From an uncultured delta proteobacterium (GTDB lineage: Bacteria > Desulfobacterota > Binatia > Binatales > Binataceae): 64,000 nucleotides of DNA. A model generated the notes under the pieces. That model saw only the letters and a list, made by a program, of their open reading frames with translations. It did not search any database and was not told the DNA's origin. Shown here one piece after another: positions 1 through 64,000 of the stretch. Numbering within the stretch: the first letter of the stretch is position 1; each line of letters opens with the position of its first letter. Position numbers and translations under genes: made by a program. The stretch is from contig CAVOUW010000003.1 of NCBI GenBank assembly GCA_963699705.1, forward strand, positions 2,161,776-2,225,775. The letters are read 5' to 3'.

Positions 1-672
1 GAGGTCGGGCGAGATTTTCACCAGCACCGGCCGCGCCGACTCGCCTGATTCTCCCAGCATCGCCGCGAACAGCTCGATCATTTTCTCCGGCGATTGCCAG
101 TTCCGCAGTCCGGGCGTATTCGGCGAGCTCACGTTGATCACGATGAAATCGGCCATCGGCCCGAGCCGTTTCATCAGCGCGCTGTAGTCGGCGGCGACCG
201 CCTCCGGCGGCGTATTGCTGTTCGGCCCGAAGTTGAGCCCGATCCGAATCTTGCCTCCCGCCTTGCGCATCCGCTCGATCCTCGGCGCGACCGCCTCCAT
301 CCCTTCGCTGGGAAACCCGAGCCGGTTGATGAGCGCGTGGCGGTCGGGGATTCGCCACAGACGCGGGATTTCATTTCCCGCCTGCGGACTCGGCGTGATC
401 GTGCCCAACTCGGCGAAGCCGAAGCCAAGCGTCTCCCACGCGCGAATCGCGATTGCGTCCTTGTCCATCCCGGCAGCGAGTCCGATCGGATTGCGAAAGT
501 CGGTCCCCCACATCTTGATCGCGAGCTCGGGCAGGTAGCGCGGCGGCGTAAACGGCGGCATCAGCGAGAGCGTCCGCAGAGTAAGGCGATGCGCATACTC
601 GGCGTCGAGGCGGAAAAGAACTTGCTTGAATAACTGCCGATAGGCGGCGTCGATTGCGGAAACAGCGCGCAT
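1..672 (-). CDS. pyrD: dihydroorotate dehydrogenase (quinone, class 2), N-terminal ~224 aa; the gene runs off the left edge
   Basis: Minus-strand translation from the ATG at 670..672 gives MRAVSAIDAAYRQLFKQVLFRLDAEYAHRLTLRTLSLMPPF...NRLGFPSEG...GLNFGPN...VINVSSPNTPGLR, which are class-2 DHODH motifs. It is absent from the ORF track because there is no stop inside the window. Confidence 0.8.
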   Translation of the reverse strand, partial: MRAVSAIDAAYRQLFKQVLFRLDAEYAHRLTLRTLSLMPPFTPPRYLPELAIKMWGTDFRNPIGLAAGMDKDAIAIRAWETLGFGFAELGTITPSPQAGNEIPRLWRIPDRHALINRLGFPSEGMEAVAPRIERMRKAGGKIRIGLNFGPNSNTPPEAVAADYSALMKRLGPMADFIVINVSSPNTPGLRNWQSPEKMIELFAAMLGESGESARPVLVKISPDL

Positions 673-854
673 GGGTCGACAGGCAATCTTGCAACGATGC
701 GCGGATAGCGCAATCGAAACCGATAGTGTGGATTAAACGCACGCGCCCCTGATGCAGTCGCACCGCGGCTTGGAATAAGATGATGGGTGCTGGCGGGGTC
801 GGGCGCCGGGCGATTTGCGGGAGGGGTCAGGAGAGCGTGGAAAATCAGGCGAAA

Positions 855-1664
855 ATGCAAGTCAAGTTGATCGACTACGCGCAGCAGCCGTTGGAAAAAC
901 TCTACGCGGCGTTCCGCACCTGCTACTCGTCCGACACGCCGATCGAAGTGTGGGAAAAAATTCGATCCGAGAAGATCACCCACGACAAAATTCGCGAGTT
1001 CATCACCGAGCGGCTGAAGACCGGCCATGCCTCCCCGCTCGAGCAGATTGTTTTCTGGTTCGGAATCGCCAACGTCTCGCGCTCGCTGTCGCATCAGTTC
1101 GTGCGTCATCGGATCGGCATCAGCTTCGAGCAGCAGAGTCAGCGCTACGTGAAATTCAAGCAGGACAAGCTCGCATTCGTGCTGCCGGATTCGTGGTCGC
1201 GCGCGGGGCTCGAGGATGAATTCTCCGACCTGCTTTCGAAGACGTCCGAGCTCTACGCCAAGGCGCTGAAGGCCGGGATTCCGGCGGAGGATGCGCGCTT
1301 CGTGCTGCCCAACGCCGCGCCGACCAATTTTCACGTGATGGTGAATTTCGCCGAGATGCTGCACATCTGCGACCTGCGGCTGTGCGTGCGCGCGCAATGG
1401 GAAATCCGCCGGATGGTCGCGATGATGCGCGCGGAAATCAAGCACGTGCTGCCGGAGATCGCGGTCTTCCTGCAACCGAAATGCGGCGAGAACCGGATGG
1501 GCTACTGCGACGAGTCGCTTGATGAATACCAGAAGTGCCCGCTGAGCAAGGTGCGTCCGCACAAGTCTAGCCTGTTCGATCTTTACGAGCGGTACGGCTC
1601 GCGCAAGGCGCAGGCGCTGGGCGAGGCCGAATATCGCGCGGTCGAGGAAAAAGAGCAGCTCTGA
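855..1664 (+). CDS. thyX: flavin-dependent thymidylate synthase ThyX
   Basis: MQVKLIDYAQQPLEKLYAAFRTCY... with the ThyX signature RHRIGISFEQQSQRY (RHR-x7-S). The ORF opens at 780, but ATG 855 aligns with ThyX N-termini. GTG 835 with an upstream AGGAGA is an alternative start. Confidence 0.85.
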   Translation: MQVKLIDYAQQPLEKLYAAFRTCYSSDTPIEVWEKIRSEKITHDKIREFITERLKTGHASPLEQIVFWFGIANVSRSLSHQFVRHRIGISFEQQSQRYVKFKQDKLAFVLPDSWSRAGLEDEFSDLLSKTSELYAKALKAGIPAEDARFVLPNAAPTNFHVMVNFAEMLHICDLRLCVRAQWEIRRMVAMMRAEIKHVLPEIAVFLQPKCGENRMGYCDESLDEYQKCPLSKVRPHKSSLFDLYERYGSRKAQALGEAEYRAVEEKEQL

Positions 1665-1679
1665 TTTTCCAGGTGCCGC

Positions 1680-2072
1680 GTGAGCGACCAAACATCGATC
1701 GACGACGCGATCGCTTCATTCAATCGAGGCGCGTACTTCGAAGCGGCGGAGATGTTCGAGACCGCGTCGCACGCGGCCGATGACGATCTGAAAGGTCTTA
1801 TCGTCGCGTTCAATCAAATCGCCGCGGCGCTTCATCTGCGCTTCGAGCGCGGCGGACGGCAGGCGTCGATTAACCTGATGTCGCAGGCGATGATCGCACT
1901 CGACGACATGAAGCCCGAGCGCGCCGGGGTTGACGTCGAGCGGCTATGCGCGGAGCTGGCGGCCTACACCGAAGAAGTGCGCGCGACTCCCCGCGACGAG
2001 CGCGACGGCCTCAAGCATCGCGCACGAATTTTCCTGGAGCGCCGCCGCGCGCCGAAGATCAACCGCGTCTGA
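1680..2072 (+). CDS. DUF309 domain protein
   Basis: GTG start. SFNRGAYFEAAEMFE...GLIVAFNQIAAALHLRFERGG matches the DUF309 (PF03745) consensus FNxGxYFEAHExxE...GLIqxAxAlxHxxrgn. Confidence 0.65.
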   Translation: MSDQTSIDDAIASFNRGAYFEAAEMFETASHAADDDLKGLIVAFNQIAAALHLRFERGGRQASINLMSQAMIALDDMKPERAGVDVERLCAELAAYTEEVRATPRDERDGLKHRARIFLERRRAPKINRV

Positions 2073-2077
2073 CCGCC

Positions 2078-2959
2078 ATGCAAATTACCCACGAGCAGAT
2101 CTCTGACGGACTCAAGCGGGCGCGCTACGTCACTAACGAGCGCGTCGAGACTGCGATCTTTCTCGCACTGGCGCTGGAAAAGCCGTTGCTGATCGAAGGT
2201 CCCGCCGGTGCGGGCAAGACCGAAGTCGCCAAGGTGCTCGCGGAAATTCTCCACACCGAGCTCATCCGCCTGCAATGTTACGAGGGACTCGACGAGGCGC
2301 GCGCGCTCTACGAATGGAATTATCAGAAACAACTTTTGCGGATGCAGGCCGACGAGCAGCAGGGCCTGCGATGGGAGGAACTGAGCGAGCACATTTTCTC
2401 GCGCGATTTTTTACTCGAGCGCCCGCTGCTCAAGGCGATCACGTCGCCGAGCCGGGTCGTCCTGCTGATCGACGAGGTCGATAAAGCCGACGAGGAGTTC
2501 GAGGCTTTTTTACTGGAGCTGCTTTCCGACTTCCAGGTGAGCGTTCCCGAACTGGGAACGTTGAAAGCGCGCGAGCGGCCGGCCGTGATTCTGACCTCGA
2601 ATCGCGCGCGCGAACTGTCGGAGGCGCTGCGCCGCCGATGCCTGCATCTGTTCATCGATTTTCCCGGGACCGAGCAGGAGCGGAAAATTATCGAGCTCAA
2701 GGTGCCCGAGCTCGATGCGAAGCTGGCGGCCGAGGCTGCGCGTTTTGTCGGCGCGATTCGCAAGCTCGGACTGCGCAAGCCTCCGTCGATTGCGGAGACG
2801 CTCGACTGGGCGCGCGCGCTGGTGCAGTTGGGCGTGCGCGAACTCGACACCGACGCGGTGCGCACGGCGCTCGGCGTGCTGCTCAAGCATGAAGACGATC
2901 GCGCAAAGGTGGAATCCAAAGCCTCAACGCTCGCGCCGCGCCGCAAGTCCGCTACGTAG
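2078..2959 (+). CDS. MoxR-family AAA+ ATPase (CoxD/CbbQ-like)
   Basis: MQITHEQISDGLKRARYVTNERVETAIFLALALEKPLLIEGPAGAGKT (Walker A), LLIDEVDKAD (Walker B). ATG 2078 sits inside the longer ORF 1946..2959. It is immediately followed by a VWA partner gene. Confidence 0.85.
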   Translation: MQITHEQISDGLKRARYVTNERVETAIFLALALEKPLLIEGPAGAGKTEVAKVLAEILHTELIRLQCYEGLDEARALYEWNYQKQLLRMQADEQQGLRWEELSEHIFSRDFLLERPLLKAITSPSRVVLLIDEVDKADEEFEAFLLELLSDFQVSVPELGTLKARERPAVILTSNRARELSEALRRRCLHLFIDFPGTEQERKIIELKVPELDAKLAAEAARFVGAIRKLGLRKPPSIAETLDWARALVQLGVRELDTDAVRTALGVLLKHEDDRAKVESKASTLAPRRKSAT

Positions 2960-2965
2960 ATTCGG

Positions 2966-4231
2966 ATGGCGCGGCTTCGCGATCAGCTGGTCAATTTTAT
3001 CGCGTCTCTGCGAGATGCGGGCGTCAGAATTTCGGTTGCGGAATCGATCGATGCGATGAATGCGGTCGCGGCGGTTGGGCTCGAGCGCGCGAGGATGCAT
3101 GAGGCGCTGGCGGCGGCGTTGATTAAGGACGAAGCTGACCGCGCAGTCTTCGACGAAGCGTTCGAGTCTTTTTTCAAAGCTAGTCGTACCAATCGCGGAG
3201 AGCATCCAGATCAACGCGGCGAGCAGGTTTCGGCTGCTGCGGGACGTGGCCGGCCGGGAGAAAATCCAACTCCGCGCGACGATGCGCAATTGCGAACGGA
3301 TCAGCCGCGTGACGGCGAGCAGTCAAGCGATCGCGATGAGAAAAGGTCGCCGTCAGAAGCGAAGCCGTCGAAGAAAACGAAGACAGCGCATCGTGATGAC
3401 GCGGAAGGCAAGGACGCTGATCGCAAATCCGATGAAGCGCGCGGCCGCGAAGAGCAGGATGGGGCGGACTCGCGCGAAGAGTCGCGCACGCCTGGTATCG
3501 ACGCGGCGCGCGTTGCGAGGCTCCGCGCGATCGAGCGCAGGCCGTTCGACAATTTCTCTGACCTGGACTACGACGAGGCGCGCGACGCGCTCGCGCCGCT
3601 GATTCGACGCTTCCGGATTCGCCTCGGACGCCGGCTGCGTCTCGCGAAGACCGGACGCATCGATTTTCGCCGCACGATTCGCGCGGCGATGCAGCGCGGC
3701 GGCGCGATGATCGATCTCAACTTCCGCGCGCGGCGCCCGCGGCATGTCGATCTCATGATCCTCGCCGACATCTCGGGTTCGGTCCGCTACGCCGCGCAGT
3801 TGATGCTCGAATTGATGGCGGGCGCGCGCGGATGCTTCCGCCGCGTCAGCAGTTTCGTTTACGTGGACCATCTGGCGGAGGCGGACTTCGAGCAGGGCCA
3901 CCTGGTTATGACGCCGGCGCTGGACCTGTATGCGCGATCGGATTTCGGCCGCGTGCTCGGCGAGCTGTGGAAGCGCCGGACCGGGTTGCTGACGCGCAGC
4001 ACGATCGTCGTGATCATGGGCGACGGCCGCAACAACCGCTTGCCCGCGCGCGCCGACGTAATCCGCGAGATCGCGCGTACCTGCCGCGCCGTAGTGTGGC
4101 TGAATCCCGAAGATCCTGCGCGCTGGGGTACCGGCGACAGCGCAATCAAACAATACGCACGCGAAGTGAAGCTGCTGGTACCGTCGCGAAACCTGCGCGA
4201 GCTGCAGCTCGGCCTGAGCGCGATCGGCTAG
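2966..4231 (+). CDS. VWA domain protein, CoxE-like (partner of the MoxR ATPase)
   Basis: C-terminal VWA with the MIDAS-like DLMILADISGSVRY and IVVIMGDGRNN. A central charged low-complexity linker (DRDEKRSPSEAKPSKKTKTAHRDDAEGKDADRKSDEARGREEQDG). The start lies 7 nt after the ATPase stop. Confidence 0.8.
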   Translation: MARLRDQLVNFIASLRDAGVRISVAESIDAMNAVAAVGLERARMHEALAAALIKDEADRAVFDEAFESFFKASRTNRGEHPDQRGEQVSAAAGRGRPGENPTPRDDAQLRTDQPRDGEQSSDRDEKRSPSEAKPSKKTKTAHRDDAEGKDADRKSDEARGREEQDGADSREESRTPGIDAARVARLRAIERRPFDNFSDLDYDEARDALAPLIRRFRIRLGRRLRLAKTGRIDFRRTIRAAMQRGGAMIDLNFRARRPRHVDLMILADISGSVRYAAQLMLELMAGARGCFRRVSSFVYVDHLAEADFEQGHLVMTPALDLYARSDFGRVLGELWKRRTGLLTRSTIVVIMGDGRNNRLPARADVIREIARTCRAVVWLNPEDPARWGTGDSAIKQYAREVKLLVPSRNLRELQLGLSAIG

Positions 4232-4237
4232 CGCCGA

Positions 4238-5743
4238 TCAGAAATCGAACAGCTCGCGCATCTTGGCGAGCAGCCATCGATGCGGGCCGCCTTTGCCGTC
4301 GAGCGCGTCGCCGGATGAGAGTTTTTCCAGGCGGTCGCGGTTTCGCGCGGCAATAATATCGCCGATGCTGGCGGCGGCGTCGGGATGCTCCTTGAAGAGG
4401 CGGGTGAAGCCCTCGCGGTCCATTTCGATCACTTCCACGTCGGTGAGCGCGCGCACGTTTGCGTTGCGCGGCTCTCCGGTCATCAGAGCCATCTCGCCGG
4501 TGACGACGCCGCGGCCAATCTCGGCGAGATGTCGAAGCTGGCCGTCGGCGGTATGACCGATGACTTCGGCCCGTCCGCTGCGCACGATGAACATCGACTC
4601 GCCGGGTTCGCCGATGCGCACCAGCATCTCGCCCGCGCCGAACTGGCGCACCGAGACAGTCGGCACCAGCATGCGAAGCTCGTCGTCGCTGAGACCGCGC
4701 AGCCAATCGACCTGGCGCAAGTCGGTTATCAGCTCGCGCTCGAACTGCGCGTCGGCCTTTTCGTCTTCATCGCGGCCGGCGTCGCGCACATGGACGGTGC
4801 GGGTCGGGAACGGAATCTCGATCGAATGCCGCCGCAGCGCGTACCAGAGGCTCGACGCGACGCGATCTTTGACGCGCTCCTGCGCGCCAAAATCCGCAAT
4901 CCAGTACTTGATCCGATATTGAATTGCGAAATCGCCGTAGCTATCTACCTGGACTTCCGGCGCCGGCTCGCGGAGCACTTGCGGCACGTCACGCAGCAGG
5001 GTCATCACGACCTCGCGCACGTGATTGGGCGGCACACCGTAGCTGATCCCGACCGTGATTTCGTCCCGCACAAAGCCGGTCGCGTAGTTGAACAGGGTGT
5101 CCTTGGCGATCACCGAGTTAGGAATCTCGAGACGCTCGTTGGCGCGGGTCACGATAGTGGTGGCGCGCCATGCGATTCCCTTGACCTGCCCGACGTGAGT
5201 GCCGCTGCGAATCCAGTCGCCCGGCTCGAACGGACGCCCCATCGAAAGCGACAGGCCGCTAAAGATGTTGCCGAGGGTTTCCTGCAGCGCAAAACCAAGG
5301 ACCGCCGCGAAGACCGTGGTGGTGGTCAGGATCGAAAGCGGCTGCACCCCGAAGTCGGTGTACAGCACCACCATCACGACCACGAACCACAACGTCAGCA
5401 TCAGCAGGTCCTTGCTGATGGTCGAGAAATGGACCTTGCCGCGGCGCGTGATCGAATCGACGAACTCGAGCACCAGCCGGATCACGCCGAACAGGAAAAT
5501 TACCAGCGCCGCGACCGCAACCTTCTGGCCGACCAACTCGTTGGGAATGAAGCGCGAGCCGGCGTCGATCAATGCGCTGCCCGACAGCAGCAGGAAGGTC
5601 GTGGCAGTTACCGCGCGCTTGCGCCGGCGCACGGCGAAGGCGCCCAGCAAGCCGATCAGCACGAGCACGCTTTCGAAAATCGTGCGTACGTCGCGCGGCA
5701 GCACGTCAATTTGCAGCATCGACTGAAGAGGCGTCGCCACCAT
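4238..5743 (-). CDS. MscS-family mechanosensitive channel fused to a C-terminal cyclic-nucleotide-binding domain
   Basis: N-terminal TM helices plus the MscS beta-domain (GDWIRSGTHVGQVKGIAWRATTIVTRANERLEIPNS). The C-terminal cNMP domain carries GEMALMTGEPRNANVRA. Confidence 0.85.
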   Translation of the reverse strand: MVATPLQSMLQIDVLPRDVRTIFESVLVLIGLLGAFAVRRRKRAVTATTFLLLSGSALIDAGSRFIPNELVGQKVAVAALVIFLFGVIRLVLEFVDSITRRGKVHFSTISKDLLMLTLWFVVVMVVLYTDFGVQPLSILTTTTVFAAVLGFALQETLGNIFSGLSLSMGRPFEPGDWIRSGTHVGQVKGIAWRATTIVTRANERLEIPNSVIAKDTLFNYATGFVRDEITVGISYGVPPNHVREVVMTLLRDVPQVLREPAPEVQVDSYGDFAIQYRIKYWIADFGAQERVKDRVASSLWYALRRHSIEIPFPTRTVHVRDAGRDEDEKADAQFERELITDLRQVDWLRGLSDDELRMLVPTVSVRQFGAGEMLVRIGEPGESMFIVRSGRAEVIGHTADGQLRHLAEIGRGVVTGEMALMTGEPRNANVRALTDVEVIEMDREGFTRLFKEHPDAAASIGDIIAARNRDRLEKLSSGDALDGKGGPHRWLLAKMRELFDF

Positions 5744-5746
5744 CGG

Positions 5747-6919
5747 TCAGATCCCCGCGGCCACCACGATTTCGTCGAGCAGTTTTATCGGATCGAAATA
5801 CTCGGCCGCTATCTCGCGGGCAACGCGCGCATGATGCGGATAGTCGGCATTGATTTGTGCGATCGCGTCCACCGCTTCGTCCGCTGTGTCGAATCCAAAG
5901 AGACCGGCACCGGTCGGGATGAATTTTTCAAACCCGGTCCGCTGGGTAACCACCGGACGTCCAGCGGCCAGGTAGCATACCGTGCGATCGCTGAACCATC
6001 CGGTGCGCGGCCGCACGTAGATGTCCTTGGCGACGGTGAACTCGCCGCGCGACCGGCTGATGTACTCGCGGTAGGCGTCGATATCGAGCGACATCGGCAC
6101 TACCGGCGTAATCGTGAAGCCGCCGGCAAGCGCGCGGTCGTAGTCGGGGCCGCTACTCAAGTTGGTGGCGAGCTCAATCGGCTGCTTCGCGCGCGCCGCA
6201 ACCTCGAGCATCTTGCGGAAATTCAAATGCTTCGACCAGTAGTACGTCTCGCCGGCAATTACCATGTCGTTGCCGTTATTCTGCCAGGTGCCGACAGTCG
6301 TGAACGCAGCCGGCTCCGCGGGGCCAACCCCCGGATGCCACTCGTCGAGATTTACCGGCGGACGCGTGGGATGCCAATCGCGGCCGCCCGTAGGGAGCAG
6401 GCAGTCCGGCGCGCCGATATTGTAGCAATACGTGAAAAGCAATTTGTGCGAATTCGCAAACGCCACCGCGGTCGGAATCTTCCGCGCCAGCTCGAGCTGC
6501 ACGACGCCGGGGTCGGTCTCGAGGTACACCAGGCAGCGGCTGCGCTGATGCTCCTCGCGCGGCTCGGTCGCGCCGCAAAGATTGATCACGGCGTCGGCGT
6601 CGCGAATCAATTCACCGCATCTTTCGCGCGACATGCCGACGTACTCTTCTTTCGCCGAATCGAAGAACGCCCAGCGGTCGCCGAAGCCATAGCGCTCGAG
6701 CACGCCGCCCAGCACCTTGAGATTTCGCGACGGATCCGGAGTGCTGGTTTCGATCGTCGGGTCGTAAACGTGAGCGCAGTGATCCTCGATATAGAAAACC
6801 TCGAGGCCGAGCTGCCGAAACCCGATCAGATGATGAAGCAATTGCCAGATTACCCCGGCGAACGGGTAACGCGCCGCCAGATGCAGCACGACGACTTTGC
6901 CCTTGCGCTTGCCGTTCAC
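5747..6919 (-). CDS. putative glycosyltransferase (GT-B fold, GT1/GT4-like)
   Basis: 390 aa. The C-terminal half (WFSDRTVCYLAAGRPVVTQRTGFEKFIPTGAGLFGF) resembles the nucleotide-sugar-binding domain of GT-B enzymes. The family is not firmly recognised. Confidence 0.5.
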   Translation of the reverse strand: MNGKRKGKVVVLHLAARYPFAGVIWQLLHHLIGFRQLGLEVFYIEDHCAHVYDPTIETSTPDPSRNLKVLGGVLERYGFGDRWAFFDSAKEEYVGMSRERCGELIRDADAVINLCGATEPREEHQRSRCLVYLETDPGVVQLELARKIPTAVAFANSHKLLFTYCYNIGAPDCLLPTGGRDWHPTRPPVNLDEWHPGVGPAEPAAFTTVGTWQNNGNDMVIAGETYYWSKHLNFRKMLEVAARAKQPIELATNLSSGPDYDRALAGGFTITPVVPMSLDIDAYREYISRSRGEFTVAKDIYVRPRTGWFSDRTVCYLAAGRPVVTQRTGFEKFIPTGAGLFGFDTADEAVDAIAQINADYPHHARVAREIAAEYFDPIKLLDEIVVAAGI

Positions 6920-6956
6920 CGTTTGGGTCGAGATCTTAGTCCGTGCTCCTGCGACA

Positions 6957-7598
6957 TCATAGTTGGCCGGCGCGGTCTGCGGCTATCCGCGCGAGCTCGT
7001 CGCGCAGCTTGAGCAGCGCAATCCGGCGCTGGCTGATTTGCGCCTCTTCCTCGTCGCCGAGTTCGCCCAGATAACAGTTGCGCCCGGGAATGACCAGCAC
7101 CGCGCGATACGGAAATCCGGCGCGAATTTTGGGATACGCTTGCGCGGCGATCACGCCCTCAATTGTGCCCTCCGCGGTCTTCTCGCGAATCATGCCGCCC
7201 GCTTCATGAATCAGCGCGAGGGTCGCACGAATTCGCGCCGTCCGCTGCGCCATCGGCACAGTTTTCATCCGGCGAATTACTTCAGCTACCAGCGCCTCGT
7301 CGGTATCGTCGCCACCCGAACCCAGCCATCGATGCGACCGCACTCCCGGCTCGCCGCCCAAAGCGTCGATCTCGAGGCCTCCATCGTCGGCCAGCGTCGC
7401 AATTCGCGCGCGATCGAAATAGTACCGCGCCTTGAGCAGCGCATTCTCGGTGAAGGTCGCGCCCGTCTCCTCAGGCGTCTCCGAAATTCCGGCTTCGGCG
7501 AGCGAAACGAGTTCGAGCTCGATCCCGAGGTCGCGGAGGATCAATCGATACTCAGAAAGTTTCGCGCGATTGGTAGTGGCGATCAGCAGCCGATTCAT
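6957..7598 (-). CDS. rdgB: non-canonical purine NTP pyrophosphatase RdgB/HAM1
   Basis: MNRLLIATTNRAKLSEYRLIL...FTENALLKARY matches RdgB. The start ATG at 7596..7598 sits inside the longer ORF 6957..7727. Confidence 0.8.
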   Translation of the reverse strand: MNRLLIATTNRAKLSEYRLILRDLGIELELVSLAEAGISETPEETGATFTENALLKARYYFDRARIATLADDGGLEIDALGGEPGVRSHRWLGSGGDDTDEALVAEVIRRMKTVPMAQRTARIRATLALIHEAGGMIREKTAEGTIEGVIAAQAYPKIRAGFPYRAVLVIPGRNCYLGELGDEEEAQISQRRIALLKLRDELARIAADRAGQL

Positions 7599-7606
7599 CG
7601 GCTCAT

Positions 7607-8773
7607 TTAACCCGAGGACTTGGGCTGATATGTGATCTTCAAAGAGGCGCGCTCGCGATGCTCCTCCAGTGCCAGCTCGATTAACCGATCGATCAGACGC
7701 TGCAACGGCAAGCCCGACGCCTCCCACAGCTTCGGATACATGCTGATGGAAGTGAAGCCGGGAATGGTATTCACCTCGTTGACGTAGATCTCGCGCAAGT
7801 CGCGACTCGCCAGAAAATCGACGCGCGACATTCCGCGCAGCGACAATGCCTTGAACGCCGCCACCGCCATTGCGCGCAACTTCTTGGCCTTGGCGGGCGG
7901 CAAGTCGGCAGGAATTTTCGTCGAGGAACCTTCGGGATCGACGTACTTCGATTCGTAATCGTAAAAATCGTGCGCACCCTTGACCAGCACCTCGCCGGGA
8001 ATCGACGCCTCGGGACGATCGTTGCCGAGCACGGCGACCTCGAACTCACGACCCTCGCATGAGGCCTCGATCAGCGCCTTGCGATCGTACTGAAAAGCGT
8101 CGTCGAGCGCGGCGTTTAGATCGGCGGCGCGCTTCACCTTGCTGATTCCGATCGACGATCCGAGCGCGTTGGGCTTGACGAACACAGGATACCCAAGTTT
8201 GCGCGCGAGCTTTGCCCCAAGCTGAGGAGTGTCGCGGTAATCGGCGCGCTCGATCGCAAAATATTTGACGACCGCCACGCCCGCATCGCGGAGCAGTCGC
8301 TTCTGCGCATCCTTGTCCATCCCAATCGCGGAGCCGAGCACGCCCGCACCCACGTACGCGATCCCCGCGAGCTCGAGCAGCCCCTGCACCGTGCCGTCCT
8401 CGCCGTAAGTCCCGTGCAACACCGGGAACACCACGTCGACGCCCGGAATCGCATCTTGTGCGCGCGTCACCTCGCCGCGCGCACCGTTGGCCGGCGTCGC
8501 GACCAGCGCCTGCCCCTCCGGATGCGGCAGCAGTGTCACCTGCGTACCTCCCGCACTAAGCGCAGCAAGATGAGGCGCCTTCTCCGCGAGCAGTTTCAGC
8601 GCATTGCGTTCGAGATACCATCGCCCGTCGCGCCCAATCCCAATCGGAACAATCTCGTAGCGCGCCGGATCCATCGCCGACATCACAGTCAGCGCCGATC
8701 GCAGCGAGATCTCATGCTCGCCCGATCGCCCGCCGAACAGCACGCCAACCCTGAGCCGTTTGTTTTCCGCCAT
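7607..8773 (-). CDS. ddl: D-alanine--D-alanine ligase
   Basis: MAENKRLRVGVLFGGRSGEHEISLRS...EVNTIPGFTSISMYPKLWEASGL. The ATG at 8771..8773 is the 23rd codon of the ORF. The upstream extension runs into an intergenic repeat. Confidence 0.85.
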   Translation of the reverse strand: MAENKRLRVGVLFGGRSGEHEISLRSALTVMSAMDPARYEIVPIGIGRDGRWYLERNALKLLAEKAPHLAALSAGGTQVTLLPHPEGQALVATPANGARGEVTRAQDAIPGVDVVFPVLHGTYGEDGTVQGLLELAGIAYVGAGVLGSAIGMDKDAQKRLLRDAGVAVVKYFAIERADYRDTPQLGAKLARKLGYPVFVKPNALGSSIGISKVKRAADLNAALDDAFQYDRKALIEASCEGREFEVAVLGNDRPEASIPGEVLVKGAHDFYDYESKYVDPEGSSTKIPADLPPAKAKKLRAMAVAAFKALSLRGMSRVDFLASRDLREIYVNEVNTIPGFTSISMYPKLWEASGLPLQRLIDRLIELALEEHRERASLKITYQPKSSG

Positions 8774-8816
8774 GTGCCCGCCCCGCCCCGAGAAGGAACT
8801 TGGGAACTGATTGTAT

Positions 8817-8873
8817 GTGAAACCCGCGGTGGGTTTCACGCTTCCTTCGGCAGGGGTGACCCCTGCACCCAGT
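8817..8873 (+). repeat. intergenic double-hairpin repeat, family 1, full copy A
   Basis: GTGAAACCCGCGGTGGGTTTCACGCTTCCTTCGGCAGGGGTGACCCCTGCACCCAGT. Hairpin 1 is GAAACCC/GGGTTTC and hairpin 2 is CAGGGGT/ACCCCTG. Near-identical copies are at 10729, 12186(rc) and 43377(rc). Confidence 0.8.
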
Positions 8874-9054
8874 AGAAAGAAATCGCAAAATGGCGAGGAC
8901 GCCCTTTTGCTCTAAGGTTCTCTTTCCGCGTGTGACAAAATCCCGCTCTTATCTAAATCACCCAGGTAAGCTGCCGGCGACTAAGTCGCCAGCAGCGGAC
9001 AACACCCCCAACTAGTTCGAACAGGGACGAAGTCCCGCATCTTTATCTTTTTAC

Positions 9055-9080
9055 ACTGGGTGCAGGGGTCACCTCTGCCG
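9055..9080 (-). repeat. family 1 repeat, half copy (hairpin-2 half) in inverted orientation
   Basis: ACTGGGTGCAGGGGTCACCTCTGCCG is the reverse complement of CGGCAGAGGTGACCCCTGCACCCAGT. Together with copy A it forms 26-bp inverted termini around about 180 bp. Confidence 0.65.
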
Positions 9081-9107
9081 CGGGTGCGGGGCGCGCAGCC
9101 CCGCGTC

Positions 9108-10565
9108 CTAGTGTCTGTAATTCGGCGCTTCCTTCGTAATAAACACGTCATGCACATGACTTTCGCGCATGCCCGCGTCGCTGACCTTCACGAACTTCGC
9201 CCGCTTGCGCAGCTCCGCCAGATTTGCCGCGCCCAGGTATCCCATTCCGGACTGCAGGCCGCCGACCAGCTGCTCGATATTCGACGCGAGCGACCCGCGA
9301 TGCGGCACGCGACCTTCGATTCCCTCCGGCACATGCTTGCCGTCGGTCACGTTGAGCTGCTGCCCGTAGCGGTCGCCTGTGCGCTCGTTCATCGCGCCGA
9401 GCGATCCCATCCCGCGATAAAGTTTGTACGTGCGCCCCTGGTAGAGAATCGTCTCGCCGGGACTTTCTTCTGAGCCCGCGAACAGCGACCCAATCATCAC
9501 GCTGTTAGCGCCGGCCGCAATCGCCTTGGTGATATCGCCTGAGAACCGGATTCCACCGTCTGCGATCACCGGGATATTGCGCGGCTCGGCGACCGCGATC
9601 GTATCCATGATAGCCGTGATCTGCGGCACGCCGACGCCTGAGATCACGCGCGTAGTGCAAATCGAACCCGGCCCCATCCCGACCCGGAGCGCATCGGCGC
9701 CCGCGTCGCACAGCGCCTTGGCCCCTTCGCTGGTCGCGACGTTTCCCGCAACCACTTCGACGCCGGGCCATTCGCTCTTGGTCGCTTTGATCGCATCGAT
9801 CACGTTCCGCGTATGCCCATGCGCGGTGTCGATACAAATCACATCGACGCCCGCACGCCTGAGCGCCGCCACGCGCGCCTCGCGCTCCGGACCGACGCCG
9901 ACCGCAGCGCCAACCCGCAGCCGCCCGAGCTGATCCTTGCTCGCATGCGGATGGCGAATCGCTTTGTCCATATCCTTAACTGTGATCAGCCCGCGCAGAC
10001 GATTCTGATCGTCGACCAGCGGCAGCTTCTCGATCCGATGCGCCTGCAGAAGCTCCTTGGCATGCTCGAGATCGATTCCCGGCCGCGCCGTGATCACTTT
10101 GCTCGTCATCACGTCGCGCACTTGCTTGTCGAGCCGCCGCTCGAAGCGCAGATCGCGATTAGTCAAAATCCCAACCAGCCGTCCGTCGGAAACCACCGGC
10201 AATCCCGAAATCCGAAAACGTTCCATCACCGCCAGCGCCTCGCCAATTTTCTGCTCGGGGCTGACGGTGATCGGATCGACGATCATCCCGGTTTCATATT
10301 TCTTGACCGTCTCGACCTCAGCCGCCTGCCCCTCGATCGAAAGATTGCGATGGATAAATCCAATGCCACCCATCTGCGCGATCGCAATCGCCGTGCGCGA
10401 TTCGGTAACGGTATCCATCGGACTCGAGACCAGCGGAATGCGCAGGCGGATCTTCGGCGTCAACGCAGTAGATACATCGCAATTGGATGGCAACAGGTCG
10501 GACGATTGAGGCAACAGCAGAACGTCATCAAAGGTAAGTGCTTCGCGAAGCTCCTGATGCGCCAT
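9108..10565 (-). CDS. guaB: IMP dehydrogenase
   Basis: [26 protein letters not shown]...two CBS domains...GIGFIHRN...[17 protein letters not shown] at 10563..10565 (codon 21 of the ORF). Confidence 0.9.
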
Positions 10566-10728
10566 AAAAATGTCCTCCTCAACTAGAAAATAAAAAAAGA
10601 GCCCGCGGTTTTTCCGCGGGCCCAATCCAGCCGTCAGTTGTTACACGCAGTCCGTTTAATCAGATGCGCCATAACCGACCCTAACAAGAGCCGCGCACCC
10701 GATCAATACGGGGATTAGGAGATTGAAA

Positions 10729-10784
10729 GTGAAACCCTCCGCGGGTTTCACGCTTCCGCGGCAGGGGTGACCCCTGCACCCAGT
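10729..10784 (+). repeat. family 1 repeat, full copy C
   Basis: GTGAAACCCTCCGCGGGTTTCACGCTTCCGCGGCAGGGGTGACCCCTGCACCCAGT, in the divergent region between guaB and the desaturase. Confidence 0.8.
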
Positions 10785-11009
10785 GAGTCGAGTTCGCGCG
10801 ACTAGCGGGAGCTTGATTAGAAACTTCGGGCGTTCGAGTATCACAGTCCGACTAGCCCCTCGCCTTCGACCAGATTTTCGGGACCGACCACCATCTCCGG
10901 GCTATAAGTTTTTGGATGGGCTCCATCATCAGTACGTTCGGGCTTGGGTTTTGGCGAGAACAAGCGGTCGAAGGGAGACATCGAGAGCATTCGCTGTCGA
11001 GATCGAGAT

Positions 11010-12179
11010 ATGAATTTTGGAGCCAATCGCAAACTCGGCTTTCGATGGGCTGGAGTCCCGATAGCTCTGGCCAGCGCGGTTGCCATATCGCTCGTGGCCT
11101 TGCTTTCCTTCGGAAGCTACGGCGCTGCGATGACTCTCGGGAGGGTTCGTCCGCTACGTAACGCGTATCAATTTCTCTCGAAGTCTTACGACCGGTTAAT
11201 CGATCAGATTGGCCATGAAGTTCTGCAGGACTCCAGAGATACGCCTGCGTTACGACTTATGGTTTCCCTTAGCCTTAGCGCCATACCAATTTTCCTGATC
11301 CAACTCGCTTTGGGAAAACCTCGAGTGCTGCTCGCGATCGCTTTCTACCTTTCCCTTTATGGTCTCAAGTTTCAGCGGTTTGTCAGGATGTTCAGCGCCA
11401 AACACCTGGAAGCGCATCGGCGCCAGGGCTACTTTTCGAAGAAGTACGATAAAGTCTTTGGCCGCTACTTCGAGTTCTTTCTGGGGTATCTCTATGGAAA
11501 CATTCCGGAACTCGATAGGACTGTTCATGTCCATCTCCATCATAGAGAGAATGGCGGATTCGATGACACCGCGGAGTCACGGGGCTACGATCGAACAAGT
11601 CGACTGGATTTCCTCCGGTATCTCTCTAACAACATTTGGACGGTTTTAGGGATTGCCCCATATACCTACTTTAAGGCCAGAGGCGATGAGGAGAACCGAA
11701 GACGCCTGTTATGGGGTATGGTGCGGTACTATGCCTACTTCGGAGCCGTCGTTATCTACGACTGGAGAATTGGGATCATGTTCGTGTTAGTTCCATTTCT
11801 CTGCATGAACTTTCTCACGGCAATAGTCGCATGGGTTCAGCACGCCTTTTACAACTCGGACCGGCCCGAGGACTATTTTGCGCATACCGTAACCGTTCTG
11901 GATGAGGTCAACTTCATGAACGAAGGATACCACCTATGTCATCACCACCGAGCTGGCCTGCATTGGACCGAGATGCCGGCCCATCTCGAGCGGCTTCGTG
12001 ACAGGATGAAAGAGTCTGGCTCCTTGGTGTTCCGCGATCTGGATTTTTTGGGACTCTTCTTTGAGTTGACCCTCCTTTGCAGAATGGATGTGCTTGCCGA
12101 GAAACTTGTCCCTTGGGAACCTATAAGTCACGAGCAGAGATTGGCGTTGCTGGCTAAGAGAACTGCGGTCGAGACTTAG
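11010..12179 (+). CDS. fatty acid desaturase family membrane protein (low-GC, likely acquired)
   Basis: His boxes HLEAHRRQG, HVHLHHREN and HLCHHHRAG with multiple TM segments. Local GC is about 50-55% against about 65% in neighbours. An alternative TTG start is at 10944. Confidence 0.7.
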   Translation: MNFGANRKLGFRWAGVPIALASAVAISLVALLSFGSYGAAMTLGRVRPLRNAYQFLSKSYDRLIDQIGHEVLQDSRDTPALRLMVSLSLSAIPIFLIQLALGKPRVLLAIAFYLSLYGLKFQRFVRMFSAKHLEAHRRQGYFSKKYDKVFGRYFEFFLGYLYGNIPELDRTVHVHLHHRENGGFDDTAESRGYDRTSRLDFLRYLSNNIWTVLGIAPYTYFKARGDEENRRRLLWGMVRYYAYFGAVVIYDWRIGIMFVLVPFLCMNFLTAIVAWVQHAFYNSDRPEDYFAHTVTVLDEVNFMNEGYHLCHHHRAGLHWTEMPAHLERLRDRMKESGSLVFRDLDFLGLFFELTLLCRMDVLAEKLVPWEPISHEQRLALLAKRTAVET

Positions 12180-12185
12180 CACGGG

Positions 12186-12244
12186 TGTAGGGGTCAACCC
12201 GCCGAAGGAAGCAGTGAAAAATGAAACCCACCGCGGGTTCTCAT
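12186..12244 (-). repeat. family 1 repeat, copy D (reverse orientation, degenerate)
   Basis: Its reverse complement is ATGAGAACCCGCGGTGGGTTTCAtttttcacTGCTTCCTTCGGCGGGTTGACCCCTACAC. It lies directly after the desaturase stop. Confidence 0.7.
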
Positions 12245-12264
12245 TTTATTAAGTTATTCCACGC

Positions 12265-13053
12265 TCACTTCCCGCACCAGACTGGTTTGCGCTTTTCCAG
12301 GAAGGCGCCGATTCCTTCTTGCGCGTCCGTTGCCATCGCGTTCTGGCTCATCACTTCTTTTGTGTAGTCGTATGCCTTCGCGGTATCGAGATCGATTTGC
12401 TCGTAAAACGCACGCTTGCCGATTCCGATGATTAGCGGGCTGGCTTCGACTATCTGCATCGCGAGTTTGCGGGTCTCTGCGATTAGCTCCGCGTCGGCCA
12501 CCACTCTGTTCGCGAGTCCCCATTCAGCTGCGATGCGCGCTTTTACTGGCTGCCCAGTCAGCAGCATCTCCATCGCATGCTTGCGTCCGACTGCGCGCGT
12601 CAGCGCGACCATCGGCGTCGAGCAGAACAGTCCGATCCTCACACCCGGCGTCGCGAAACTCGCGCTCTCACCCGCGATGACGAGGTCGCAGGTCGCCGCG
12701 AGCTGGCATCCTGCGGCGGTCGCGATCGCATGCACGCGCGCGATCACCGGCTGTGGAATTCTTTGAATCGTCAGCATTAACTGCGAGCACAGATCGAATT
12801 CATTGCGGTAGAATGCGAGGTCGCGCCCCTTCAGCTCGCCTAGGTCGTGGCCGGCCGAGAACGCCGGCCCGTTGCCGGCGATTATTACCGCGCGCGCATC
12901 GTTGCGTTTGCCAATCGCGACCAGAGCGTCGTTCAGCTCCGTCATCATCGCGGTGGACAGCGCGTTGCGCTTCTCCGGCCGGTTCATCGTGAGCGTGACG
13001 AGCCCGGCTTCTTCTTCGATGATCAAATTCTTCTGCCCGTTTTCATTCGCCAT
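12265..13053 (-). CDS. enoyl-CoA hydratase/isomerase (crotonase family)
   Basis: AVIIAGNGPAFSAGHDLGEL...IARVHAIATAAGCQLAATCDLVIAGESASFATPGVRIGL. ATG at 13051..13053. Confidence 0.85.
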   Translation of the reverse strand: MANENGQKNLIIEEEAGLVTLTMNRPEKRNALSTAMMTELNDALVAIGKRNDARAVIIAGNGPAFSAGHDLGELKGRDLAFYRNEFDLCSQLMLTIQRIPQPVIARVHAIATAAGCQLAATCDLVIAGESASFATPGVRIGLFCSTPMVALTRAVGRKHAMEMLLTGQPVKARIAAEWGLANRVVADAELIAETRKLAMQIVEASPLIIGIGKRAFYEQIDLDTAKAYDYTKEVMSQNAMATDAQEGIGAFLEKRKPVWCGK

Positions 13054-13083
13054 CGGTTTTCACCTGCCTTTGATTTCAGTCTC

Positions 13084-13914
13084 TCACTCGGGCGGTTCGT
13101 TTTTCCATTCCTCGGGATAGAGCAGCAGCAAGTCCTGGCCGAGCGCGCGCACCAGGAATCGCTGCGTCTCATTGATCGCACGTTCGAGCGCCCGCCCGCC
13201 AATCAGCCAATGCCCGCGCCCGCGAATCGTCGTCAGCTTGGCGCCGATCGACTCGGCGAATTTCGTGGTCTGTTGCAGCGGCGCGAAGATGTCCGAATCG
13301 CCGGTGACGACGAGGCGAGGCGCGGCCTTGTCCACTGCCGCGAATTCGATTGCACCGGTGATTACGTCGGTCGCGAGCGCGCCCGAATCGGGAATCATCG
13401 CCTTGATCAACCCGTCGCGCGTGAACGGATCGGAATCGGCGATCAGCTCGAACAGAATTCTCCCGCTCGGCGGTTTGATCGGCCGGCCGAGCATCATCGC
13501 GATGCGATTTCCGATTCCGCCGATGAGCGGTGTGCGAAAGCCCGGCACCAGCGGCGCATACGCGACCGACGCTTTTACTCGGCGATGCTCGCTGAGCTTG
13601 AGCGCGACCAAGCCGCCGACGCCATGACCGAGCACGACCGCGTCGCGGCCGATTCCCTCGATCGCTTCAGCTGCCAGCGCGGTCAAATCATTAAAGCGAA
13701 GTTTCTCGATCGGCGGCGTCGAGTCTTTGCCGAACACGGCGCGCAGATCAGGCACGAACACTTCCCATCCGATCGACGCGAGGTAGCCGACCACCAGCGC
13801 GAGATGCCGCGGCCTCGTGAAGAGTTCGGGCAGGACGATTATCGGCCACGCAAACTTGACCGGCTCGGGCAGCTCGCGCTGTGCGGGGATGCGGCCGAGT
13901 ACGAGGTCGTCCAC
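13084..13914 (-). CDS. alpha/beta-hydrolase fold protein with an atypical nucleophile elbow (GHGVGG)
   Basis: PIIVLPELF...VVLGHGVGGLVAL...VTGDSDIFAP...GRGHW. Asp and His are retained, but the expected Ser in G-H-S-x-G is Gly (codon ggc at 13621..13623). Confidence 0.7.
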   Translation of the reverse strand: MDDLVLGRIPAQRELPEPVKFAWPIIVLPELFTRPRHLALVVGYLASIGWEVFVPDLRAVFGKDSTPPIEKLRFNDLTALAAEAIEGIGRDAVVLGHGVGGLVALKLSEHRRVKASVAYAPLVPGFRTPLIGGIGNRIAMMLGRPIKPPSGRILFELIADSDPFTRDGLIKAMIPDSGALATDVITGAIEFAAVDKAAPRLVVTGDSDIFAPLQQTTKFAESIGAKLTTIRGRGHWLIGGRALERAINETQRFLVRALGQDLLLLYPEEWKNEPPE

Positions 13915-13926
13915 AGCAATGCCGGG

Positions 13927-15189
13927 TTAGGCGCCGCGCGACGCCGCCGCCATCAGGCGCGCGAATCGGAACGAGAGAGACGCAGCCTTCGGCGCCAGCA
14001 TTTGCGCGAACCTGACCATCTCGTCCGCCGCCCATTGTTCGCGGCTCGCCGCGCGATGCGCCAGGTGGCTGCCCTGGTCGAGTGGCAGCTCGCGCGACAC
14101 GCGAATGCTCGCGTTGTAGTACGGCATCAACTCGGCATCGCGCCGCCGCGTGAAGTCGCTCAGCATATCGACCGGAATCGCATTGCCACGGCCGCCGGAG
14201 AACCACTCGCGCGCGAGCTCTCCGACCATCCACGCGCTCATCAACGCCATCGAATGCCCCTGGCCGAACAGCGGATCGACGTGCAGGCCCGCGTCGCCGA
14301 TCAGAATCGCGCCGTCGGTGACCGGATCGCGCCAGGTGTTGTTGAGGATGCCCGAGGAAAATACTTTGCCCGCGATGGTCGCGCCTTCGAGCATCTTCCC
14401 GACTGCGAGCGAGCGAGCGAGTGCGCTTCGCAGATTCGATGCGAGGTCGGTTCGAAAGGTTTGCATCTTCGACGCGTCGAACGCGGTCGCCGCGACCGTG
14501 AGTCCGTTTTCGCATCGACAAAGCAGGTTGGCCTCGCCGGGTGCGGACTCGAATTCCGCGATCAGATCGTCGCCGAGATTTTTCCGCGAGACGCCTTCGA
14601 AGTACGCGTAGTAGTACGCGCGCGCGCACGGCACATCGACGCGCTTGAACGCGTCGATCCGCTCCGACGCGATCTGCGCGACCGAGCTGCGCATCCCGTC
14701 GGCGCCAATCGTCAGCGTCGCACGAAACTCGTGGACGCCCGACGCATCTTCGCCGCGAATTCCGACCACGGCGTTATCTTCGATCAGCAGATCGGTAACT
14801 CTGAAGCGTTCGCGAAACGTGACGCCTTCGAAACTCCGCGCCGCATCGATCATCGCCGCGTCCATCAACACGCGTCCGAGGCAAAGTCCGCGATCGTCCG
14901 CACCGTCGTGCATGAGTTCGGCGCTGTAATCGAAGTCGGGACCGACCGTGCGTGAGCGCGCGAAGCGTACGCCGCCCACGCGCTCGAGCATTTCGAGCAC
15001 GCCCATCCGCTCGAGCACTTTGGTTCCACCGCCGAGCACGATATGCGTCGAGAGCCGATCCGACGGGAACACATCTTTATCGACAAGCAGAACGCGGCGG
15101 CCGTCACGCGCAAGTAAAATTGCGGTCGCGCTGCCGGCGACGCGCGCGCCGACAATTATCACGTCAAAAGTTTTCGCTGACTCGGACAT
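13927..15189 (-). CDS. FAD-dependent oxidoreductase (geranylgeranyl-reductase/monooxygenase-like)
   Basis: MSESAKTFDVIIVGARVAGSATAILLARDGRRVLLVDKD (Rossmann GxGxxG/FAD). The ORF extends to 15246. ATG 15187..15189 is chosen as the start and the exact start is uncertain. Confidence 0.7.
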   Translation of the reverse strand: MSESAKTFDVIIVGARVAGSATAILLARDGRRVLLVDKDVFPSDRLSTHIVLGGGTKVLERMGVLEMLERVGGVRFARSRTVGPDFDYSAELMHDGADDRGLCLGRVLMDAAMIDAARSFEGVTFRERFRVTDLLIEDNAVVGIRGEDASGVHEFRATLTIGADGMRSSVAQIASERIDAFKRVDVPCARAYYYAYFEGVSRKNLGDDLIAEFESAPGEANLLCRCENGLTVAATAFDASKMQTFRTDLASNLRSALARSLAVGKMLEGATIAGKVFSSGILNNTWRDPVTDGAILIGDAGLHVDPLFGQGHSMALMSAWMVGELAREWFSGGRGNAIPVDMLSDFTRRRDAELMPYYNASIRVSRELPLDQGSHLAHRAASREQWAADEMVRFAQMLAPKAASLSFRFARLMAAASRGA

Positions 15190-15265
15190 CAAGCTTCGCG
15201 AGGCTTCGCGATCGACCTCTATCATGTTGAACGCGCGCGCCCGCAAGCAAGCGCCAGCATAAGGA

Positions 15266-15293
15266 AAGAGCCCCCTCTTTCGAAGGGGCTCTC
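15266..15293 (-). terminator. GC-rich hairpin (AGAGCCCC-loop-GGGGCTCT) downstream of the small basic ORF
   Basis: An 8-bp perfect stem at 15267..15274 / 15285..15292. It is followed on the minus strand by the T-rich CTTTCCTTAT. A second hairpin is CCTTCGGGG...CCCGAAGG at about 15356..15385. Confidence 0.35.
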
Positions 15294-15395
15294 CCGTGTT
15301 GCGAGGCCTTTCAGCCTCGGCTTATTCCAGCAGCAATCCCTGGCAGCCTTAGCCAGCCTTCGGGGTATTAGCCCGAAGGTAAACTCGTTAAATGA

Positions 15396-15500
15396 CTACT
15401 TCTTTTTGGTCTTTTTGGCAGGCTTCTTTTTTGCCATTTTGCTCTTCCGCATCGGTTTGGACTTGGTGGCCTTTTTGGCCCGTTTCTTCATTCCTGGCAT
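15396..15500 (-). CDS. 34-aa lysine-rich small basic protein (unlisted small ORF)
   Basis: MPGMKKRAKKATKSKPMRKSKMAKKKPAKKTKKK*. The ATG at 15498..15500 is preceded by a GGAGG Shine-Dalgarno (plus strand CCTCC at 15507..15511, 6 nt from the ATG) and followed by hairpins. It is flanked by an AT-rich intergenic region. Confidence 0.4.
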   Translation of the reverse strand: MPGMKKRAKKATKSKPMRKSKMAKKKPAKKTKKK

Positions 15501-15745
15501 AGGTACCTCCTCTTCCTAGGCTGCTGCTGGAGAAGCGCCTTTTCTTATAGATGAGAAGTCATCTCTCATCGGTTCGAGGCGATTATAGAAACATGTTATT
15601 CTCAAATCAAGGGCCCGAGCGGGATTTATAAAGAAATTTTAAAGTCGAAAGAGTGCAACTGAACCGGTCTGTTTCGGGTCTTTAGAATGACGTTCAAAAT
15701 TAGATGTCTTGAACTGAGACTGACGGTTGAATTAACATCGCTGGG

Positions 15746-16081
15746 ATGACCCGCTTAAGCTTTGTACTCCGCCGCGAGTGGCTCAGCCTAATCTTCGGCG
15801 GGGTGCTAGTGATGCTTATCTTAAGCGCGCTGCTGGGCAACCTGGGTCCGCGCGACCTCGTTGCCCTCCAGAGCCATCGTGCCGCGTTGGAGGCCCGCCG
15901 TAGTCAACTGGCGGCAGAGAATGCGATGTTCAGAACGCGCGTTCAGAAGCTTCGTTCAGATGACCACTATATCGAGCGCCTCATTCGCCGCGAACTCGGC
16001 TACGCGCGACCCGATGAACTCGTGTACAAGTTCGCCGACGATCCCGACACCGATCGCGACAATCAAAACTCTGCTCGCTAG
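15746..16081 (+). CDS. ftsB: septum formation initiator FtsB/DivIC-like
   Basis: N-terminal TM (LSLIFGGVLVMLILSALLG) followed by a coiled coil (LQSHRAALEARRSQLAAENAMFRTRVQKLRSDDHYIERLIRRELGY). Confidence 0.7.
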   Translation: MTRLSFVLRREWLSLIFGGVLVMLILSALLGNLGPRDLVALQSHRAALEARRSQLAAENAMFRTRVQKLRSDDHYIERLIRRELGYARPDELVYKFADDPDTDRDNQNSAR

Positions 16082-17412
16082 AAAATTGCGCTCGAGATCA
16101 ACCGGTACTCGCGCGCCTGGCGTTCCAGGTCTTCGCGGAAATCCGGATGCGCGATCGAGATCAGCGCGCGCGCCCGCTCCGGAACTGATTTGCCTTTCAG
16201 ATTGACGATCCCGTATTCGGTCACGACGTACATCACGTCGGTGCGCGGCGTCGTTACGATATTGCAGTCGTCGATTCGCGCGACGATTCTGCTCGCGCGC
16301 CGTCCCGCGCGTTCGTAAGTCGAAGCGAGGCACAGAAACGACTTGCCGTCGCGCGAGGCATATGCGCCGCGCACGAATTGCAGTTGTCCGCCGGTGCCGC
16401 TTATCTGCCGCGTCCCTGCAGATTCGGAGCACGCCTGTCCGGTGAGATCGATTTGCGCGGCGTTGCAAATCGAAATCACACGGTCGTTCTGCATGATGTG
16501 ATTCGGCAGGTTGGTGTAGTCCACCGGGCCTGCGAAACACGCCGTGTTGCGATCGAGAAAGTCGTACATCCGCTTCGATCCAGCCGCGAACGTGTACGTC
16601 ATCTGGTAGCGATTGGTCGCCTTGTGCGCGCCGGTGACTTTTCCGCTCTCGAACAGCGACACAATCGAATCGACGAACATCTCGGTATGCACGCCGAGGT
16701 CCTTGATCGGCGCCGTCGCGAGCAATTCGCAGACCGCATTAGGCATCGCGCCGATCCCAATCTGCACGCACGCGCCGCTGGGAATCTCGGGCGCGATCAG
16801 CTCCGCGACTTTTTGATCGACCGCGTTCGCCGCCGGATTCTTCAGCTCGGGCATCTCCGACGCGCCCGCATCGATCACGAACTCGACATCATCTATATGC
16901 ACCGCGTTCTCGATTCCGAAAACATACGGCACGCTCGCGTCGGTCTCGACGATCATCGTCCTGGCCTTTTCGCTGATCGCTTTGTGATACGTGATCGACG
17001 GGCCGAAGTTGAAAAAGCCGTGCTCGTCCATCGGCGCGGTCTTCAGAACCGCGAGGTCAACGTCGATGAAGCGGCGATAGTTGTCGGGCGCTTCGCCGAA
17101 GTTCATCGGAATATGATGTGCGAGACCGCGATCGTGCATCTTGCGGTCGAGCCCCGAGAAATACCACGACATGTAGGTGAGATGACGCTCGTCGGGATCC
17201 GCCTCGACCGCCGCGCGCGGACGCATCGCGAGGCATCCGCGAATCTTCACGCGCTCGAGCTCTGTCACGCGCGACGCTAGCGCGCGATCGAAAACGTCCG
17301 GCTGCCCAAGTCCAAACCCGTATTCGACCCAGTCGCCGGATTTGACGCGCGCCGCCGCGTCCTCGGCGGTGATTTTTTTACGTTTGAGTTCCCCCTGGTA
17401 AACATTCGCCAT
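16078..17412 (-). CDS. acetyl-CoA hydrolase/transferase family protein (4-hydroxybutyrate CoA-transferase-like)
   Basis: MANVYQGELKRKKITAEDAAARVKSGDWVEYGFGLGQPD...GIGAMPNAV...ISGTGGQLQFVRGA. ATG at 17410..17412 inside the longer ORF. Confidence 0.8.
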   Translation of the reverse strand: MANVYQGELKRKKITAEDAAARVKSGDWVEYGFGLGQPDVFDRALASRVTELERVKIRGCLAMRPRAAVEADPDERHLTYMSWYFSGLDRKMHDRGLAHHIPMNFGEAPDNYRRFIDVDLAVLKTAPMDEHGFFNFGPSITYHKAISEKARTMIVETDASVPYVFGIENAVHIDDVEFVIDAGASEMPELKNPAANAVDQKVAELIAPEIPSGACVQIGIGAMPNAVCELLATAPIKDLGVHTEMFVDSIVSLFESGKVTGAHKATNRYQMTYTFAAGSKRMYDFLDRNTACFAGPVDYTNLPNHIMQNDRVISICNAAQIDLTGQACSESAGTRQISGTGGQLQFVRGAYASRDGKSFLCLASTYERAGRRASRIVARIDDCNIVTTPRTDVMYVVTEYGIVNLKGKSVPERARALISIAHPDFREDLERQAREYRLISSAIF

Positions 17413-17575
17413 CAGTGCGTCCTCGTGTCGATTCCGATGATTCGCTTGACTGCGCGGTTGGCGTAAGATTCTCTTCAACCGGCGTACTCCAATCAATGCC
17501 AAGTATCGAACCAGTCACGCAAGCGCCCACCAGCCGATCGCGACGCGCGCCGTCTGACGCCACCGGGGGAATTTA

Positions 17576-18004
17576 ATGTACTTTGTTCGCGGCTTCGTTC
17601 TCGCTCTTCACATCTTCGGCGTGATCTTCTGGATGGGCGGACTTTTGATGGTCACCAGCCTGCTCGCGCGGGTACCCGAAGAAGTCGGACTGCCCAAGGA
17701 GCGTTTTCTCGGCGCCGCGCGCGGTTTGTTCGAATCCACGGTCAACCTCGGCGCCGCTGTCAGCATCATACTCGGCCTGCTGATGATTCTTTTGGATCCG
17801 ACGGTGCTGCAGCACGGATGGATCCTCGCGAAGTTGCTGCTGGTCGCAATCCTGCTTTTCTATCACGTGCGCTTTTATCGCCGGATCAAGTTCCTGGAGA
17901 ACAATCCGAGCAAATCATCGAGCCGCGAGTTCCGCGTCATCCACGGGATGGTAAGCGCGCTACTGATCGCAATCCTCGTACTGACAGTGCTCAAACCCTT
18001 CTAG
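17576..18004 (+). CDS. HemJ/CopD-like (UPF0093) small integral membrane protein
   Basis: 142 aa, 4 TM. LHIFGVIFWMGGLLMV...KLLLVAILLFYHVRFYRRI resembles the HemJ family. The assignment is tentative. Confidence 0.5.
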   Translation: MYFVRGFVLALHIFGVIFWMGGLLMVTSLLARVPEEVGLPKERFLGAARGLFESTVNLGAAVSIILGLLMILLDPTVLQHGWILAKLLLVAILLFYHVRFYRRIKFLENNPSKSSSREFRVIHGMVSALLIAILVLTVLKPF

Positions 18005-18007
18005 CGA

Positions 18008-18391
18008 TTAAGTCGGGCTCGCGATCGAAGCGTGAATATGCGCGATACACCAGCGTCCGTCGCGCTTGCGCAAAATGAAGCTGCGCCGATGCAAAGGACC
18101 CGGCAGCTTCAGATGAAACGTCACCAGCGCGATATCTCCGAACTCGCGCACGACCATTTCCTGCGGATCGATCCGGATTGGCGTCGGCATCTGCTTCAGA
18201 GCCTCGCTGATCGCCTTGAACTGCTCCATGATTGCCGCGCGGCCATCGAGCCTCGCCGGATACGTTCCCAACGGCGAGAACATTTGCGCGTCTTCCTCGA
18301 AGTACGGAGCGATTCTATCGAGATCGCGCGACTCGACCGCCCGAAAAAATCCATCAAGCGTCTCGCGGATGTCGGAATTTTCTTGGGCCAT
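18008..18391 (-). CDS. SnoaL-like/NTF2-family protein (DUF4440-like)
   Basis: 127 aa. LDGFFRAVESRDLDRIAPYFEEDAQMFSP...RKRDGRWCIAHIHAS is the ketosteroid-isomerase-like fold signature. Confidence 0.6.
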   Translation of the reverse strand: MAQENSDIRETLDGFFRAVESRDLDRIAPYFEEDAQMFSPLGTYPARLDGRAAIMEQFKAISEALKQMPTPIRIDPQEMVVREFGDIALVTFHLKLPGPLHRRSFILRKRDGRWCIAHIHASIASPT

Positions 18392-18404
18392 TTTTTTAAC
18401 TCTT

Positions 18405-19181
18405 CTAGAAATGATCTTTCAATTCGCGCGCCTTTGCGAAAATTGCGATCGGGTCGTCGCTCACCGATGGATCGCGCTGTTTCAGATGAGTGCGCAGCTC
18501 GGGGCTGTCGGTGCGCAGAAACGGGTTGGTCTGCTTCTCGTCGGCGATGGTCGAAGGCACCGTGAACTTGTTCTCTGCGCGTGCTTTCACGCTCCACTCA
18601 TACTTTTTTTTCAGCGCCGCGTTGTTCGGCTCGAGCGTCAGTGCGAAGCGCAGATTTTTTTCCGTGTATTCGTGACCGCAATAGACCTGCGTCGAGTCGG
18701 GCAGTGACGCGAGTTTCTTCAGCGACGCGACCATCGTTGCGGCTTTGCCCTCGAACACGCGGCCGCATCCGCCGACGAACATCGTGTCGCCGGTAAATAC
18801 CGCGCTGAGCGTCGGAAAATAGTAGGCGACGTGTCCGTTGGTATGCGCCGGGATTCCAATCACGCGGCCTTCGAGCGCGCCGATTCGCACCTTGTCGCCA
18901 TCTGTCAGTGGATTCGTCAGCGCGGGTATTTTCCCGCCTTCCGCACTTGCGCCGTAAATTTTGATCCCAGATATTTTCGACGCGATGTCGTTATTGCCGC
19001 CCGAATGATCGCCATGCCAATGCGTAGTCAGCACTGCGACGATTGTTGCGCCGTGCGATTTCGCCGCCGCGATCACTTTGTCGGCCTCGGCGCAATCGAC
19101 CACCGCGCATTCCTTGCTGCCGTCGTCGATCACCAGGTACGCGTAGTTATCCGATAGCTGGGGGACTGTGACGATAGCCAT
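18405..19181 (-). CDS. gloB: hydroxyacylglutathione hydrolase (glyoxalase II), MBL fold
   Basis: MAIVTVPQLSDNYAYLVIDDGSKECAVVDCAEAD...THWHGDHSGG...CGHEYT. ATG at 19179..19181. The ORF track extension to 19907 overlaps fabI in another frame and is not real. Confidence 0.8.
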   Translation of the reverse strand: MAIVTVPQLSDNYAYLVIDDGSKECAVVDCAEADKVIAAAKSHGATIVAVLTTHWHGDHSGGNNDIASKISGIKIYGASAEGGKIPALTNPLTDGDKVRIGALEGRVIGIPAHTNGHVAYYFPTLSAVFTGDTMFVGGCGRVFEGKAATMVASLKKLASLPDSTQVYCGHEYTEKNLRFALTLEPNNAALKKKYEWSVKARAENKFTVPSTIADEKQTNPFLRTDSPELRTHLKQRDPSVSDDPIAIFAKARELKDHF

Positions 19182-19195
19182 CGCGTTACTCCTTA

Positions 19196-19969
19196 CTAAA
19201 CGCCGACGATATTGTAGCCCACGTCCACGTAAAGCGTCTGGCCGGTGACGCCGCTGGAAAAATCGCTCAGCACCGCGGCCGCCATCTTGCCGACTTCTTC
19301 GATTTTCATCGCGCGCCGCAACGGCGATCGCTCCTCGACCTCGTGTTGCATCGAATGGAAGTCTCGAATCGCCGACGACGACAGCGTCCGCGCAGGGCCG
19401 GCGCTGAGCGCGTTGACACGAATATTCTTGGCCCCGAGATCCACCGACAGGTAGCGTACACAGGCTTCCAGAGCCGCCTTCGCCACTCCCATCATGTTGT
19501 AATTGGGGATCGCGCGGACCGCGCCGAGATAGCTGAGCGTCAGGATCGATCCGCCGCCGCGCGCTTCCATCAACGGTTCCGCCGCGCGCGCGAGCGCGAC
19601 CAGCGAGTAGGCGCTGATCTCGAGCGACTTTTTGAAATTCTCGCGAGTCACGGTCAGAAATCGATCGCGCAGATCTTCGCGCTCCGCAAATGCGACCGCA
19701 TGCACCAGCAGATCGAGTCCGTCCCATTTTTTCTTGAGCGCCGCGAACACCGACGCGATTTGCGTATCGTCGTTGACGTCGAGCTCGCCGATCACGTCCG
19801 CTTCGATCTGCGCCGCCAGCGGACGCACGCGCTTTTCGAGGATCTCGCCCTGGTAGGTCATCGCGATCTCGGCGCCTTCCGCCGCGAGCGTTTGTGCGAT
19901 CGACCATGCCAGGCTCTTGTCGTTCGCGACGCCGACGACCAACGCTCGTTTGCCTTCTACTATGCCCAT
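19196..19969 (-). CDS. fabI: enoyl-[acyl-carrier-protein] reductase (NADH)
   Basis: MGIVEGKRALVVGVANDKSLAWSIAQTLAAEGAEIAMTYQGE...YNMMGVAKAALEA...RVNALSAGP. Confidence 0.9.
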   Translation of the reverse strand: MGIVEGKRALVVGVANDKSLAWSIAQTLAAEGAEIAMTYQGEILEKRVRPLAAQIEADVIGELDVNDDTQIASVFAALKKKWDGLDLLVHAVAFAEREDLRDRFLTVTRENFKKSLEISAYSLVALARAAEPLMEARGGGSILTLSYLGAVRAIPNYNMMGVAKAALEACVRYLSVDLGAKNIRVNALSAGPARTLSSSAIRDFHSMQHEVEERSPLRRAMKIEEVGKMAAAVLSDFSSGVTGQTLYVDVGYNIVGV

Positions 19970-20010
19970 GGAAGTTCCTTGTCTGTGGAGGTGCGCGCGG
20001 GCCCGGATCT

Positions 20011-20784
20011 CTACAGCGTGATCTTCATACCGTCATAGCCCATTTCGAGCGCGATCTCATCCTCGCGGCTCAGCACTTCGCGTCCGAGATGTGTCAGCAC
20101 CATCCGCCGCACCTTGAACTTGTCGCGATTCTTCGCCAGCAGCGGATAGTTGAGATGAAACTTCAGATGCGCGCTCTCGAAGTACGTGCATTCGCACAGG
20201 AACAGATCGGCGCCGTCGCTGAGCTCCACCAGTTCATCATTCCATCCGCTGTCGCCCGAGAAAACTATCGATTTGCCGCCGCCGTCGACTCTCAACGACA
20301 GCGAAATGTCCGGCTTGGTATGCGGACTGCGAATCGCGCTCACCTTGAACTTGCCCAGTCGCGTCGATTTACCCGGCTCGAGCACCACGAACTTCAGTTT
20401 ATGTTTGATCTTGTCGAGCTCGAAATGCGGGAACATCGTGCGCATCAGCGACCACGTCCGCTCCTCGAGCTTGGCCGGCCCCGCGATGGTCAGCACCTTT
20501 TTGCGGCGCGTCTCCCACATGTAGTCGAGGATCAGAAACGGCAGGCCGCCAAAATGATCGCCGTGCAGATGACTGATCAGCAGCAAATCGAAACTGTCGG
20601 GCGCGACCCTGTTGCTCTTGAGCGCCTGCATCAAGCACGGTCCCGCTTCCATCAGGATTCGTCCCGCGGGCGCGTCGATCAGGTAGCCAGATTGTGAACG
20701 GCCAAAACTCGCGAACGCATCTCCGGTGCCCAACAGAGTGACGGTCGCCTTCGCACCATTCGATGTCGTAGGATTCTGATTCAT
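20011..20784 (-). CDS. MBL-fold metallo-hydrolase (RNase Z / beta-lactamase-like)
   Basis: TLLGTGDAFASFGRSQSGYLI...LLISHLHGDHFGGLPFLI...VFSGDSGWNDELVE. Confidence 0.75.
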   Translation of the reverse strand: MNQNPTTSNGAKATVTLLGTGDAFASFGRSQSGYLIDAPAGRILMEAGPCLMQALKSNRVAPDSFDLLLISHLHGDHFGGLPFLILDYMWETRRKKVLTIAGPAKLEERTWSLMRTMFPHFELDKIKHKLKFVVLEPGKSTRLGKFKVSAIRSPHTKPDISLSLRVDGGGKSIVFSGDSGWNDELVELSDGADLFLCECTYFESAHLKFHLNYPLLAKNRDKFKVRRMVLTHLGREVLSREDEIALEMGYDGMKITL

Positions 20785-20841
20785 TCAGGCGAGCTATGCT
20801 ATTATCATCAAGTGAGCCGCGCAAACGAGGGAGCGCCCGCG

Positions 20842-21789
20842 ATGAAACAGGTAAAAATCGGCGTCGGATTCGGACTTTGGCGGCTTGGGATGCCCTCGGC
20901 GGAAACCATCGCGCGCGTTGCGGAGCACGCCGAAGACTGGGGCCTCGATTCGTTCTGGCTCTCCGATCATTTGCTCGCACCGTCGCCGGAACTCGACGTC
21001 GTCGCGACCTTGTCGCTGCTGGCCTCGCGCACTTCGCGCATGAAACTCGGCCCGAGCGTACTGCTGCTCAACCTGCGTCACCCGCTGATGGTTGCGAAAT
21101 CGTTCGCGTCGCTCGACTACCTGTCGAACGGCCGCATGGTAATGGCGGTCGGCACCGGCGCCAATCTCAATGACTATGCGGCGTGCGGAATTCCAGTCGA
21201 GGGCCGCGGCAAGCGTCTCGACGAGGGCATCGAAGTACTGCGCACCGTTTGGCGCGATCGCGTCGCAAGCTATCATGGTCGCTTCTTCAACTTTGACAAC
21301 GTCACGATTGAGCCGCGTCCCGCCGCGCGCACCAACAATGATTTCGGCACGATGGATATCTGGGTCGGCGGCCGCTCCGACGCGGCGCTGAAACGCGCGG
21401 CGCGCCTGGCCGACGGCTTCTTCGCGTCGTTCCAGACTCCCGACGAATTCGGCGCGAGCATGGCGAAGATTCGCGACTATGCGGCCGGCTACGGTCGCGC
21501 CAACGCACACATCGAATCCGGATTGATCTTATTGTGCCGCATCTCGACGTCGCGTGCGCGCGCACTCGAAGAAATGCGCCCGATGCTGACCGCGATGGGC
21601 CGCGGCGCGGAGGCTTACCTCGAGCGCACGGTTTACGGCTCGCCCGACGACGTCATCGCGCGCCTCAGTGAATATGTTGCGAAGGGTCTCGACAAGTTTG
21701 TACTGTGGCCAATCGCGGCACCCGATGCGTGGCCGAAGCAAATCGAACTGGTCGGCCGCGAAATTGCCTCGCATTACGCCGCGGCCTGA
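20842..21789 (+). CDS. LLM-class (luciferase-like) flavin/F420-dependent oxidoreductase
   Basis: MKQVKIGVGFGLWRLGMPSAETIARVAEHAEDWGLDSFWLSDHL...GRMVMAVGTG. ATG 20842 lies inside the ORF that opens at GTG 20812. Confidence 0.8.
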   Translation: MKQVKIGVGFGLWRLGMPSAETIARVAEHAEDWGLDSFWLSDHLLAPSPELDVVATLSLLASRTSRMKLGPSVLLLNLRHPLMVAKSFASLDYLSNGRMVMAVGTGANLNDYAACGIPVEGRGKRLDEGIEVLRTVWRDRVASYHGRFFNFDNVTIEPRPAARTNNDFGTMDIWVGGRSDAALKRAARLADGFFASFQTPDEFGASMAKIRDYAAGYGRANAHIESGLILLCRISTSRARALEEMRPMLTAMGRGAEAYLERTVYGSPDDVIARLSEYVAKGLDKFVLWPIAAPDAWPKQIELVGREIASHYAAA

Positions 21790-22363
21790 AAATTTCGCGC
21801 GGACCGCAGTTGTCATCGCGCTCGCATTTGCGATCGCCGTTTTTTCAGGATGCGCCAAGTCTCCGCCAGTCACACGGCCGCCGAGCATCTATGCCAGCGC
21901 CGAGGATGTCGAGATAAACTTTCGCGACCGCACTTTCGTGCTCGGTGACAACAATGAAATCGCCGAAGTGCGCCCGCTCCGTTGGCGTAAGGACCAATTC
22001 CTCAAACTGCCATTCTGGTTCGGCGTCAACATTCTCGTGCCCGGCGTTAACGCGCCGAAGGAAGGCGACTTCTACGTCATCAGCGAAGCGACGCTCGAAA
22101 AGCCGCTCGACGCACCCGGCGAATGGATGATCGAAGCGGGCAGCTCGCTCGTCAAGCAGGAGACGGTCTTCGTCACGACCCGCACGCAATATACGGGTAC
22201 TGGAAAAATTCTGCCGACCATCGTGCAATACATGGGCAAACGCGAATTCAAACGCTCCGACGGCAAGACCGTGCAAATCCCCGTGCTGCGCGAGGTCTCG
22301 CTGCCGATGAAATGGACGCTCGGCGGCCATATCCCCGCCGACTACGCGAGATATCACACATGA
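21764..22363 (+). CDS. lipoprotein of unknown function (paralog 1)
   Basis: Proposed TTG start at 21764 gives LPRITPRPENFARTAVVIALAFAIAVFSGC (lipobox FSGC) and overlaps the LLM gene 3' end. It shares motifs with the next gene (WRKDQFLKLPFWFGVN, TRTQYTGTGKILPTIV, VPVLREVSLPMKW). Confidence 0.5.
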   Translation: MPRITPRPENFARTAVVIALAFAIAVFSGCAKSPPVTRPPSIYASAEDVEINFRDRTFVLGDNNEIAEVRPLRWRKDQFLKLPFWFGVNILVPGVNAPKEGDFYVISEATLEKPLDAPGEWMIEAGSSLVKQETVFVTTRTQYTGTGKILPTIVQYMGKREFKRSDGKTVQIPVLREVSLPMKWTLGGHIPADYARYHT

Positions 22364-23010
22364 CTCGCGCCAGAACCTACGTCGCCGCGATTGCAATGAC
22401 GCTGATGGCGCTCGCAATCGGATGCACTCCCGACAAAGCGCTCGATTTCGGCCCGGTCGGCGAAATCACCACGCCGCCCGAAGATCAGTTGAGCCGCGAC
22501 ATCATGCGCGATTTCGCCGGCCGCGATTTCAATCTCGACAACAACGATCACGAGGCGCACATCAGCCTCACCGATTGGAAGCCCGGCCGCCGCATCATCA
22601 TGCCGTACTGGCTCGGCGTGAACCCGCTCTACCCCGGGTTTTTGCGCCCAACCGTCGGACATCTATATGTGATGAGCCAATCGACGCTAGTCCGCCCACT
22701 CGGTAACCGCCCGCTCGGCAACAACCAAAACGAATACCTGATTCGCGCCGGCTCGAAACTCTTCAAGAGCGACACCGTCTTCGAAGCCACGCACACGCAC
22801 TACACCGACACCGGCGGAATGCTCCCGACGGTAGTCCGCTTCACCGGCACGCGAATAATCACCGTCCCTAAGGACGCCCCCGCCACAGGAACAATCACAG
22901 AAAAGGTCCCGGTGTTACGCGAAGTGTCGATGCCAATGCACACGGCGTCGGATCAGGATTTATCCGGCTACGCGAAGTTCGAAGCGGTCGCTGCTACTCG
23001 ATCGCCATAG
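22359..23010 (+). CDS. lipoprotein of unknown function (paralog 2)
   Basis: MTRARTYVAAIAMTLMALAIGC (lipobox AIGC). It overlaps paralog 1 by ATGA (22359..22363). Paralogous motifs: WKPGRRIIMPYWLGVN, THTHYTDTGGMLPTVV, VPVLREVSMPMHT. Confidence 0.6.
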
Positions 23011-23096
23011 CGCCTAAAGATTTTTCCTTCGTTTCTCAGATTATCCAAAATGAAGGAAAATAGTCCGTTCAACGAATTATCGGAGGAACTTGCCGC

Positions 23097-23519
<423 letters not shown>

Positions 23520-23524
23520 CGCCC

Positions 23525-25525
23525 TTACGTCTCTTCGGATTCCTGCAGCGTTGCGGTTTGCAGCAACTCTGCCGGGACGTCTTCGAGGAAGCGCGACACG
23601 CGGCCCATCACGAAGCCGAAGTTGCGGTCGAACATGTGTATCGGATACGACAGGTACAGCTCGTCGCGCGCCCGCGTGCTCGCGACGTACATCAGCCGCC
23701 GCTCCTCTTCGATCTCATCGTCGCCGACACTTTGCGGTCCCGGGAACCGTCCATCCGCGGCCCAGATCAGGAACACCACTTTCCACTCGAGTCCCTTGGC
23801 CGAATGAATCGTCGTCAGCGTCATGTGCTCATCTTCCGAATCGGTCGCGAGCACCCCGTCGAGCGAATCATTCGGCGGCTCGAGCGCCATATCCGCCAGC
23901 ATCTGCTCGAGGCTCTTGTAGCGCTCCGTGAGATTCTGAAAATGTTCGAGGTCGCGTTCGCGCTTGGGATAATCGTCGGCGTACGCCTCGCGCATCACGG
24001 GCAGATAGTATTCGAGCGTCATCGCGATCTGCTCGGGCGGCCGCTTTTCGCCCGCGCGCAATTCCGCCAGCAGCGTGCCCAGTCGCTTGAGGCCGCTCTC
24101 AGAGCCACCGCGAGCCTTTTCAGCGAATTTCGCTACCGCTGCCGCTGGATCGTCGGATGCAACCAGCATGTCGATCGTCCTCTCCGCCGTGCGATGGCCG
24201 ATACCCTTCACCAGCGTCAGCACGCGCAGCCATGACACCGCGTCCGCAGGATTCGCGATCACTCGCAGATGCGCCAGCACATCCTTGATATGCGCGGTTT
24301 CTATAAATTTGAATCCGCCACGCTTGATGAACGGGATGTCGCGCCGCTGCAGCTCGAGTTCCAGGTCGAAAGAATGAAAGCTCGATCGAAACAGCACCGC
24401 GATTTCGTTGAGCTCGACGCCTTCTTCGCGCAACTCGAGAATCCGTTGCGCGACGAATCGCGATTGCATGTGCTCGTCCTGCGCGCGCACCAGGAACGGC
24501 CGAAAGCCGCCCTCGCGCTGCGTGAACAGCGCCTTGGTGTATTTTTCACCGGCGCGCGAGATCACGTCATTTGCGACGTCGAGGATCCCCTGGATCGAGC
24601 GGTAGTTCTCTTCGAGCTTCACGATCTTCGCGCCCGGAAAAATCGTGGGGAAGTCCATGATGTTGCGGAAGTTGGCGCCGCGAAACGAGTAGATCGACTG
24701 CGCATCGTCGCCGACCGCCATCACGTTGCGATGATTCATCGCGAGCAGCCGCACCAGGTCGGCCTGTATCAGGTTGGTGTCCTGGTACTCATCGATCATG
24801 ATGTAGCGATAGCTGTCCGACAGCCGGCGGCGCACGTTCTCGTATTGCTCGAGCAACTCCGCCAGCCGATACAGCAGGTCGTCATAGTCGAGCAGCGCGC
24901 GCTCGCGTTTGTAGCTCTCGTAATTTTTCGCGAGCTCGAGAATTTCCGTCTCATGCTCACCGAGATGCGGAAAATCGATCTCGATCTCCTCTTCGAGCGC
25001 GCGCCGTTTGTTGCGCGCCATGCTGATCGTCTCGGCAATCGTGCTCTTCTTCGGAAACCGGCGCTCGCGCGACCCGAGTCCCATCCGCGTCCGGATCAGG
25101 TTGATCACGTCTTCCATGTCCGATCGATCAAGGATGGTGAAGTTGGGCTTGAGGCCCATCGGCGCGCCATGCCGCCGCAGCACGTTGTTCGCGAATGAAT
25201 GAAACGTCCCGCCCGCGACCGCGCCCGCACGATCTCCAACCAGTTGTTCTGCGCGACGCAACATCTCTTGCGCCGCACGCCGCGTGAACGTCAGCAGCAG
25301 AATCGCGCCCGGCGGCACGCCGCTCTCGATCAAGCGTGCGACCCGATAGATCAGCGTGCGAGTCTTGCCCGATCCCGCCCCCGCAACCACCAGTAGCGGC
25401 CCGTCGCGATGCGTCACGGCCGCAAGCTGCGCGGGATTCAGCAGCTCGGCGTACTTGATTTTGAAGTTGCGCTCGTCGGCCGGCAGCGCCGGCTTTTCGC
25501 GCAGGTAAATTACCTTGTCGGCCAC
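23525..25525 (-). CDS. UvrD/PcrA/Rep-family ATP-dependent DNA helicase
   Basis: ELLNPAQLAAVTHRDGPLLVVAGAGSGKTRTLIYRVARLI...helicase motifs through to the C-terminus. The in-frame GTG at 25523..25525 is preferred. The ORF's first ATG (25639) would overlap the upstream BON gene by 75 nt. Confidence 0.75.
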   Translation of the reverse strand: MADKVIYLREKPALPADERNFKIKYAELLNPAQLAAVTHRDGPLLVVAGAGSGKTRTLIYRVARLIESGVPPGAILLLTFTRRAAQEMLRRAEQLVGDRAGAVAGGTFHSFANNVLRRHGAPMGLKPNFTILDRSDMEDVINLIRTRMGLGSRERRFPKKSTIAETISMARNKRRALEEEIEIDFPHLGEHETEILELAKNYESYKRERALLDYDDLLYRLAELLEQYENVRRRLSDSYRYIMIDEYQDTNLIQADLVRLLAMNHRNVMAVGDDAQSIYSFRGANFRNIMDFPTIFPGAKIVKLEENYRSIQGILDVANDVISRAGEKYTKALFTQREGGFRPFLVRAQDEHMQSRFVAQRILELREEGVELNEIAVLFRSSFHSFDLELELQRRDIPFIKRGGFKFIETAHIKDVLAHLRVIANPADAVSWLRVLTLVKGIGHRTAERTIDMLVASDDPAAAVAKFAEKARGGSESGLKRLGTLLAELRAGEKRPPEQIAMTLEYYLPVMREAYADDYPKRERDLEHFQNLTERYKSLEQMLADMALEPPNDSLDGVLATDSEDEHMTLTTIHSAKGLEWKVVFLIWAADGRFPGPQSVGDDEIEEERRLMYVASTRARDELYLSYPIHMFDRNFGFVMGRVSRFLEDVPAELLQTATLQESEET

Positions 25526-25563
25526 GTCGAACGTGATCCTACCACGCCACGCGACGCGATTGC

Positions 25564-26016
25564 CTATGGCAGCATCGGCCCGCTGCCCGACGGCAGTTGC
25601 CCGCCGTTTTTGTAGATGCCTTGCATCGTCTTGTTCCACAGTTGGTCGGGACTGTTGGGCGATTGCGCACTCGATGCGGCCGCTGCCGATCCCTGAGGCG
25701 CGCGCAAATCCTCGACGTGCGGATCGAGCAGAATCTGGTCAACCAAATTGACGCTCGGATCGTTCAAGTACGCATTCGCGATTCGTTCCGCATCGTTGCG
25801 TCCAAACTGCGTCGCCACAAAGCCGGTGAGTATCAATTGTTTACTGCCACCCGGCGACGTCGAGAACTGCGCGGTGACCATCGGCAGCTCGTTCATGTGA
25901 AGATACTTCGTGAGCGCATCGCTGGTCCCCTGATCGATCACGTAATCCTGCCCCCGCGCGACACCGCACAGACTCATAACGATGATCACCGACATGAATG
26001 CTTTCACTCGTCGCAT
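25564..26016 (-). CDS. secreted BON-domain protein
   Basis: A signal peptide (MRRVKAFMSVIIVMSLCGVARG), then ELPMVTAQFSTSPGGSKQLILTGFVATQFGRNDAERIANAYL (BON-like), then a Ser/Ala/Pro-rich tail. The start is chosen at ATG 26014..26016. Confidence 0.5.
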   Translation of the reverse strand: MRRVKAFMSVIIVMSLCGVARGQDYVIDQGTSDALTKYLHMNELPMVTAQFSTSPGGSKQLILTGFVATQFGRNDAERIANAYLNDPSVNLVDQILLDPHVEDLRAPQGSAAAASSAQSPNSPDQLWNKTMQGIYKNGGQLPSGSGPMLP

Positions 26017-26109
26017 CACCATCCTCGACGATACCTGACGCGCTCGAAGAAAAGAAAACGCGGGCGTCATCTTCAACGCCCGCGCCTCTTTGTGTTTGCG
26101 ATTATCGGT

Positions 26110-27145
26110 TTACGGAACCTGGATCTGCTGAATCTGCGCAGTCTCTTTCTGCACTACCGCGGGAGGAAGCGGCGCGTACTTCAGGTCCGGCGCGTAGGTC
26201 TGTCCCTCGGTCAGCGCCCAGCCCAGGAACTTCTTGATCTGCTCGCCGACTTCCTTGTTGGTCTGCTTCTGATAAACCAGCAGCCACGTGAACGACGAGA
26301 TCGGGTACGCATCGGGGCCCGGCGCGTCCGTGATCGACACGCGGAAGTCCGCCGGCATGTTGCCCGCCGTTGACGCCGCCGCGGCCGTCACGCCCGCCAG
26401 GCTCGCGTCGACCCAGTTGCCCGCTTTGTTCTGGATCTGCGCGAATGGAATTTTGTTGTTGAGCGCGTAGATCAGCTCGACGTATCCGATCGAGCCGGGC
26501 GTCTGCTGCACCAGCGCCGTCACGCCCTCATTGCCCTTGCCGCCGAGTCCGGTCGGCCACTTGACCGCGGTGCCCTTGCCCGGATCCGACGCCCAGCTCG
26601 AGCTCACCTTCGAAAGGTAGTCGGTGAAAATATACGACGTGCCGCTGCCGTCCGACCGGTGGCATACGACGATGTCCTGCCCCGCCGGGATCTGCGCGCT
26701 CGGATTCAGCGCCCTGATCTTGTCGTCATCCCATTTCGTTATCTTGGCCGAGAAAATGTCCGCGATAACCGGACCCGTCAGCCGCAGCGTGCCGGTGAAG
26801 CCAGGCAGATTGTATGCGACCACGACCGCGCCCATCACGCTCGGGAAGTGCAGAATTTTTCCCGGCGCATCGGAAAGCTGTTGATCGGTCATCGGCGCGT
26901 CGCTCGCACCTAGATCAACCGTGCGATTCGACAGCATTCTGATTCCGCCGCCCGAACCAATCGATTGGTAGTTGAATTTGACCCCTGGATTTTCCTTCGC
27001 GTAAACGTCGAACCACTTGGAATAGATCGGATATGGGAACGTCGCGCCGGCGCCGTTGATTAATATGGTCGGCGAATCCGGATCGGCCGATTCCCGCAAT
27101 CGCAAGGAGTATGAAAAGGGCCAGAATGAGTCGTCGTTTGATCAT
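26110..27145 (-). pseudogene. pstS: phosphate ABC transporter substrate-binding protein PstS, apparently frameshifted within the signal-peptide region
   Basis: The mature PstS (ADPDSPTILINGAGATFPYPIYSKW...NYQSIGSGGG) is in the frame of ORF 26110..27105. The only signal peptide (MIKRRLILALFILLAIAGIG) is in the +1 frame of ORF 26915..27145. A TGA closes the PstS frame immediately upstream. Confidence 0.7.
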
Positions 27146-27383
27146 CTTTTGAACTTGCCTCGGTTAGTCGTGTCCGCTCCGCGAGTGGGGGTGCGGCGCG
27201 CAGAAGCTATGCACTGAACATTAACAGGGGATGAACCCGGCGTGTCGGCGAGTTGAAATCGTCCGCGTGGACCGCGATTCCCGTGGATAACCGCGCTTTG
27301 GCTGTAACCGTTTGCTTTTCTCGGCGTCGCTCGACGACAATTCAGATCGCCGTAACAATTCCGGTTCCTAAGCGTATTTTCCA

Positions 27384-28536
27384 ATGAGTAAATCACTCGA
27401 CGGAATCAACCTCGTCGAATTCGACTCCAACCTCGGCGCAGCTTACGCCGCGATGCTGCTCGCTGAAAACGGCGCGCACGCCATCAAAGTCGAGCCAATC
27501 GGCGGCTCGCGCCATCGCGTCACCCCGCACTTCCACGTCCTCAACCGCAGCAAGCGCGCGCTCGAGCTTGACCTCGACGATCCCGCATCACAGCCGCGCA
27601 TCGCCGATCTGATTCGATGGGCCGACATCGTCGTCACCGGCTTCACCCCGGCCCGCCTCAAACAACGGAATCTCGATCCAGAATCGATTCGCCGGATAAA
27701 TCCGCGCGCGATCGCGCTTGGCGTCCCTCCATTAGGCAGCCGCGGCCCCGACGCCGACTTCGACGCGAACGACGACCTTGTCGCGGCGCGCGGCGGAATC
27801 ACCGGCAGCCAATGGGCGCGCAGCGGCAATCCCGTCGCGCTGGTCTTTCCAGCGGCCAGTTATTCGGCCGGCGTGATGGCGGCGACCGCAGCGGTCGCAG
27901 CCCTCCTCGCGCGCGGTCGCGACGGAGGAGCAGGGCAGGCGGTCGAAGTGTCGCTTCTCGCCGGCGCCTTCTCGCTCCACACCGGCGGAATCCTGCGTCA
28001 CGAAAAAATGACGACGCTCTATCACGGGCCGCAGGATCCGCTCGGTCCGATTCCGGTTTATCGTCTGTTCGAAGCCGCCGACGGCAAATATCTGTTCGCC
28101 GCATGCGGCAACGCGACCTTCTGGGGCAAGTTTGCAATCGCAATCGATCGCCCCGATCTCGTCGGCGACCCGCGTTTCGAAAATGCGCCGTGGGGAATCG
28201 CGCAGGAACACTGGCAGCCGCTCAAGGACATCGTCGAGCCGATCATTCGCACCAAGTCGCGCGACCAATGGCTGAGCATCCTGCGCGAGGCCGACGTTCC
28301 ATGCGCTCCCGTGATGTCGCGTCACGAGTTTATCGATCACCCGCAGACGCGCTGCGCTCGGGATGCGCCATGAAATCGACGACCCCACTCTCGGCCGCAT
28401 GATTCAGATGGGCCTGCCGGTCTTTCTCAACGATACGCCCGGCGAAATCACCGGCGCGGCTCCGAAAAAGGGCGACGATCGCGCGGCCTTGCAATGGCTT
28501 CGAGAGCCAACCCGCGCCATCTCGCTAGAAATGTAA
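27384..28536 (+). pseudogene. CaiB/BaiF-family (class III) CoA-transferase, apparent 1-nt frameshift near the C-terminus
   Basis: The ORF stops at 28373 (…DHPQTRCARDAP*). The conserved C-terminal block continues in frame +1 (MRHEIDDPTLGRMIQMGLPVFLNDTPGEITGAAPKKGDDRAALQWL…EM*) to 28536. Removing one t at about 28351 restores …PQTRALGMRHEIDDPTLG. Confidence 0.7.
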
Positions 28537-28579
28537 GCCGCGTGTCGCTGAAAAAGGGCCTCCGCTCGATGGGGTCACG

Positions 28580-29710
28580 GTGCTCGACTTCGCCAGCTAC
28601 ATCGCCGGTTCGTACGGGCCAATGATCCTCGCGCAACTCGGCGCCAAAGTTATCAAGATCGAAAGCCTCGAGGGCGATTCGTTCCGCCATTTCGGCTTCG
28701 GCTTCCTCGGATGGAACCAGGGCAAGCGCGGCCTCGCACTGAATCTTACGACTGACCAGGGCCGCGAAATCATTCACGGACTCGCAGACAAAGCGGACAT
28801 CGTGGTCGAGAACCTGCGCCCGGGCCGGATGCGCAAGTTCGGCTTCGATTACGAAAGCCTCGCCGCGCGCAACCCGCGCATCATCTATATGTCGGTCAAC
28901 GCGTTCGGAAATCGCGGCCCCGAACACAATCAGCCCGGCTTCGATCCGCTGCTGCAGGCGCGCTCGGGCGTAATGGCGGCGCAGGGCGGCCATCACGGGC
29001 ATCCGGTGTACTTGACCTGCGCGATTTGCGATTACGGCGCCGCAATGCTCTCCGCGTTCGGATGCGTCCTCGCACTGCGTGCGCGCGAAATCACGGGACG
29101 CGGGCAATTCTGCGAGACCTCGCTCTTGCAATCCGCGATGGCGTTTCAGGCCGGCGAGTTCGCCTTCTATTCCGGCCGCCCCGACATGGAAAACGGCAGC
29201 TCTGAGAATCGCGGACGCTCCGCCGTTTCGCGCGCCTATCAATCGCGCGATGGCGAATGGCTATTCATCTCACTATCAAATGAAACTCAGTGGCTCGCGC
29301 TACTGACTATTCTGCCCGAACTGCGGAATACTAACTGGGATACGGCGCTAGCGGCTCCGAACGAAGGATCCCTCGCGACCGCACTGGCAGAGCAATTCGC
29401 CAGGCTCAATCGCGACGACGCACTCGCAGCGCTAAAGAAATCCGCAATCCCGGCGACACCGGTAAATCACACGCGCGAACTGTTCGATGATCCCCAGGTC
29501 GCCGCCAACGACCTGATCGCCGAGCTGTCCCATTCGGAATGGGGCCGCGTGAAGCAAACCGGGATGCTGACGAAGTTCTCCGCGACCCCCGGCAAGGTCG
29601 ATCGCGCCGCCCCGATGCTCGGCGAGCACACCGACGAGATCCTCCGCGAGTACCTCGGCTACTCGCCCGACCGAATCGCGAAGCTGCGCGCCGCCCACAT
29701 CATCAAGTGA
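28580..29710 (+). CDS. CaiB/BaiF-family (class III) CoA-transferase, second copy
   Basis: VLDFASYIAGSYGPMILAQLGAKVIKIES...GWNQGKRGLALNL. The listed GTG start truncates the conserved N-terminal GPLDGVTVLD motif (see findings). Confidence 0.8.
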   Translation: MLDFASYIAGSYGPMILAQLGAKVIKIESLEGDSFRHFGFGFLGWNQGKRGLALNLTTDQGREIIHGLADKADIVVENLRPGRMRKFGFDYESLAARNPRIIYMSVNAFGNRGPEHNQPGFDPLLQARSGVMAAQGGHHGHPVYLTCAICDYGAAMLSAFGCVLALRAREITGRGQFCETSLLQSAMAFQAGEFAFYSGRPDMENGSSENRGRSAVSRAYQSRDGEWLFISLSNETQWLALLTILPELRNTNWDTALAAPNEGSLATALAEQFARLNRDDALAALKKSAIPATPVNHTRELFDDPQVAANDLIAELSHSEWGRVKQTGMLTKFSATPGKVDRAAPMLGEHTDEILREYLGYSPDRIAKLRAAHIIK

Positions 29711-29721
29711 AAAAGTGATCG

Positions 29722-30264
29722 ATGGATCCTGAGGCGTCCGCCATCATCACGCCGCACCTGCTGGCCCGCGAAACCCTCCTCTGGTGCGGCCGCCCGCACG
29801 ACACGACCGCTCTTCGCTGGCGCGCCGGCATCGTCATCCTGGTAGGAATCGCGGCGCTCGCATTGCGATCGTTACCGCTCGACTCCGACCTCGCCGAGCG
29901 CGCCAACATCAATTCAATCCTCCTCGCAATCCTGGTGGTGGTCCTGATCGCAGAAGCGATGGTGTTCCATCGCTACCTGTCGAACACGTTCTACGGTGTA
30001 ACCAACCAACGCGTGATCATTGTCTCAGGGCTGCGCGAGCCAGAAATGATTGCGGTGTTTCTCGATCTGCTGAACACTCCGCAACTGCGCGTGCGTCGTA
30101 TCCGCGGCAATCTGGAATTGAGCCCGATGATTAGTCAGTCACCATTTCTGCCATTCGCCAACCCTAGTGTCGGACACGAATGCTATCGCCTGCTAGCCCT
30201 CGAGGACCCGCGACGAGTGTACGACCTCATCGTCGAATCCGCACACGCACTGAATAGTCAGTAG
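29722..30264 (+). CDS. bacterial PH-domain (bPH_2/YdbT-like) membrane protein
   Basis: Two TM helices, then YGVTNQRVIIVSGL (the YxxTNxRvi motif of bPH_2). Confidence 0.55.
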   Translation: MDPEASAIITPHLLARETLLWCGRPHDTTALRWRAGIVILVGIAALALRSLPLDSDLAERANINSILLAILVVVLIAEAMVFHRYLSNTFYGVTNQRVIIVSGLREPEMIAVFLDLLNTPQLRVRRIRGNLELSPMISQSPFLPFANPSVGHECYRLLALEDPRRVYDLIVESAHALNSQ

Positions 30265-30275
30265 CGACGTACTTA

Positions 30276-31373
30276 CTACACGATTCGCAAATAGTCAGGT
30301 GACGGCAGCGGCGGGAATTTTGCCGACGGCAGCGTCTGGTACCAATATGCTACCGACGCGATGTCGTCCTGGAGCGGCAGGAACTCGGCGCCCTTGCGCG
30401 GATCGCCCAGCCATCCGAGCGCCTGGATTGTCACCCGCAAATCCCGCGTGAACCTGATCGGGTCCGCGATATGCCATCGGTACATGCCGAATCTCTGCTG
30501 CGACGCGTACAGCCCGTCCGGCCGAATCACTTGCGCCAATCCTGCGTAGGGCGTGGTGAATTCGCGATAACCGCCGTTTTCCTTGCCGACGTCGAAATTG
30601 TACGAGCCGCAAAAATAATCCTCGGTGCCGGTGCCGCAGATCGTCGGAAACTCGGTATCGCCGTCGATGAAAAACTTGATCTCGCCTTCACCCCACCATC
30701 CGTTGTTGTTAACTCCCCACGCCATGTACGTGCCGACGTATTGCCCCCGCCCGGTTATCCCATCGACAATTGTGTAAACGGTTTTGTATGGCAGCGGATT
30801 GACGCGTCGGAACTGTGCATGGAAGTAGGCAGCGTCAGTAGCTACTTCAGTGAGTACATAGTTGATTTGATAAAATAGTATCATTGCCGTCTCGGCAGTA
30901 TTGGACATAGTAATCAGGCATCGCTTGCGAAATGGCATTTCCCAATAGCAATTGAACGCGCTGCCGGGATTTACGCACACCGCCAGCGACGAAACCTGCG
31001 CGTATTTGTTCCATCCACACGCGAAAAAATCTCCGACCGGACATTCCACCGACGGCTCCGGCGATCCGTCCCAGTAAATTCTGAGGATGCTCGAGCGCCA
31101 CTGTCCGGTCGGCGTCATCCAGATCTGCGCGATCGCGCCCGCGCCCGAAATATCGGCGAGTACTTTGACCTCGCCCGGCTCGATCACGACGTACGGCGCG
31201 ACCTTCCATCCGCGGCCGAGCTTTCGCGCCGGACTCTTGGCCAGGTCCGGCATTGCCATCGCACCTTTGCCCTTTTCGCCGGTCGGATTTTCGGGACTGA
31301 TCGATCGGCTCTCGGCATTTGAAAGTAGCGCGAGATTACCCAGGTGCATGCCGAGTCCGTTGAACGATGCCAT
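30276..31373 (-). CDS. DUF2961 (glycoside hydrolase family 172-like) protein
   Basis: MASFNGLGMHLGNLALLSNAESRSISPENPTGEKGKG...WGEGEIKFFIDGDTEFPTICGTGTEDYFCGSYNF is the DUF2961 signature. Confidence 0.75.
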   Translation of the reverse strand: MASFNGLGMHLGNLALLSNAESRSISPENPTGEKGKGAMAMPDLAKSPARKLGRGWKVAPYVVIEPGEVKVLADISGAGAIAQIWMTPTGQWRSSILRIYWDGSPEPSVECPVGDFFACGWNKYAQVSSLAVCVNPGSAFNCYWEMPFRKRCLITMSNTAETAMILFYQINYVLTEVATDAAYFHAQFRRVNPLPYKTVYTIVDGITGRGQYVGTYMAWGVNNNGWWGEGEIKFFIDGDTEFPTICGTGTEDYFCGSYNFDVGKENGGYREFTTPYAGLAQVIRPDGLYASQQRFGMYRWHIADPIRFTRDLRVTIQALGWLGDPRKGAEFLPLQDDIASVAYWYQTLPSAKFPPLPSPDYLRIV

Positions 31374-31446
31374 CGCGTGCGCCTCCTTGTGACGAGCCGC
31401 GCAATTCTAGTCAGGTCGCGTCGCGATGCGGAAGAAGTTCAGTCGC

Positions 31447-32409
31447 TTACAATTCGAGATCGACGGTCACGAAATCATGATCGGACACGCGGCGCATCAT
31501 GATCGGCGATCGCGGAGTGATCACCGCGGCCGTCCCGGCGATCGGATGGAGGTCGCGGACCGCGAGCCAATCAAGTTTTGGCCGCATCGATCGCGGAATC
31601 ACTCCGGAGAAGGTGAATGTCGGCCGATTCGCGACGTTGACGCCATCGATCTCGAGCCGATGCGCTCGCAGATGCTCGAACAGGGGCTCGTATGGCTGCG
31701 GCGCGCGAAACCGCGCGGGATTCGCGATCATCTCTCGCGCCGTCCAACGCAAATCATGCCAGCTCGACAGCTGAGTGGTCGTGGTATTCAAATCGCCGCC
31801 GAAAACGGCGCGCCCGGTGACCGGGAACGATTCGAGGTAAGTCGCCAGCTGACGCGCGCGCTCAGGCGGCGTGCATCGGCTATGCAGATGCGCGAGGCCG
31901 ACGGTCAATTCTCGACCGCCGAAATTGATTTTGGTGACGATTCCAGTCGGCGTTCCGACCCGCGACCAGTTCCGGTTGCGGCGCAACATGCGCGGCGTGC
32001 GCGGATTGTGCATCGCGACCGCGACCACATCATCGAATGGCACGGCGCTCAGGATCGCGTTGCCCAGGTACCCGCGGATTTCTCCGCTCTCGTTGATCAC
32101 GCCGAACTCGCGGACGTACGCGCAGCTCATCTCGAGCATCGATGCCATCTCCACCGCAACGTCGCGGCGCGCTGACGGCCTCGTCCCCTTCGCATTGACT
32201 TCGCACAAAAGGATGACGTCTGCGCCTTGCAGCGGCGGACGCTTCAGACATGCGACGATTTCGGGGAACCCTCTGCCCCCGGCCGCGTTGAGCAGCACGA
32301 CTCGCAGGCGCGATCCGGGCCGGCGCGCCGCGCGATTCACCACGATCGGCGGAAAAGGCGGTGCGAGCTTCGGGACAGCCGCGTTGAGATCGAGCGCGTC
32401 GCGATGCAT
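31447..32409 (-). CDS. endonuclease/exonuclease/phosphatase (EEP) family protein
   Basis: [11 protein letters not shown]...[10 protein letters not shown]...[10 protein letters not shown]...FGGDLNTT...[11 protein letters not shown]. Confidence 0.75.
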
Positions 32410-32418
32410 CGCCGGAAA

Positions 32419-34457
<2,039 letters not shown>

Positions 34458-34539
34458 CCGGTTCGGGCTTGCGCCCGGAATGACTGTCGGCGATTTTTTT
34501 CCTGGCTCATGAATCTCACATAATCCTATCTGCGTCCCG

Positions 34540-36365
34540 ATGCTCTGTCATACCGATCGAAACGACACCGTCGGATGGCAGAGGATGGAGCGCGCCAGTT
34601 ACAATTCGCTGCTATGGTCTCCGCATCCGCACCGCGCGACTCGATCGCATCGCAGCACGAATCGCACCGACGATTCGCGATTCCGCTTCTATGCCGGCGC
34701 CGTCCTCGTTCTCACTGCGATTCTTTTCTTCACGCGCCTCGGTGCGCGAGCGCTGTGGTCCTCGGAATTCCGATGGGCCGAAATCGCGCGCGAGATGCTC
34801 GTGACGCACAACTATTTCTGGCCGACGATCAACGGCCACGTCTATTACGACAAGCCGCTGGGCTCGTACTGGCTGGTAATTTTCTCGACACCGTTCACAG
34901 GAGGCCTCAACGAAGCGGCCACGCGTCTGCCCAGCGCGATCGCCGGACTGCTGGCGGTCGGCAATACTCATGCTGCTCGACGCGACGGCTCTACGACGCT
35001 CGCACCGCGATACTTTCCGGCGTCATCCTCGCGACCAGCTTCAGCTTCGTATTCTTTTCGCGCGACGCCAGCGCCGACGTCGAGACGATCGCCGGCGAAC
35101 TCGCGGCGCTGCTGCTCTTCAACTACAACGAGGAGCGCGGCACTGGAATCTGGATCGTCGGCCTGTGGCTTATCATGGCCGCGACGTCGCTCACCAAAGG
35201 CTTGCTCGGATTCGCGCTGCCGCTGCTGATGATTGGCGCATACTCATGCCTGCGCGACGGATGGGCACAATTGTTTCAGGAAGTTTCCCGAGGCTCACTC
35301 GCTGATCGAATACGGCGGCTCATCGATCGCAACCGATGGTTCTTCAACTGGTACACGATCGTTGGCATCGCGATCGGCGGCTTCGTTTACTACCTGCCGT
35401 TCGAAATCTCGGCGCGCATGATGGGCACGCAAAAGGGCCTCGCGATGGTTTATCGCGAGAACGTCGTGCGTTTTTTCCATCCTTTCGACCATCGCGGCCC
35501 TATCTACTTATACATCTACGTGATCTTCGGCCTGATGGCGCCATGGTCGGCGCTGTTGCCAGCCGCCCTGGTCGAAACGCACAGCTTGCGACGTGCCAAT
35601 GCCGAGCCGGCGCGCAGCGATCGATTCGCGCTGGTATATTTCTGGGCGACGTTCATATTTTTCACGCTGTCCGGATCGCGCCGCAGCTACTACATCCTGC
35701 CGATTCTGCCTGCCGCGGCGATGCTGGTCGCACGAACGCTCGCGTATCCCGGCGAACTACGCTCGACGTTCGCCCGCCGCTTGATGATTATCGGCTACGC
35801 GATCGTAGCGATCGCCGCTGTCGGAGGCATTATCCTGCTGATTCCGGCCTGGGCGGTTTTGCCGAGCCCTTATGACGCTCTGCCTGACCTGCCCGCGAAA
35901 TCCGCCTTCATAGTATTCTGGATTGTCTCAGTCGGCGCGGTCGTCTACGCGATTCGCAAATTCAGCCCATATCAAGTCGCAATTTCGATGGCGGCAATTT
36001 CCTACCTTGTGATGGCCTACATATATATCTTCGCGATGCCCGCTGCGGAGGCCTATCGGGGCGAAAAACCGTTCGGTTATGCGGTGCTGAACAAGATTGG
36101 CGGTTCCACGGATCACCTGGTCCTGTTCAAGACCGAGGGGCCGCTGTTCTATCTCAATCCGCCCAAGCCCCTGCCTGAGTTTGAAGACAAGCAGGACTTG
36201 CAGGATGCGATTGCGAATGGGGGCGCCAAATGGATGATTGTCCGCCGCCGCGACATGCCGAAGCTCGACACTGCGACGACGATTGAGCTTAGTGAGGCGT
36301 CATATCCGTGGGAGACCGATTACAATTTCCGGAATAAGGTGGTGCTGGTGAAGATCGGCAACTGA
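34540..36365 (+). pseudogene. GT39-family (ArnT/PMT-like) membrane glycosyltransferase, apparent frameshift(s) near codon 140
   Basis: N-terminus in frame 1 (RLGARALWSSEFRWAEIAREMLVTHNYFWPTINGHVYYDKPLGSYWLVIFSTPFTGGLNEAATRLPSAIAGLLAVG). The remainder is in frame 0 (…RRLYDARTAILSGVILATSFSFVFFSRDASADV… to 36365). A short ILMLL segment is readable only in frame 2 around 34960..34990. Confidence 0.65.
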
Positions 36366-36390
36366 GTCCGAAGGTCGTGCTGGATGCGAA

Positions 36391-36433
36391 GAACCTAACC
36401 CCTAACCCTTTCCCGAGCGGGAAGGGGAACCAG
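36391..36433 (+). repeat. family 2 GC-rich hairpin repeat (copy 1)
   Basis: GAACCTAACCCCTAACCCTTTCCCGAGCGGGAAGGGGAACCAG, with the stem CCCTTTCCCG/CGGGAAGGGG. It sits between the convergent GT39 and dnaN genes. Confidence 0.75.
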
Positions 36434-36450
36434 ATTTAAGGCATCGCTTG

Positions 36451-37593
36451 CTAGAGTCGCATCGGCATGACGACGTAGGTGTACTGCTGATCCGTCTCGG
36501 TTCTGATGACGCCGGGGCTGACGTCGTCGCTTAGTCCGAGTTCTACTGTCGAATCCGCTTCCTGCGAAATTACGCCGAGGGCTTGCTGTACGTATGACGC
36601 GTTGAATCCGATCGCGAATTCTTCGCTCTTGAAATCGACGTCGAGCGATTCGCTGGCTTCCCCGGTTTCGGGACTCGTCGATGAGACCGTCAGCGTCCCG
36701 GCCGATAGCGCGAATTTGACGCCGTGATATCGCTCGCTGGAGAAGATTGCCGCGCGTTTGATTGCCGCAAACAGCAGATCACGCTTTACCGTGATTTTGT
36801 ATTTCGACTGCTTGGGGATTACACCGCGATAGTCAGGAAATTCGCCTTCGACCAGCCGCATCGAGACTTCAGTCGCGCCGCGCTTCAAATACGCGAGCTG
36901 ACCTTCGAGGCTCAGGCGCACTTCCGGTTCGGTGCCGACATCCAGAATCTTGCGCAGTTCCGCGAGACCCTTTCGCGGAATGATCGCGCCGCTTGGCATC
37001 GCGAATCCCGGCACCTCGCGCTCGATCATCGCGAGGCGATGCCCATCGGTCGCGACCATCCGAACCGCTCCGGGAGCGTTGGACTCGACAAACACGCCGC
37101 TCAAGTTGTAGCGCGCTTCATCGGGACTGACCGCGAAGATCGTTTTGTCGATCATCTGGGCCAGCACTGTCGCTGGGATCGCCAGTTCGGCCTTGAGCTG
37201 TTTCTTCGCTGCGCCAGAATCCTTGCCGGTGCTCTGACTTGGCATCGCGGGGAAGCTGCGCGGATCGAGGCCCATCATTTTGAACTTCGCGCGCCCGCAT
37301 TTCAGCTCGACCCAATCGCCATCAAGCGTCGTCAGCGCGACTTCCTCGCCTTCGGTCTCGCGCACGATTTCAAAAAGTTTGCGCGCGTTGAGGGTCAGAC
37401 TTTTTTCCTTGCCGCTACACGCGACCTGGGTGCGAATTCCGACTTCGAGGTCGGTGGCGCTGAGCGTCAGCGCGTTTCCGTTTGGCTCGAGCAGGACGTG
37501 ACCGAGGATCGGAACCGTCGTGCGCCGTTCCACGATGCCCTGGACGAGTCCCAAACCGCTAAGCAGCGAAGCGCGCTCGATTGCGAGTCCCAT
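36451..37593 (-). CDS. dnaN: DNA polymerase III subunit beta (sliding clamp)
   Basis: MGLAIERASLLSGLGLVQGIVERRTTVPILGHVLLEPNGNALTLSATDLEVGI…three-domain clamp. About 380 aa. Confidence 0.9.
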   Translation of the reverse strand: MGLAIERASLLSGLGLVQGIVERRTTVPILGHVLLEPNGNALTLSATDLEVGIRTQVACSGKEKSLTLNARKLFEIVRETEGEEVALTTLDGDWVELKCGRAKFKMMGLDPRSFPAMPSQSTGKDSGAAKKQLKAELAIPATVLAQMIDKTIFAVSPDEARYNLSGVFVESNAPGAVRMVATDGHRLAMIEREVPGFAMPSGAIIPRKGLAELRKILDVGTEPEVRLSLEGQLAYLKRGATEVSMRLVEGEFPDYRGVIPKQSKYKITVKRDLLFAAIKRAAIFSSERYHGVKFALSAGTLTVSSTSPETGEASESLDVDFKSEEFAIGFNASYVQQALGVISQEADSTVELGLSDDVSPGVIRTETDQQYTYVVMPMRL

Positions 37594-37833
37594 GAATTGT
37601 TAGCCCGTCTTCCTATTCCGGATCTTTAGATCTCTAAAAAAGAATAGCAGTAATAGTAGGAGTTGTGGATTTGTTGATGGAGCCCGCAAGCGACCGAAAT
37701 TGAACGCCGATCGATCGCTGAAAAGCTGTCGGCGAAAAAACGGCTACTCGACAGGGCCGGCCGTCCGCGCACCGACCCTGTCGATAGCTCCAGGTTTATG
37801 CTCCCCTCGTCCACAGCCTCCCCCACAATCGAT

Positions 37834-39258
37834 TCACGCCGCATTCGCGCGGATCGATTTAAGCTCGCGCTCGATTTTCTCGATCGAGAGCCGAAAAGCC
37901 GAATCACTGGTCACGCGCCGCATGATCAGGTTGTACGCGTGAATCACCGTCGAATGGTCGCGCCCGAAATGTTCGCCGATGGTCGGAAACGAGCTGTCGG
38001 TCAGCTTGCGGCAGAGATACATCGCGACCTGGCGGCAGAATGCGATGTGCTGCGTGCGCTTCTTCGACTTCAAATCCGTCAGCCGGATATGGAAAAAATC
38101 CGCGACGGTTTTCTGGATCGATTCGACGTCGGGCTTCGCGTCGTGATTGCGAATCAAATCCTGTAGCGCCTGCCGCGCGAAGTCCACGGTGATTGCCGAT
38201 TGGTTGAGCGACGCGAGCGCCGCCAGCCGCGTCAGGCATCCCTCGAGCTCGCGAACATTCGACGAAACGCTCTGCGCGATATACATCGCGACTTCGGGCG
38301 CCAGTCGCAGGTTTTCGAGCACCGCCTTCTTCTGCACGATCGCGACGCGGGTCTCGAGGTCGGGCGGTGCGATGTCCGCGATCAAGCCCATCTCGAAGCG
38401 ATTGCGCAGCCGCTCCTCGAGCCCCGGAATTTCGCGCGGCACTTTGTCCGAGGTCAGGATGATCTGATGCCGTTCGGCATGGAGCGCGTTGAACGTGTGG
38501 AAGAATTCTTCCTGCGTGCGCTCGCGACCGGCCAGGAATTGCACGTCGTCGAGGATCAAAGTATCAACGCGTCGAAACTTTTCGCGAAACTCGTTCATTT
38601 TGTCGCGCCGCAGCGAGCCGATCAGCTCGTTCATGAAAATCTCGGCCGGCATGAACAGCACTTTCCGCGGCCGCTCGCCGACGGCGTAGATATGGTGCCC
38701 GATCGCGGTCACCAGGTGCGTCTTGCCCAGGCCGACCCCGCCGTAGATGAAAAGCGGGTTGTATTTTTCGCCCGGCTGATTGGCGACCGCCTGGGCCGCG
38801 GCATGCGCGAACTGATTGGCCGATCCCACCACGAACTCCGCAAAACTGTAGCGGGCGTTCAGGGTCGGATGACGATCTCCACGCGGCGCAGCCGCCGTGG
38901 TCGCGCGATTGGTCGCATACGCCTTGCCGTTACCGTTCCCGTTAGCATGGCCGTTGCCATTTGAATGGCCGTTGGCATGACCATTGGCCGGACGTTGTGG
39001 CGGCGTCACGGCCGCAGCATTCTCGCCCAGCGTCAGCCGCACCTCGATTTCGCCGCCGGCCTCGGCCGACAGCGCGGAGCGCATCATGCTCATGTAGCGA
39101 TCGTTGATCCAATCGCGAAAAAATCGGTTGGGCGCTTCGACCGTGACCGTCGAACCTTGATGAGCGACAAAATTAAGCGGCCCAATCCACGTCTCGTACC
39201 CGACCTGACCGAGCTCATCGCGCATACGGTCCGCAGCCCGCTGCCATAGTCCATTCAT
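37834..39258 (-). CDS. dnaA: chromosomal replication initiator protein DnaA
   Basis: [28 protein letters not shown]…[10 protein letters not shown] (Walker A)…DDVQFL…a C-terminal DNA-binding domain (HSTVIHA). ATG at 39256..39258 is preceded by GGGGGAA. The ORF opens at GTG 39276. Confidence 0.9.
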
Positions 39259-39345
39259 ATCGTTCCCCCTGACCACCCCGGAAGCCCAAGCCCGCTCCGG
39301 AAATTAGCGCGCCGGCATCGATCCGGCGCGAATTACGCACAGTCT

Positions 39346-39365
39346 TATCCACACCTGTGGATAAG
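39346..39365. promoter_or_regulatory. inverted pair of perfect DnaA boxes (TTATCCACA cc TGTGGATAA)
   Basis: Exact matches to the DnaA-box consensus at 39346..39354 and its reverse complement at 39357..39365, 88 nt upstream of dnaA. Confidence 0.75.
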
Positions 39366-39604
39366 CGGTTATTCCTTCGTTACAACCAACAATTTGACGG
39401 CACGACACGCCGGACTATCAACTCATCCGGGTTACGATCGGTTCTGTTAGGGTGAAAATTTTGTTCGACGATAGGGGCGATATACACGCGCTTCGGAGCC
39501 ATAGATCACGCGCCGCGAAATGAACCTGTCAGTGAAGATTGGTTCTTGTAAGTACGAAGTGTGCGGCCAAGTGAACGTGATAAACTTATTTCGTGGCGAG
39601 GACA

Positions 39605-39850
39605 AGTGCGCAAAAAAATTCGTCGCTATACGCGCGGAACGTAAAGGAAATTTCCCTGATCAGTGATCGCGCGCAGTGCGCACAAAATTTTGCATCGATC
39701 ATGCGATCGCGCATATCTGCTCTGGGAGCCATCATGCGCGATCGCAAATTTTCGCGTCTCGACGCAAATTTGTCACGCGATCGACGCGCGCGATCAAATT
39801 TTTCTTCGCGATCGAAAAAAAAATTTCGATCCCACGAGATCTTCGAGCAT
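39605..39850. repeat. AT-rich array of GATC-containing 13-mer-like repeats (candidate DNA-unwinding element of oriC)
   Basis: At least 6 copies of (C)GCGATCG(C/A)AAATTTT-like units (GTGCGCAAAAAAATTCG, GTGCGCACAAAATTTTGCATCGATC, GCGCGATCGCAAATTTTCG, GACGCAAATTTGTCACGCGATCG, GCGCGATCAAATTTTTC, GCGATCGAAAAAAAAATTTCGATCC). There are 8 GATC sites within about 150 bp. Confidence 0.55.
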
Positions 39851-39855
39851 TCGCG

Positions 39856-41154
39856 GTGACCTCACGAAAAAAATCAGATGAACTCGTCAAGCGCGCCAGT
39901 GTTAACATTCCTGGTGCGGTGAATTCTCCCGTGCGCGCGTGGAAGGCAGTTGGTGCTGCTCCAATTTTCATCGAGAGTGGCAACGGTGCAACAATCACTG
40001 ACGCCGACGGCAACAATTTTCTCGACTACGTTTGCTCCTACGGACCCGCGATTCTCGGACATGCTGATCCACGCGTCATGCGCGCGATCGCAGAGCAATC
40101 GCGATTGGGCTTGGGTTTCGGCGCGCCGACGCGGCTCGAAGTTGAGCTCGCCGAATTGATCTTGTCGTCGATCGAATGTGCACAAAAAGTAAGATTGGTT
40201 ACTTCGGGAACCGAAGCTGGTCTCACTGCGATCAGACTCGCGCGCGCCGCCACCGGTCGCGAGAACATAATTAAGTTTGACGGGTGCTATCACGGTCATA
40301 GTGACTCGATGCTGGTGCGCGCCGGTTCGGGCGGGATGACTCTTGGTCAACCCGACAGCGCTGGAGTTCCGGCCGCGCTCGCTGCGATGACGATGGTTGC
40401 GCGATATAACGCGATTGAAACGGTCGAAGGTTTATTTCGCGCCGCGCCTGGGAAAATCGCTGCCGTGATCGTCGAGCCCGTCGCCGCTAACATGGGCGTA
40501 GTAAATCCTGACCCGGGTTCACTGAAAGCGCTGGCCGAAATCGCTCACAACAACGGTGCGCTGCTGATCTGTGACGAAGTTATATCGGGGTTCCGACTCT
40601 GCTTCGGCTCCGTTGCCGAAAGCATGGGCATCGCGCCCGACTTGATCATGCTCGGAAAAATAATCGGCGGCGGGATGCCTGTGGGCGCGATCGCCGGCCC
40701 GTCGAAGATCATGGACCTGCTCGCGCCGGTCGGTCCGGTTTATCAAGCGGGCACATTGTCGGGAAATCCGCTTTCTGTTCGCGCCGGTCTCGAAACACTT
40801 CGCATCCTCAAAGACAGCAATCCATACGCCGCGCTTGACGACGCCGGCGCCCGACTCCAAGCCGGCCTCCGCGATGCTCTGAAAAAAACCGGACAGCCTG
40901 GATGCGTTAATCGCGCCGGCTCCCTACTGACGATGTTCCTCGGGCCCGAGCGGGTGCGCGACGCCGACGAAGCTCGCACGTCCGACGCCGCGAAGTTCGC
41001 TAAATTTTTCCATGGCATGATCGATCGCGGCATCAATATCCCGCCGTCGCAATTCGAAGCTATGTTCATCTCGACCGCACACACCAACACAGACATCGAC
41101 CGCACGATCGCTGCCGCCAACGAATCTCTGCGGGATCTCTCGCGAGCGACATGA
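39856..41154 (+). CDS. hemL: glutamate-1-semialdehyde 2,1-aminomutase
   Basis: (GTG)TSRKKSDELVKRASVNIPGAVNSPVRAWKAVGAAPIFIE…GTEAGLTAIRLARA…the PLP-lysine region GKIIGGGMPVGA. The start is uncertain (see findings). Confidence 0.85.
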   Translation: MTSRKKSDELVKRASVNIPGAVNSPVRAWKAVGAAPIFIESGNGATITDADGNNFLDYVCSYGPAILGHADPRVMRAIAEQSRLGLGFGAPTRLEVELAELILSSIECAQKVRLVTSGTEAGLTAIRLARAATGRENIIKFDGCYHGHSDSMLVRAGSGGMTLGQPDSAGVPAALAAMTMVARYNAIETVEGLFRAAPGKIAAVIVEPVAANMGVVNPDPGSLKALAEIAHNNGALLICDEVISGFRLCFGSVAESMGIAPDLIMLGKIIGGGMPVGAIAGPSKIMDLLAPVGPVYQAGTLSGNPLSVRAGLETLRILKDSNPYAALDDAGARLQAGLRDALKKTGQPGCVNRAGSLLTMFLGPERVRDADEARTSDAAKFAKFFHGMIDRGINIPPSQFEAMFISTAHTNTDIDRTIAAANESLRDLSRAT

Positions 41155-41213
41155 AAGCCGACTAGTGTTTTTCTTCACTGGTTGAGAATTCTCGAGGTCT
41201 TGAGGTCACAGCA

Positions 41214-41483
41214 ATGTGCCGAAACATCAAAACTCTTTTCAATTTCGAACCGCCGGTAACCGACGAAGAGGTTCGCGCCGCATCGCTCCAGTTCGTGCGC
41301 AAAATCAGCGGCTTCAACAAACCGTCGAAAGCAAATGAAGGTGCCTTCGCGGCCGCCCTCGACGAAATAGCCGGTGCATCCACTCGGCTTCTTCGCTCAC
41401 TTGAAACCAACGCACCATCGAGAAGTCGCGAGGAAGAAGCAGCAAAGGCGAAAGCCCGCGCTGCGGAAAGATTCGGTACCTGA
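41214..41483 (+). CDS. DUF2277 family protein
   Basis: MCRNIKTLFNFEPPVTDEEVRAASLQFVRKISGF is the canonical N-terminus of DUF2277 proteins. Confidence 0.7.
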   Translation: MCRNIKTLFNFEPPVTDEEVRAASLQFVRKISGFNKPSKANEGAFAAALDEIAGASTRLLRSLETNAPSRSREEEAAKAKARAAERFGT

Positions 41484-41503
41484 TCGCTCAAGGTGAATCA
41501 CGA

Positions 41504-41719
41504 TTGCCATTGATCCAGGGAAAATACGCGCGCCCGCTTGCGATGGCGCTTGAGATCCCGATGTCGCCAATCGCCGGCGGCATCTTCGGCCACTACATCG
41601 ACATGTACTTCCACACCGAGCCCTGGTTCACCGGAATTCTCGCGTTCGCGGGATTCATTCACTCAGTCGTGACTGTTATCAGGATCGCCAGGGAAGTTCC
41701 CCCGACTTCGCAAGGCTAG
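41504..41719 (+). CDS. atpZ: AtpZ/AtpI-like small membrane protein preceding the F0 genes
   Basis: 71 aa, 2 TM. TTG start with an AAGGTGA Shine-Dalgarno 8 nt upstream. It lies directly upstream of atpI-atpB-atpE. Confidence 0.5.
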   Translation: MPLIQGKYARPLAMALEIPMSPIAGGIFGHYIDMYFHTEPWFTGILAFAGFIHSVVTVIRIAREVPPTSQG

Positions 41720-41728
41720 CGACCCCGC

Positions 41729-42118
41729 GTGCGCAACGATCAGATTCCGACGATCCCGGCGATTCAGCGGATGAACGCGATTCTCGTCGCCGTCACCGCG
41801 GGTCTTCTATTTTTTTTCGATTCCACCGCCGCCGCAGTGGGATGTCTTCTCGGCGGCGCAGTCGTGATTGTGAATCTGTGGGTCCTCAGCCTGATCGGCG
41901 CGGCAATCCTTGCGGCCGCAGGCGCGGGAATCTCCGGCACCGCCGCGAAATTCGGCGTGATGGCGATACCGCTCAAGATGCTAATCGTGGTCGGCCTGGT
42001 CTTTCTGGTTTTCAGGCGCACGCACATTGATGGCGTAGGATTCGCCCTCGGAGTCTTGACTCAGATGACCGCGGCAATTATTGAAACCGGGCGTGCTTCG
42101 CTCCGCGGCTCCAGCTAA
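41729..42118 (+). CDS. atpI: ATP synthase protein I
   Basis: 129 aa, 4 TM. GTG start. Assigned by position before atpB. Confidence 0.6.
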   Translation: MRNDQIPTIPAIQRMNAILVAVTAGLLFFFDSTAAAVGCLLGGAVVIVNLWVLSLIGAAILAAAGAGISGTAAKFGVMAIPLKMLIVVGLVFLVFRRTHIDGVGFALGVLTQMTAAIIETGRASLRGSS

Positions 42119-42142
42119 GATCGCCGCGGCGGAGATAATTTT

Positions 42143-42838
42143 TTGCAGACCTCAATAAACTTTCTCGAAATAATCGGCGGCGGCAAAATCCCCGAAGTCC
42201 TGGTCGGCACCTGGCTGGTGATGGGAATCCTGCTGATTTTTGGCCTCCTTGCGCGTCGCTCACTGGCGGCAGCTGCTGATCCGATCGTCCCCGACGACCG
42301 GATCACCTTGCGCTCGGTCGCCGAGACGATCGTCGAATGGGCCGATGGCTTCGTTTCCGAAGTCACCCAGCTGCATCACTATCGCCAATTCGTCCCGTTC
42401 TTTGGCACCCTGTTCCTGTTCATCCTGCTCGCGAATTTTCTCGGGCTGGTGCCGGGGATGGAACCGCCGACCGCCGACTCCGATCTGACCTTCGCGCTCG
42501 GCACGATTTGTTTCGTTTACTACATCTACCAGGGGATGAAGGCGAACGGCGTCCTCGGCTACTTGCGCACCTATCTCGGCCCGATGCTCGCGATCGCACC
42601 GCTGATGCTGATGATCGAGATCGCCGACAACCTGTTTCGCCCGTTTTCGCTCGGCGTACGTCTTTACGCAAACATGTTTGCCGATCACATGGTGCTCGGC
42701 ATCTTCACCGGCTTGACCAAGTTATTCGTCCCGCTCGCCTTCCTGACGCTCGGCTCGATCGTATGCATCATCCAGGCGATGGTCTTCATGATCCTGTCGA
42801 TGGCGTATGTGCGGCTCGCGGTCGAGCACGAACATTAG
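42143..42838 (+). CDS. atpB: F0F1 ATP synthase subunit a
   Basis: LFLFILLANFLGLVPG…LMLMIEIADNLFRPFSLGVRLYANMFADHMVL carries the conserved Arg of subunit a. TTG start after GGAG. Confidence 0.9.
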   Translation: MQTSINFLEIIGGGKIPEVLVGTWLVMGILLIFGLLARRSLAAAADPIVPDDRITLRSVAETIVEWADGFVSEVTQLHHYRQFVPFFGTLFLFILLANFLGLVPGMEPPTADSDLTFALGTICFVYYIYQGMKANGVLGYLRTYLGPMLAIAPLMLMIEIADNLFRPFSLGVRLYANMFADHMVLGIFTGLTKLFVPLAFLTLGSIVCIIQAMVFMILSMAYVRLAVEHEH

Positions 42839-42966
42839 TCGAAACCCGAAAACAACAAATAGAGATTTCATGTGCCCGGGATTCCGCCCGGAAATTGTGG
42901 TGGTAGAGGAAAGAGAGGCGGCCGGTACTGGAACTTAGAGGCGCGCGAAACAAGGAGGAACGAGAA

Positions 42967-43311
42967 ATGGTTCGAAAGATTGGCAACGTCCTGGGATTTG
43001 TCACGCTCGCGATTGTCGCATCACCGCTGCTCGCGATGGCGCAGGAGGCCGCGGTCCCCGTGGTCCGCATGACGCAGTCACCGCTCAGCGTCGGATTGAT
43101 CGCGCTCGCCGCCAACCTGGGCGTCGGCATCGCAGCGTTCGGGAGCGCGCTCGGCCAGGGGCGCATGGCCGCATCGGCAATGGAATCGATCGGCCGCAAT
43201 CCGAACGCAGCCGGCCAGATTTTCACCCCGATGCTGCTCGGCCTCGCATTCATCGAAGCGCTGACCCTGTACGCGCTCGTGATCGGATTCCTGCTGCAGC
43301 TGAAAATCTGA
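42967..43311 (+). CDS. atpE: F0F1 ATP synthase subunit c with an N-terminal signal-peptide-like extension
   Basis: The core is GLIALAANLGVGIAAFGSALGQGRMAASAMESIGRNPNAAGQIFTPMLLGLAFIEALTLYALVIGFLL. The ATG 42967 has a strong AAGGAGG. The extra 34 aa are MVRKIGNVLGFVTLAIVASPLLAMAQEAAVPVVR. Confidence 0.85.
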   Translation: MVRKIGNVLGFVTLAIVASPLLAMAQEAAVPVVRMTQSPLSVGLIALAANLGVGIAAFGSALGQGRMAASAMESIGRNPNAAGQIFTPMLLGLAFIEALTLYALVIGFLLQLKI

Positions 43312-43337
43312 AGATTCGAGATGCGTTTCGGTACAAC

Positions 43338-43366
43338 GGGGCCCGAGACGGGCCCCGTTTCTTTTC
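43338..43366 (+). terminator. rho-independent terminator after atpE
   Basis: GGGGCCCG-AGA-CGGGCCCC followed by GTTTCTTTT, 27 nt after the atpE stop. Confidence 0.7.
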
Positions 43367-43376
43367 CTGTCACCAA

Positions 43377-43430
43377 GGTGCAGGGGTTACCCCTGCCGAA
43401 GGAAGTTTGAAACCCACCGCGGGTTTCAAA
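43377..43430 (-). repeat. family 1 repeat, copy E (reverse orientation)
   Basis: Its reverse complement is TTTGAAACCCGCGGTGGGTTTCAAACTTCCTTCGGCAGGGGTAACCCCTGCACC. It sits between the convergent atpE and Smr genes. Confidence 0.8.
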
Positions 43431-43452
43431 TTAAATTGCTAAAGTTCCACGC

Positions 43453-44259
43453 CTACCGTCTCTTCGCCCCTTGCAGAATATCGAATGGCGCGCGACTCTT
43501 CTCGCGCTTCAGCAAGACATACGTCGCACCTGCGCCGCCGTCCGCCGCTCGCGCGGTTGCGAATGCCAACACGTGACCGCCGATTGCGCCATGCGACAGC
43601 CATCCCGCCGACGCATGCTTGAGCACCGAATGCCCGTTCGGCGAGCGCAGACCGCGTCCGTGCACGACCAGCACCGCGCGCAGCCCTTTACGCACTGACT
43701 TGATGATGAATTCTTTCAGCGCTTCCTTGGCGTCACTCTGGATCATGCCGTGCATATCGAAATGATCCTGCATCGCGAACTCGCCACGGCGAAGCTGCGA
43801 CACCAGTCGCGGGTCCAGACCGACGCGGTAGCCCTCGACGTATTCGTCAGACTCGGTGATATCGAACGGCGCCTGTCCCGACACCAGGTCGGACAATAGA
43901 GCGACCACCTCCGCGTCCTCATCGACGATGGTGTGAGTCGTGGGAGGATCGAGCGGTATGCGCGCGTTGCGTTTGCCGTTCGCATGGAGCGGTCGCACGC
44001 CTTCGAACGCATGTCGCAGAAAAGATTCGTCGTCCAGCGGTTCTGCAACCGGGGCGGCGGGTTTCTCCACCACGGGCAACGGCGCAGGAACGTTGGGCTT
44101 GCTCGGCAATACCGACAGATCCCGCCCAGCCAGCATCTTCTTTAAATCTTTGAATGGTGACGAAAACACGCGCTCAGGCGCGGCCGTCGCCTTTTGTTCG
44201 CCGTCCGGCTCATCGTGACGTTGGCCACTTTTCGGGGCAGGCTTTCGCTTCTTTGCCAT
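43453..44259 (-). CDS. Smr-domain protein (MutS2-like Smr nuclease domain)
   Basis: A K/P-rich N-terminus. The C-terminal Smr domain is FDMHGMIQSDAKEALKEFIIKSVRKGLRAVLVVHGRG…VLKHASAGWL. Confidence 0.75.
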   Translation of the reverse strand: MAKKRKPAPKSGQRHDEPDGEQKATAAPERVFSSPFKDLKKMLAGRDLSVLPSKPNVPAPLPVVEKPAAPVAEPLDDESFLRHAFEGVRPLHANGKRNARIPLDPPTTHTIVDEDAEVVALLSDLVSGQAPFDITESDEYVEGYRVGLDPRLVSQLRRGEFAMQDHFDMHGMIQSDAKEALKEFIIKSVRKGLRAVLVVHGRGLRSPNGHSVLKHASAGWLSHGAIGGHVLAFATARAADGGAGATYVLLKREKSRAPFDILQGAKRR

Positions 44260-44448
44260 TAGAAAGAGCCGGAGGTTCAGGTAGATGACAGACTATGCTG
44301 AGGACACCTTGCGGTTCAAACTGGCGGTCGATCCCAAGCGCGCGCGACACAAAATCGAAAGCCGAAAATGATGCGCGTCAGGCGCGCATCGACTACACTT
44401 GCCCGCGTGTCGCGAACTGCTGCGAAGTCGTGAGGTGAGGATCCTCCT

Positions 44449-46983
44449 ATGCGCCGTGTCATCGTAATTGCCGCCGCAATTGTCGGAGCCATCGTGATTT
44501 TCGCCGGCGCGATCCTCTTCTACGCCGCCACCAACTTAAATTCGATTATCGCCGAGCGCCGCCAGACCATCCTCGACAAGGTCAGCACCGCGCTCGGCCG
44601 TCAGGTGCACGCCGACGACATCAAGGTGACCTTGGGTTGGGGAATCCTGGCCGACGTGACCGGCGTGCAGGTCGCCGACGACCCGGACATCTCGAAAAAA
44701 CCGTTTATCGAGGCGAGCAACGTTTACACCCGTCTGCAACTGATGCCGCTGCTGGCGCGCCGGATCGAAGTCACCGAGGTGGTCCTCGACAAACCGGTCA
44801 TCCGAATCGTCCAGACTCGCGACGGCACCTTCAATGTCTCGACTCTCGGCCGCAAAAAGGTCCACACCGAAGAGCAGTCGCAGCCCGGCGAGGGCGGCGG
44901 CGGGGGCGGCGAGAACCAGGAGTCGCCGATGGCGGAAGCGGGCAAGGCGCCCGCAACCCTCGGCTCGCTGCAGGTGCAGAACTTTTCGATCAACGACGGC
45001 ACTTTGACCTATGAGACGGAAGGCAAGCCGGAAAGCGCGACCGTCAACGCGATCAACCTCAAGCTGCGCGATTTCGTCTTCAACGCCCAGTTCACCATCG
45101 ACCTAACCTTCGCCGCGCTGAGCGATCAACAGAACTTCGATCTGTCGGCGACGATTGGCCCGCTGATCAACAACGGCGTGATCGATATCGACGTGATCCC
45201 CATCTCCGGCAAAGCCAAGGTCGGCCCGATTCTGCTGACGCAGTTAAAAACGATCCCGATGCTCGCGGACGTGATTCCGCCGAAGCTTTCGATTTCCGGC
45301 CCGATCGCCTTCGACGCCAGCGCTGACGGCACCGTTCACTCGATCAAATTCAACGCCTCGAGCGATTTGAGCGCGCCCGCAATCGCGTTTGGCGACACCT
45401 TCACCAAGCCCGCCGACACGCCGCTGAAAATTGATGCCGAGGGTTCGCGCACCGACTCGGTCGTGACGGTGACGCTCGCCAACATCACCGCCGGCGACCT
45501 GGAAGCCAAGGCGACGGATATCAAAATCGGCGGCGGCACGACCGCGGCGCACGTTGATAGCAACAATTTCGACATCGCTTCGCTTGCGAAAATGATTCCG
45601 GCGCTCGGCAAGTACAATGTCGCGGGCAAAACCGAGATTCATACCAGCGCGACGCTTGCGGACGGCAAGGTCTCCGCAGACGGCACGGTCGCGCTCGCCG
45701 GCGTCGGGTTGTCGATACCCGATCATAAGGCGCCGCCGTTGAGTAATCTAAGCGGGAACATCAAGCTCGAAGGAACTGGCGCCGACGTTGGACCGCTGAC
45801 GTTTAATATCGGCCCGCAGCAGGCGACGTTGAAGTCGCACATCGATCAGTTCCAGCCGCTGGTCATGAGCTACGAGCTGAATGCGGCCTCGGTGCGTCTC
45901 GCGGATCTCGTGCCCTCGCGTCCGCCCGACGAGGTTATCAACCAGCTTTTCGCCAAGGGTTCTGCCTCGACTGGCGCGAAGAACGTCAACACGATTGAGT
46001 CTCAAATCACTTCGCCGTCGGGCAACCTCGGCGGCGTTCCGTACCAGAACCTGGACTTGGCGGTGTCGCTGCAGGACAAATTCGCGCGCGTTGCCCGGCT
46101 CAAGCTGAAGGCGTTCTCGGGAGACATCGTCGCCACCGGAAGCACGCAACTCGAGCCCTCGGCGCCGATGCAAGCCTCGATCAGTTTCACCAATCTCGAT
46201 ATTCAGCAGGCGCTCGACTCGCAAAAATCCAAGGCCGCCGGCACTGTTCGCGGCACGCTCGGTGGAAATATCAAGGTCAGCGGAAAAACCGGCACGTTCG
46301 AGGAGATGAAGCCGACGCTCCGGGGCAACGGCAATCTCACGCTGACTAACGGCAAGCTGGTCGGCGTCAACGTCGGCGGACAGGCGCTCAGCAAGGTGCA
46401 GAACCTTCCCGCGATCGGCAACCTGGTGCCGGATGCCGTCGTCAAGAATCATCCGGAGCTTTTCAGCAATCCCGACACCGACATCCAGCTCGCGAGTCTG
46501 ACCTTCGTGCTCGAAGGTCCGCGAATCACGTCGCACGACATCAAGGTGCAGACCGTCGATTACAATCTGCTCGGCGACGGATGGTTCGACATGGACAAAA
46601 ATATCGATCTCGCCGCGCGAATCGTGCTCTCGCCACAATTCAGCAAGGAGCTGATCGAGCAGAAGAAGGAAGTCGCGTTCATCGCAAATAAGGACGGACA
46701 GATTGACGTCCCGTTGCAAGTCGTCGGCCAATTGCCCAAGCCGCAAGTGCTGCCCAACGTGACCGAACTGGCGCAACGCGCCGGAACTCACGCCATGCAG
46801 GCGCAAGGTCAGAAATATCTAGGCAAAGTCTTCGGCAAAAAAGGCCTGCCCGGAGGTTTGGACAAATTTCTCGGCGGCGGCTCCGGCAGCGACGGCTCAG
46901 GCAACGGGTCCGGCAACGGCAATGCCGGAGGCAACTCGAATCCACCGCCGAACCCACTGGACACTCTGAAAAAGTTGTTTTGA
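44449..46983 (+). CDS. AsmA-family outer-membrane biogenesis protein
   Basis: 844 aa. An N-terminal TM (VIVIAAAIVGAIVIFAGAILFYA), a long repetitive beta-rich body and an AsmA-like C-terminus. Confidence 0.8.
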   Translation: MRRVIVIAAAIVGAIVIFAGAILFYAATNLNSIIAERRQTILDKVSTALGRQVHADDIKVTLGWGILADVTGVQVADDPDISKKPFIEASNVYTRLQLMPLLARRIEVTEVVLDKPVIRIVQTRDGTFNVSTLGRKKVHTEEQSQPGEGGGGGGENQESPMAEAGKAPATLGSLQVQNFSINDGTLTYETEGKPESATVNAINLKLRDFVFNAQFTIDLTFAALSDQQNFDLSATIGPLINNGVIDIDVIPISGKAKVGPILLTQLKTIPMLADVIPPKLSISGPIAFDASADGTVHSIKFNASSDLSAPAIAFGDTFTKPADTPLKIDAEGSRTDSVVTVTLANITAGDLEAKATDIKIGGGTTAAHVDSNNFDIASLAKMIPALGKYNVAGKTEIHTSATLADGKVSADGTVALAGVGLSIPDHKAPPLSNLSGNIKLEGTGADVGPLTFNIGPQQATLKSHIDQFQPLVMSYELNAASVRLADLVPSRPPDEVINQLFAKGSASTGAKNVNTIESQITSPSGNLGGVPYQNLDLAVSLQDKFARVARLKLKAFSGDIVATGSTQLEPSAPMQASISFTNLDIQQALDSQKSKAAGTVRGTLGGNIKVSGKTGTFEEMKPTLRGNGNLTLTNGKLVGVNVGGQALSKVQNLPAIGNLVPDAVVKNHPELFSNPDTDIQLASLTFVLEGPRITSHDIKVQTVDYNLLGDGWFDMDKNIDLAARIVLSPQFSKELIEQKKEVAFIANKDGQIDVPLQVVGQLPKPQVLPNVTELAQRAGTHAMQAQGQKYLGKVFGKKGLPGGLDKFLGGGSGSDGSGNGSGNGNAGGNSNPPPNPLDTLKKLF

Positions 46984-46989
46984 TTTTTG

Positions 46990-47177
46990 TGTCATCCCGA
47001 GCGCAGCCGAGGGACCCCGGATCTTTCACGACGCCGGAAGATGCACCCTAACCACGCATCGAGAGATCTCTTTGGCACTCTCCCTCTTTAGGGAGCATCT
47101 CGATCGCTCCATGGTTGAGGGTGCGTCGGCGAGCGTTCAGAAAGATCCGGGGTCCCTCGGCTACGCTCGGGATGACA
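46990..47177. repeat. 188-bp nested palindromic (MITE-like) element
   Basis: 38-bp terminal inverted repeats TGTCATCCCGAGCGCAGCCGAGGGACCCCGGATCTTTC / GAAAGATCCGGGGTCCCTCGGCTACGCTCGGGATGACA (1 mismatch). Inner inverted repeats GCACCCTAACCA…TGGTTGAGGGTGC and a central CTCCCTctttAGGGAG. It lies between the convergent asmA and mutS2 genes. Confidence 0.8.
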
Positions 47178-47246
47178 CAAGAAAAAGATGGCACAAAAGA
47201 AAGATCACACCGGAAAACGGACTACAACGCGACGCCACCCACCGCA

Positions 47247-49583
47247 CTACAAATTCATCTGCACGATCGTTGCGCCCGCGCCACCATGATGCGGTTCGGC
47301 GCCGCGGAATGACGCGCAGTATGGCGACGTGCCCAGGTATTCGGCGACGGCCTTGCGCAGCGCGCCCGATCCAATCCCATGGACAATCCGCACTTCCGCG
47401 CGATTTGTCAGGAACGCATTGTCGAGGAACTCCTCGAGCTTGCGCAGTGCGTCCGTCGTGCGCATCCCAATCAGATTCAACTCGTTGCGCTCCTCGCCCT
47501 CGACGCTGTAAGTGACCGCCGCCTCCTTTGCCCGCGCCGGACGAAGTTCGGACACACTGGCCGCCGACCTGCGCAATCGCTCAGGTGCTACTTCGATCCT
47601 CAAACCGCCCCGGCTTATCACGGCGCGTCCCGGTTCGAGCACGATAAGTTCGCCGCGGATGTCGCCGACCTCGACGCTATCGCCGACCTTCAAAGGCGCG
47701 TCGGACTCAGATGCGCCTTCGGGCGCCGGCGCGAGGCTTTCGAGTTTCGCCGACGCCTGGGTGAGGAACCCTTTCAAGTCGGTGCGCGATTTCGTCCGCG
47801 ATTTTAGCTCGTCCATCAGCGCGGCACCGTCGCGCTTGATCTCCTCGATCAACTCTGCGACCTCAGCCCGCAGCCGTTTGCGTTCTAGCTCCACGCGCTC
47901 GCGAGTTTTTTCCGCTCTCTGCAAGACATCCTGCTCGGTCTGAGCCAGGTTCAGCTCGTGCTCGCGCAATTTTTCGAGCTGGGCATTGAGCTTCGCGCGC
48001 TCCGCGTCCAATCTCTTCAGCGTGTCGGTGAGCTCGATCGTCCCGGCGCCCATCGATTGCTCGGCGGCGCGGATTATTTCCTCGGGCAGCCCCAGCCGTC
48101 GCGCGACCGCGAGTCCGTAACTCTGCCCGATCGTATGCGGCTTCAAACGATACAACGGTGCGAGGTGTTCGGCGTCGAAATCCACTGCGGCCGCCTCGAA
48201 ACCGGCCTGCGAGTATGCGTGCAGTTTCACCGCGGTCGAATGCGTCGCGATCGCCAGCATGCAGCGCCGCGTCCCGAGATGGTCCATCAAGCCGATCGCC
48301 AGCGCCGCGCCTTCGGCCGGGTCGGTGCCCGCGCCCGGCTCGTCGAGAATCACCAGCGCCGGCTCGACCAGCGAACGGATTATCTCGGACAAGTTTGCGA
48401 TATGCCCAGAAAAGCTCGACAGGTTGGATTCGATAGACTGCTCGTCGCCGATATCGGCGAACACGCTGCGAAACACCGTCGCCTTGCTGCCGGCGAGCGC
48501 CGGAATCAGGAGGCCCGCCTGCGCCATCAACGACAGCAGACCGACCGTCTTGAGCGCGACCGTCTTGCCGCCGGTGTTCGGCCCCGAGATGACGATGCCG
48601 CGCTGGCCGGCGCCGATTTTCACGTCGATCGGAATCACGTCGCGGCCGCTGGTCATCAGCAGCGGATGCCGCGCGCCGATAAAATCGATTCCCTCATCGA
48701 CCAGCTGCGGCTCGACACATCGAAACCGCTCGGCGAAAAGCGCGCGCGCGTTGAGCGCGTCGATCGCGACCATTGCATCGAACGTGAGCTGCAACTCCGG
48801 CGCGTATCCGCCGACCATCGCGGTCAGCCGCGCGAGGATTCGCGTTTCTTCCGCCTCCGCCTCGCGCTCGAGCATCATTAGGCGGTTGTTCAGCTCGACC
48901 GCCCACATCGGCTCAACGAATAATGTTTCACCAGAAACGCTGCGGTCCTGCACGATTCCCTCGAACCGCTCCGAGTAGTTCAGCTTCATCGGCAGCACGA
49001 AGCGGCGGTTGCGAATCGTCACGAGGTAATCGGAAACGAACGATTCCATGCCCGACGCGTTGAGCGAACGCAGCAGCCGCGCTTCGAGTTCCGCGCGCTC
49101 ATCACGCAGCCGGCTGCGCAGCTTCTTCAGTTCAGGGCTCGCGTCGTCGAGTAGTGTGCCGTCGTCAGCCAGCGCACTTAGCATCGCGTCAGCGAGTTCC
49201 TTCGGCGCGAGCAGGTTATGTACGAGCGCCGCGACACTGGAAAAGCGCTCGACGCGCGATCGCAAAAATCCACTGACGTGTCGCGATCCCACGATAAAAT
49301 CGCGCACCTTCACCAGCGCTTCGCCGCCGAGAATCGCACCGACGCGCGCCGCCGCGAGCAGGTACGGCCGCTGATCGGTAAACTCGTTTATCGGAATCGA
49401 TCCGGCATGCGATCGCAGCTCGACCATCTCCGCGGTCGCGGTCAGCCGCCGCTGCACCTCGACTGTGTCGATCGACGGGCGCAACTCAGCAGTCGCCTCG
49501 CGCCCCGGTTCCGAGGCGCAAAGCTCCATGACGAGGTGAATCACCTTGTCGAATTCGAGTGCTTTCAGATCGCGTTCGCGCAT
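47247..49583 (-). CDS. mutS2: endonuclease MutS2
   Basis: 778 aa. GPNTGGKTVALKTVGL (Walker A), DEPGAGTDP, a long coiled-coil region and a C-terminal Smr (RIVHGIGSGALR). Confidence 0.9.
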   Translation of the reverse strand: MRERDLKALEFDKVIHLVMELCASEPGREATAELRPSIDTVEVQRRLTATAEMVELRSHAGSIPINEFTDQRPYLLAAARVGAILGGEALVKVRDFIVGSRHVSGFLRSRVERFSSVAALVHNLLAPKELADAMLSALADDGTLLDDASPELKKLRSRLRDERAELEARLLRSLNASGMESFVSDYLVTIRNRRFVLPMKLNYSERFEGIVQDRSVSGETLFVEPMWAVELNNRLMMLEREAEAEETRILARLTAMVGGYAPELQLTFDAMVAIDALNARALFAERFRCVEPQLVDEGIDFIGARHPLLMTSGRDVIPIDVKIGAGQRGIVISGPNTGGKTVALKTVGLLSLMAQAGLLIPALAGSKATVFRSVFADIGDEQSIESNLSSFSGHIANLSEIIRSLVEPALVILDEPGAGTDPAEGAALAIGLMDHLGTRRCMLAIATHSTAVKLHAYSQAGFEAAAVDFDAEHLAPLYRLKPHTIGQSYGLAVARRLGLPEEIIRAAEQSMGAGTIELTDTLKRLDAERAKLNAQLEKLREHELNLAQTEQDVLQRAEKTRERVELERKRLRAEVAELIEEIKRDGAALMDELKSRTKSRTDLKGFLTQASAKLESLAPAPEGASESDAPLKVGDSVEVGDIRGELIVLEPGRAVISRGGLRIEVAPERLRRSAASVSELRPARAKEAAVTYSVEGEERNELNLIGMRTTDALRKLEEFLDNAFLTNRAEVRIVHGIGSGALRKAVAEYLGTSPYCASFRGAEPHHGGAGATIVQMNL

Positions 49584-49650
49584 CGCTAATATCCAGCCAG
49601 CTTTCTAATATCTAGCCCAACTCTGGCCCTCAGGCATCAAGGATAACGAG

Positions 49651-51261
49651 ATGGATCGAATTGAATCGCGGCTGAACACCAACTCCGACGAGTTCCGCCG
49701 CAACCGCGACGCGATGGACGCGCTGATCAAGCGCCTGCGCGACAACATCGAGCGGATTCGCCAGGGCGGTCCTCCGTCCGCGCGCGAACGTCATGTTGAA
49801 CGCGGCAAGCTGCTCGCGCGCGACCGGGTCAAAAAATTGCTCGACCCCGGCAGTCCGTTCCTCGAACTGTCGCCGCTGGCCGCATTCAACATGTACGACG
49901 GCGACTCGCCGTCCGCGAGCATCATCACCGGCATCGGCAGAATCCACGGCCGCGAGGCGGTGATCGTCGCTAACGACGCGACCGTCAAAGGCGGCACGTA
50001 TTTTCCGATGACCGTGAAGAAGCATCTTCGCGCGCAGCAAATCGCCATCGAAAACATGCTGCCGTGCGTTTACCTGGTCGATTCCGGCGGCGCGTTTCTG
50101 CCGATGCAGTCCGAGATTTTTCCCGACGAGAGGCACTTCGGCCGCATCTTCTACAACCAGGCTCAGATGTCGGCGAAAGGCATCGCGCAGGTCGCGGTCG
50201 TGATGGGCAGTTGCACCGCGGGTGGCGCGTACGTGCCCGCGATGTGCGACGAAAATATAATTGTCCGCGAAGAAGGAACCATCTTCCTGGCCGGTCCGCC
50301 GCTGGTGCGCGCCGCGACCGGCGAGGAAGTGACCGCCGAGGAGCTCGGCGGCGGCGACGTACATACCAGACTGTCGGGCGTGAGCGATCATCTCGCCGAC
50401 GACGACGATCACGCGCTCCAGATTGCGCGCGCCATCTTCGAAAACCTCGGCCCTCGCACGCCCGCCGCAATCGAGCAAGACCCGCCCGAAGATCCGCACT
50501 ACGATCCCGCCGAACTCTACGGCATCATCCCAGTCGATACGCGCAAGCCCTACGATGTGCGCGAGGTGATCGCGCGGCTGGTCGATGGCAGCCGGATGCA
50601 CGAGTTCAAGGCCCGCTATGCGACCACTCTCGTCACCGGCTTCGCGCGAATCTACGGCTATCCTGTCGGCATCATCGCGAACAACGGCGTACTGTTCAGC
50701 GAATCGGCGCTCAAGGCCACCCATTTCATCGAGCTGTGCTGCGCGCGGCGCATCCCGCTGCTCTTCCTGCAAAACATCACCGGCTTCATCGTCGGCAAGC
50801 GCTACGAGCAGGGCGGCATCGCAAAGGACGGCGCCAAGATGGTCAACGCGGTCGCCAACGCGCAGGTCCCGAAGTTCACGGTGATCATCGGCGCGTCCAA
50901 CGGCGCAGGAAATTACGGGATGTGCGGGCGCGCGTACTCGCCGCGATTACTTTTCATGTGGCCGAACGCGCGCATCTCGGTGATGGGTGGTGAACAGGCG
51001 GCGAACACGCTGCTCACGGTGAAGCTCGATCAATTGAAGCGCGAAGGCGCGACCATGACCGACGCAGAGCAAAAAGAATTCCTCCGCCCGACGCTCGAGA
51101 AGTACGACCTAGAATCGAGCGTCTATTATTCCAGCGCGCGCCTATGGGACGACGGCGTCCTCGATCCCATCGAAACGCGCGCCGCGCTCGCGCTAGGCAT
51201 CGCGGCGTCGATGAACGCCCCAATCCCCACCCACGCAAATTTCGGCGTCTTCAGAATGTGA
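49651..51261 (+). CDS. acyl-CoA carboxylase carboxyltransferase (beta) subunit, methylcrotonyl-CoA carboxylase-like
   Basis: 536 aa with tandem carboxyltransferase domains. …VDSGGAF…GSCTAGGAY…ends with the MCC-beta-like HANFGVFRM. Confidence 0.85.
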
Positions 51262-51277
51262 GCGTTTTTTTCTTCTG

Positions 51278-51712
51278 TTATCCGCCGGATTGCCAAGATC
51301 GAATCGCTGGGATCGGATGGATCAACATTATGATGTTCAGGATGAGGCCGTCGCGAATCCACAGTGCAAGCGCCACTTCGAGCACGACGACTGTGATGAT
51401 GCTGACTCGGCGCGGCAGCCGGAACGCCAGCCCGAATCCCGCCATGCACGCGAGGATGTCGCACGTCGAGTTCATCACGCTGTCGCCGTAATAGTGAAGC
51501 GAGATCGTCGCTGCGCGATAGCGTTGGATGATCGTGTCGGTGTTCTCGACGATCTCCCACGCGGTTTCCACACCGAGCGCGATTAGCGCACGCACTCGTA
51601 CTGGTAGATTTCGCGCGACCAGCCACGTCAACGCGTAGAACAATACCCCATGCGTGATGTGGCTGAAGGTGTAGGGATCGGTCAGGTATTGCGAGTTGTG
51701 CGAGCTGTTCAC
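51278..51712 (-). CDS. DUF2585/UPF0314-like integral membrane protein
   Basis: 144 aa. GVETAWEIVENTDTIIQRYRAATISLHYYGDSVMNSTCDILAC. GTG start (plus-strand cac at 51710..51712). The family call is tentative. Confidence 0.5.
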   Translation of the reverse strand: MNSSHNSQYLTDPYTFSHITHGVLFYALTWLVARNLPVRVRALIALGVETAWEIVENTDTIIQRYRAATISLHYYGDSVMNSTCDILACMAGFGLAFRLPRRVSIITVVVLEVALALWIRDGLILNIIMLIHPIPAIRSWQSGG

Positions 51713-51845
51713 GTCGCCTGCCCAGACGCCGGGCTGACCGCCGATTCCCTGATTTTGCGGCCATTTATCAGTTCTACGGACGCCGCCAGCGCCATGATCG
51801 CGCCGCCGATCGCCCAGGATGCGGCTGCCGAGATGCGTATCTTCA

Positions 51846-52907
51846 TCAGCCCAGGAAATGCATTGCGATGATTGCGTTGGTCACTACGAATGACGCGGGG
51901 ATCAGCCAGCGCGAGTATTTGCGGATCTCGAGGCCCAGGTCGCGGCGGCGTTCCGAGCGATGGGTTACGTGGACTGTCATCAGTTCCACCACTGCGAGGA
52001 AAACGTAGATGTAGCACTCGAGGAAGAACGCATCGATGTAGGTCAGGTACGGTAGCCGCGGCATCGTCGCGGAAATCGCAAACGCGAACGCGATCACAGT
52101 CAGAATCGTCGTGACTGCGACTTGCACCTGGTTCGACAAGTCGGTGACCTCGATCCAGAACACCGCCCACGACAGGAACACCATCAGCAAGAGCGGCAGA
52201 AATACCTTCCATAAATAAAAGCTCGAGCGCCGCTGAACAGAAATCGCGAACCTGGCCTCCGGCACCGTCCGGCCGCCGTAGGTCGGAGCCACTCCTATTC
52301 GCGGCTCAACCGCTGCGACCCTCCACTGCGCCAGCGACGAGTAGCTCTCGAACTCGCTCGCCGTCCAGGTCGAGTGATCGCCCAGCCTGAACCTGATGTG
52401 AGGTCCATCGACCAGGAACGGGTGAATTATGATAACCAGCGACTGCCGGTCGAACGGGAATCGCCGGAGCGCGAACTTCGATGACAGCCCGACCTTGCAT
52501 CGCTCTGCATAGCGCACGGTGCCGTCGGGCGCGACGCGGATCGAAGTGTCGTAGCGCTCGCGCGGCGTGGCGGCGTTGATCATTTCGAGCTGCGGAATCC
52601 AGATTTGCCCGAATGAGTAGTTGCGCTCCTGATCGTCGGAACCGCTCGGCGTGAAGGCGAGCCGCGGATCGATCCATTTTGCGAACAGGTACGCGTCCAT
52701 CTGGAACTGCTCGTTCACTTCGTCGATCGACGAGATGTTCACGATGTGCAGTCCGATGTCGATGTCGAGCGGCTGTCCGTTGTAGGGCGGAGGTTGCAGG
52801 ATGGGATCGGTAGCGATGCCGGTCGGAGTTTGCGCCGCGCGCGACTCTACCGGCCACAACATTGCCGCGACAATCGCAAAAGCAAGCGCAACGATCCCCT
52901 GACACAT
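51846..52907 (-). CDS. prokaryotic pentameric ligand-gated ion channel (Cys-loop receptor superfamily, GLIC/ELIC-like)
   Basis: A signal peptide, a ~200-aa beta-rich extracellular domain, then the pLGIC M1 signature RRSSFYLWKVFLPLLLMVFLSWAVFWI, M2 QVQVAVTTILTVIAFAFAIS, M3 and a C-terminal M4. Confidence 0.75.
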   Translation of the reverse strand: MCQGIVALAFAIVAAMLWPVESRAAQTPTGIATDPILQPPPYNGQPLDIDIGLHIVNISSIDEVNEQFQMDAYLFAKWIDPRLAFTPSGSDDQERNYSFGQIWIPQLEMINAATPRERYDTSIRVAPDGTVRYAERCKVGLSSKFALRRFPFDRQSLVIIIHPFLVDGPHIRFRLGDHSTWTASEFESYSSLAQWRVAAVEPRIGVAPTYGGRTVPEARFAISVQRRSSFYLWKVFLPLLLMVFLSWAVFWIEVTDLSNQVQVAVTTILTVIAFAFAISATMPRLPYLTYIDAFFLECYIYVFLAVVELMTVHVTHRSERRRDLGLEIRKYSRWLIPASFVVTNAIIAMHFLG

Positions 52908-52913
52908 CCCGAC

Positions 52914-54398
52914 TCAGCCTTCCGGCGCCAGCATTTTGTCTGCGCGCACCAGCCGGTCGAACTCCTCTCCCGACAGCAGTTTCAGCGCGATCGCGGCCTC
53001 GCGCAGCGAGATATTTTCCGCATGCGCCTTCTTTGCGACTTTGGCCGCATTGTCATAGCCGATAGGTTCGCTCAGCGCCGTCACCAGCATCAATGAACTT
53101 TTGACGTTGCGCCGAAGCTGTTCGCGATTCGGCTCGATCCCCTCGACGCAGTACTTGCTGAACGACGCGCACGAATGCGCCAGCAGCATCGTCGAGTGCA
53201 GAAAGTTGTGGATGATGAGCGGTTTGAAAACGTTGAGCTCGAAATTTCCCTGCGATCCGGCCATCGTGATCGCCACATCGTTGCCGATCACCTGGATACA
53301 GACCATCGTCATCGCCTCGCTCTGCGTCGGGTTCACCTTGCCCGGCATGATCGACGAGCCCGGCTCATTCTCCGGCAAAATTAATTCCGCCAGGCCGGTG
53401 CGCGGTCCCGATCCCATCCAGCGAATGTCGTTGGCGATTTTCATCAGCGAGACCGCGAGCGTCTTGAGCGCTCCGGAAGCAGCCACCAGCGCGTCGTGAG
53501 CCGCGAGCGCCGCGAACTTGTTCGGCGCCGATTTGAATGGCAACCCAGTGTACTCCGCGATCTTTTTCGCGACGCGCTCCGCAAATTCGCGATGCGTATT
53601 GAGTCCGGTGCCGACCGCCGTGCCGCCAATAGCCAATTCCAGCAGGTCCGGCATCGCAACCTCGAGCCGTTTCAAGTCGTAGTCGAGCTGCGCGACGTAG
53701 CCCGAAAATTCCTGGCCAAGCGTCAGCGGCACCGCATCCATCAGATGCGTACGCCCGATTTTCACGATGTCGTCGAACGCTTTCGCCTTGCGCGCGAGCG
53801 CGTCGCGCAACTTTCGCACCGACGGAATCAGGTCGTGCGTGACTTCCTCAGCTGCCGCAATATGCATCGCGGTCGGAAACGTGTCGTTGGACGACTGCGA
53901 CATGTTGACGTCGTCGTTGGGATGAATCGGCTTCTTGCTGCCGAGCACGCCGCCCGCCATCTCGATCGCGCGATTCGAGATGACTTCGTTGGCGTTCATG
54001 TTGGTCTGCGTGCCGCTGCCGGTCTGCCAGATGCGCAGCGGAAAATGATCGTCGAGCTTGCCCGCGATCACTTCGTCCGCAGCCGCGCTCATCAGCCGCG
54101 CTTTGTCCGGCGGCAGCTTGCCGAGATCGCGATTAACTTCCGCCGCCGCCTTTTTCAAAATCCCGAATGCGCGCACCACTGACCGCGGCATCCGATCGAA
54201 TCCAATTGCGAAGTGCAGCAGCGACCGTTCCGTCTGCGCGCCCCAGTAGCGATCGTTGGCGACGTTGATAGCGCCCATGCTGTCCGACTCGACACGCTGC
54301 CCGGTCTGCGGCGTCTTGACCGTCACACTCGCCTTCGCGGTCGCGGCGCGCTTGGCGGCACTGGCCTTGCGCATCTTCGCGCTCGATTTTGATGCCAT
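52914..54398 (-). CDS. fumC: class II fumarate hydratase with a Lys/Ala-rich N-terminal extension
   Basis: The [16 protein letters not shown] signature and [25 protein letters not shown]. The first ~35 aa are [34 protein letters not shown]. Confidence 0.85.
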
Positions 54399-54627
54399 CT
54401 TCTATATACCTGCTCGATTTCCGATTCTTCGCGCCGAATATTCTAGCCCGCCTGCCTGCCGATCACAGCGCTTTTTCACCGTCACGATTCCCCCATCGCT
54501 GCCCTTTTCAGAGCCGCTGTGCCGATATAGGTTATGCGGCGTACTCCCGACAATAGGGTGTGCGATTTTAGATTCGTGACAATTTTCGAGATATTATAAG
54601 GACTCGATTCCAAGCGAGGCTGCAACC

Positions 54628-54987
54628 ATGCCCTGGACCATCACCCGTCTTTGCCGCGACTGCGTTGACACCGGATGCGTCAGCGTTTGCCCGGTCGATT
54701 GTATCTACGAATACGTCGGCCCCGACAAGGTAAAATTCCCCAACCAGCTCTACATCGATCCCGACGAATGTATCGATTGCGGCGCCTGCGAGCCCGAATG
54801 CCCATGGCAGGCGATTTTCGAAGAGCCCGCAGTTCCCGAGGTCCTCAAGGACGACATCCCGCTGAATCACGCGCTGCTTGAAATCAAAGACCAGTTTAAG
54901 GTGATGCCGTTCAAAAAGGTCGATCACCCAACCCCAGAGCAAGTAGCCGAAAACAAGAAAAAGTGGGGCGTCGACCCAAACAGCTGA
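54628..54987 (+). CDS. ferredoxin (7Fe FdxA-type, two Cys clusters) with a C-terminal extension
   Basis: [20 protein letters not shown] and [16 protein letters not shown]. Confidence 0.8.
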
Positions 54988-55056
54988 CGCTGCGGTTCGA
55001 ACACAATTCAAACCCAATTGTCCCCGTGCCCTCGGCGCAGTGGTGACTCCAAAAAT

Positions 55057-55099
55057 CTGGTTCCCCTTCCCGCGCGGGAAGGGGTTAGGGGTTAGGTTC
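55057..55099 (-). repeat. family 2 GC-rich hairpin repeat (copy 2, reverse orientation)
   Basis: CTGGTTCCCCTTCCCGCGCGGGAAGGGGTTAGGGGTTAGGTTC is the reverse complement of the copy at 36391. It sits between the convergent ferredoxin and hypothetical genes. Confidence 0.75.
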
Positions 55100-55342
55100 T
55101 CGGGCGTTAGCGATCCTCCCACTCCCTTCAAGGAAGCTGCGCCCAACCTCCGTCAGATCAACAATCAATTCGCGCCCGACAATATGCCGACGCGCAATAA
55201 ATCCCCGCTCGTTCGCATCCTCCCAAACCGTCAACCTCGGGCACGACGTGCGCCAAACCTCCATCACTTCTGAGTAAGGTCGCGGCCGTGCCGCTATCCA
55301 CTCCAGAAAATCCAAAATCAGCGGTGCGAGCGTGTCGCTCAT
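55085..55342 (-). CDS. hypothetical protein (last gene of a prx-dsbA operon)
   Basis: 85 aa, MSDTLAPLILDFLEWIAARPRPYSEVMEVWRTSCPRL…. Its 3' end runs into the family-2 repeat. Confidence 0.4.
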   Translation of the reverse strand: MSDTLAPLILDFLEWIAARPRPYSEVMEVWRTSCPRLTVWEDANERGFIARRHIVGRELIVDLTEVGRSFLEGSGRIANAREPNP

Positions 55343-55345
55343 CCG

Positions 55346-55876
55346 CTAGACGGCCTCCTCAATCGCCGCCATCAACGACTCAAGATCGAACGGCCCGTCG
55401 TGACGCGCGCCGTTAATGAAAAACGTCGGCGTGCCGTTCACTCCGCTCCTCACCCCGCTGCTAAAATCCTCGCGCACCCGCTCGGCGTGAGTATGCGCCT
55501 CCATCTCTTTGACGAATCGCGGCACGTCGAGCCGCAGCTTCTTGGCATATCGCACCAAATCTTCATCATCGAGCGCGTCCTGATTTTCGTACAGCAGATC
55601 ATGCATCTCCCAGAACTTGCCCTGCGCTCCCGCCGCCTCCGCAGCTTCCGCAGCGTGCTCGGCGTGAGGATGCGCCTCGGCTAGCGGAAAATTCCGAAAA
55701 ACGAAGCGCAGCTGATCGCCCAGCCGCTTTTGCAGCGCCTTGGTTACCGGATACGCTTCACCGCAGTAGGGGCATTCGTAATCTCCATATTCGACGATCG
55801 TGACCGGCGCTTTCGCGGGACCCTGCACGTGATCGTTCGCGCCGACCGGTGGCTTAAGTTTCGCAGATGGACTCAT
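55346..55876 (-). CDS. DsbA-family thiol-disulfide oxidoreductase
   Basis: VTIVEYGDYECPYCGEAYPV (CxxC) …GTPTFFING. ATG at 55874..55876 is preceded by AGGAG. The ORF opens further upstream at 55972. Confidence 0.75.
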   Translation of the reverse strand: MSPSAKLKPPVGANDHVQGPAKAPVTIVEYGDYECPYCGEAYPVTKALQKRLGDQLRFVFRNFPLAEAHPHAEHAAEAAEAAGAQGKFWEMHDLLYENQDALDDEDLVRYAKKLRLDVPRFVKEMEAHTHAERVREDFSSGVRSGVNGTPTFFINGARHDGPFDLESLMAAIEEAV

Positions 55877-55887
55877 CGGCCCGGCTC

Positions 55888-56373
55888 CTACTTTTTCGCC
55901 GCGAGCGTTTCGAGTGCCTCGAGTATTCCGTCGGCGCCGGGATTGACCCCGACCGGAGACAGGTAGCTCCACGCAATCGTCCCCTTCGGATCGATTACGA
56001 ACAGCGCTCGCTCACAGACGCCTTCGTGCTCGCGATACGCGCCGTACTTTCGTGCGACCGCACCCTTGGGCTCGAAATCCGCCAGCAGCGGAAAGTGCAA
56101 CTTGCGATTCTGCGCGAACGCATCATGGCACCAGGAGCCATCGACCGAGATTCCGACGATCGCCGCCTTGAATTTGTGGAACTCGGGCAGCACCTCATTG
56201 TAGAGCGCCATCTGATCGCCGCACACCGGACTCCAATCCGCCGGGTAGAACGCAAGGATCAAAGGCGCGCCGCGGAAATCGCTCAGCGAGACGAGTTGGT
56301 CGGGCGTGCTATGCAGCGAAAACTCCGGCGCCGCGGTGCCGGGACTAAGTATCTTGCTGGTGTTGTCGGCCAT
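55888..56373 (-). CDS. peroxiredoxin (AhpC/TSA/redoxin family)
   Basis: LILAFYPADWSPVCGDQMALYNEVLPEF…GISVDGSWCHDAF. Confidence 0.8.
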   Translation of the reverse strand: MADNTSKILSPGTAAPEFSLHSTPDQLVSLSDFRGAPLILAFYPADWSPVCGDQMALYNEVLPEFHKFKAAIVGISVDGSWCHDAFAQNRKLHFPLLADFEPKGAVARKYGAYREHEGVCERALFVIDPKGTIAWSYLSPVGVNPGADGILEALETLAAKK

Positions 56374-56595
56374 GATGTGACCCTCCTTGAATTTCCGGCA
56401 GGTCGAAGACTTGTTCGCAGATCGCCGATGCTAATCCCAGCGCGTTTCTGAGACAAACCGGTCACTCGACGAAGCCGGTACTTGCTCGGCTGCACTAGCC
56501 CAAGTATAAAGCCCGATCAGCCTCTTCAGGCGGTTATGTTCGTCCGCACATCGATAACACCAACCCGCAAGTACGCGGCGCTATCCTGACTGCCG

Positions 56596-57360
56596 GTGAC
56601 TGCTGGAGCGATGCATGAATCCCGCTCCACGCCATCGCCGATCGATCGTTACAGCCTCGCGAGCCTGCTGATCTATTTCGCGCTGTCGCTATTTTTTTTC
56701 GGCCGCTCGCTCGCAGGTCATCTTTCGAACGCGCATCTGGGTACCGGTCCCGACCCATCCGTCATGATCTGGATGCTGGTGTGGTGGTCGCATGCTATCG
56801 AGCACCGCTTGAACGTATTTATGACGCACGCGATCTGGGCGCCGTCCGGTTTCAACCTGGCCTGGGCAACCTGTATCCCGCTGGCTGCGTGGATCGCGCT
56901 GCCACTCACTCGCATCTTCGGGCCCGTCGTAAGTTACAATCTGCTGTGCCTGCTCGCCCCGGCACTGGCGAGTTGGACGGCGTTTATCCTCTGCCGCTAC
57001 CTGACCAACAGCTATTGGCCCGCGCTCCTTGGCGGCTACATATTCGGCTTCTCCTCATACATGCTCGGCCAGATGTACGGGAATTTGCCCCATCTCCTGG
57101 TATTCCCGGTTCCTCTGGCCGTATATTTAGTCGCGCGCAAACTTGCCGCAGACATAAAGACCGCGACCTTCGTAATGCTGCTGGCAATGGTTCTGGCGAT
57201 GCAGTTCCTGCTCACGATCGAAATCGTCGCGACCATGACGATGTTCGGCGCGATGGCGCTAGCGCTCGCAATATCATTTACCTCAGGCGATCTGAGAAGC
57301 CGTGTCTTGCGACTGATCGGTCCGATCCTCGCAAGTTATGCGATCGCAATCGCATGGTGA
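56596..57360 (+). CDS. polytopic membrane protein (N-terminal module of a two-part envelope protein)
   Basis: 254 aa, ~7 TM. GTG start. It ends in the GTGA/ATGGTGA overlap with the next ORF. Confidence 0.45.
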   Translation: MTAGAMHESRSTPSPIDRYSLASLLIYFALSLFFFGRSLAGHLSNAHLGTGPDPSVMIWMLVWWSHAIEHRLNVFMTHAIWAPSGFNLAWATCIPLAAWIALPLTRIFGPVVSYNLLCLLAPALASWTAFILCRYLTNSYWPALLGGYIFGFSSYMLGQMYGNLPHLLVFPVPLAVYLVARKLAADIKTATFVMLLAMVLAMQFLLTIEIVATMTMFGAMALALAISFTSGDLRSRVLRLIGPILASYAIAIAW

Positions 57361-58772
57361 GTCCCTATCTCTATTACCTCTTCGCCTTCGGATTTCCCCA
57401 CGGCCCGATGTGGTCGCTCGCGACGTTCTCCGGCGATCTGCTCAACTTCGTAGTGCCGACTAATTTGAACGTCCTCGGCCATATCGGCGCCTTCGAATCG
57501 ATCTCCAACAATTTCGCCGGCAACATCTACGAGGCCGCGGGATATCTAGGACTTCCACTCATACTGATCGCGATCATTTTCGCGCGCTATCACTGGCGCG
57601 AGCCGCTGGGCAAGTTGCTGATCGATTCGCTGGTGATCATTTGCGTCCTGTCACTGGGTCCTCTGCTTCACCTGGCAGGGAAGCCTTCAATCGGCCTGCC
57701 AGGAAAGTTGCTCGCGCGGTTGCCGATCCTTGAAAATGCGTTACCCGCGCGGTTCATGCTCTATGCTTTTCTGGATCTATCGATCTTAACTTCAATCTGG
57801 CTGGCCACCAGCTCCGCAAAAACAGTTTCGAAGTACGCAATTGCAGTTCTCGCGGCCTTGTTTCTGATGCCGAATCTCTCCGCGACCTCCTGGAGTGCGC
57901 CGATCGATACGCCGCCCTTCTTTTTGAACGGGCTCTACCGGAACTACCTGGCTCCCGACGAGACTGTGGTCATCCTGCCCTACGGGCTCAGAGGCAACAG
58001 CCTGCTCTGGCAGGCCCAGACCGACATTTATTTTCGCATGGCGGGCGGCTATACGGGCGTCATGCCTCCCGATTTCGAAAGTTGGCCGATTGTCGATGCG
58101 ATGTACGCTGGAGCTTACCTTCCCGACCCAGAAAATCAGTTGAAGGCGTTCCTCGCCAATCATGACGTAAGCGCGGTCATCGTCAGCGACAATGAAAAGG
58201 ACGCATGGCGGCCTCTGCTCGCCACCTTGGAAGTTACACCAATCGATGTCGGCGGCGTGGCACTCTACAAAATTCCACCTCTCAACCTTGCCGCTTATAA
58301 AGGTCAGACTCCGCTTAATTTGGAGCGCCAGGCCGATTCGACTCGCTTCGACGCTCTTATCGTCGCCGCCAACAAGTATCTCCAACGCACCGGCTCTCTC
58401 GACGGTCTCACTCCGCACGTGGCCGATAGCCTCGGCCTGATTCCCGCCGGTTGGCTCGTAGGTCCGCCGCTGCCGCCCTACTATTGGAGTCAGGGTTCGG
58501 AGCTTCGCCGCGACAAGGGTCTCTGGCTAGGTCCATGGCGCGACGGTCAAGCGAGCATCGGGTTGGAAGGTTCCTATGCCGCGATCAAACCGCTGATCGA
58601 CAAGTATCGCGCCTCGGCCAGCCAGATTTATTTTCCCTATCCAGATCAGTTCTCCGAGACTTCGCAGAAAGACGGCTCAGCGCTTCTGGTGATAGTCTTC
58701 GACCGCGAGCAATTGTCACGTGCAGCCGCTCAAATTGAAGCGTCCCCTTCAAGGCCGCGGGACGCCACGTGA
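57357..58772 (+). CDS. membrane protein with a large C-terminal periplasmic domain (C-terminal module, or a frameshifted continuation of the previous ORF)
   Basis: (M)VSPYLYYLFAFGFPHGPMWSLATFSGDLLNFVVPTNLN…4-5 TM, then about 300 aa soluble. Possible starts are GTG 57357 and ATG 57354. The ORF track extends it to 56781 in a non-coding frame. Confidence 0.45.
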   Translation: MSPYLYYLFAFGFPHGPMWSLATFSGDLLNFVVPTNLNVLGHIGAFESISNNFAGNIYEAAGYLGLPLILIAIIFARYHWREPLGKLLIDSLVIICVLSLGPLLHLAGKPSIGLPGKLLARLPILENALPARFMLYAFLDLSILTSIWLATSSAKTVSKYAIAVLAALFLMPNLSATSWSAPIDTPPFFLNGLYRNYLAPDETVVILPYGLRGNSLLWQAQTDIYFRMAGGYTGVMPPDFESWPIVDAMYAGAYLPDPENQLKAFLANHDVSAVIVSDNEKDAWRPLLATLEVTPIDVGGVALYKIPPLNLAAYKGQTPLNLERQADSTRFDALIVAANKYLQRTGSLDGLTPHVADSLGLIPAGWLVGPPLPPYYWSQGSELRRDKGLWLGPWRDGQASIGLEGSYAAIKPLIDKYRASASQIYFPYPDQFSETSQKDGSALLVIVFDREQLSRAAAQIEASPSRPRDAT

Positions 58773-59907
58773 GCGCGCTTCCTAAAGATTACCGTCCAAC
58801 TCTCGACGGATGGCGCGCGATAGCCATCCTGCTCGTGATGTTCGAGCATTGCGGCGGCGCCTTGTTCGAGCCGGGCGGTCGATTTCCCAATCCGACCTGG
58901 TTCGGAATCAGCCAGCACGGCGTATTCGGGGTTGACCTGTTCTTTGGTATCAGCGGGCTACTGATTTGCGGCCGCTTGCTCGACGAGAACGACAAAACCG
59001 GCGGGATAAGTCTTCGCAGCTTTTACACCCGGCGCGTGTTCCGAATTATTCCACCCGCATTCGCGTACCTTGCGACCATCGCCGTGCTCGCGATAATCGG
59101 CGTCATCGTATGTGACTCCGCGAGAATGGCTCGCCAGTCTGTTCTTTTCCCGCAACTACATCCTGATGCCAAAGGACGCCGGATGGTACACCGGACATTT
59201 CTGGTCGCTCGCCGTCGAGGAACATTTCTATCTCATCTGGCCGGCCGCGCTGATAGCACTCGGCAGTAGCCGCGCGCGGCGTTTCACGCCATGGCTGGCG
59301 ATCGCCGTCGCGCTATGGCGAGTGGTGGACTACGTCTATTTCCACGGACAAATCTGGCCCGGCGTCCTATCGAATCTCATATATGAGAGGACGGATACGC
59401 GCTTCGATGCTCTATTGTGGGGATGCTGGATCGCACTGATTGCTCGCGATCCGGCTTTCCGTGACGCTTACACGAAACCTCGGTGCGGGACTCATCATAG
59501 GACTTCTGCTATCGGCGCTGATCGCATTGCTCGCGCTGAATCCTCCGTTGCAGACGGGCGTCGAGGGTTTCCTGGTGCCCGCCATCCTGATCGGCACGGT
59601 TCTCAATCCCGGACTGTTGCTAAGCCGAATTCTCGAAACCTCACCGATGCGCTGGATAGGACGGATTTCCTACAGCCTCTACATCTGGCAGCAGCTTTTC
59701 CTCGGGACCATTCGCCGTCCGCTGCCGCTCGGAGTGCTGCAGGAATTTCCACTGAATATTGTCGCGGTATTCGTCTGCGCCGCCACGAGCTACTACCTGC
59801 TCGAGCGCCCACTGGTCCGCATCGGACATTCGTTGTCCGCCAGATTTCAAACTCCACAAATCCAGCCGAGCGCTCTTGTTCCGCTCTCCAGAAGGGAGAG
59901 GGGTTAG
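58769..59907 (+). pseudogene. acyltransferase family 3 (OafA/YrhL-like) membrane protein, two apparent frameshifts
   Basis: Frame 2: LDGWRAIAILLVMFEHCG…GVDLFFGISGLLI…RRVFRIIPP. Frame 0: WLASLFFSRNYILMPKDAGWYTGHFWSLAVEEHFYLIWP. Frame 1: IGRISYSLYIWQQLFLG…YYLLERP. All three acyltransferase-3 signature blocks are present but in three different frames (junctions at about 59105..59130 and 59455..59475). Confidence 0.65.
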
Positions 59908-59914
59908 GGGAGAG

Positions 59915-60361
59915 TTACTGCGTAATCACCATCGCGGCGGTGCGCGTGAGCGGGATTGTCACCGACGAAACCAGGTTCGTCAGCGGTGGAAAATTGTAGC
60001 TGACGCTTACGGTTACTTTGCTCCCGGGCTTGTTGTCCGGAGACCAGGTCGTGGTGACGGTCATCGAGCTCGTGGTCAGCACTCCGACGACGAGAGCCTT
60101 CACGTAATTCGTAACATCCGTCGAGGACACGACAGTTGTCGCGGTCGAGCCATGAACTGTCGCATAGCGAACTGCCTGCTGCGCGCTGTAACAGACGAAG
60201 TCGTAGCAATAGAGCGCCAGCGCGAAGTTGATGATCCCGAAAAACAGCGTCAGGCACGGCGTGATCACCAGCGCGAACTCCGCCATCGCCTGCGCCGGAT
60301 GCGATCGCCCCGCAGCGTCGCGTAATCGTCGCCACCCCTGCTTGAAGCCGCCGCGCTTCAT
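59915..60361 (-). CDS. TadE/TadF-like pilus assembly (minor pilin) protein
   Basis: MKRGGFKQGWRRLRDAAGRSHPAQAMAEFALVITPCLTLFFGIINFALALY is the TadE-like N-terminal motif. ATG at 60359..60361 overlaps the upstream stop (ATGA). Confidence 0.7.
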   Translation of the reverse strand: MKRGGFKQGWRRLRDAAGRSHPAQAMAEFALVITPCLTLFFGIINFALALYCYDFVCYSAQQAVRYATVHGSTATTVVSSTDVTNYVKALVVGVLTTSSMTVTTTWSPDNKPGSKVTVSVSYNFPPLTNLVSSVTIPLTRTAAMVITQ

Positions 60362-60819
60362 TGCACCACTCGCATGACAGCTTTGCCCGGCACCGTGATC
60401 GCCGGCAGGATTCCCATGAAGTTGATCAGCGGCGAATACGACGCGCTGGTATTGACCTGCGTGTACAGCAACCGATGGCTCCCTGAGCAGTCGGTCGCGA
60501 GGCAGGTTGACGCGCTTCCGTCCGAGCATTTGCAGAAATGAGACGCGACCGCGATCATCCCGCTGAGATTAGGTGCGTCGTTGGTCGCCGCCGCCTGCAT
60601 TCCCGCGTTGTCGGCCGCCGTCGAAAGATTCTGCGCACCATACTGGACGCCGGCCCGCGCCGCGTTCGCAACTGAAATCGCGATGTAGAACGCGCGCCCG
60701 GTTTCCACCACCACCAGGAACATCATCAGCAACAGCGGCAGACTGAGCGCGAGCTCCACCGACGCCTGCGCGCGACTGCTACGCCGCCGCATCCGCCTCG
60801 ATGTACGCAGCGCGTTCAT
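60358..60819 (-). CDS. TadE-like pilus assembly protein
   Basis: RRRSSRAQASVELALSLPLLLMMFLVVVETGRAFYIAISVANAARAG. Overlaps tadG by ATGA. Confidence 0.7.
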   Translation of the reverse strand: MNALRTSRRMRRRSSRAQASVELALSLPLLLMMFLVVVETGRAFYIAISVANAARAGVQYGAQNLSTAADNAGMQAAATNDAPNLSGMIAVASHFCKCSDGSASTCLATDCSGSHRLLYTQVNTSASYSPLINFMGILPAITVPGKAVMRVVQ

Positions 60820-62066
60820 TCGGCCAGCACCGCTCCTTTAATCGGTGAGCCGCCCGTCAGCGACGAATAGTTGCTGCCAATCGACGAGTTGCCGCTGACG
60901 CTCAGTTGATTCGCCACTACAATGCTGTAGCCGCTGGTGCTGCTGTTTCCGCCGAAGGTAACCGTTGTCGTCGGGAAGTAGAGCGCCCCATCGAAAGTCG
61001 AAGTGGAATTTCCGGTGATCGTGCTGCCTGCGGCAGTGCCCGGGATCGAGCGATCCTGAAAAAACAGGATTCCCACCAGCGGCCCCGAAGTCGGCGCGCT
61101 TAGGTTTGCTGTGCTGGTGCCGCTGAACGAAATTGCCCCGTATCCTCCCGTCCCCGTCGTGTTGTAAAAGGTGATCCCCGTGCCGGTCATTGTCGTGTTG
61201 GAGTTTATGCTCATTCCCCCACCGGCCAGCACGTAAGTTCCCGCGTTGAAATTCAGCACCGCATTCCCGTGGATCGTGATGCCGCCACAGTAGGTGCCGG
61301 AGTAGAGCTGGTAGGGACTGGCGCTGGTGCCGTTGTTTCCGCTCAGCGAAAAATTGGTGTGCGCACATGAGCCGACCGTCGGCGCAGAGACGTAGGCCAG
61401 CGGATCGGACGCCGCTATCACCCCGGTCTTCGGCGTCGGCGTTAGGCTCGTGCTGCCGCCGGCGCTGTATCCTCCAACCACACCGATGGTCGGCGCAGTG
61501 ATCGAGACGTTGCCCACTACCGACAAACCAGTCGAGGAACTCGAGTCCACCAGCAATCCGCAGCCGCTGTTAACGGTGACATTGCCGTTGGCCGAGAACG
61601 CCCCCGATGCGGACGGATTCAACACGTAAATGCAGTTCGGACCGTTGCCCTCATAAGCAACCGCGCGCGCCGATACCGTCATCGTGCTGACTCCGAGCAC
61701 GCGCAGAAAATAGGTCGGCTCGGGCTTGCTGACGGTCGCCTCGACGTAGGCTGAGTTCGCCGCGTTCGGTCCGGTACTGGGCGGATTGTTAATCGCCACC
61801 GTGACACTGCTGGCGCCGTCGGTGTATCCATTGCTGGCCGCGTCCGCTTTGCCCGCGACCACCTGGTCGCCATAGGCCAATTCCTCTGAACCCGCCATCG
61901 CTGCGCTATCCGCCGCCGTCTGCATCATGTTCTTTTGATGCTGCATGAAGCTGAAGTCGGTGACGACGCCGATCATTCCGATCATCGCGATCAGCGAGAC
62001 GCAGATCAGCACTATCGCCTGTCCGCGACCACTCGCCGCTAACGCCATCTTGTTCTTTGTATTCAT
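60816..62066 (-). CDS. TadG-like protein (Tad_N domain plus a Gly/Ser/Thr-rich beta-helical body)
   Basis: GQAIVLICVSLIAMIGMIGVVTDFSFMQHQKNMMQTAADSAAMAGSEEL (Tad_N), then a repetitive GxGxT/S-rich region. Confidence 0.7.
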   Translation of the reverse strand: MNTKNKMALAASGRGQAIVLICVSLIAMIGMIGVVTDFSFMQHQKNMMQTAADSAAMAGSEELAYGDQVVAGKADAASNGYTDGASSVTVAINNPPSTGPNAANSAYVEATVSKPEPTYFLRVLGVSTMTVSARAVAYEGNGPNCIYVLNPSASGAFSANGNVTVNSGCGLLVDSSSSTGLSVVGNVSITAPTIGVVGGYSAGGSTSLTPTPKTGVIAASDPLAYVSAPTVGSCAHTNFSLSGNNGTSASPYQLYSGTYCGGITIHGNAVLNFNAGTYVLAGGGMSINSNTTMTGTGITFYNTTGTGGYGAISFSGTSTANLSAPTSGPLVGILFFQDRSIPGTAAGSTITGNSTSTFDGALYFPTTTVTFGGNSSTSGYSIVVANQLSVSGNSSIGSNYSSLTGGSPIKGAVLAE

Positions 62067-63298
62067 TCGGCCAGTATGGTTCCCCTTATCGGCGAGCCGC
62101 CGGTTAACGAGCTGTAGTTGCTGCCAATAGTCGAATTGCCGCTCAGCGAGATCATGTCGGCGACCACGATGTTGTAGCCGTTGAGGCTGCTGCTGCCGCT
62201 GTAGGTGAGCGTTGTGGTCGGGAAGTACAGCGCGCCGTCGAAGGTCGAAGTCGAATTCCCGCTCACCGTGCTGCCATCAGCACTGCTTGGTATTGAGCGA
62301 TCCTGAAAAAACAGGATTCCCGTCAGCGGTCCCGAGGTCGGCGCGCTGAAATTCGCGGTCGAACCTCCGGTCAGGTTGATCGCCTTGTAACCGCCGGTTC
62401 CAGTGGTGTTGTAAAAAGTAATCCCGGTTCCCGCCATCGTCGGGCCGCCATTGGTGGTGAGCCCGCCACCCGCGAGTACATAAGTCCCTGCATTGAAATT
62501 CGTGTAGCCATTGCTGATCTTGATGCCGCCGCAATACGTCCCCGGATAAAGCTGGTAGTAAGTTGTGCTGGATCCGTTGTTGTTCACCGAAAAATTGGTA
62601 TGGGCGCATGATCCGACCGTCGGCGCCTGCACGTAGGCCAGCGGATCGGACGCCGCTATCACTCCGGTCTTCGGCGTCGGCGTAAAGCTCGCGCTCCCGC
62701 CAGACGTGTAGCCGCCGACCACGCCGATCGCCGGCGCCGTAATTGTGGCGCTGCCGCTGAGCGTCAAGGCAGTCGAGGAGTTGGAATCGATCATCACGCC
62801 GCATCCGCTCGAGACGCTCGAGCTGCCGCTGCCCGACAACGCGCTCGACGCCGTCGGATCCATCACGTAGATGCAGTTGGGGCCGTTGCCTTCGTACGCG
62901 ACCGCGCGCACCGACACGGTCATCGTGTTGATTCCAATCACGCTCAGAAAATACGTCGGCTCGGGCTTGCTGATAGTCGCCTCGACGTACGCCGTGTTTG
63001 AAGTATTCGGTCCGGTGCTCGGTGGATTGTTGATCGCTATCGTCACGCTGCCGGCGCCGTCGGTGTATCCATTTTTCGCCGCGTCAGTCTTCCCCGCCGC
63101 CACCTGGTCGCCGTAACTCAGCTCCTCCGCGCCCGCCATCGCCGCGCTATCCGCCGCCGTCTGCATCATGTTTCGTTGATGCTGCAAAAAGCTGAAGTCG
63201 GCGACGACCGCGATCATTCCCATCAGCGCAAACACCGCGACGCACACCAGCAGCATCACCTGCCCGCTCGGATTCGCGGACACCGTAAGCACTTTCAT
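62063..63298 (-). CDS. TadG-like protein, tandem paralog of the preceding gene
   Basis: MKVLTVSANPSGQVMLLVCVAVFALMGMIAVVADFSFLQHQRNMMQTAADSAAMAGAEEL. Over 70% identical to the neighbour throughout. ATG at 63296..63298. The ORF opens at 63394. Confidence 0.7.
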   Translation of the reverse strand: MKVLTVSANPSGQVMLLVCVAVFALMGMIAVVADFSFLQHQRNMMQTAADSAAMAGAEELSYGDQVAAGKTDAAKNGYTDGAGSVTIAINNPPSTGPNTSNTAYVEATISKPEPTYFLSVIGINTMTVSVRAVAYEGNGPNCIYVMDPTASSALSGSGSSSVSSGCGVMIDSNSSTALTLSGSATITAPAIGVVGGYTSGGSASFTPTPKTGVIAASDPLAYVQAPTVGSCAHTNFSVNNNGSSTTYYQLYPGTYCGGIKISNGYTNFNAGTYVLAGGGLTTNGGPTMAGTGITFYNTTGTGGYKAINLTGGSTANFSAPTSGPLTGILFFQDRSIPSSADGSTVSGNSTSTFDGALYFPTTTLTYSGSSSLNGYNIVVADMISLSGNSTIGSNYSSLTGGSPIRGTILAE

Positions 63299-64000
63299 TG
63301 CGCCACCCCGCGCAAGTGCTTTGGGATCGGCTGGCGTATAGCTGCTGCGCATTTTCGATTCTGCTCCAAGGGAACAGAGCACCGCCCGTGCCATCCGATT
63401 CCCCCGCCAAATCGCATCGCGCAGGCACCCACGTGTCTCAGGCTGACTCCGAAGTGTCCGGTTGTGATGCTGGCTGAGAAACTAACGTTCGTTAGACATG
63501 CGTGACAACTGGGGTAAAATCCGCACCGAACTGCGATCAGTCCTGCTTATGCAGATTTGAGCTAACGCTGCTTACAGCGACATACACCTTGCTCTTTGGA
63601 ACTGCATCGAAAACAGCATAAGTCCCATCAGCACAATAATACTAATGTTCTTACGCGTCGCCGATCGAAAAGGCTCGAGCGCTGCGGCCTCCACTACCGT
63701 GAAATGCCGAAACAGTCGGCCACTGCTCAGCACTTTTCACAGATCAGCCGCTAGTATCGGTACTTAAACGATCGTTCAAGTGACTAAAAGGTATTCAATA
63801 GTCGTTCTTTTCGGGCGCACCAGGGATCGACAAACCAGACGCCAGTTCATTAATAAAACTAATTCACTAGTGCTACCAAATCGCGGCACGCGACAAATGT
63901 CATTGACGATTTTGAGCCAGCGGCTCTAATGTCGGATCAGGGAAAAGACCGCGGCCATGAGCCGCTCGGGAGGCTATCGTATGCGTAGGCAGAAAACTTT

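What the first reader, a model, noticed from the sequence alone, without database searches (positions are those of the whole stretch)
51278..52907. Bacterial pentameric ligand-gated ion channel next to a DUF2585 membrane protein
The 353-aa ORF has the full pLGIC architecture (signal peptide, extracellular beta-sandwich, RRxxxYxxxxxLPxxLxVxLSWxxFW M1 motif, M2-M4). Prokaryotic Cys-loop homologs are sporadic, and their native ligands are mostly unknown. The adjacent small membrane protein (133-nt spacer, same strand) could be functionally linked.
Basis: partly seen in the sequence, partly recalled or inferred. Interest (0 to 1): 0.55.

Follow-up and report, generated by a model that had tools for sequence, protein, structure and literature searches.

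The report
GLIC-like channel in fumarase operon

Summary
The 353-aa ORF (51846-52907, minus strand) is a real pentameric ligand-gated ion channel. It has both Pfam domains and a full-length match to GLIC (E about 1e-44). The model shows a signal helix, a beta-sandwich and four TM helices, and GLIC is the best fold match.

The DUF2585 gene is real but was misread. The "133-nt spacer" holds its first 45 codons in another frame. Intact relatives are 189 aa, and their ATG overlaps the channel's stop codon (TGATG). Here a 1-nt deletion plus two substitutions destroy the invariant Trp33 codon. A second assembly carries the same lesion.

Across 56 informative related loci, DUF2585 follows the channel in 28 and is absent in 28. 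Among 80 species-level DUF2585 loci, only 3 (all Binataceae) have a channel nearby. The link is therefore clade-specific, co-translated and dispensable.

The constant partner is fumC, 5-8 nt upstream in 28 of 29 measured junctions. It is kept down to about 54% channel identity and lost at 46-48%. GLIC is potentiated by fumarate, but its key residue Arg77 is an invariant Glu here, so the native ligand remains unknown.

Verdict: a new member of a known kind, of moderate interest.

The parts
52914..54398 (-). fumC, class II fumarate hydratase; first gene of the operon, divergent from a ferredoxin gene (54628-54987, plus strand)
   Evidence: TIGR00979 fumC_II scores 780.5 bits against a cut-off of 664.75. 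Lyase_1 and FumaraseC_C domains are present. The gene lies upstream of the channel in 43 of 45 informative loci.
52908..52913 (-). 6-nt gap between the fumC stop codon and the channel's ATG; no terminator or promoter fits here
   Evidence: Sequence. The gap is 5-8 nt in 28 of 29 measured loci. In L148 and L150 the called genes overlap by 4 nt. No minus-strand terminator-like site was found.
51846..52907 (-). pLGIC gene, 353 codons plus stop. Signal peptide about aa 1-25 (52833-52907), extracellular beta-sandwich about aa 26-229 (52221-52832), M1-M4 aa 230-353 (51849-52220)
   Evidence: dN/dS is 0.13-0.21 against relatives of the main clade (0.36 against the 54% relative L073), so the gene is under purifying selection.
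51709..51846 (-). N-terminal 45-codon fragment of DUF2585 (TM helix plus GRKI). Its ATG overlaps the channel's TGA by 1 nt, and it ends at a TGA created by the frameshift
   Evidence: Three-frame translation. tblastn matches P0122 residues 1-32 at 51846-51751 with 87.5% identity. The gene caller also reports a 45-aa ORF in the second assembly L002.
51745..51750 (-). Frameshift lesion: one base deleted plus two substitutions, destroying the invariant Trp33 codon of DUF2585
   Evidence: DNA alignment of the window and L002 against four intact relatives. W33 is invariant in alignment A1.
51278..51712 (-). C-terminal 144-codon ORF of DUF2585 (GTG start overlapping the upstream TGA as GTGA). It keeps the predicted catalytic core but carries substitutions at two nearly invariant positions, L144R and M128T
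   Evidence: PF10755 at 1.4e-58, profile positions 23-164 only. 95% identity to the intact P0122.
49651..51261 (+). Convergent neighbour: carboxyltransferase subunit of an acyl-CoA carboxylase. It marks the downstream edge of the operon, 16 nt from the DUF2585 stop
   Evidence: Carboxyl_trans at 5.3e-155. It lies directly after the channel in loci that lack DUF2585.

Best explanation
The locus is a three-gene operon of an uncultured Binataceae bacterium: fumC, then a pLGIC, then DUF2585.

[quoted passage not shown] It belongs to the Pro-loop, non-Cys-loop bacterial type, and GLIC is the closest solved relative. By homology (inferred) five copies form a channel. Its periplasmic beta-sandwich senses a small solute and/or pH, and it opens a pore lined by M2 (6' Thr, 9' Leu, 13' Ala, 16' Phe).

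The gating scaffold of GLIC is kept: the Pro-loop FPFD, the pre-M1 Arg, the Asp/Glu partners, and the Glu35/Thr158 pair. GLIC's transmembrane titratable residues (H235, E243, E222) and half of its carboxylate site (R77, R133) are replaced. My best guess, held at low confidence, is therefore a small-molecule-gated and possibly pH-dependent channel rather than a GLIC-type pure proton sensor. Ion selectivity cannot be assigned.

Expression is tied to fumC by a 6-nt junction. This junction is the conserved feature of the clade.

The third gene belongs to the cpCone-DUF2585 family of the Lipocone superfamily, a predicted membrane lipid head-group-exchanging enzyme. It is a facultative, translationally coupled passenger that has been lost repeatedly. 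In this genome it is inactivated, or at least split, by a frameshift.
For: Shown:
- Domain and full-length GLIC homology, and fold and topology.
- Residues kept relative to GLIC: P120, D122, R192, Y197, E35, T158, R85, Y102, E104, R105 and H277. Residues replaced: R77E, R133F, I131H, H235V, E243S and E222S. Nearly all of these are invariant in 119 orthologues.
- Purifying selection on the channel.
- fumC junction of 5-8 nt in 28 of 29 loci, and DUF2585 overlap of 1 nt in 24 of 26.
- Synteny Fer4(-)/fumC-pLGIC is kept at 54-65% channel identity.
- DUF2585 is present in 28 and absent in 28 loci, with a patchy pattern on the channel tree.
- The frameshift is shared by two assemblies.
- DUF2585 is classed as cpCone-DUF2585 in the Lipocone paper (10.1101/2025.01.14.632903). 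The clade motifs D-x5-H (D57/H63) and E-x2-E (E98/E101), plus D122, are visible in alignment A1.

Inferred: pentamer formation, ion conduction, the nature of the ligand, and co-transcription.
Against: - No functional data exist for any member of this clade.
- The model is a monomer of only moderate confidence (pLDDT 68.8). Pocket assignments rest on sequence alignment, which is weak in loops C and F.
- The fumC linkage could be inherited synteny without functional meaning. It disappears in the 46-48%-identity relatives.
- The split DUF2585 might still be expressed as two polypeptides, because the GTGA stop/start overlap allows re-initiation. pN/pS of the 144-codon part is about 0.2, which is not clearly relaxed.
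Confidence: 0.85

Rival explanations
1. The channel is a receptor for C4-dicarboxylates (fumarate, malate) or a close derivative such as aspartate. The fumC linkage reflects this, as ELIC's glutamate-decarboxylase neighbour reflects its agonist GABA. Ligand binding in the periplasmic domain would couple organic-acid availability to membrane potential.
For: - fumC is the invariant, tightly joined upstream gene.
- GLIC is potentiated by fumarate > succinate > malonate > glutarate (10.1101/2023.03.03.530963). It binds fumarate in the inter-subunit pocket (PMC7336382).
- The vestibular carboxylate site (R85, Y102, E104) and R105 are invariant here.
- There is an ELIC precedent for a ligand-related enzyme in the operon (PMC3119659).
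Against: - R77, R133 and E181 are each required for the fumarate effect in GLIC. Here they are E108 and F164 (both invariant) and Gly/Leu.
- N152 falls in a gap.
- FumC is cytoplasmic, while the binding domain faces the periplasm.
- The linkage is confined to one family and is lost in the 46-48% relatives.
- The apparent second link, to malic enzyme (L020, L152), is a truncated gene fragment beside an IS110-like transposase.
Confidence: 0.2
2. The channel and DUF2585 form a functional pair. The Lipocone enzyme would remodel the head groups of the lipids around the channel and so set its gating.
For: - A one-base stop/start overlap in 24 of 26 junctions.
- The channel-linked DUF2585 copies of the main clade form one group on the tree.
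- The predicted catalytic residues are conserved.
- From general knowledge: GLIC, ELIC and nicotinic receptors are sensitive to anionic lipids.
Against: - DUF2585 is lost in half of the orthologous loci and in all five 55-65% relatives examined.
- It is frameshifted here, while the channel remains under purifying selection.
- 77 of 80 DUF2585 loci in other species have no pLGIC within 6 kb.
- Other Binataceae keep DUF2585 next to unrelated genes.
- The Lipocone paper reports different partners: GNAT, GlcE/F and HslVU.
Confidence: 0.12
3. The channel is a GLIC-type proton-gated cation channel, useful in the acidic soils and peats where these bacteria live, with no organic ligand.
For: - GLIC is the closest solved relative.
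- The E35/T158 pair is conserved in 116 and 115 of 119 orthologues respectively.
- Many source contigs carry peat or forest-soil style accessions. The habitat itself is my inference and was not checked.
Against: - H235, E243 and E222 are replaced by Val, Ser and Ser.
- E35 is Gly in the 54% relative L073.
- The -1'/-2' acidic ring expected of cation-selective channels is absent.
- Loop C is 10 residues longer, with invariant Tyr210 and Glu217. The pocket residues Y73, E108, R136, H162 and F164 are invariant, which suggests a ligand site under constraint.
Confidence: 0.25

Closest known systems
GLIC (Gloeobacter violaceus Glr4197, proton-gated pLGIC; PDB 3EAM and many others)
   Same: Full-length alignment with about 30% identity (E about 1e-44; tblastn 30%). 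Best Foldseek match at E 2.6e-25. Both lack a Cys-loop. Shared features: the Pro-loop, the pre-M1 Arg, the E35/T158 pair, the vestibular R85/Y102/E104 triad, R105, and 13' Ala / 14' Phe.
   Different: R77E, R133F, I131H, H235V, E243S and E222S. 9' is Leu rather than Ile, and 16' is Phe. The M1-M2 loop is 2 residues longer, with invariant Asp at -4' and Asn/Gln at -1'/0'. Loop C is 10 residues longer. It is encoded in a fumC operon.
ELIC (Dickeya/Erwinia pLGIC gated by primary amines including GABA)
   Same: A bacterial pLGIC encoded in an operon with a metabolic enzyme that may make or process its ligand (PMC3119659). There is an aromatic residue at the loop-B position (F164). The ELIC numbering behind this comparison is recalled from memory and was not tested.
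   Different: The neighbouring enzyme is a fumarase, not an amino-acid decarboxylase. All 60 listed PDB sequence matches are GLIC (variants, plus one GLIC-GlyR chimera), so ELIC is the more distant relative. No direct alignment with ELIC was made.
cpCone-DUF2585 family of the Lipocone superfamily (relatives include the eukaryotic phosphatidylserine synthases PTDSS1/2)
   Same: PF10755 match. The clade signature is present: Asp six residues before the H2 His, Glu-x2-Glu in H3, and a conserved Asp.
   Different: The gene context (after a pLGIC) is not among the associations reported for the family, which are GNAT, GlcE/F and HslVU. The copy in this window is split by a frameshift.

Membership tests
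Pentameric ligand-gated ion channel superfamily (Pro-loop receptors; PF02931 + PF02932) | N-terminal extracellular beta-sandwich (ligand-binding domain) | tested here: met
   PF02931 scores 87.2 bits against a cut-off of 26. The model has 10 strands between residues 47 and 226.
Pentameric ligand-gated ion channel superfamily (Pro-loop receptors; PF02931 + PF02932) | Four transmembrane helices M1-M4, with M2 lining the pore | tested here: met
   PF02932 scores 55 bits against a cut-off of 28.1. Helices at 230-251, 257-281, 288-317 and 319-352. M1-M4 align with GLIC without gaps in M2-M3.
Pentameric ligand-gated ion channel superfamily (Pro-loop receptors; PF02931 + PF02932) | Conserved Pro-loop (FPFD) and the pre-M1 Arg / Asp gating network | tested here: met
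   F150-P151-F152-D153, R226, E63 and Y231 are invariant in 119 orthologues.
Pentameric ligand-gated ion channel superfamily (Pro-loop receptors; PF02931 + PF02932) | Homopentameric assembly and ion conduction | not testable with these tools
   Only a monomer model could be made. No electrophysiology is available.
Animal Cys-loop receptors | Disulphide-bonded Cys pair 13 residues apart flanking the Pro-loop | tested here: not met
   The mature protein has only Cys138 and Cys298, with no partner Cys in the beta6-beta7 loop. This matches the bacterial type.
GLIC-type proton-gated channel | Titratable residues implicated in GLIC gating (E35 with T158; H235, E243, E222) | tested here: inconclusive
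   E35 and T158 are conserved. H235V, E243S and E222S are invariant replacements. Which residues are essential for GLIC gating is taken from my own knowledge of the GLIC literature.
GLIC-type dicarboxylate-modulated site | Inter-subunit pocket R77, R105, E181 (with R133 at the pocket entrance), plus vestibular Y102 and E104; each is required for the fumarate effect | tested here: not met
   R105, Y102, E104 and R85 are kept. R77 is Glu, R133 is Phe, and E181 is Gly/Leu. Alignment in loop C is uncertain.
NCBIfam LGIC_1 (NF033918) / TIGR00860 LIC subfamilies | Score above the curated cut-off | tested here: not met
   175.7 bits against 500, and 166.2 bits against 280.2.
DUF2585 (PF10755; cpCone-DUF2585 Lipocone) | Full-length match to the family profile | tested here: not met
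   The window ORF covers profile positions 23-164 only. The intact relative P0122 covers 3-164. The cause is the frameshift at about 51745-51750.
DUF2585 (PF10755; cpCone-DUF2585 Lipocone) | cpCone signature residues (Asp-x5-His in H2, Glu-x2-Glu in H3, Asp in H4) | tested here: met
   LTDPYTFSH, WEIVEN and YYGDS are present in the 144-aa ORF. The signature is as described in the Lipocone paper.
DUF2585 (PF10755; cpCone-DUF2585 Lipocone) | Lipocone fold | tested here: inconclusive
   The AlphaFold2 model from 16 sequences reached only pLDDT 52, so no fold search was attempted.

The most novel reading that the evidence does not exclude
The conserved, translationally coupled fumC-pLGIC operon marks a clade of bacterial pLGICs whose physiological agonist or modulator is a C4-dicarboxylate or a close derivative. 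This would tie TCA-cycle or organic-acid status to membrane potential. The optional cpCone/DUF2585 enzyme would tune the channel's surrounding lipids. If so, this would be the first bacterial pLGIC whose native ligand is predicted from genomic context and matches in-vitro GLIC pharmacology.
Probability: 0.12. Interest if true: 0.75.

Novelty: new member of a known kind. Interest (0 to 1): 0.4.

Why it matters
The physiological role and native ligands of bacterial pLGICs remain unknown, even though GLIC and ELIC are the main structural models for human neurotransmitter receptors. A whole clade of GLIC relatives joined to the fumarase gene gives a concrete, cheap experiment: express one and test fumarate, malate, aspartate and pH. 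The published finding that fumarate is the best known positive modulator of GLIC makes that experiment worth doing.

The result on DUF2585 is mostly corrective. It shows that a tempting 'channel plus unknown membrane protein' pair is a lineage-specific, dispensable arrangement. It also shows that DUF2585 already has a proposed identity, as a Lipocone lipid head-group enzyme.

Tried and rejected
1. Structure prediction of DUF2585 from a 16-sequence alignment gave pLDDT 52. That is too poor for a fold search, so the fold assignment rests on the literature and on motifs.
2. A profile search meant to reach distant pLGIC clades was dominated by the same Binataceae clade. Only two contexts at 46-48% identity could be examined.
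3. A malic-enzyme gene upstream of the channel in L020 and L152 looked like a second link to C4-dicarboxylate metabolism. It turned out to be a fragment of about 100 aa, beside an IS110-like transposase start. I rejected it as functional evidence.
4. Programmed frameshifting in DUF2585 was rejected. All relatives read through in one frame, and the lesion includes two substitutions.
5. A simple homopolymer sequencing error was judged unlikely for the same reason, and because a second assembly shares the lesion. It is not excluded, because that assembly also shows frameshifts in fumC.
6. The promoter/terminator scan and the Rfam search of 51000-55200 found nothing informative.
7. No second DUF2585 or pLGIC copy exists in the 64-kb window.
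Full report
**1. What is in the sequence**

On the minus strand, three reading frames follow one another between a divergent ferredoxin gene and a convergent carboxyltransferase gene:

| Coordinates (minus strand) | Length | Identity | Evidence |
|---|---|---|---|
| 52914-54398 | 494 aa | Class II fumarate hydratase (fumC) | TIGR00979, 780 bits against a cut-off of 665 |
| 51846-52907 | 353 aa | pLGIC | Neur_chan_LBD 1.4e-24 and Neur_chan_memb 1.8e-14 |
| 51278-51712 | 144 aa | DUF2585 | PF10755, 1.4e-58 |

The DUF2585 match covers only positions 23-164 of the 164-position profile.

**2. The channel**

- phmmer against all PDB sequences gives 336 matches. All 60 listed are GLIC sequences (variants, plus one GLIC-GlyR chimera), aligned from residue 31-38 to residue 353 at E about 1e-44.
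- An AlphaFold2 model built from 35 orthologues has moderate confidence (pLDDT 68.8). It shows a signal helix (3-16), ten strands (47-226) and four helices (230-251, 257-281, 288-317, 319-352).
- Foldseek against the PDB puts GLIC first, at E 2.6e-25 and 28-29% identity.
- The mature protein has only two cysteines, and neither flanks the beta6-beta7 loop. It is the bacterial Pro-loop type, not a Cys-loop receptor.
- The curated NCBIfam subfamily models are matched only below their cut-offs.

**3. Residue mapping onto GLIC**

The mapping uses a MAFFT alignment of GLIC, 119 orthologues and one 54% relative. It agrees with the HMMER alignment.

| Role in GLIC | GLIC residue | Here |
|---|---|---|
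| Gating scaffold (kept) | P120 | P151 |
| | D122 | D153 |
| | R192 | R226 |
| | Y197 | Y231 |
| | D32 | E63 |
| | K248 | R284 |
| | H277 | H313 |
| | E35 | E66 (116 of 119 orthologues) |
| | T158 | T182 |
| Vestibular carboxylate site (kept) | R85 | R116 |
| | Y102 | Y133 |
| | E104 | E135 |
| Loop E (kept) | R105 | R136 |
| Replaced, invariantly | R77 | E108 |
| | R133 | F164 |
| | I131 | H162 |
| | H235 | V271 |
| | E243 | S279 |
| Replaced, nearly invariantly | E222 | S258 (111 of 119 orthologues) |

- The pore reads -4' Asp, -2' Ser, -1' Asn, 0' Gln, 2' Gln, 6' Thr, 9' Leu, 13' Ala and 16' Phe. The M1-M2 loop is two residues longer than in GLIC.
- From general knowledge of the family, the pore has neither the -1'/-2' Glu of cation channels nor the Pro-Ala-Arg of anion channels. 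I leave selectivity open.
- Loop C is ten residues longer than in GLIC and carries invariant Y210 and E217.
- The pocket positions are invariant while neighbouring loop positions vary. dN/dS is 0.13-0.21 against relatives of the main clade and 0.36 against the 54% relative L073. Both point to a working receptor with a constrained binding site.

**4. The DUF2585 gene is split**

- The closest homologues are 189 aa and begin MKIRIS...INGRKIWGISGxPGVWAGDVNSSHNSQ.
- In the window, the first 32 of these residues are encoded at 51846-51751, in a frame that starts at an ATG overlapping the channel's TGA (TGATG). The rest is in the frame of the 144-aa ORF.
- The DNA alignment shows ATC-AGGGAATCGG in the window and in a second assembly (L002), against ATCTGGGGCATCAG in four intact relatives. 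That is one base lost and two changed, removing the codon of Trp33, which is invariant in the family alignment.
- L002 differs from the window at other positions and in its flanks. The lesion therefore predates their split, or is at least reproducible.
- The window copy also carries L144R and M128T, both at nearly invariant positions.
- pN/pS of the remaining ORF is about 0.2. The event is therefore recent, or the fragment is still used. The GTGA stop/start overlap would allow re-initiation.
- The '133-nt spacer' of the finding is thus coding sequence of a broken gene.

**5. How general the channel-DUF2585 pairing is**

Starting from the channel, I collected 58 metagenomic loci. I added three loci from exact-protein look-ups and three channel-bearing loci from the genome scan. 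One of these, L002, is a second assembly of the window's own strain and was left out of the counts.

- DUF2585 follows the channel in 28 of the informative loci and is absent in 28. Eight loci were too short to tell.
- Where present, its ATG overlaps the channel's stop by one base in 24 of 26 junctions.
- On a neighbour-joining tree of the channel, presence is patchy. It is present in the 54% outgroup L073. The window's sister, L001, lacks it.
- In L001 the slot is filled by a 241-nt spacer with inverted repeats of about 40 nt.
- The five relatives at 55-65% identity have no DUF2585.

Starting from DUF2585, I scanned one genome per species and kept 80 loci from Binataceae, Acidobacteriota, Alphaproteobacteria, Opitutales and other groups.

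- Only three, all Binataceae, have a pLGIC within 6 kb.
- Other Binataceae carry DUF2585 beside unrelated genes.
- On a DUF2585 tree, the channel-linked copies of the main clade form one group, nested among Binataceae copies from other contexts.

The reading that fits is a single capture of DUF2585 behind the channel, tight co-translation while it is there, and repeated loss. The window shows one such loss in progress.

**6. What DUF2585 is**

- The only paper in the library that names it places it in the cpCone clade of the Lipocone superfamily, together with the eukaryotic phosphatidylserine synthases PTDSS1/2. That paper proposes lipid head-group exchange as the function. It reports operon links to a GNAT acetyltransferase, GlcE/F and HslVU, and none to ion channels (10.1101/2025.01.14.632903).
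- The clade signature described there is visible in the Binataceae proteins and in the window's 144-aa ORF: Asp six residues before the helix-2 His, and Glu-x2-Glu in helix 3.
- My own structure prediction was too poor to test the fold (pLDDT 52).

**7. The constant partner is fumC**

- fumC lies immediately upstream in 43 of 45 informative loci.
- The gap is 5-8 nt in 28 of 29 measured cases. In L148 and L150 the called genes overlap by 4 nt.
- The Fer4(-)/fumC-pLGIC arrangement persists down to 54-55% channel identity, even where the downstream genes differ, as in L144.
- At 46-48% identity the channel stands alone beside an Lhr-type helicase gene.
- One of the two exceptions is a truncated channel behind an SDR gene (L044).
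- The other is a variant found on two independent contigs (L020, L152). There a malic-enzyme C-terminal fragment sits 7 nt upstream of the channel, beside the start of an IS110-like transposase. It is a rearranged locus, not a second functional link.
- No terminator-like or convincing promoter-like site, and no Rfam match, lies between the genes.

**8. Does fumC point to the ligand?**

Two published facts make the idea attractive.

- Fumarate is the most potent known positive modulator of GLIC (fumarate > succinate > malonate > glutarate). The effect needs R77, R105, E181, R133, Y102 and E104 (10.1101/2023.03.03.530963). Fumarate is seen in the inter-subunit pocket in crystals (PMC7336382).
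- ELIC lies in an operon with a putative glutamate decarboxylase, and GABA is one of its agonists (PMC3119659).

Against the idea, three of the six required GLIC residues are replaced here, including a charge reversal at R77. FumC is cytoplasmic while the binding domain is periplasmic. The linkage is confined to one family. I give this reading about 0.2.

The pocket as aligned holds an acidic residue and aromatics on one face (E108, H162, F164, Y210), with Arg136 and Tyr73 on the other. It would suit a zwitterion such as an amino acid as well as a dicarboxylate. This is inference from alignment only.

**9. Comparison with what is known, and novelty**

- The protein is a new member of a known superfamily, and GLIC is its nearest characterised relative.
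- The family is large in metagenomes: 12,140 clusters at 50% identity match at E <= 1e-3, and 491 at E <= 1e-30.
- About 140 such clusters score at or above roughly 153 bits, the score GLIC reached in a separate PDB search.
- I found no mention of operon or genomic context for bacterial pLGICs in the 2016 inventory paper (PMC4795631). A library search turned up only the ELIC case.
- The fumC operon therefore appears to be undescribed, but it is a clue rather than a finding.

**10. Verdict**

The thing is an ordinary-looking but intact GLIC-family channel in a conserved fumarase operon, with a decaying Lipocone gene attached. Interest is 0.4. The most novel reading still open, a dicarboxylate-linked native ligand, has a probability of about 0.12.

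Noticed in passing
window 46984-47183: A MITE-like element of about 200 nt with 66-nt terminal inverted repeats (85% complementary; tgtgtcatcccgagcgcagccgagggaccccggatctttc...). It lies between the AsmA-like gene and mutS2. An element with similar ends (GTGTCAT...GCGCAGC...CCCGGATCTTTC) and a shared inner motif (CCCTAACCACG) fills the position of DUF2585 in L001 (7063-7304). The family relationship is judged by eye.
   Followed up: partly
L020 1-375 and L152 587-961: In one channel variant (77% identity, 365 aa), fumC is replaced by a C-terminal fragment of a malic enzyme (Malic_M, 5.6e-18) ending 7 nt before the channel's ATG. L152 also carries the N-terminus of an IS110-like transposase (MEITTIGIDLAKSVF) at its left end. 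In L020 the channel is followed by a stem-loop plus T-run and no DUF2585. The locus has been rearranged or moved.
   Followed up: partly
window 51846-52907 compared with 52914-54398 and 49651-51261: Against relatives of the main clade, the channel gene has 1.3-2.9 times the synonymous divergence of its two flanking genes in every pair compared. For the window against L003, dS is 0.74 against 0.34 and 0.26. This could reflect exchange of channel alleles by recombination, or weaker codon bias.
   Followed up: no
L062 4930-5998: In this species-representative MAG the channel matches only residues 1-261 in one frame, while the DUF2585 downstream is intact. This is the reverse of the window's situation: either a disrupted channel or an assembly error.
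   Followed up: no
window 54300-54398: The fumC ORF has a Lys/Ala-rich N-terminal extension of about 30 residues ([28 protein letters not shown]...) ahead of the region matched by the fumarase models, which begin at residue 35. Gene callers give 469-486 aa in most relatives (521 aa in L153), so the true start is uncertain.
   Followed up: no
L002 (second assembly of the same strain): In L002 fumC is called as two ORFs (344 + 167 aa), and the carboxyltransferase is truncated to 234 aa with an unannotated 280-aa ORF beside it. That assembly therefore contains either further frameshift errors or real rearrangements, which limits its weight as independent support for the DUF2585 frameshift.
   Followed up: partly
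window 55085-55342: An 85-aa ORF on the minus strand between the ferredoxin and DsbA-like genes has no Pfam match. It is called as a gene in L002 but not in L001 or L003.
   Followed up: no

What the first reader, a model, noticed from the sequence alone, without database searches (positions are those of the whole stretch)
59915..64000. Tad minor-pilin cluster with a tandem duplicated TadG-like pair and a low-GC upstream region
Four overlapping genes (ATGA junctions) encode two TadG-like proteins and two TadE-like proteins. The TadG-like pair (about 411/416 aa, over 70% identical) has a Tad_N domain plus a G/S/T-rich beta-helix-like body. No flp/cpa/tadABC genes are within the window. The 600 bp upstream (63400..64000) drops sharply in GC and ends with a possible new + strand gene (GGGAGG-N8-ATGCGTAGGCAG at 63981), which suggests an island boundary.
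Basis: partly seen in the sequence, partly recalled or inferred. Interest (0 to 1): 0.5.

Follow-up and report, generated by a model that had tools for sequence, protein, structure and literature searches.

The report
Orphan Tad pilus-tip gene cluster
This is a conserved four-gene operon for the small "tip" proteins of a Tad/Flp adhesion pilus in an uncultured soil bacterium (Candidatus Binatus), a known kind of cluster and not a mobile island, whose low-GC upstream stretch is an ordinary regulatory region carrying a conserved sigma-54 promoter.

Summary
Four minus-strand genes joined by ATGA overlaps encode two TadG-like proteins (429 or 411 aa, and 416 aa; 73% identical) and two TadE-like prepilins. 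No flp, cpa or tad core gene lies in the window or in 8 kb beyond it.

The "island boundary" reading fails. The 628-bp upstream stretch (GC 0.52) is a normal divergent intergenic region. The next gene, starting exactly at 63981, encodes a DUF1329 protein. This DUF1329 | TadG(1-3 copies)-TadE-TadE arrangement recurs at the same chromosomal spot in about 23-30 Binatus genomes.

The region carries an invariant sigma-54 type -24/-12 element (63393..63378), the only one in 64 kb, plus a conserved palindrome about 97 nt upstream.

Homologues sit inside true tad loci in Acidobacteria and in S. meliloti pSymA (sma1579). Orphan tadGEF clusters are already known in Bradyrhizobium and Myxococcus.

Most likely this is a sigma-54-controlled Tad pilus tip or initiation module with two alternative TadG heads. 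Whether Binatus has a Tad machine could not be tested. Verdict: a new member of a known kind, of modest interest.

The parts
62063..63352 (-). TadG-like large minor pilin, copy A (429 aa from the conserved ATG at 63352; alternative start 63298 gives 411 aa). It has a leader, then Gly followed by QVMLL, an alpha-1 helix, a pilin-like sheet and a beta-solenoid.
   Evidence: ORF. Gene call on the near-identical contig. Pfam Tad and Tad_C. The start codon is conserved in alignment A4 and lies just downstream of the promoter. It belongs to the A-type paralogue clade.
60816..62066 (-). TadG-like large minor pilin, copy B (416 aa), 73% identical to copy A.
60358..60819 (-). TadE-like prepilin 1 (153 aa). 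Motif RA|QASVE-LAL. Cys96, Cys98 and Cys111 are invariant and a fourth Cys is mostly conserved.
   Evidence: Pfam TadE 43.3 bits. Alignment A2 shows invariant Glu22 and Gly/Ala at -1.
59915..60361 (-). TadE-like prepilin 2 (148 aa, in the TadF position). Motif PA|QAMAE-FAL.
   Evidence: Pfam TadE 26.4 bits. Alignment A3 shows invariant Glu28.
63378..63393 (-). Sigma-54 type -24/-12 promoter element TGGCACGGGCGGTGCT. The predicted transcription start is near 63367.
   Evidence: It is the only match to TGGCAC-N5-KTGCW in 64 kb, against 0.04 expected. The exact element is found once, upstream of the first TadG gene, in 25 loci. A relaxed pattern finds it in all 30 Binatus-type loci and in 4 distant modules, against a background of 0.032 per kb.
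63482..63495 (.). Conserved 14-bp palindrome CTAACG-TT-CGTTAG (+ strand reading), about 97 nt upstream of the -24 element. It is a candidate activator-binding site.
   Evidence: The arms CTAAC/GTTAG are invariant in 8 of the 9 aligned Binatus spacers (L022 has GTTCG), while the inner bases vary. The sequence was read directly.
63635..63647 (-). Conserved block CATTAGTATTATT (minus-strand reading), function unknown.
   Evidence: 12 of its 13 positions are invariant in alignment A4.
63353..63980 (.). Divergent intergenic regulatory region, GC 0.516.
   Evidence: It holds no credible ORF and no Rfam match.
63981..64000 (+). 5' end of a 438-aa DUF1329 (LolA-like) gene, the conserved divergent neighbour.
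   Evidence: It is present upstream of the module in 23 Binatus loci.

Best explanation
This is a chromosomally fixed, sigma-54-controlled operon for the minor-pilin 'tip/initiation' set of a Tad (type IVc, Flp) pilus. It is encoded away from the pilus machine, like the orphan tadGEF cluster of Bradyrhizobium and the dispersed Tip clusters of Myxococcus.

Proposed mechanism, with each step marked as shown or inferred:

1. Transcription starts from a -24/-12 promoter at 63393..63378, driven by an unidentified enhancer-binding protein that probably binds the conserved palindrome about 97 nt upstream. The promoter and motif conservation are shown. The activator and the signal are inferred.

2. 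The four translationally coupled proteins insert into the inner membrane by their N-terminal hydrophobic helices. The two TadE-like proteins carry a G/A|xxxxE prepilin motif and would be cut by an A24 prepilin peptidase. The motif is shown. Cleavage is inferred.

3. One TadG-like protein forms the apex. It has a Gly cleavage-type motif but no Glu5, as in apex pilins such as GspK. With the two TadE-like proteins it would form a three-helix bundle that primes Flp polymerisation and stays at the distal end, so the beta-solenoid points outward as an adhesin or receptor. This step is inferred by analogy with KilLMN, CpaJKL and ComZ.

4. The two TadG paralogues, both under purifying selection, would compete for the same TadE partners and give two alternative tips. 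Gain and loss of copies (1-3 per species) would tune the tip repertoire. This step is inferred.
For: Domain hits are above the Pfam thresholds.

Glu is invariant at +5 and G/A at -1 in both TadE-like families across 24-25 loci.

The TadG family has Gly at the cleavage-type position in 112 of the 113 sequences that cover it, and hydrophobic residues at +5.

Homologous TadG-TadE-TadE modules lie inside complete tad loci in Solibacter L032, which has two Flp genes, a CpaE-like gene, an A24 peptidase, a CpaF-type ATPase and TadB/C. L046 and L047 also carry core genes. A full-length homologue, sma1579, sits in the functional S. meliloti flp-2 cluster (PMC10934763).

There is precedent for orphan tadGEF and Tip clusters and for heterotrimeric tip models (PMC12075869; PMC12607857; PMC12918737).

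dN/dS is 0.10-0.14 between orthologues and 0.22 between paralogues.

The sigma-54 element is conserved in 30 of 30 Binatus loci. Sigma-54-dependent control of Tad-type pilin genes is known in Desulfovibrio (PMC3333781).
Against: No Flp pilin, CpaF/TadA, TadB/C, secretin or prepilin peptidase has been seen in any Binatus or Binataceae sequence available here. All roughly 40 Binataceae modules are orphans within +/-10 kb, so the partner machine is assumed rather than shown.

No complex could be modelled.

The globular parts of the TadE-like proteins could not be modelled with confidence (single-sequence AF2, pLDDT 55.9).

Divergence between the two TadG copies is spread evenly (pilin module 77.5% identity, solenoid 72.7%). 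There is no obvious specificity-determining hypervariable patch.
Confidence: 0.6

Rival explanations
1. The module serves a different type IV filament, not a Flp/Tad pilus. Candidates are a type IVa pilus, a competence pilus or a type II secretion pseudopilus. The beta-solenoid protein would act like ComZ, for example as a DNA or substrate receptor at the tip.
For: The closest pilin among solved structures is ComZ of a competence or type IVa system. No tad core gene accompanies any Binataceae module. In Myxococcus some Tip sets and the major pilin are thought to be processed by a peptidase other than the Tad one (PMC12075869).
Against: The sequence families are Tad-specific: PF13400, PF09977 and PF07811. 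Homologues are embedded in bona fide flp/cpaF loci in Acidobacteria and Sinorhizobium. There is no sequence similarity to ComZ.
Confidence: 0.15
2. The TadG-like proteins are not filament subunits. They would be inner-membrane-anchored periplasmic or envelope proteins, either assembly factors or stand-alone beta-helix adhesins or enzymes. The TadE-like proteins would be accessory partners.
Confidence: 0.15
3. The cluster is a horizontally acquired genomic island, and its edge is the low-GC region at 63.4-64.0 kb.
For: GC is locally 0.49-0.52 against 0.60 for the window. Two genes just downstream, an acyltransferase_3 gene and a 720-aa membrane protein gene, are present in only 4 loci and look like a local insertion.
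Against: The same DUF1329 | TadG...TadE-TadE arrangement, with a low-GC spacer, occurs in 23 Binatus loci. The location near rnpA/yidC is conserved in 15-24 loci, and dnaA lies in the window. Coding GC and GC3 of the four genes are typical of the window. The window has no tRNA and no Rfam hit, and no integrase is among the genes called around the cluster. Other intergenic regions in the window are equally low in GC.
Confidence: 0.03

Closest known systems
Orphan tadGEF cluster ('cluster 4' / locus 3) of Bradyrhizobium diazoefficiens USDA 110 (Mongiardini et al. 2016, as cited in PMC12918737 and PMC10934763)
   Same: It is a small cluster in the order tadG-tadE-tadF, located away from the main tad/cpa loci. 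It encodes one large and two small pseudopilins. Its mutants are impaired in adhesion.
   Different: Here TadG is present in two tandem copies (1-3 across species). The host is Binatota, in which no Tad machine has been documented. The promoter is of the sigma-54 type. Direct homology to the USDA 110 TadG was not tested; only Bradyrhizobium plasmid homologues at 33% identity were seen.
Myxococcus xanthus Kil 'Tip' clusters kilL/M/N (PMC12075869)
   Same: TadE/TadF/TadG-like trios are dispersed in the genome. They are predicted to form heterotrimeric spearhead tips with the large subunit's C-terminal domain at the apex. The alternative tips are partly redundant. Disulfide-rich proteins are a shared feature.
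   Different: In Myxococcus the variety comes from four complete trios. Here it comes from tandem duplication of the large subunit only, which would share one TadE/TadF pair. The fold of the KilN distal domain is not stated in the passages read. No predatory context is known for Binatus.
Sinorhizobium meliloti sma1579 (Tad_N protein of the pSymA flp-2 cluster; NCBI name 'pilus assembly protein TadG-related protein')
   Same: It is a full-length homologue of the window's TadG-B, with 32% identity over residues 28-396, including the beta-rich body. It lies next to cpaA2-cpaB2-cpaE2-tadE-pilA2-cpaF2 in a cluster shown to make pili.
   Different: It is a single copy inside a tad locus on a megaplasmid, and its own function is untested.
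ComZ, competence-associated tip pilin of Thermus thermophilus (PDB 6QVI; PMC6561018)
   Different: There is no detectable sequence similarity. ComZ belongs to a type IVa/competence system and binds DNA. Its solenoid is inserted into the pilin sheet, and whether the topology is the same here was not determined.
CpaL / classical TadG (Caulobacter, Aggregatibacter, Pseudomonas)
   Same: [quoted passage not shown]
   Different: CpaL and many TadG proteins carry a vWA domain with a MIDAS motif. The window proteins have no vWA hit and have a beta-solenoid instead.

Membership tests
TadE/TadF pseudopilins (Tad minor pilins) | N-terminal TadE domain (Pfam PF07811) above the gathering score | tested here: met
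   43.3 and 26.4 bits against a cut-off of 22.9.
TadE/TadF pseudopilins (Tad minor pilins) | Prepilin-peptidase motif G/A-X4-E followed by a hydrophobic helix | tested here: met
   The motifs are RA|QASVE-LALSLPLLL and PA|QAMAE-FALVITP. Glu is invariant, and -1 is Gly or Ala in the matched motifs of both families across all held loci (35 G + 4 A; 34 G + 10 A).
TadE/TadF pseudopilins (Tad minor pilins) | Pilin-like globular domain after the helix | tested here: inconclusive
   Single-sequence AF2 gave only the helix with any confidence (pLDDT 55.9).
TadE/TadF pseudopilins (Tad minor pilins) | Encoded with flp, tadV and tadA-C, and processed by TadV | tested here: not met
   No core gene lies in the window, in the 8 kb beyond it, or in any Binataceae locus. 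The feature is met for distant homologues in L032, L046, L047 and S. meliloti. Processing itself cannot be tested in silico.
TadG-type large minor pilin | N-terminal Tad domain (PF13400) and Tad_C (PF09977) | tested here: met
   31.5 and 30.7 bits (cut-off 22.3); 24.5 and 25.3 bits (cut-off 22.1).
TadG-type large minor pilin | Long hydrophobic N-terminal helix followed by a pilin-like beta-sheet | tested here: met
   The AF2 model has helix 14-61 and strands 89-141, with pLDDT above 90.
TadG-type large minor pilin | C-terminal vWA domain with a MIDAS motif, as in CpaL and many TadG proteins | tested here: not met
   There is no vWA family at E <= 0.1. The body is a beta-solenoid. vWA is common in this group but not universal.
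ComZ-like beta-solenoid tip pilins | Pilin module plus a triangular beta-solenoid of the ice-binding-protein type | tested here: met
ComZ-like beta-solenoid tip pilins | Sequence homology to ComZ; DNA binding | tested here: not met
   A profile search of all PDB sequences gave no hit at E <= 1. DNA binding cannot be tested here. I therefore treat this as a structural analogue, not a family member.
DUF3494 ice-binding proteins | Match to the family's sequence model | tested here: not met
   No such Pfam hit at E <= 0.1. The similarity is in fold only, at 10-15% identity.
Sigma-54-dependent promoter | TGGCAC-N5-TTGCW-like element with GG and GC exactly one helical turn apart, upstream of the gene | tested here: met
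   TGGCACGGGCGGTGCT lies at 63393..63378, 26 nt upstream of the conserved ATG. It is unique in 64 kb against 0.04 expected. It is conserved in 30 of 30 Binatus loci.
Sigma-54-dependent promoter | RpoN and a cognate enhancer-binding protein in the genome | not testable with these tools
   No GAFTGA protein occurs in the window or in the Binatus loci. One sits about 6-7 kb from the module in the Terriglobia tad locus L047.
Genomic island | Atypical composition of the cargo, tRNA/integrase/repeat borders, patchy presence among relatives | tested here: not met
   Coding GC and GC3 are typical. The window has no tRNA. Synteny is conserved in 23-30 related genomes.

The most novel reading that the evidence does not exclude
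The large 'TadG-related' family seen here has more than 10,000 clusters at 50% identity. It may be the Tad-pilus counterpart of ComZ: a beta-solenoid tip receptor class distinct from the vWA-type TadG/CpaL. In Binatus, sigma-54 control and birth-and-death of tandem paralogues would then let cells switch what the pilus tip binds. A stronger version follows from the fact that none of about 40 Binataceae modules sits near any pilus machine. In that version the module would be used by a non-Tad filament or by an undescribed assembly route.
Probability: 0.2. Interest if true: 0.55.

Novelty: new member of a known kind. Interest (0 to 1): 0.3.

Why it matters
Minor pilins decide what a Tad pilus sticks to and whether it forms at all, and their tip domains are only now being characterised.

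This locus adds three usable facts:
- A very widespread TadG-related family carries a ComZ/ice-binding-type beta-solenoid rather than a vWA domain.
- In Binatota, an uncultured soil phylum known for methylotrophy and alkane use, the tip module is chromosomally fixed next to a DUF1329 gene, and its large subunit varies from one to three copies.
- It is driven by an invariant sigma-54 promoter with a conserved upstream palindrome. That gives a concrete handle (motif, regulator hunt, reporter) for asking when these bacteria deploy pili.

None of this overturns current models. It extends the 'adaptable tip' idea to a new phylum and a new tip fold.

Tried and rejected
- **Island hypothesis:** rejected on synteny, composition and the absence of a tRNA in the window or an integrase among the genes called around the cluster.
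- **Hidden flp gene or RNA element in the 628-bp spacer:** no credible ORF, no Flp motif anywhere in the window, and no Rfam hit.
- **Tad core genes in the window or loci:** tblastn with Solibacter CpaF, TadB, TadC, A24 and CpaE found them only in L032, L046 and L047. A Pfam scan of ten window ORFs of 353-844 aa found none.
- **Whether Binatus has a Tad machine anywhere:** this could not be answered.
- **Fold searches:** the afdb50 library was unavailable. Foldseek against PDB gave no significant match. Sequence search of PDB gave nothing.
- **Hypervariable, specificity-determining patch between the two TadG copies:** none was found. Divergence is spread evenly.
- **Ala instead of Gly at -1 in both TadE-like proteins:** this first looked peculiar to this genome, but Ala occurs in 4 of 39 and 10 of 44 homologues respectively, so it is ordinary G/A variation.
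- **Nearby sigma-54 activator:** none in the window or in the Binatus loci.


Full report
**What is there.** Window 59915..63394 carries four minus-strand ORFs. A near-identical public contig (ENA ERZ25039470 contig_137; 99.3% identical over 13 kb) has the same four gene calls. The junctions read gccgaATGAat (62066..62063), gccgaATGAac (60819..60816) and gcaATGAag (60361..60358), so the genes are translationally coupled. Both large proteins match Pfam Tad (PF13400) and Tad_C (PF09977), and both small ones match TadE (PF07811), all above the gathering scores. NCBIfam gives only sub-threshold TadE-like hits. The two large proteins are 73% identical. The two small ones resemble each other only in the N-terminal 60 residues. 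The window is 60% GC and chromosomal, with dnaA at 37834..39276 and dnaN at 36451..37593.

**Organism and family size.** The closest homologues (75-92% identity) come from soil MAGs named Candidatus Binatus or Binataceae (phylum Binatota). NCBI calls them 'pilus assembly protein TadG-related protein'. An exhaustive profile-free search of 1.84 billion cluster representatives found 10,805 representatives at E <= 1e-3 and 1,551 at E <= 1e-30. Nearly all of the 150 best listed match over almost their full length. This is therefore a very large family, not an oddity.

**Beyond the window, and the 'island' idea.**
- The next 8 kb encode a pyroglutamyl peptidase, a cyclase, an acetyltransferase, a lactonase-like protein, a nucleoside phosphorylase and a PAS histidine kinase. 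No flp, cpa or tad gene is among them.
- A scan of one genome per species returned 50 loci.
- In the 30 Binatus-type loci the unit is always TadG-like (one, two or three tandem copies), then TadE-like 1, then TadE-like 2.
- A divergent DUF1329 gene lies upstream in 23 of them.
- Ferredoxin and fumarase-family genes lie downstream in 24 loci, and AhpC and DsbA genes in 16-18. rnpA-yidD-yidC-jag lie further upstream in 15-24 loci and mnmE in 9.
- The spacer between DUF1329 and TadG is low in GC in those genomes too (0.40-0.58, against 0.59-0.63 for the loci).
- Within the window, the 628-bp spacer (GC 0.516) is no lower than the regions upstream of dnaA (0.516) or at 54.4 kb (0.511).
- There is no tRNA and no Rfam match anywhere in the window.

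The cluster is therefore ancestral at this position, and the low-GC stretch is an intergenic control region, not an island edge. The only local novelty is downstream. An acyltransferase_3 gene and a 720-aa membrane protein gene are shared by just four loci.

**The upstream region is a conserved sigma-54 control region.** I aligned nine Binatus spacers, whose flanking TadG proteins are about 70-95% identical, and found islands of invariance.
- The strongest is ATGGCACG-N4-GTGCT immediately before the first TadG gene. In the window it is TGGCACGGGCGGTGCT at 63393..63378 on the minus strand.
- It is the only match to TGGCAC-N5-KTGCW in 64 kb, where shuffles give 0.04.
- The exact element occurs once, in the right place and orientation, in 25 loci.
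- A slightly relaxed pattern finds it in all 30 Binatus-type loci and in four distant modules (L033, L035, L041, L044). The background is 0.032 hits per kb.
- About 97 nt upstream lies a 14-bp palindrome (63482..63495). Its arms CTAAC/GTTAG are invariant in eight of the nine spacers while the centre varies. That is the usual position for an enhancer-binding protein.
- Further conserved blocks include CATTAGTATTATT (63635..63647).
- A conserved ATG at 63352, with GGAG 11 nt upstream, follows the promoter. The 63394 ATG of the maximal ORF lies inside the promoter. The first TadG is therefore most likely 429 aa, as the gene caller also chose, rather than 411 or 443 aa.
- No activator gene (GAFTGA motif) is present in the window or in the Binatus loci. 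One lies about 6-7 kb from the module in a Terriglobia tad locus.
- Sigma-54-dependent regulators of Tad-type pilin genes are documented in Desulfovibrio (PMC3333781).

**What the proteins look like.**
- Both TadE-like families keep an invariant Glu five residues after a Gly or Ala, followed by a hydrophobic stretch. This is the G/A-X4-E motif cut by Tad prepilin peptidases (as stated in PMC10934763 and PMC12607857). TadE-like 1 also has three invariant cysteines and a mostly conserved fourth.
- The TadG-like family has a charged leader, a Gly present in 112 of the 113 sequences that cover the column, and then Q-V-L-V-L. Position +5 is never Glu. From general knowledge of GspK-type apex pilins, this is what one expects of the first subunit at a filament tip.
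- With a 129-sequence alignment, AlphaFold2 modelled TadG-B at pLDDT 94.4 and pTM 0.87. The model has a 48-residue N-terminal helix, a small pilin-like sheet, and an all-beta body from residue 144 to the end. Four cysteines in the beta-rich body are nearly invariant (C145, C169, C234, C260), which fits an extracytoplasmic protein.
- ComZ is described as a GspK-like pilin domain with a triangular beta-solenoid whose nearest fold is an ice-binding protein, and as sterically able to sit only at the pilus tip (PMC6561018).
- Foldseek puts the same ice-binding proteins on top but without significance, and there is no sequence-level PDB match. The resemblance is therefore one of architecture, not demonstrable homology.
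- No vWA domain, the hallmark of CpaL and many TadG proteins, is present.

**Link to real Tad systems.**
- In Candidatus Solibacter (L032) the same TadG-TadE-TadE unit (about 46-48% identity for TadG) sits between two Flp genes plus a CpaE-like gene on one side and an A24 prepilin peptidase, a T2SSE ATPase and two T2SSF platform genes on the other. Two Terriglobia loci (L046, L047) also carry CpaF, TadB, TadC and CpaE within 10 kb.
- Among annotated plasmids, 106 records hold homologues. In S. meliloti pSymA the homologue (sma1579; 32% identity over residues 28-396) lies beside cpaA2-cpaB2-cpaE2-tadE-pilA2-cpaF2, the flp-2 cluster shown to make pili.
- The family is thus genuinely Tad-associated.
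- Orphan minor-pilin clusters are also established. Examples are tadGEF of B. diazoefficiens, needed for root adhesion, a lone tadG in Bdellovibrio, and four dispersed kilLMN 'Tip' trios in Myxococcus. Those trios are modelled as heterotrimers with the large subunit's C-terminal domain at the apex and act as interchangeable tips.
- Several of the MAGs here likewise carry two dispersed modules, for example L008+L036, L014+L030 and L039+L044.

**The duplication.**
- Among the 30 Binatus-type loci, TadG copy number is three in 4 (L002, L003, L012, L015) and two in 5 (this genome, L004, L005, L023, L027). It is one in the rest.
- A neighbour-joining tree splits the copies into an A-type clade and a B-type clade. 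The A-type clade holds window copy 1 with L002.1, L005.1, L012.1, L028, L015.2, L008 and L027.2. The B-type clade holds window copy 2 and most single copies.
- Younger duplicates occur within B, at 84-85% identity in L012 and L023.
- The pair is therefore older than the species sampled, and has been followed by losses and new duplications.
- Both window copies are under purifying selection. dN/dS is 0.10 and 0.135 against their L002 orthologues, and 0.22 between the paralogues.
- Their differences are spread evenly, with 77.5% identity in the pilin module and 72.7% in the solenoid. There is no sign of a single hypervariable binding patch.

**Interpretation.** The best reading (about 0.6) is a sigma-54-controlled operon for the tip or initiation complex of a Tad-type pilus. 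In this reading either TadG paralogue caps a bundle formed with the two TadE-like pilins and presents a beta-solenoid adhesin or receptor.
- Shown: the genes, motifs, fold, conservation, promoter element and the Tad linkage of homologues.
- Inferred: processing, complex formation, tip location, alternative use of the paralogues, and the existence of a partner machine.

The main gap is that no Flp, ATPase, platform, secretin or peptidase gene was seen in any Binataceae sequence I could reach. The literature held here is also silent on pili in Binatota. The rivals are use by another type IV filament (0.15), a non-filament membrane or envelope role for TadG (0.15), and a genomic island (0.03).

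**Verdict.** The island idea is wrong. The object is a new member of a known kind, the orphan tadG-tadE-tadF tip cluster, with three modestly new features. These are a ComZ/ice-binding-type solenoid in a huge TadG-related family, variable tandem copy number of the large subunit, and an invariant sigma-54 promoter. Interest is about 0.3.

Noticed in passing
window 56596..59907 (indels near 57358, 59108, 59482): Compared with the 99.3%-identical contig L001, the window has single-base indels. They split the 720-aa membrane protein gene into two frames and the Acyl_transf_3 gene into three ORFs. L001 in turn has the Lyase_1 gene split where the window has it intact (52914..54398). These are either long-read homopolymer errors or strain-specific pseudogenes. 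None falls within the four tad-like genes.
   Followed up: partly
window 63981..64000 and L001 6770..8086; L033 14512..15933: A DUF1329 (LolA-like) gene is the conserved divergent neighbour of the module in 23 Binatus loci and shares its control region. Another DUF1329 gene lies 2 kb downstream of a distant paralogous module in L033. A functional link between an outer-membrane DUF1329 protein and the pilus tip module is possible but untested.
   Followed up: partly
window 51846..52907 (-): A 353-aa protein with Neur_chan_LBD and Neur_chan_memb domains. It is a bacterial pentameric ligand-gated ion channel homologue, conserved in 15 of the related loci.
   Followed up: no
L032 14588..16825: The ORF called for the Solibacter Tad ATPase is 745 aa, with the T2SSE domain only at residues 389-666. 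That implies a roughly 380-residue N-terminal extension, although the start codon was not checked. It is reminiscent of the TadZ-TadA fusion reported in Bdellovibrio. The extension was not analysed.
   Followed up: no
L052 11875..13170 (S. meliloti pSymA, sma1579): [quoted passage not shown] However, sma1579, in the flp-2 cluster, is a full-length homologue (32% identity, E = 1e-33) of the TadG-related family studied here, and NCBI names it accordingly.
   Followed up: yes
L036 12807..16526: In a second, distant module of a Binatus MAG, the TadG-TadE unit is followed by a 1,239-aa protein with subtilase S8 and FG-GAP domains. It could be a secreted or tip-associated partner.
   Followed up: no
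L047 2343..3776: A sigma-54 enhancer-binding protein (Sigma54_activat plus HTH_8) lies about 6-7 kb upstream of the TadG module in a Terriglobia tad locus. It is the only such gene in the roughly 1 Mb of loci held.
   Followed up: partly
window 59908..59914: The operon's last gene ends only 7 bp from the convergent acyltransferase gene. The short gap and flanks contain a CTCTCC...GGAGAG inverted repeat that could act as a bidirectional terminator. It was not evaluated.
   Followed up: no
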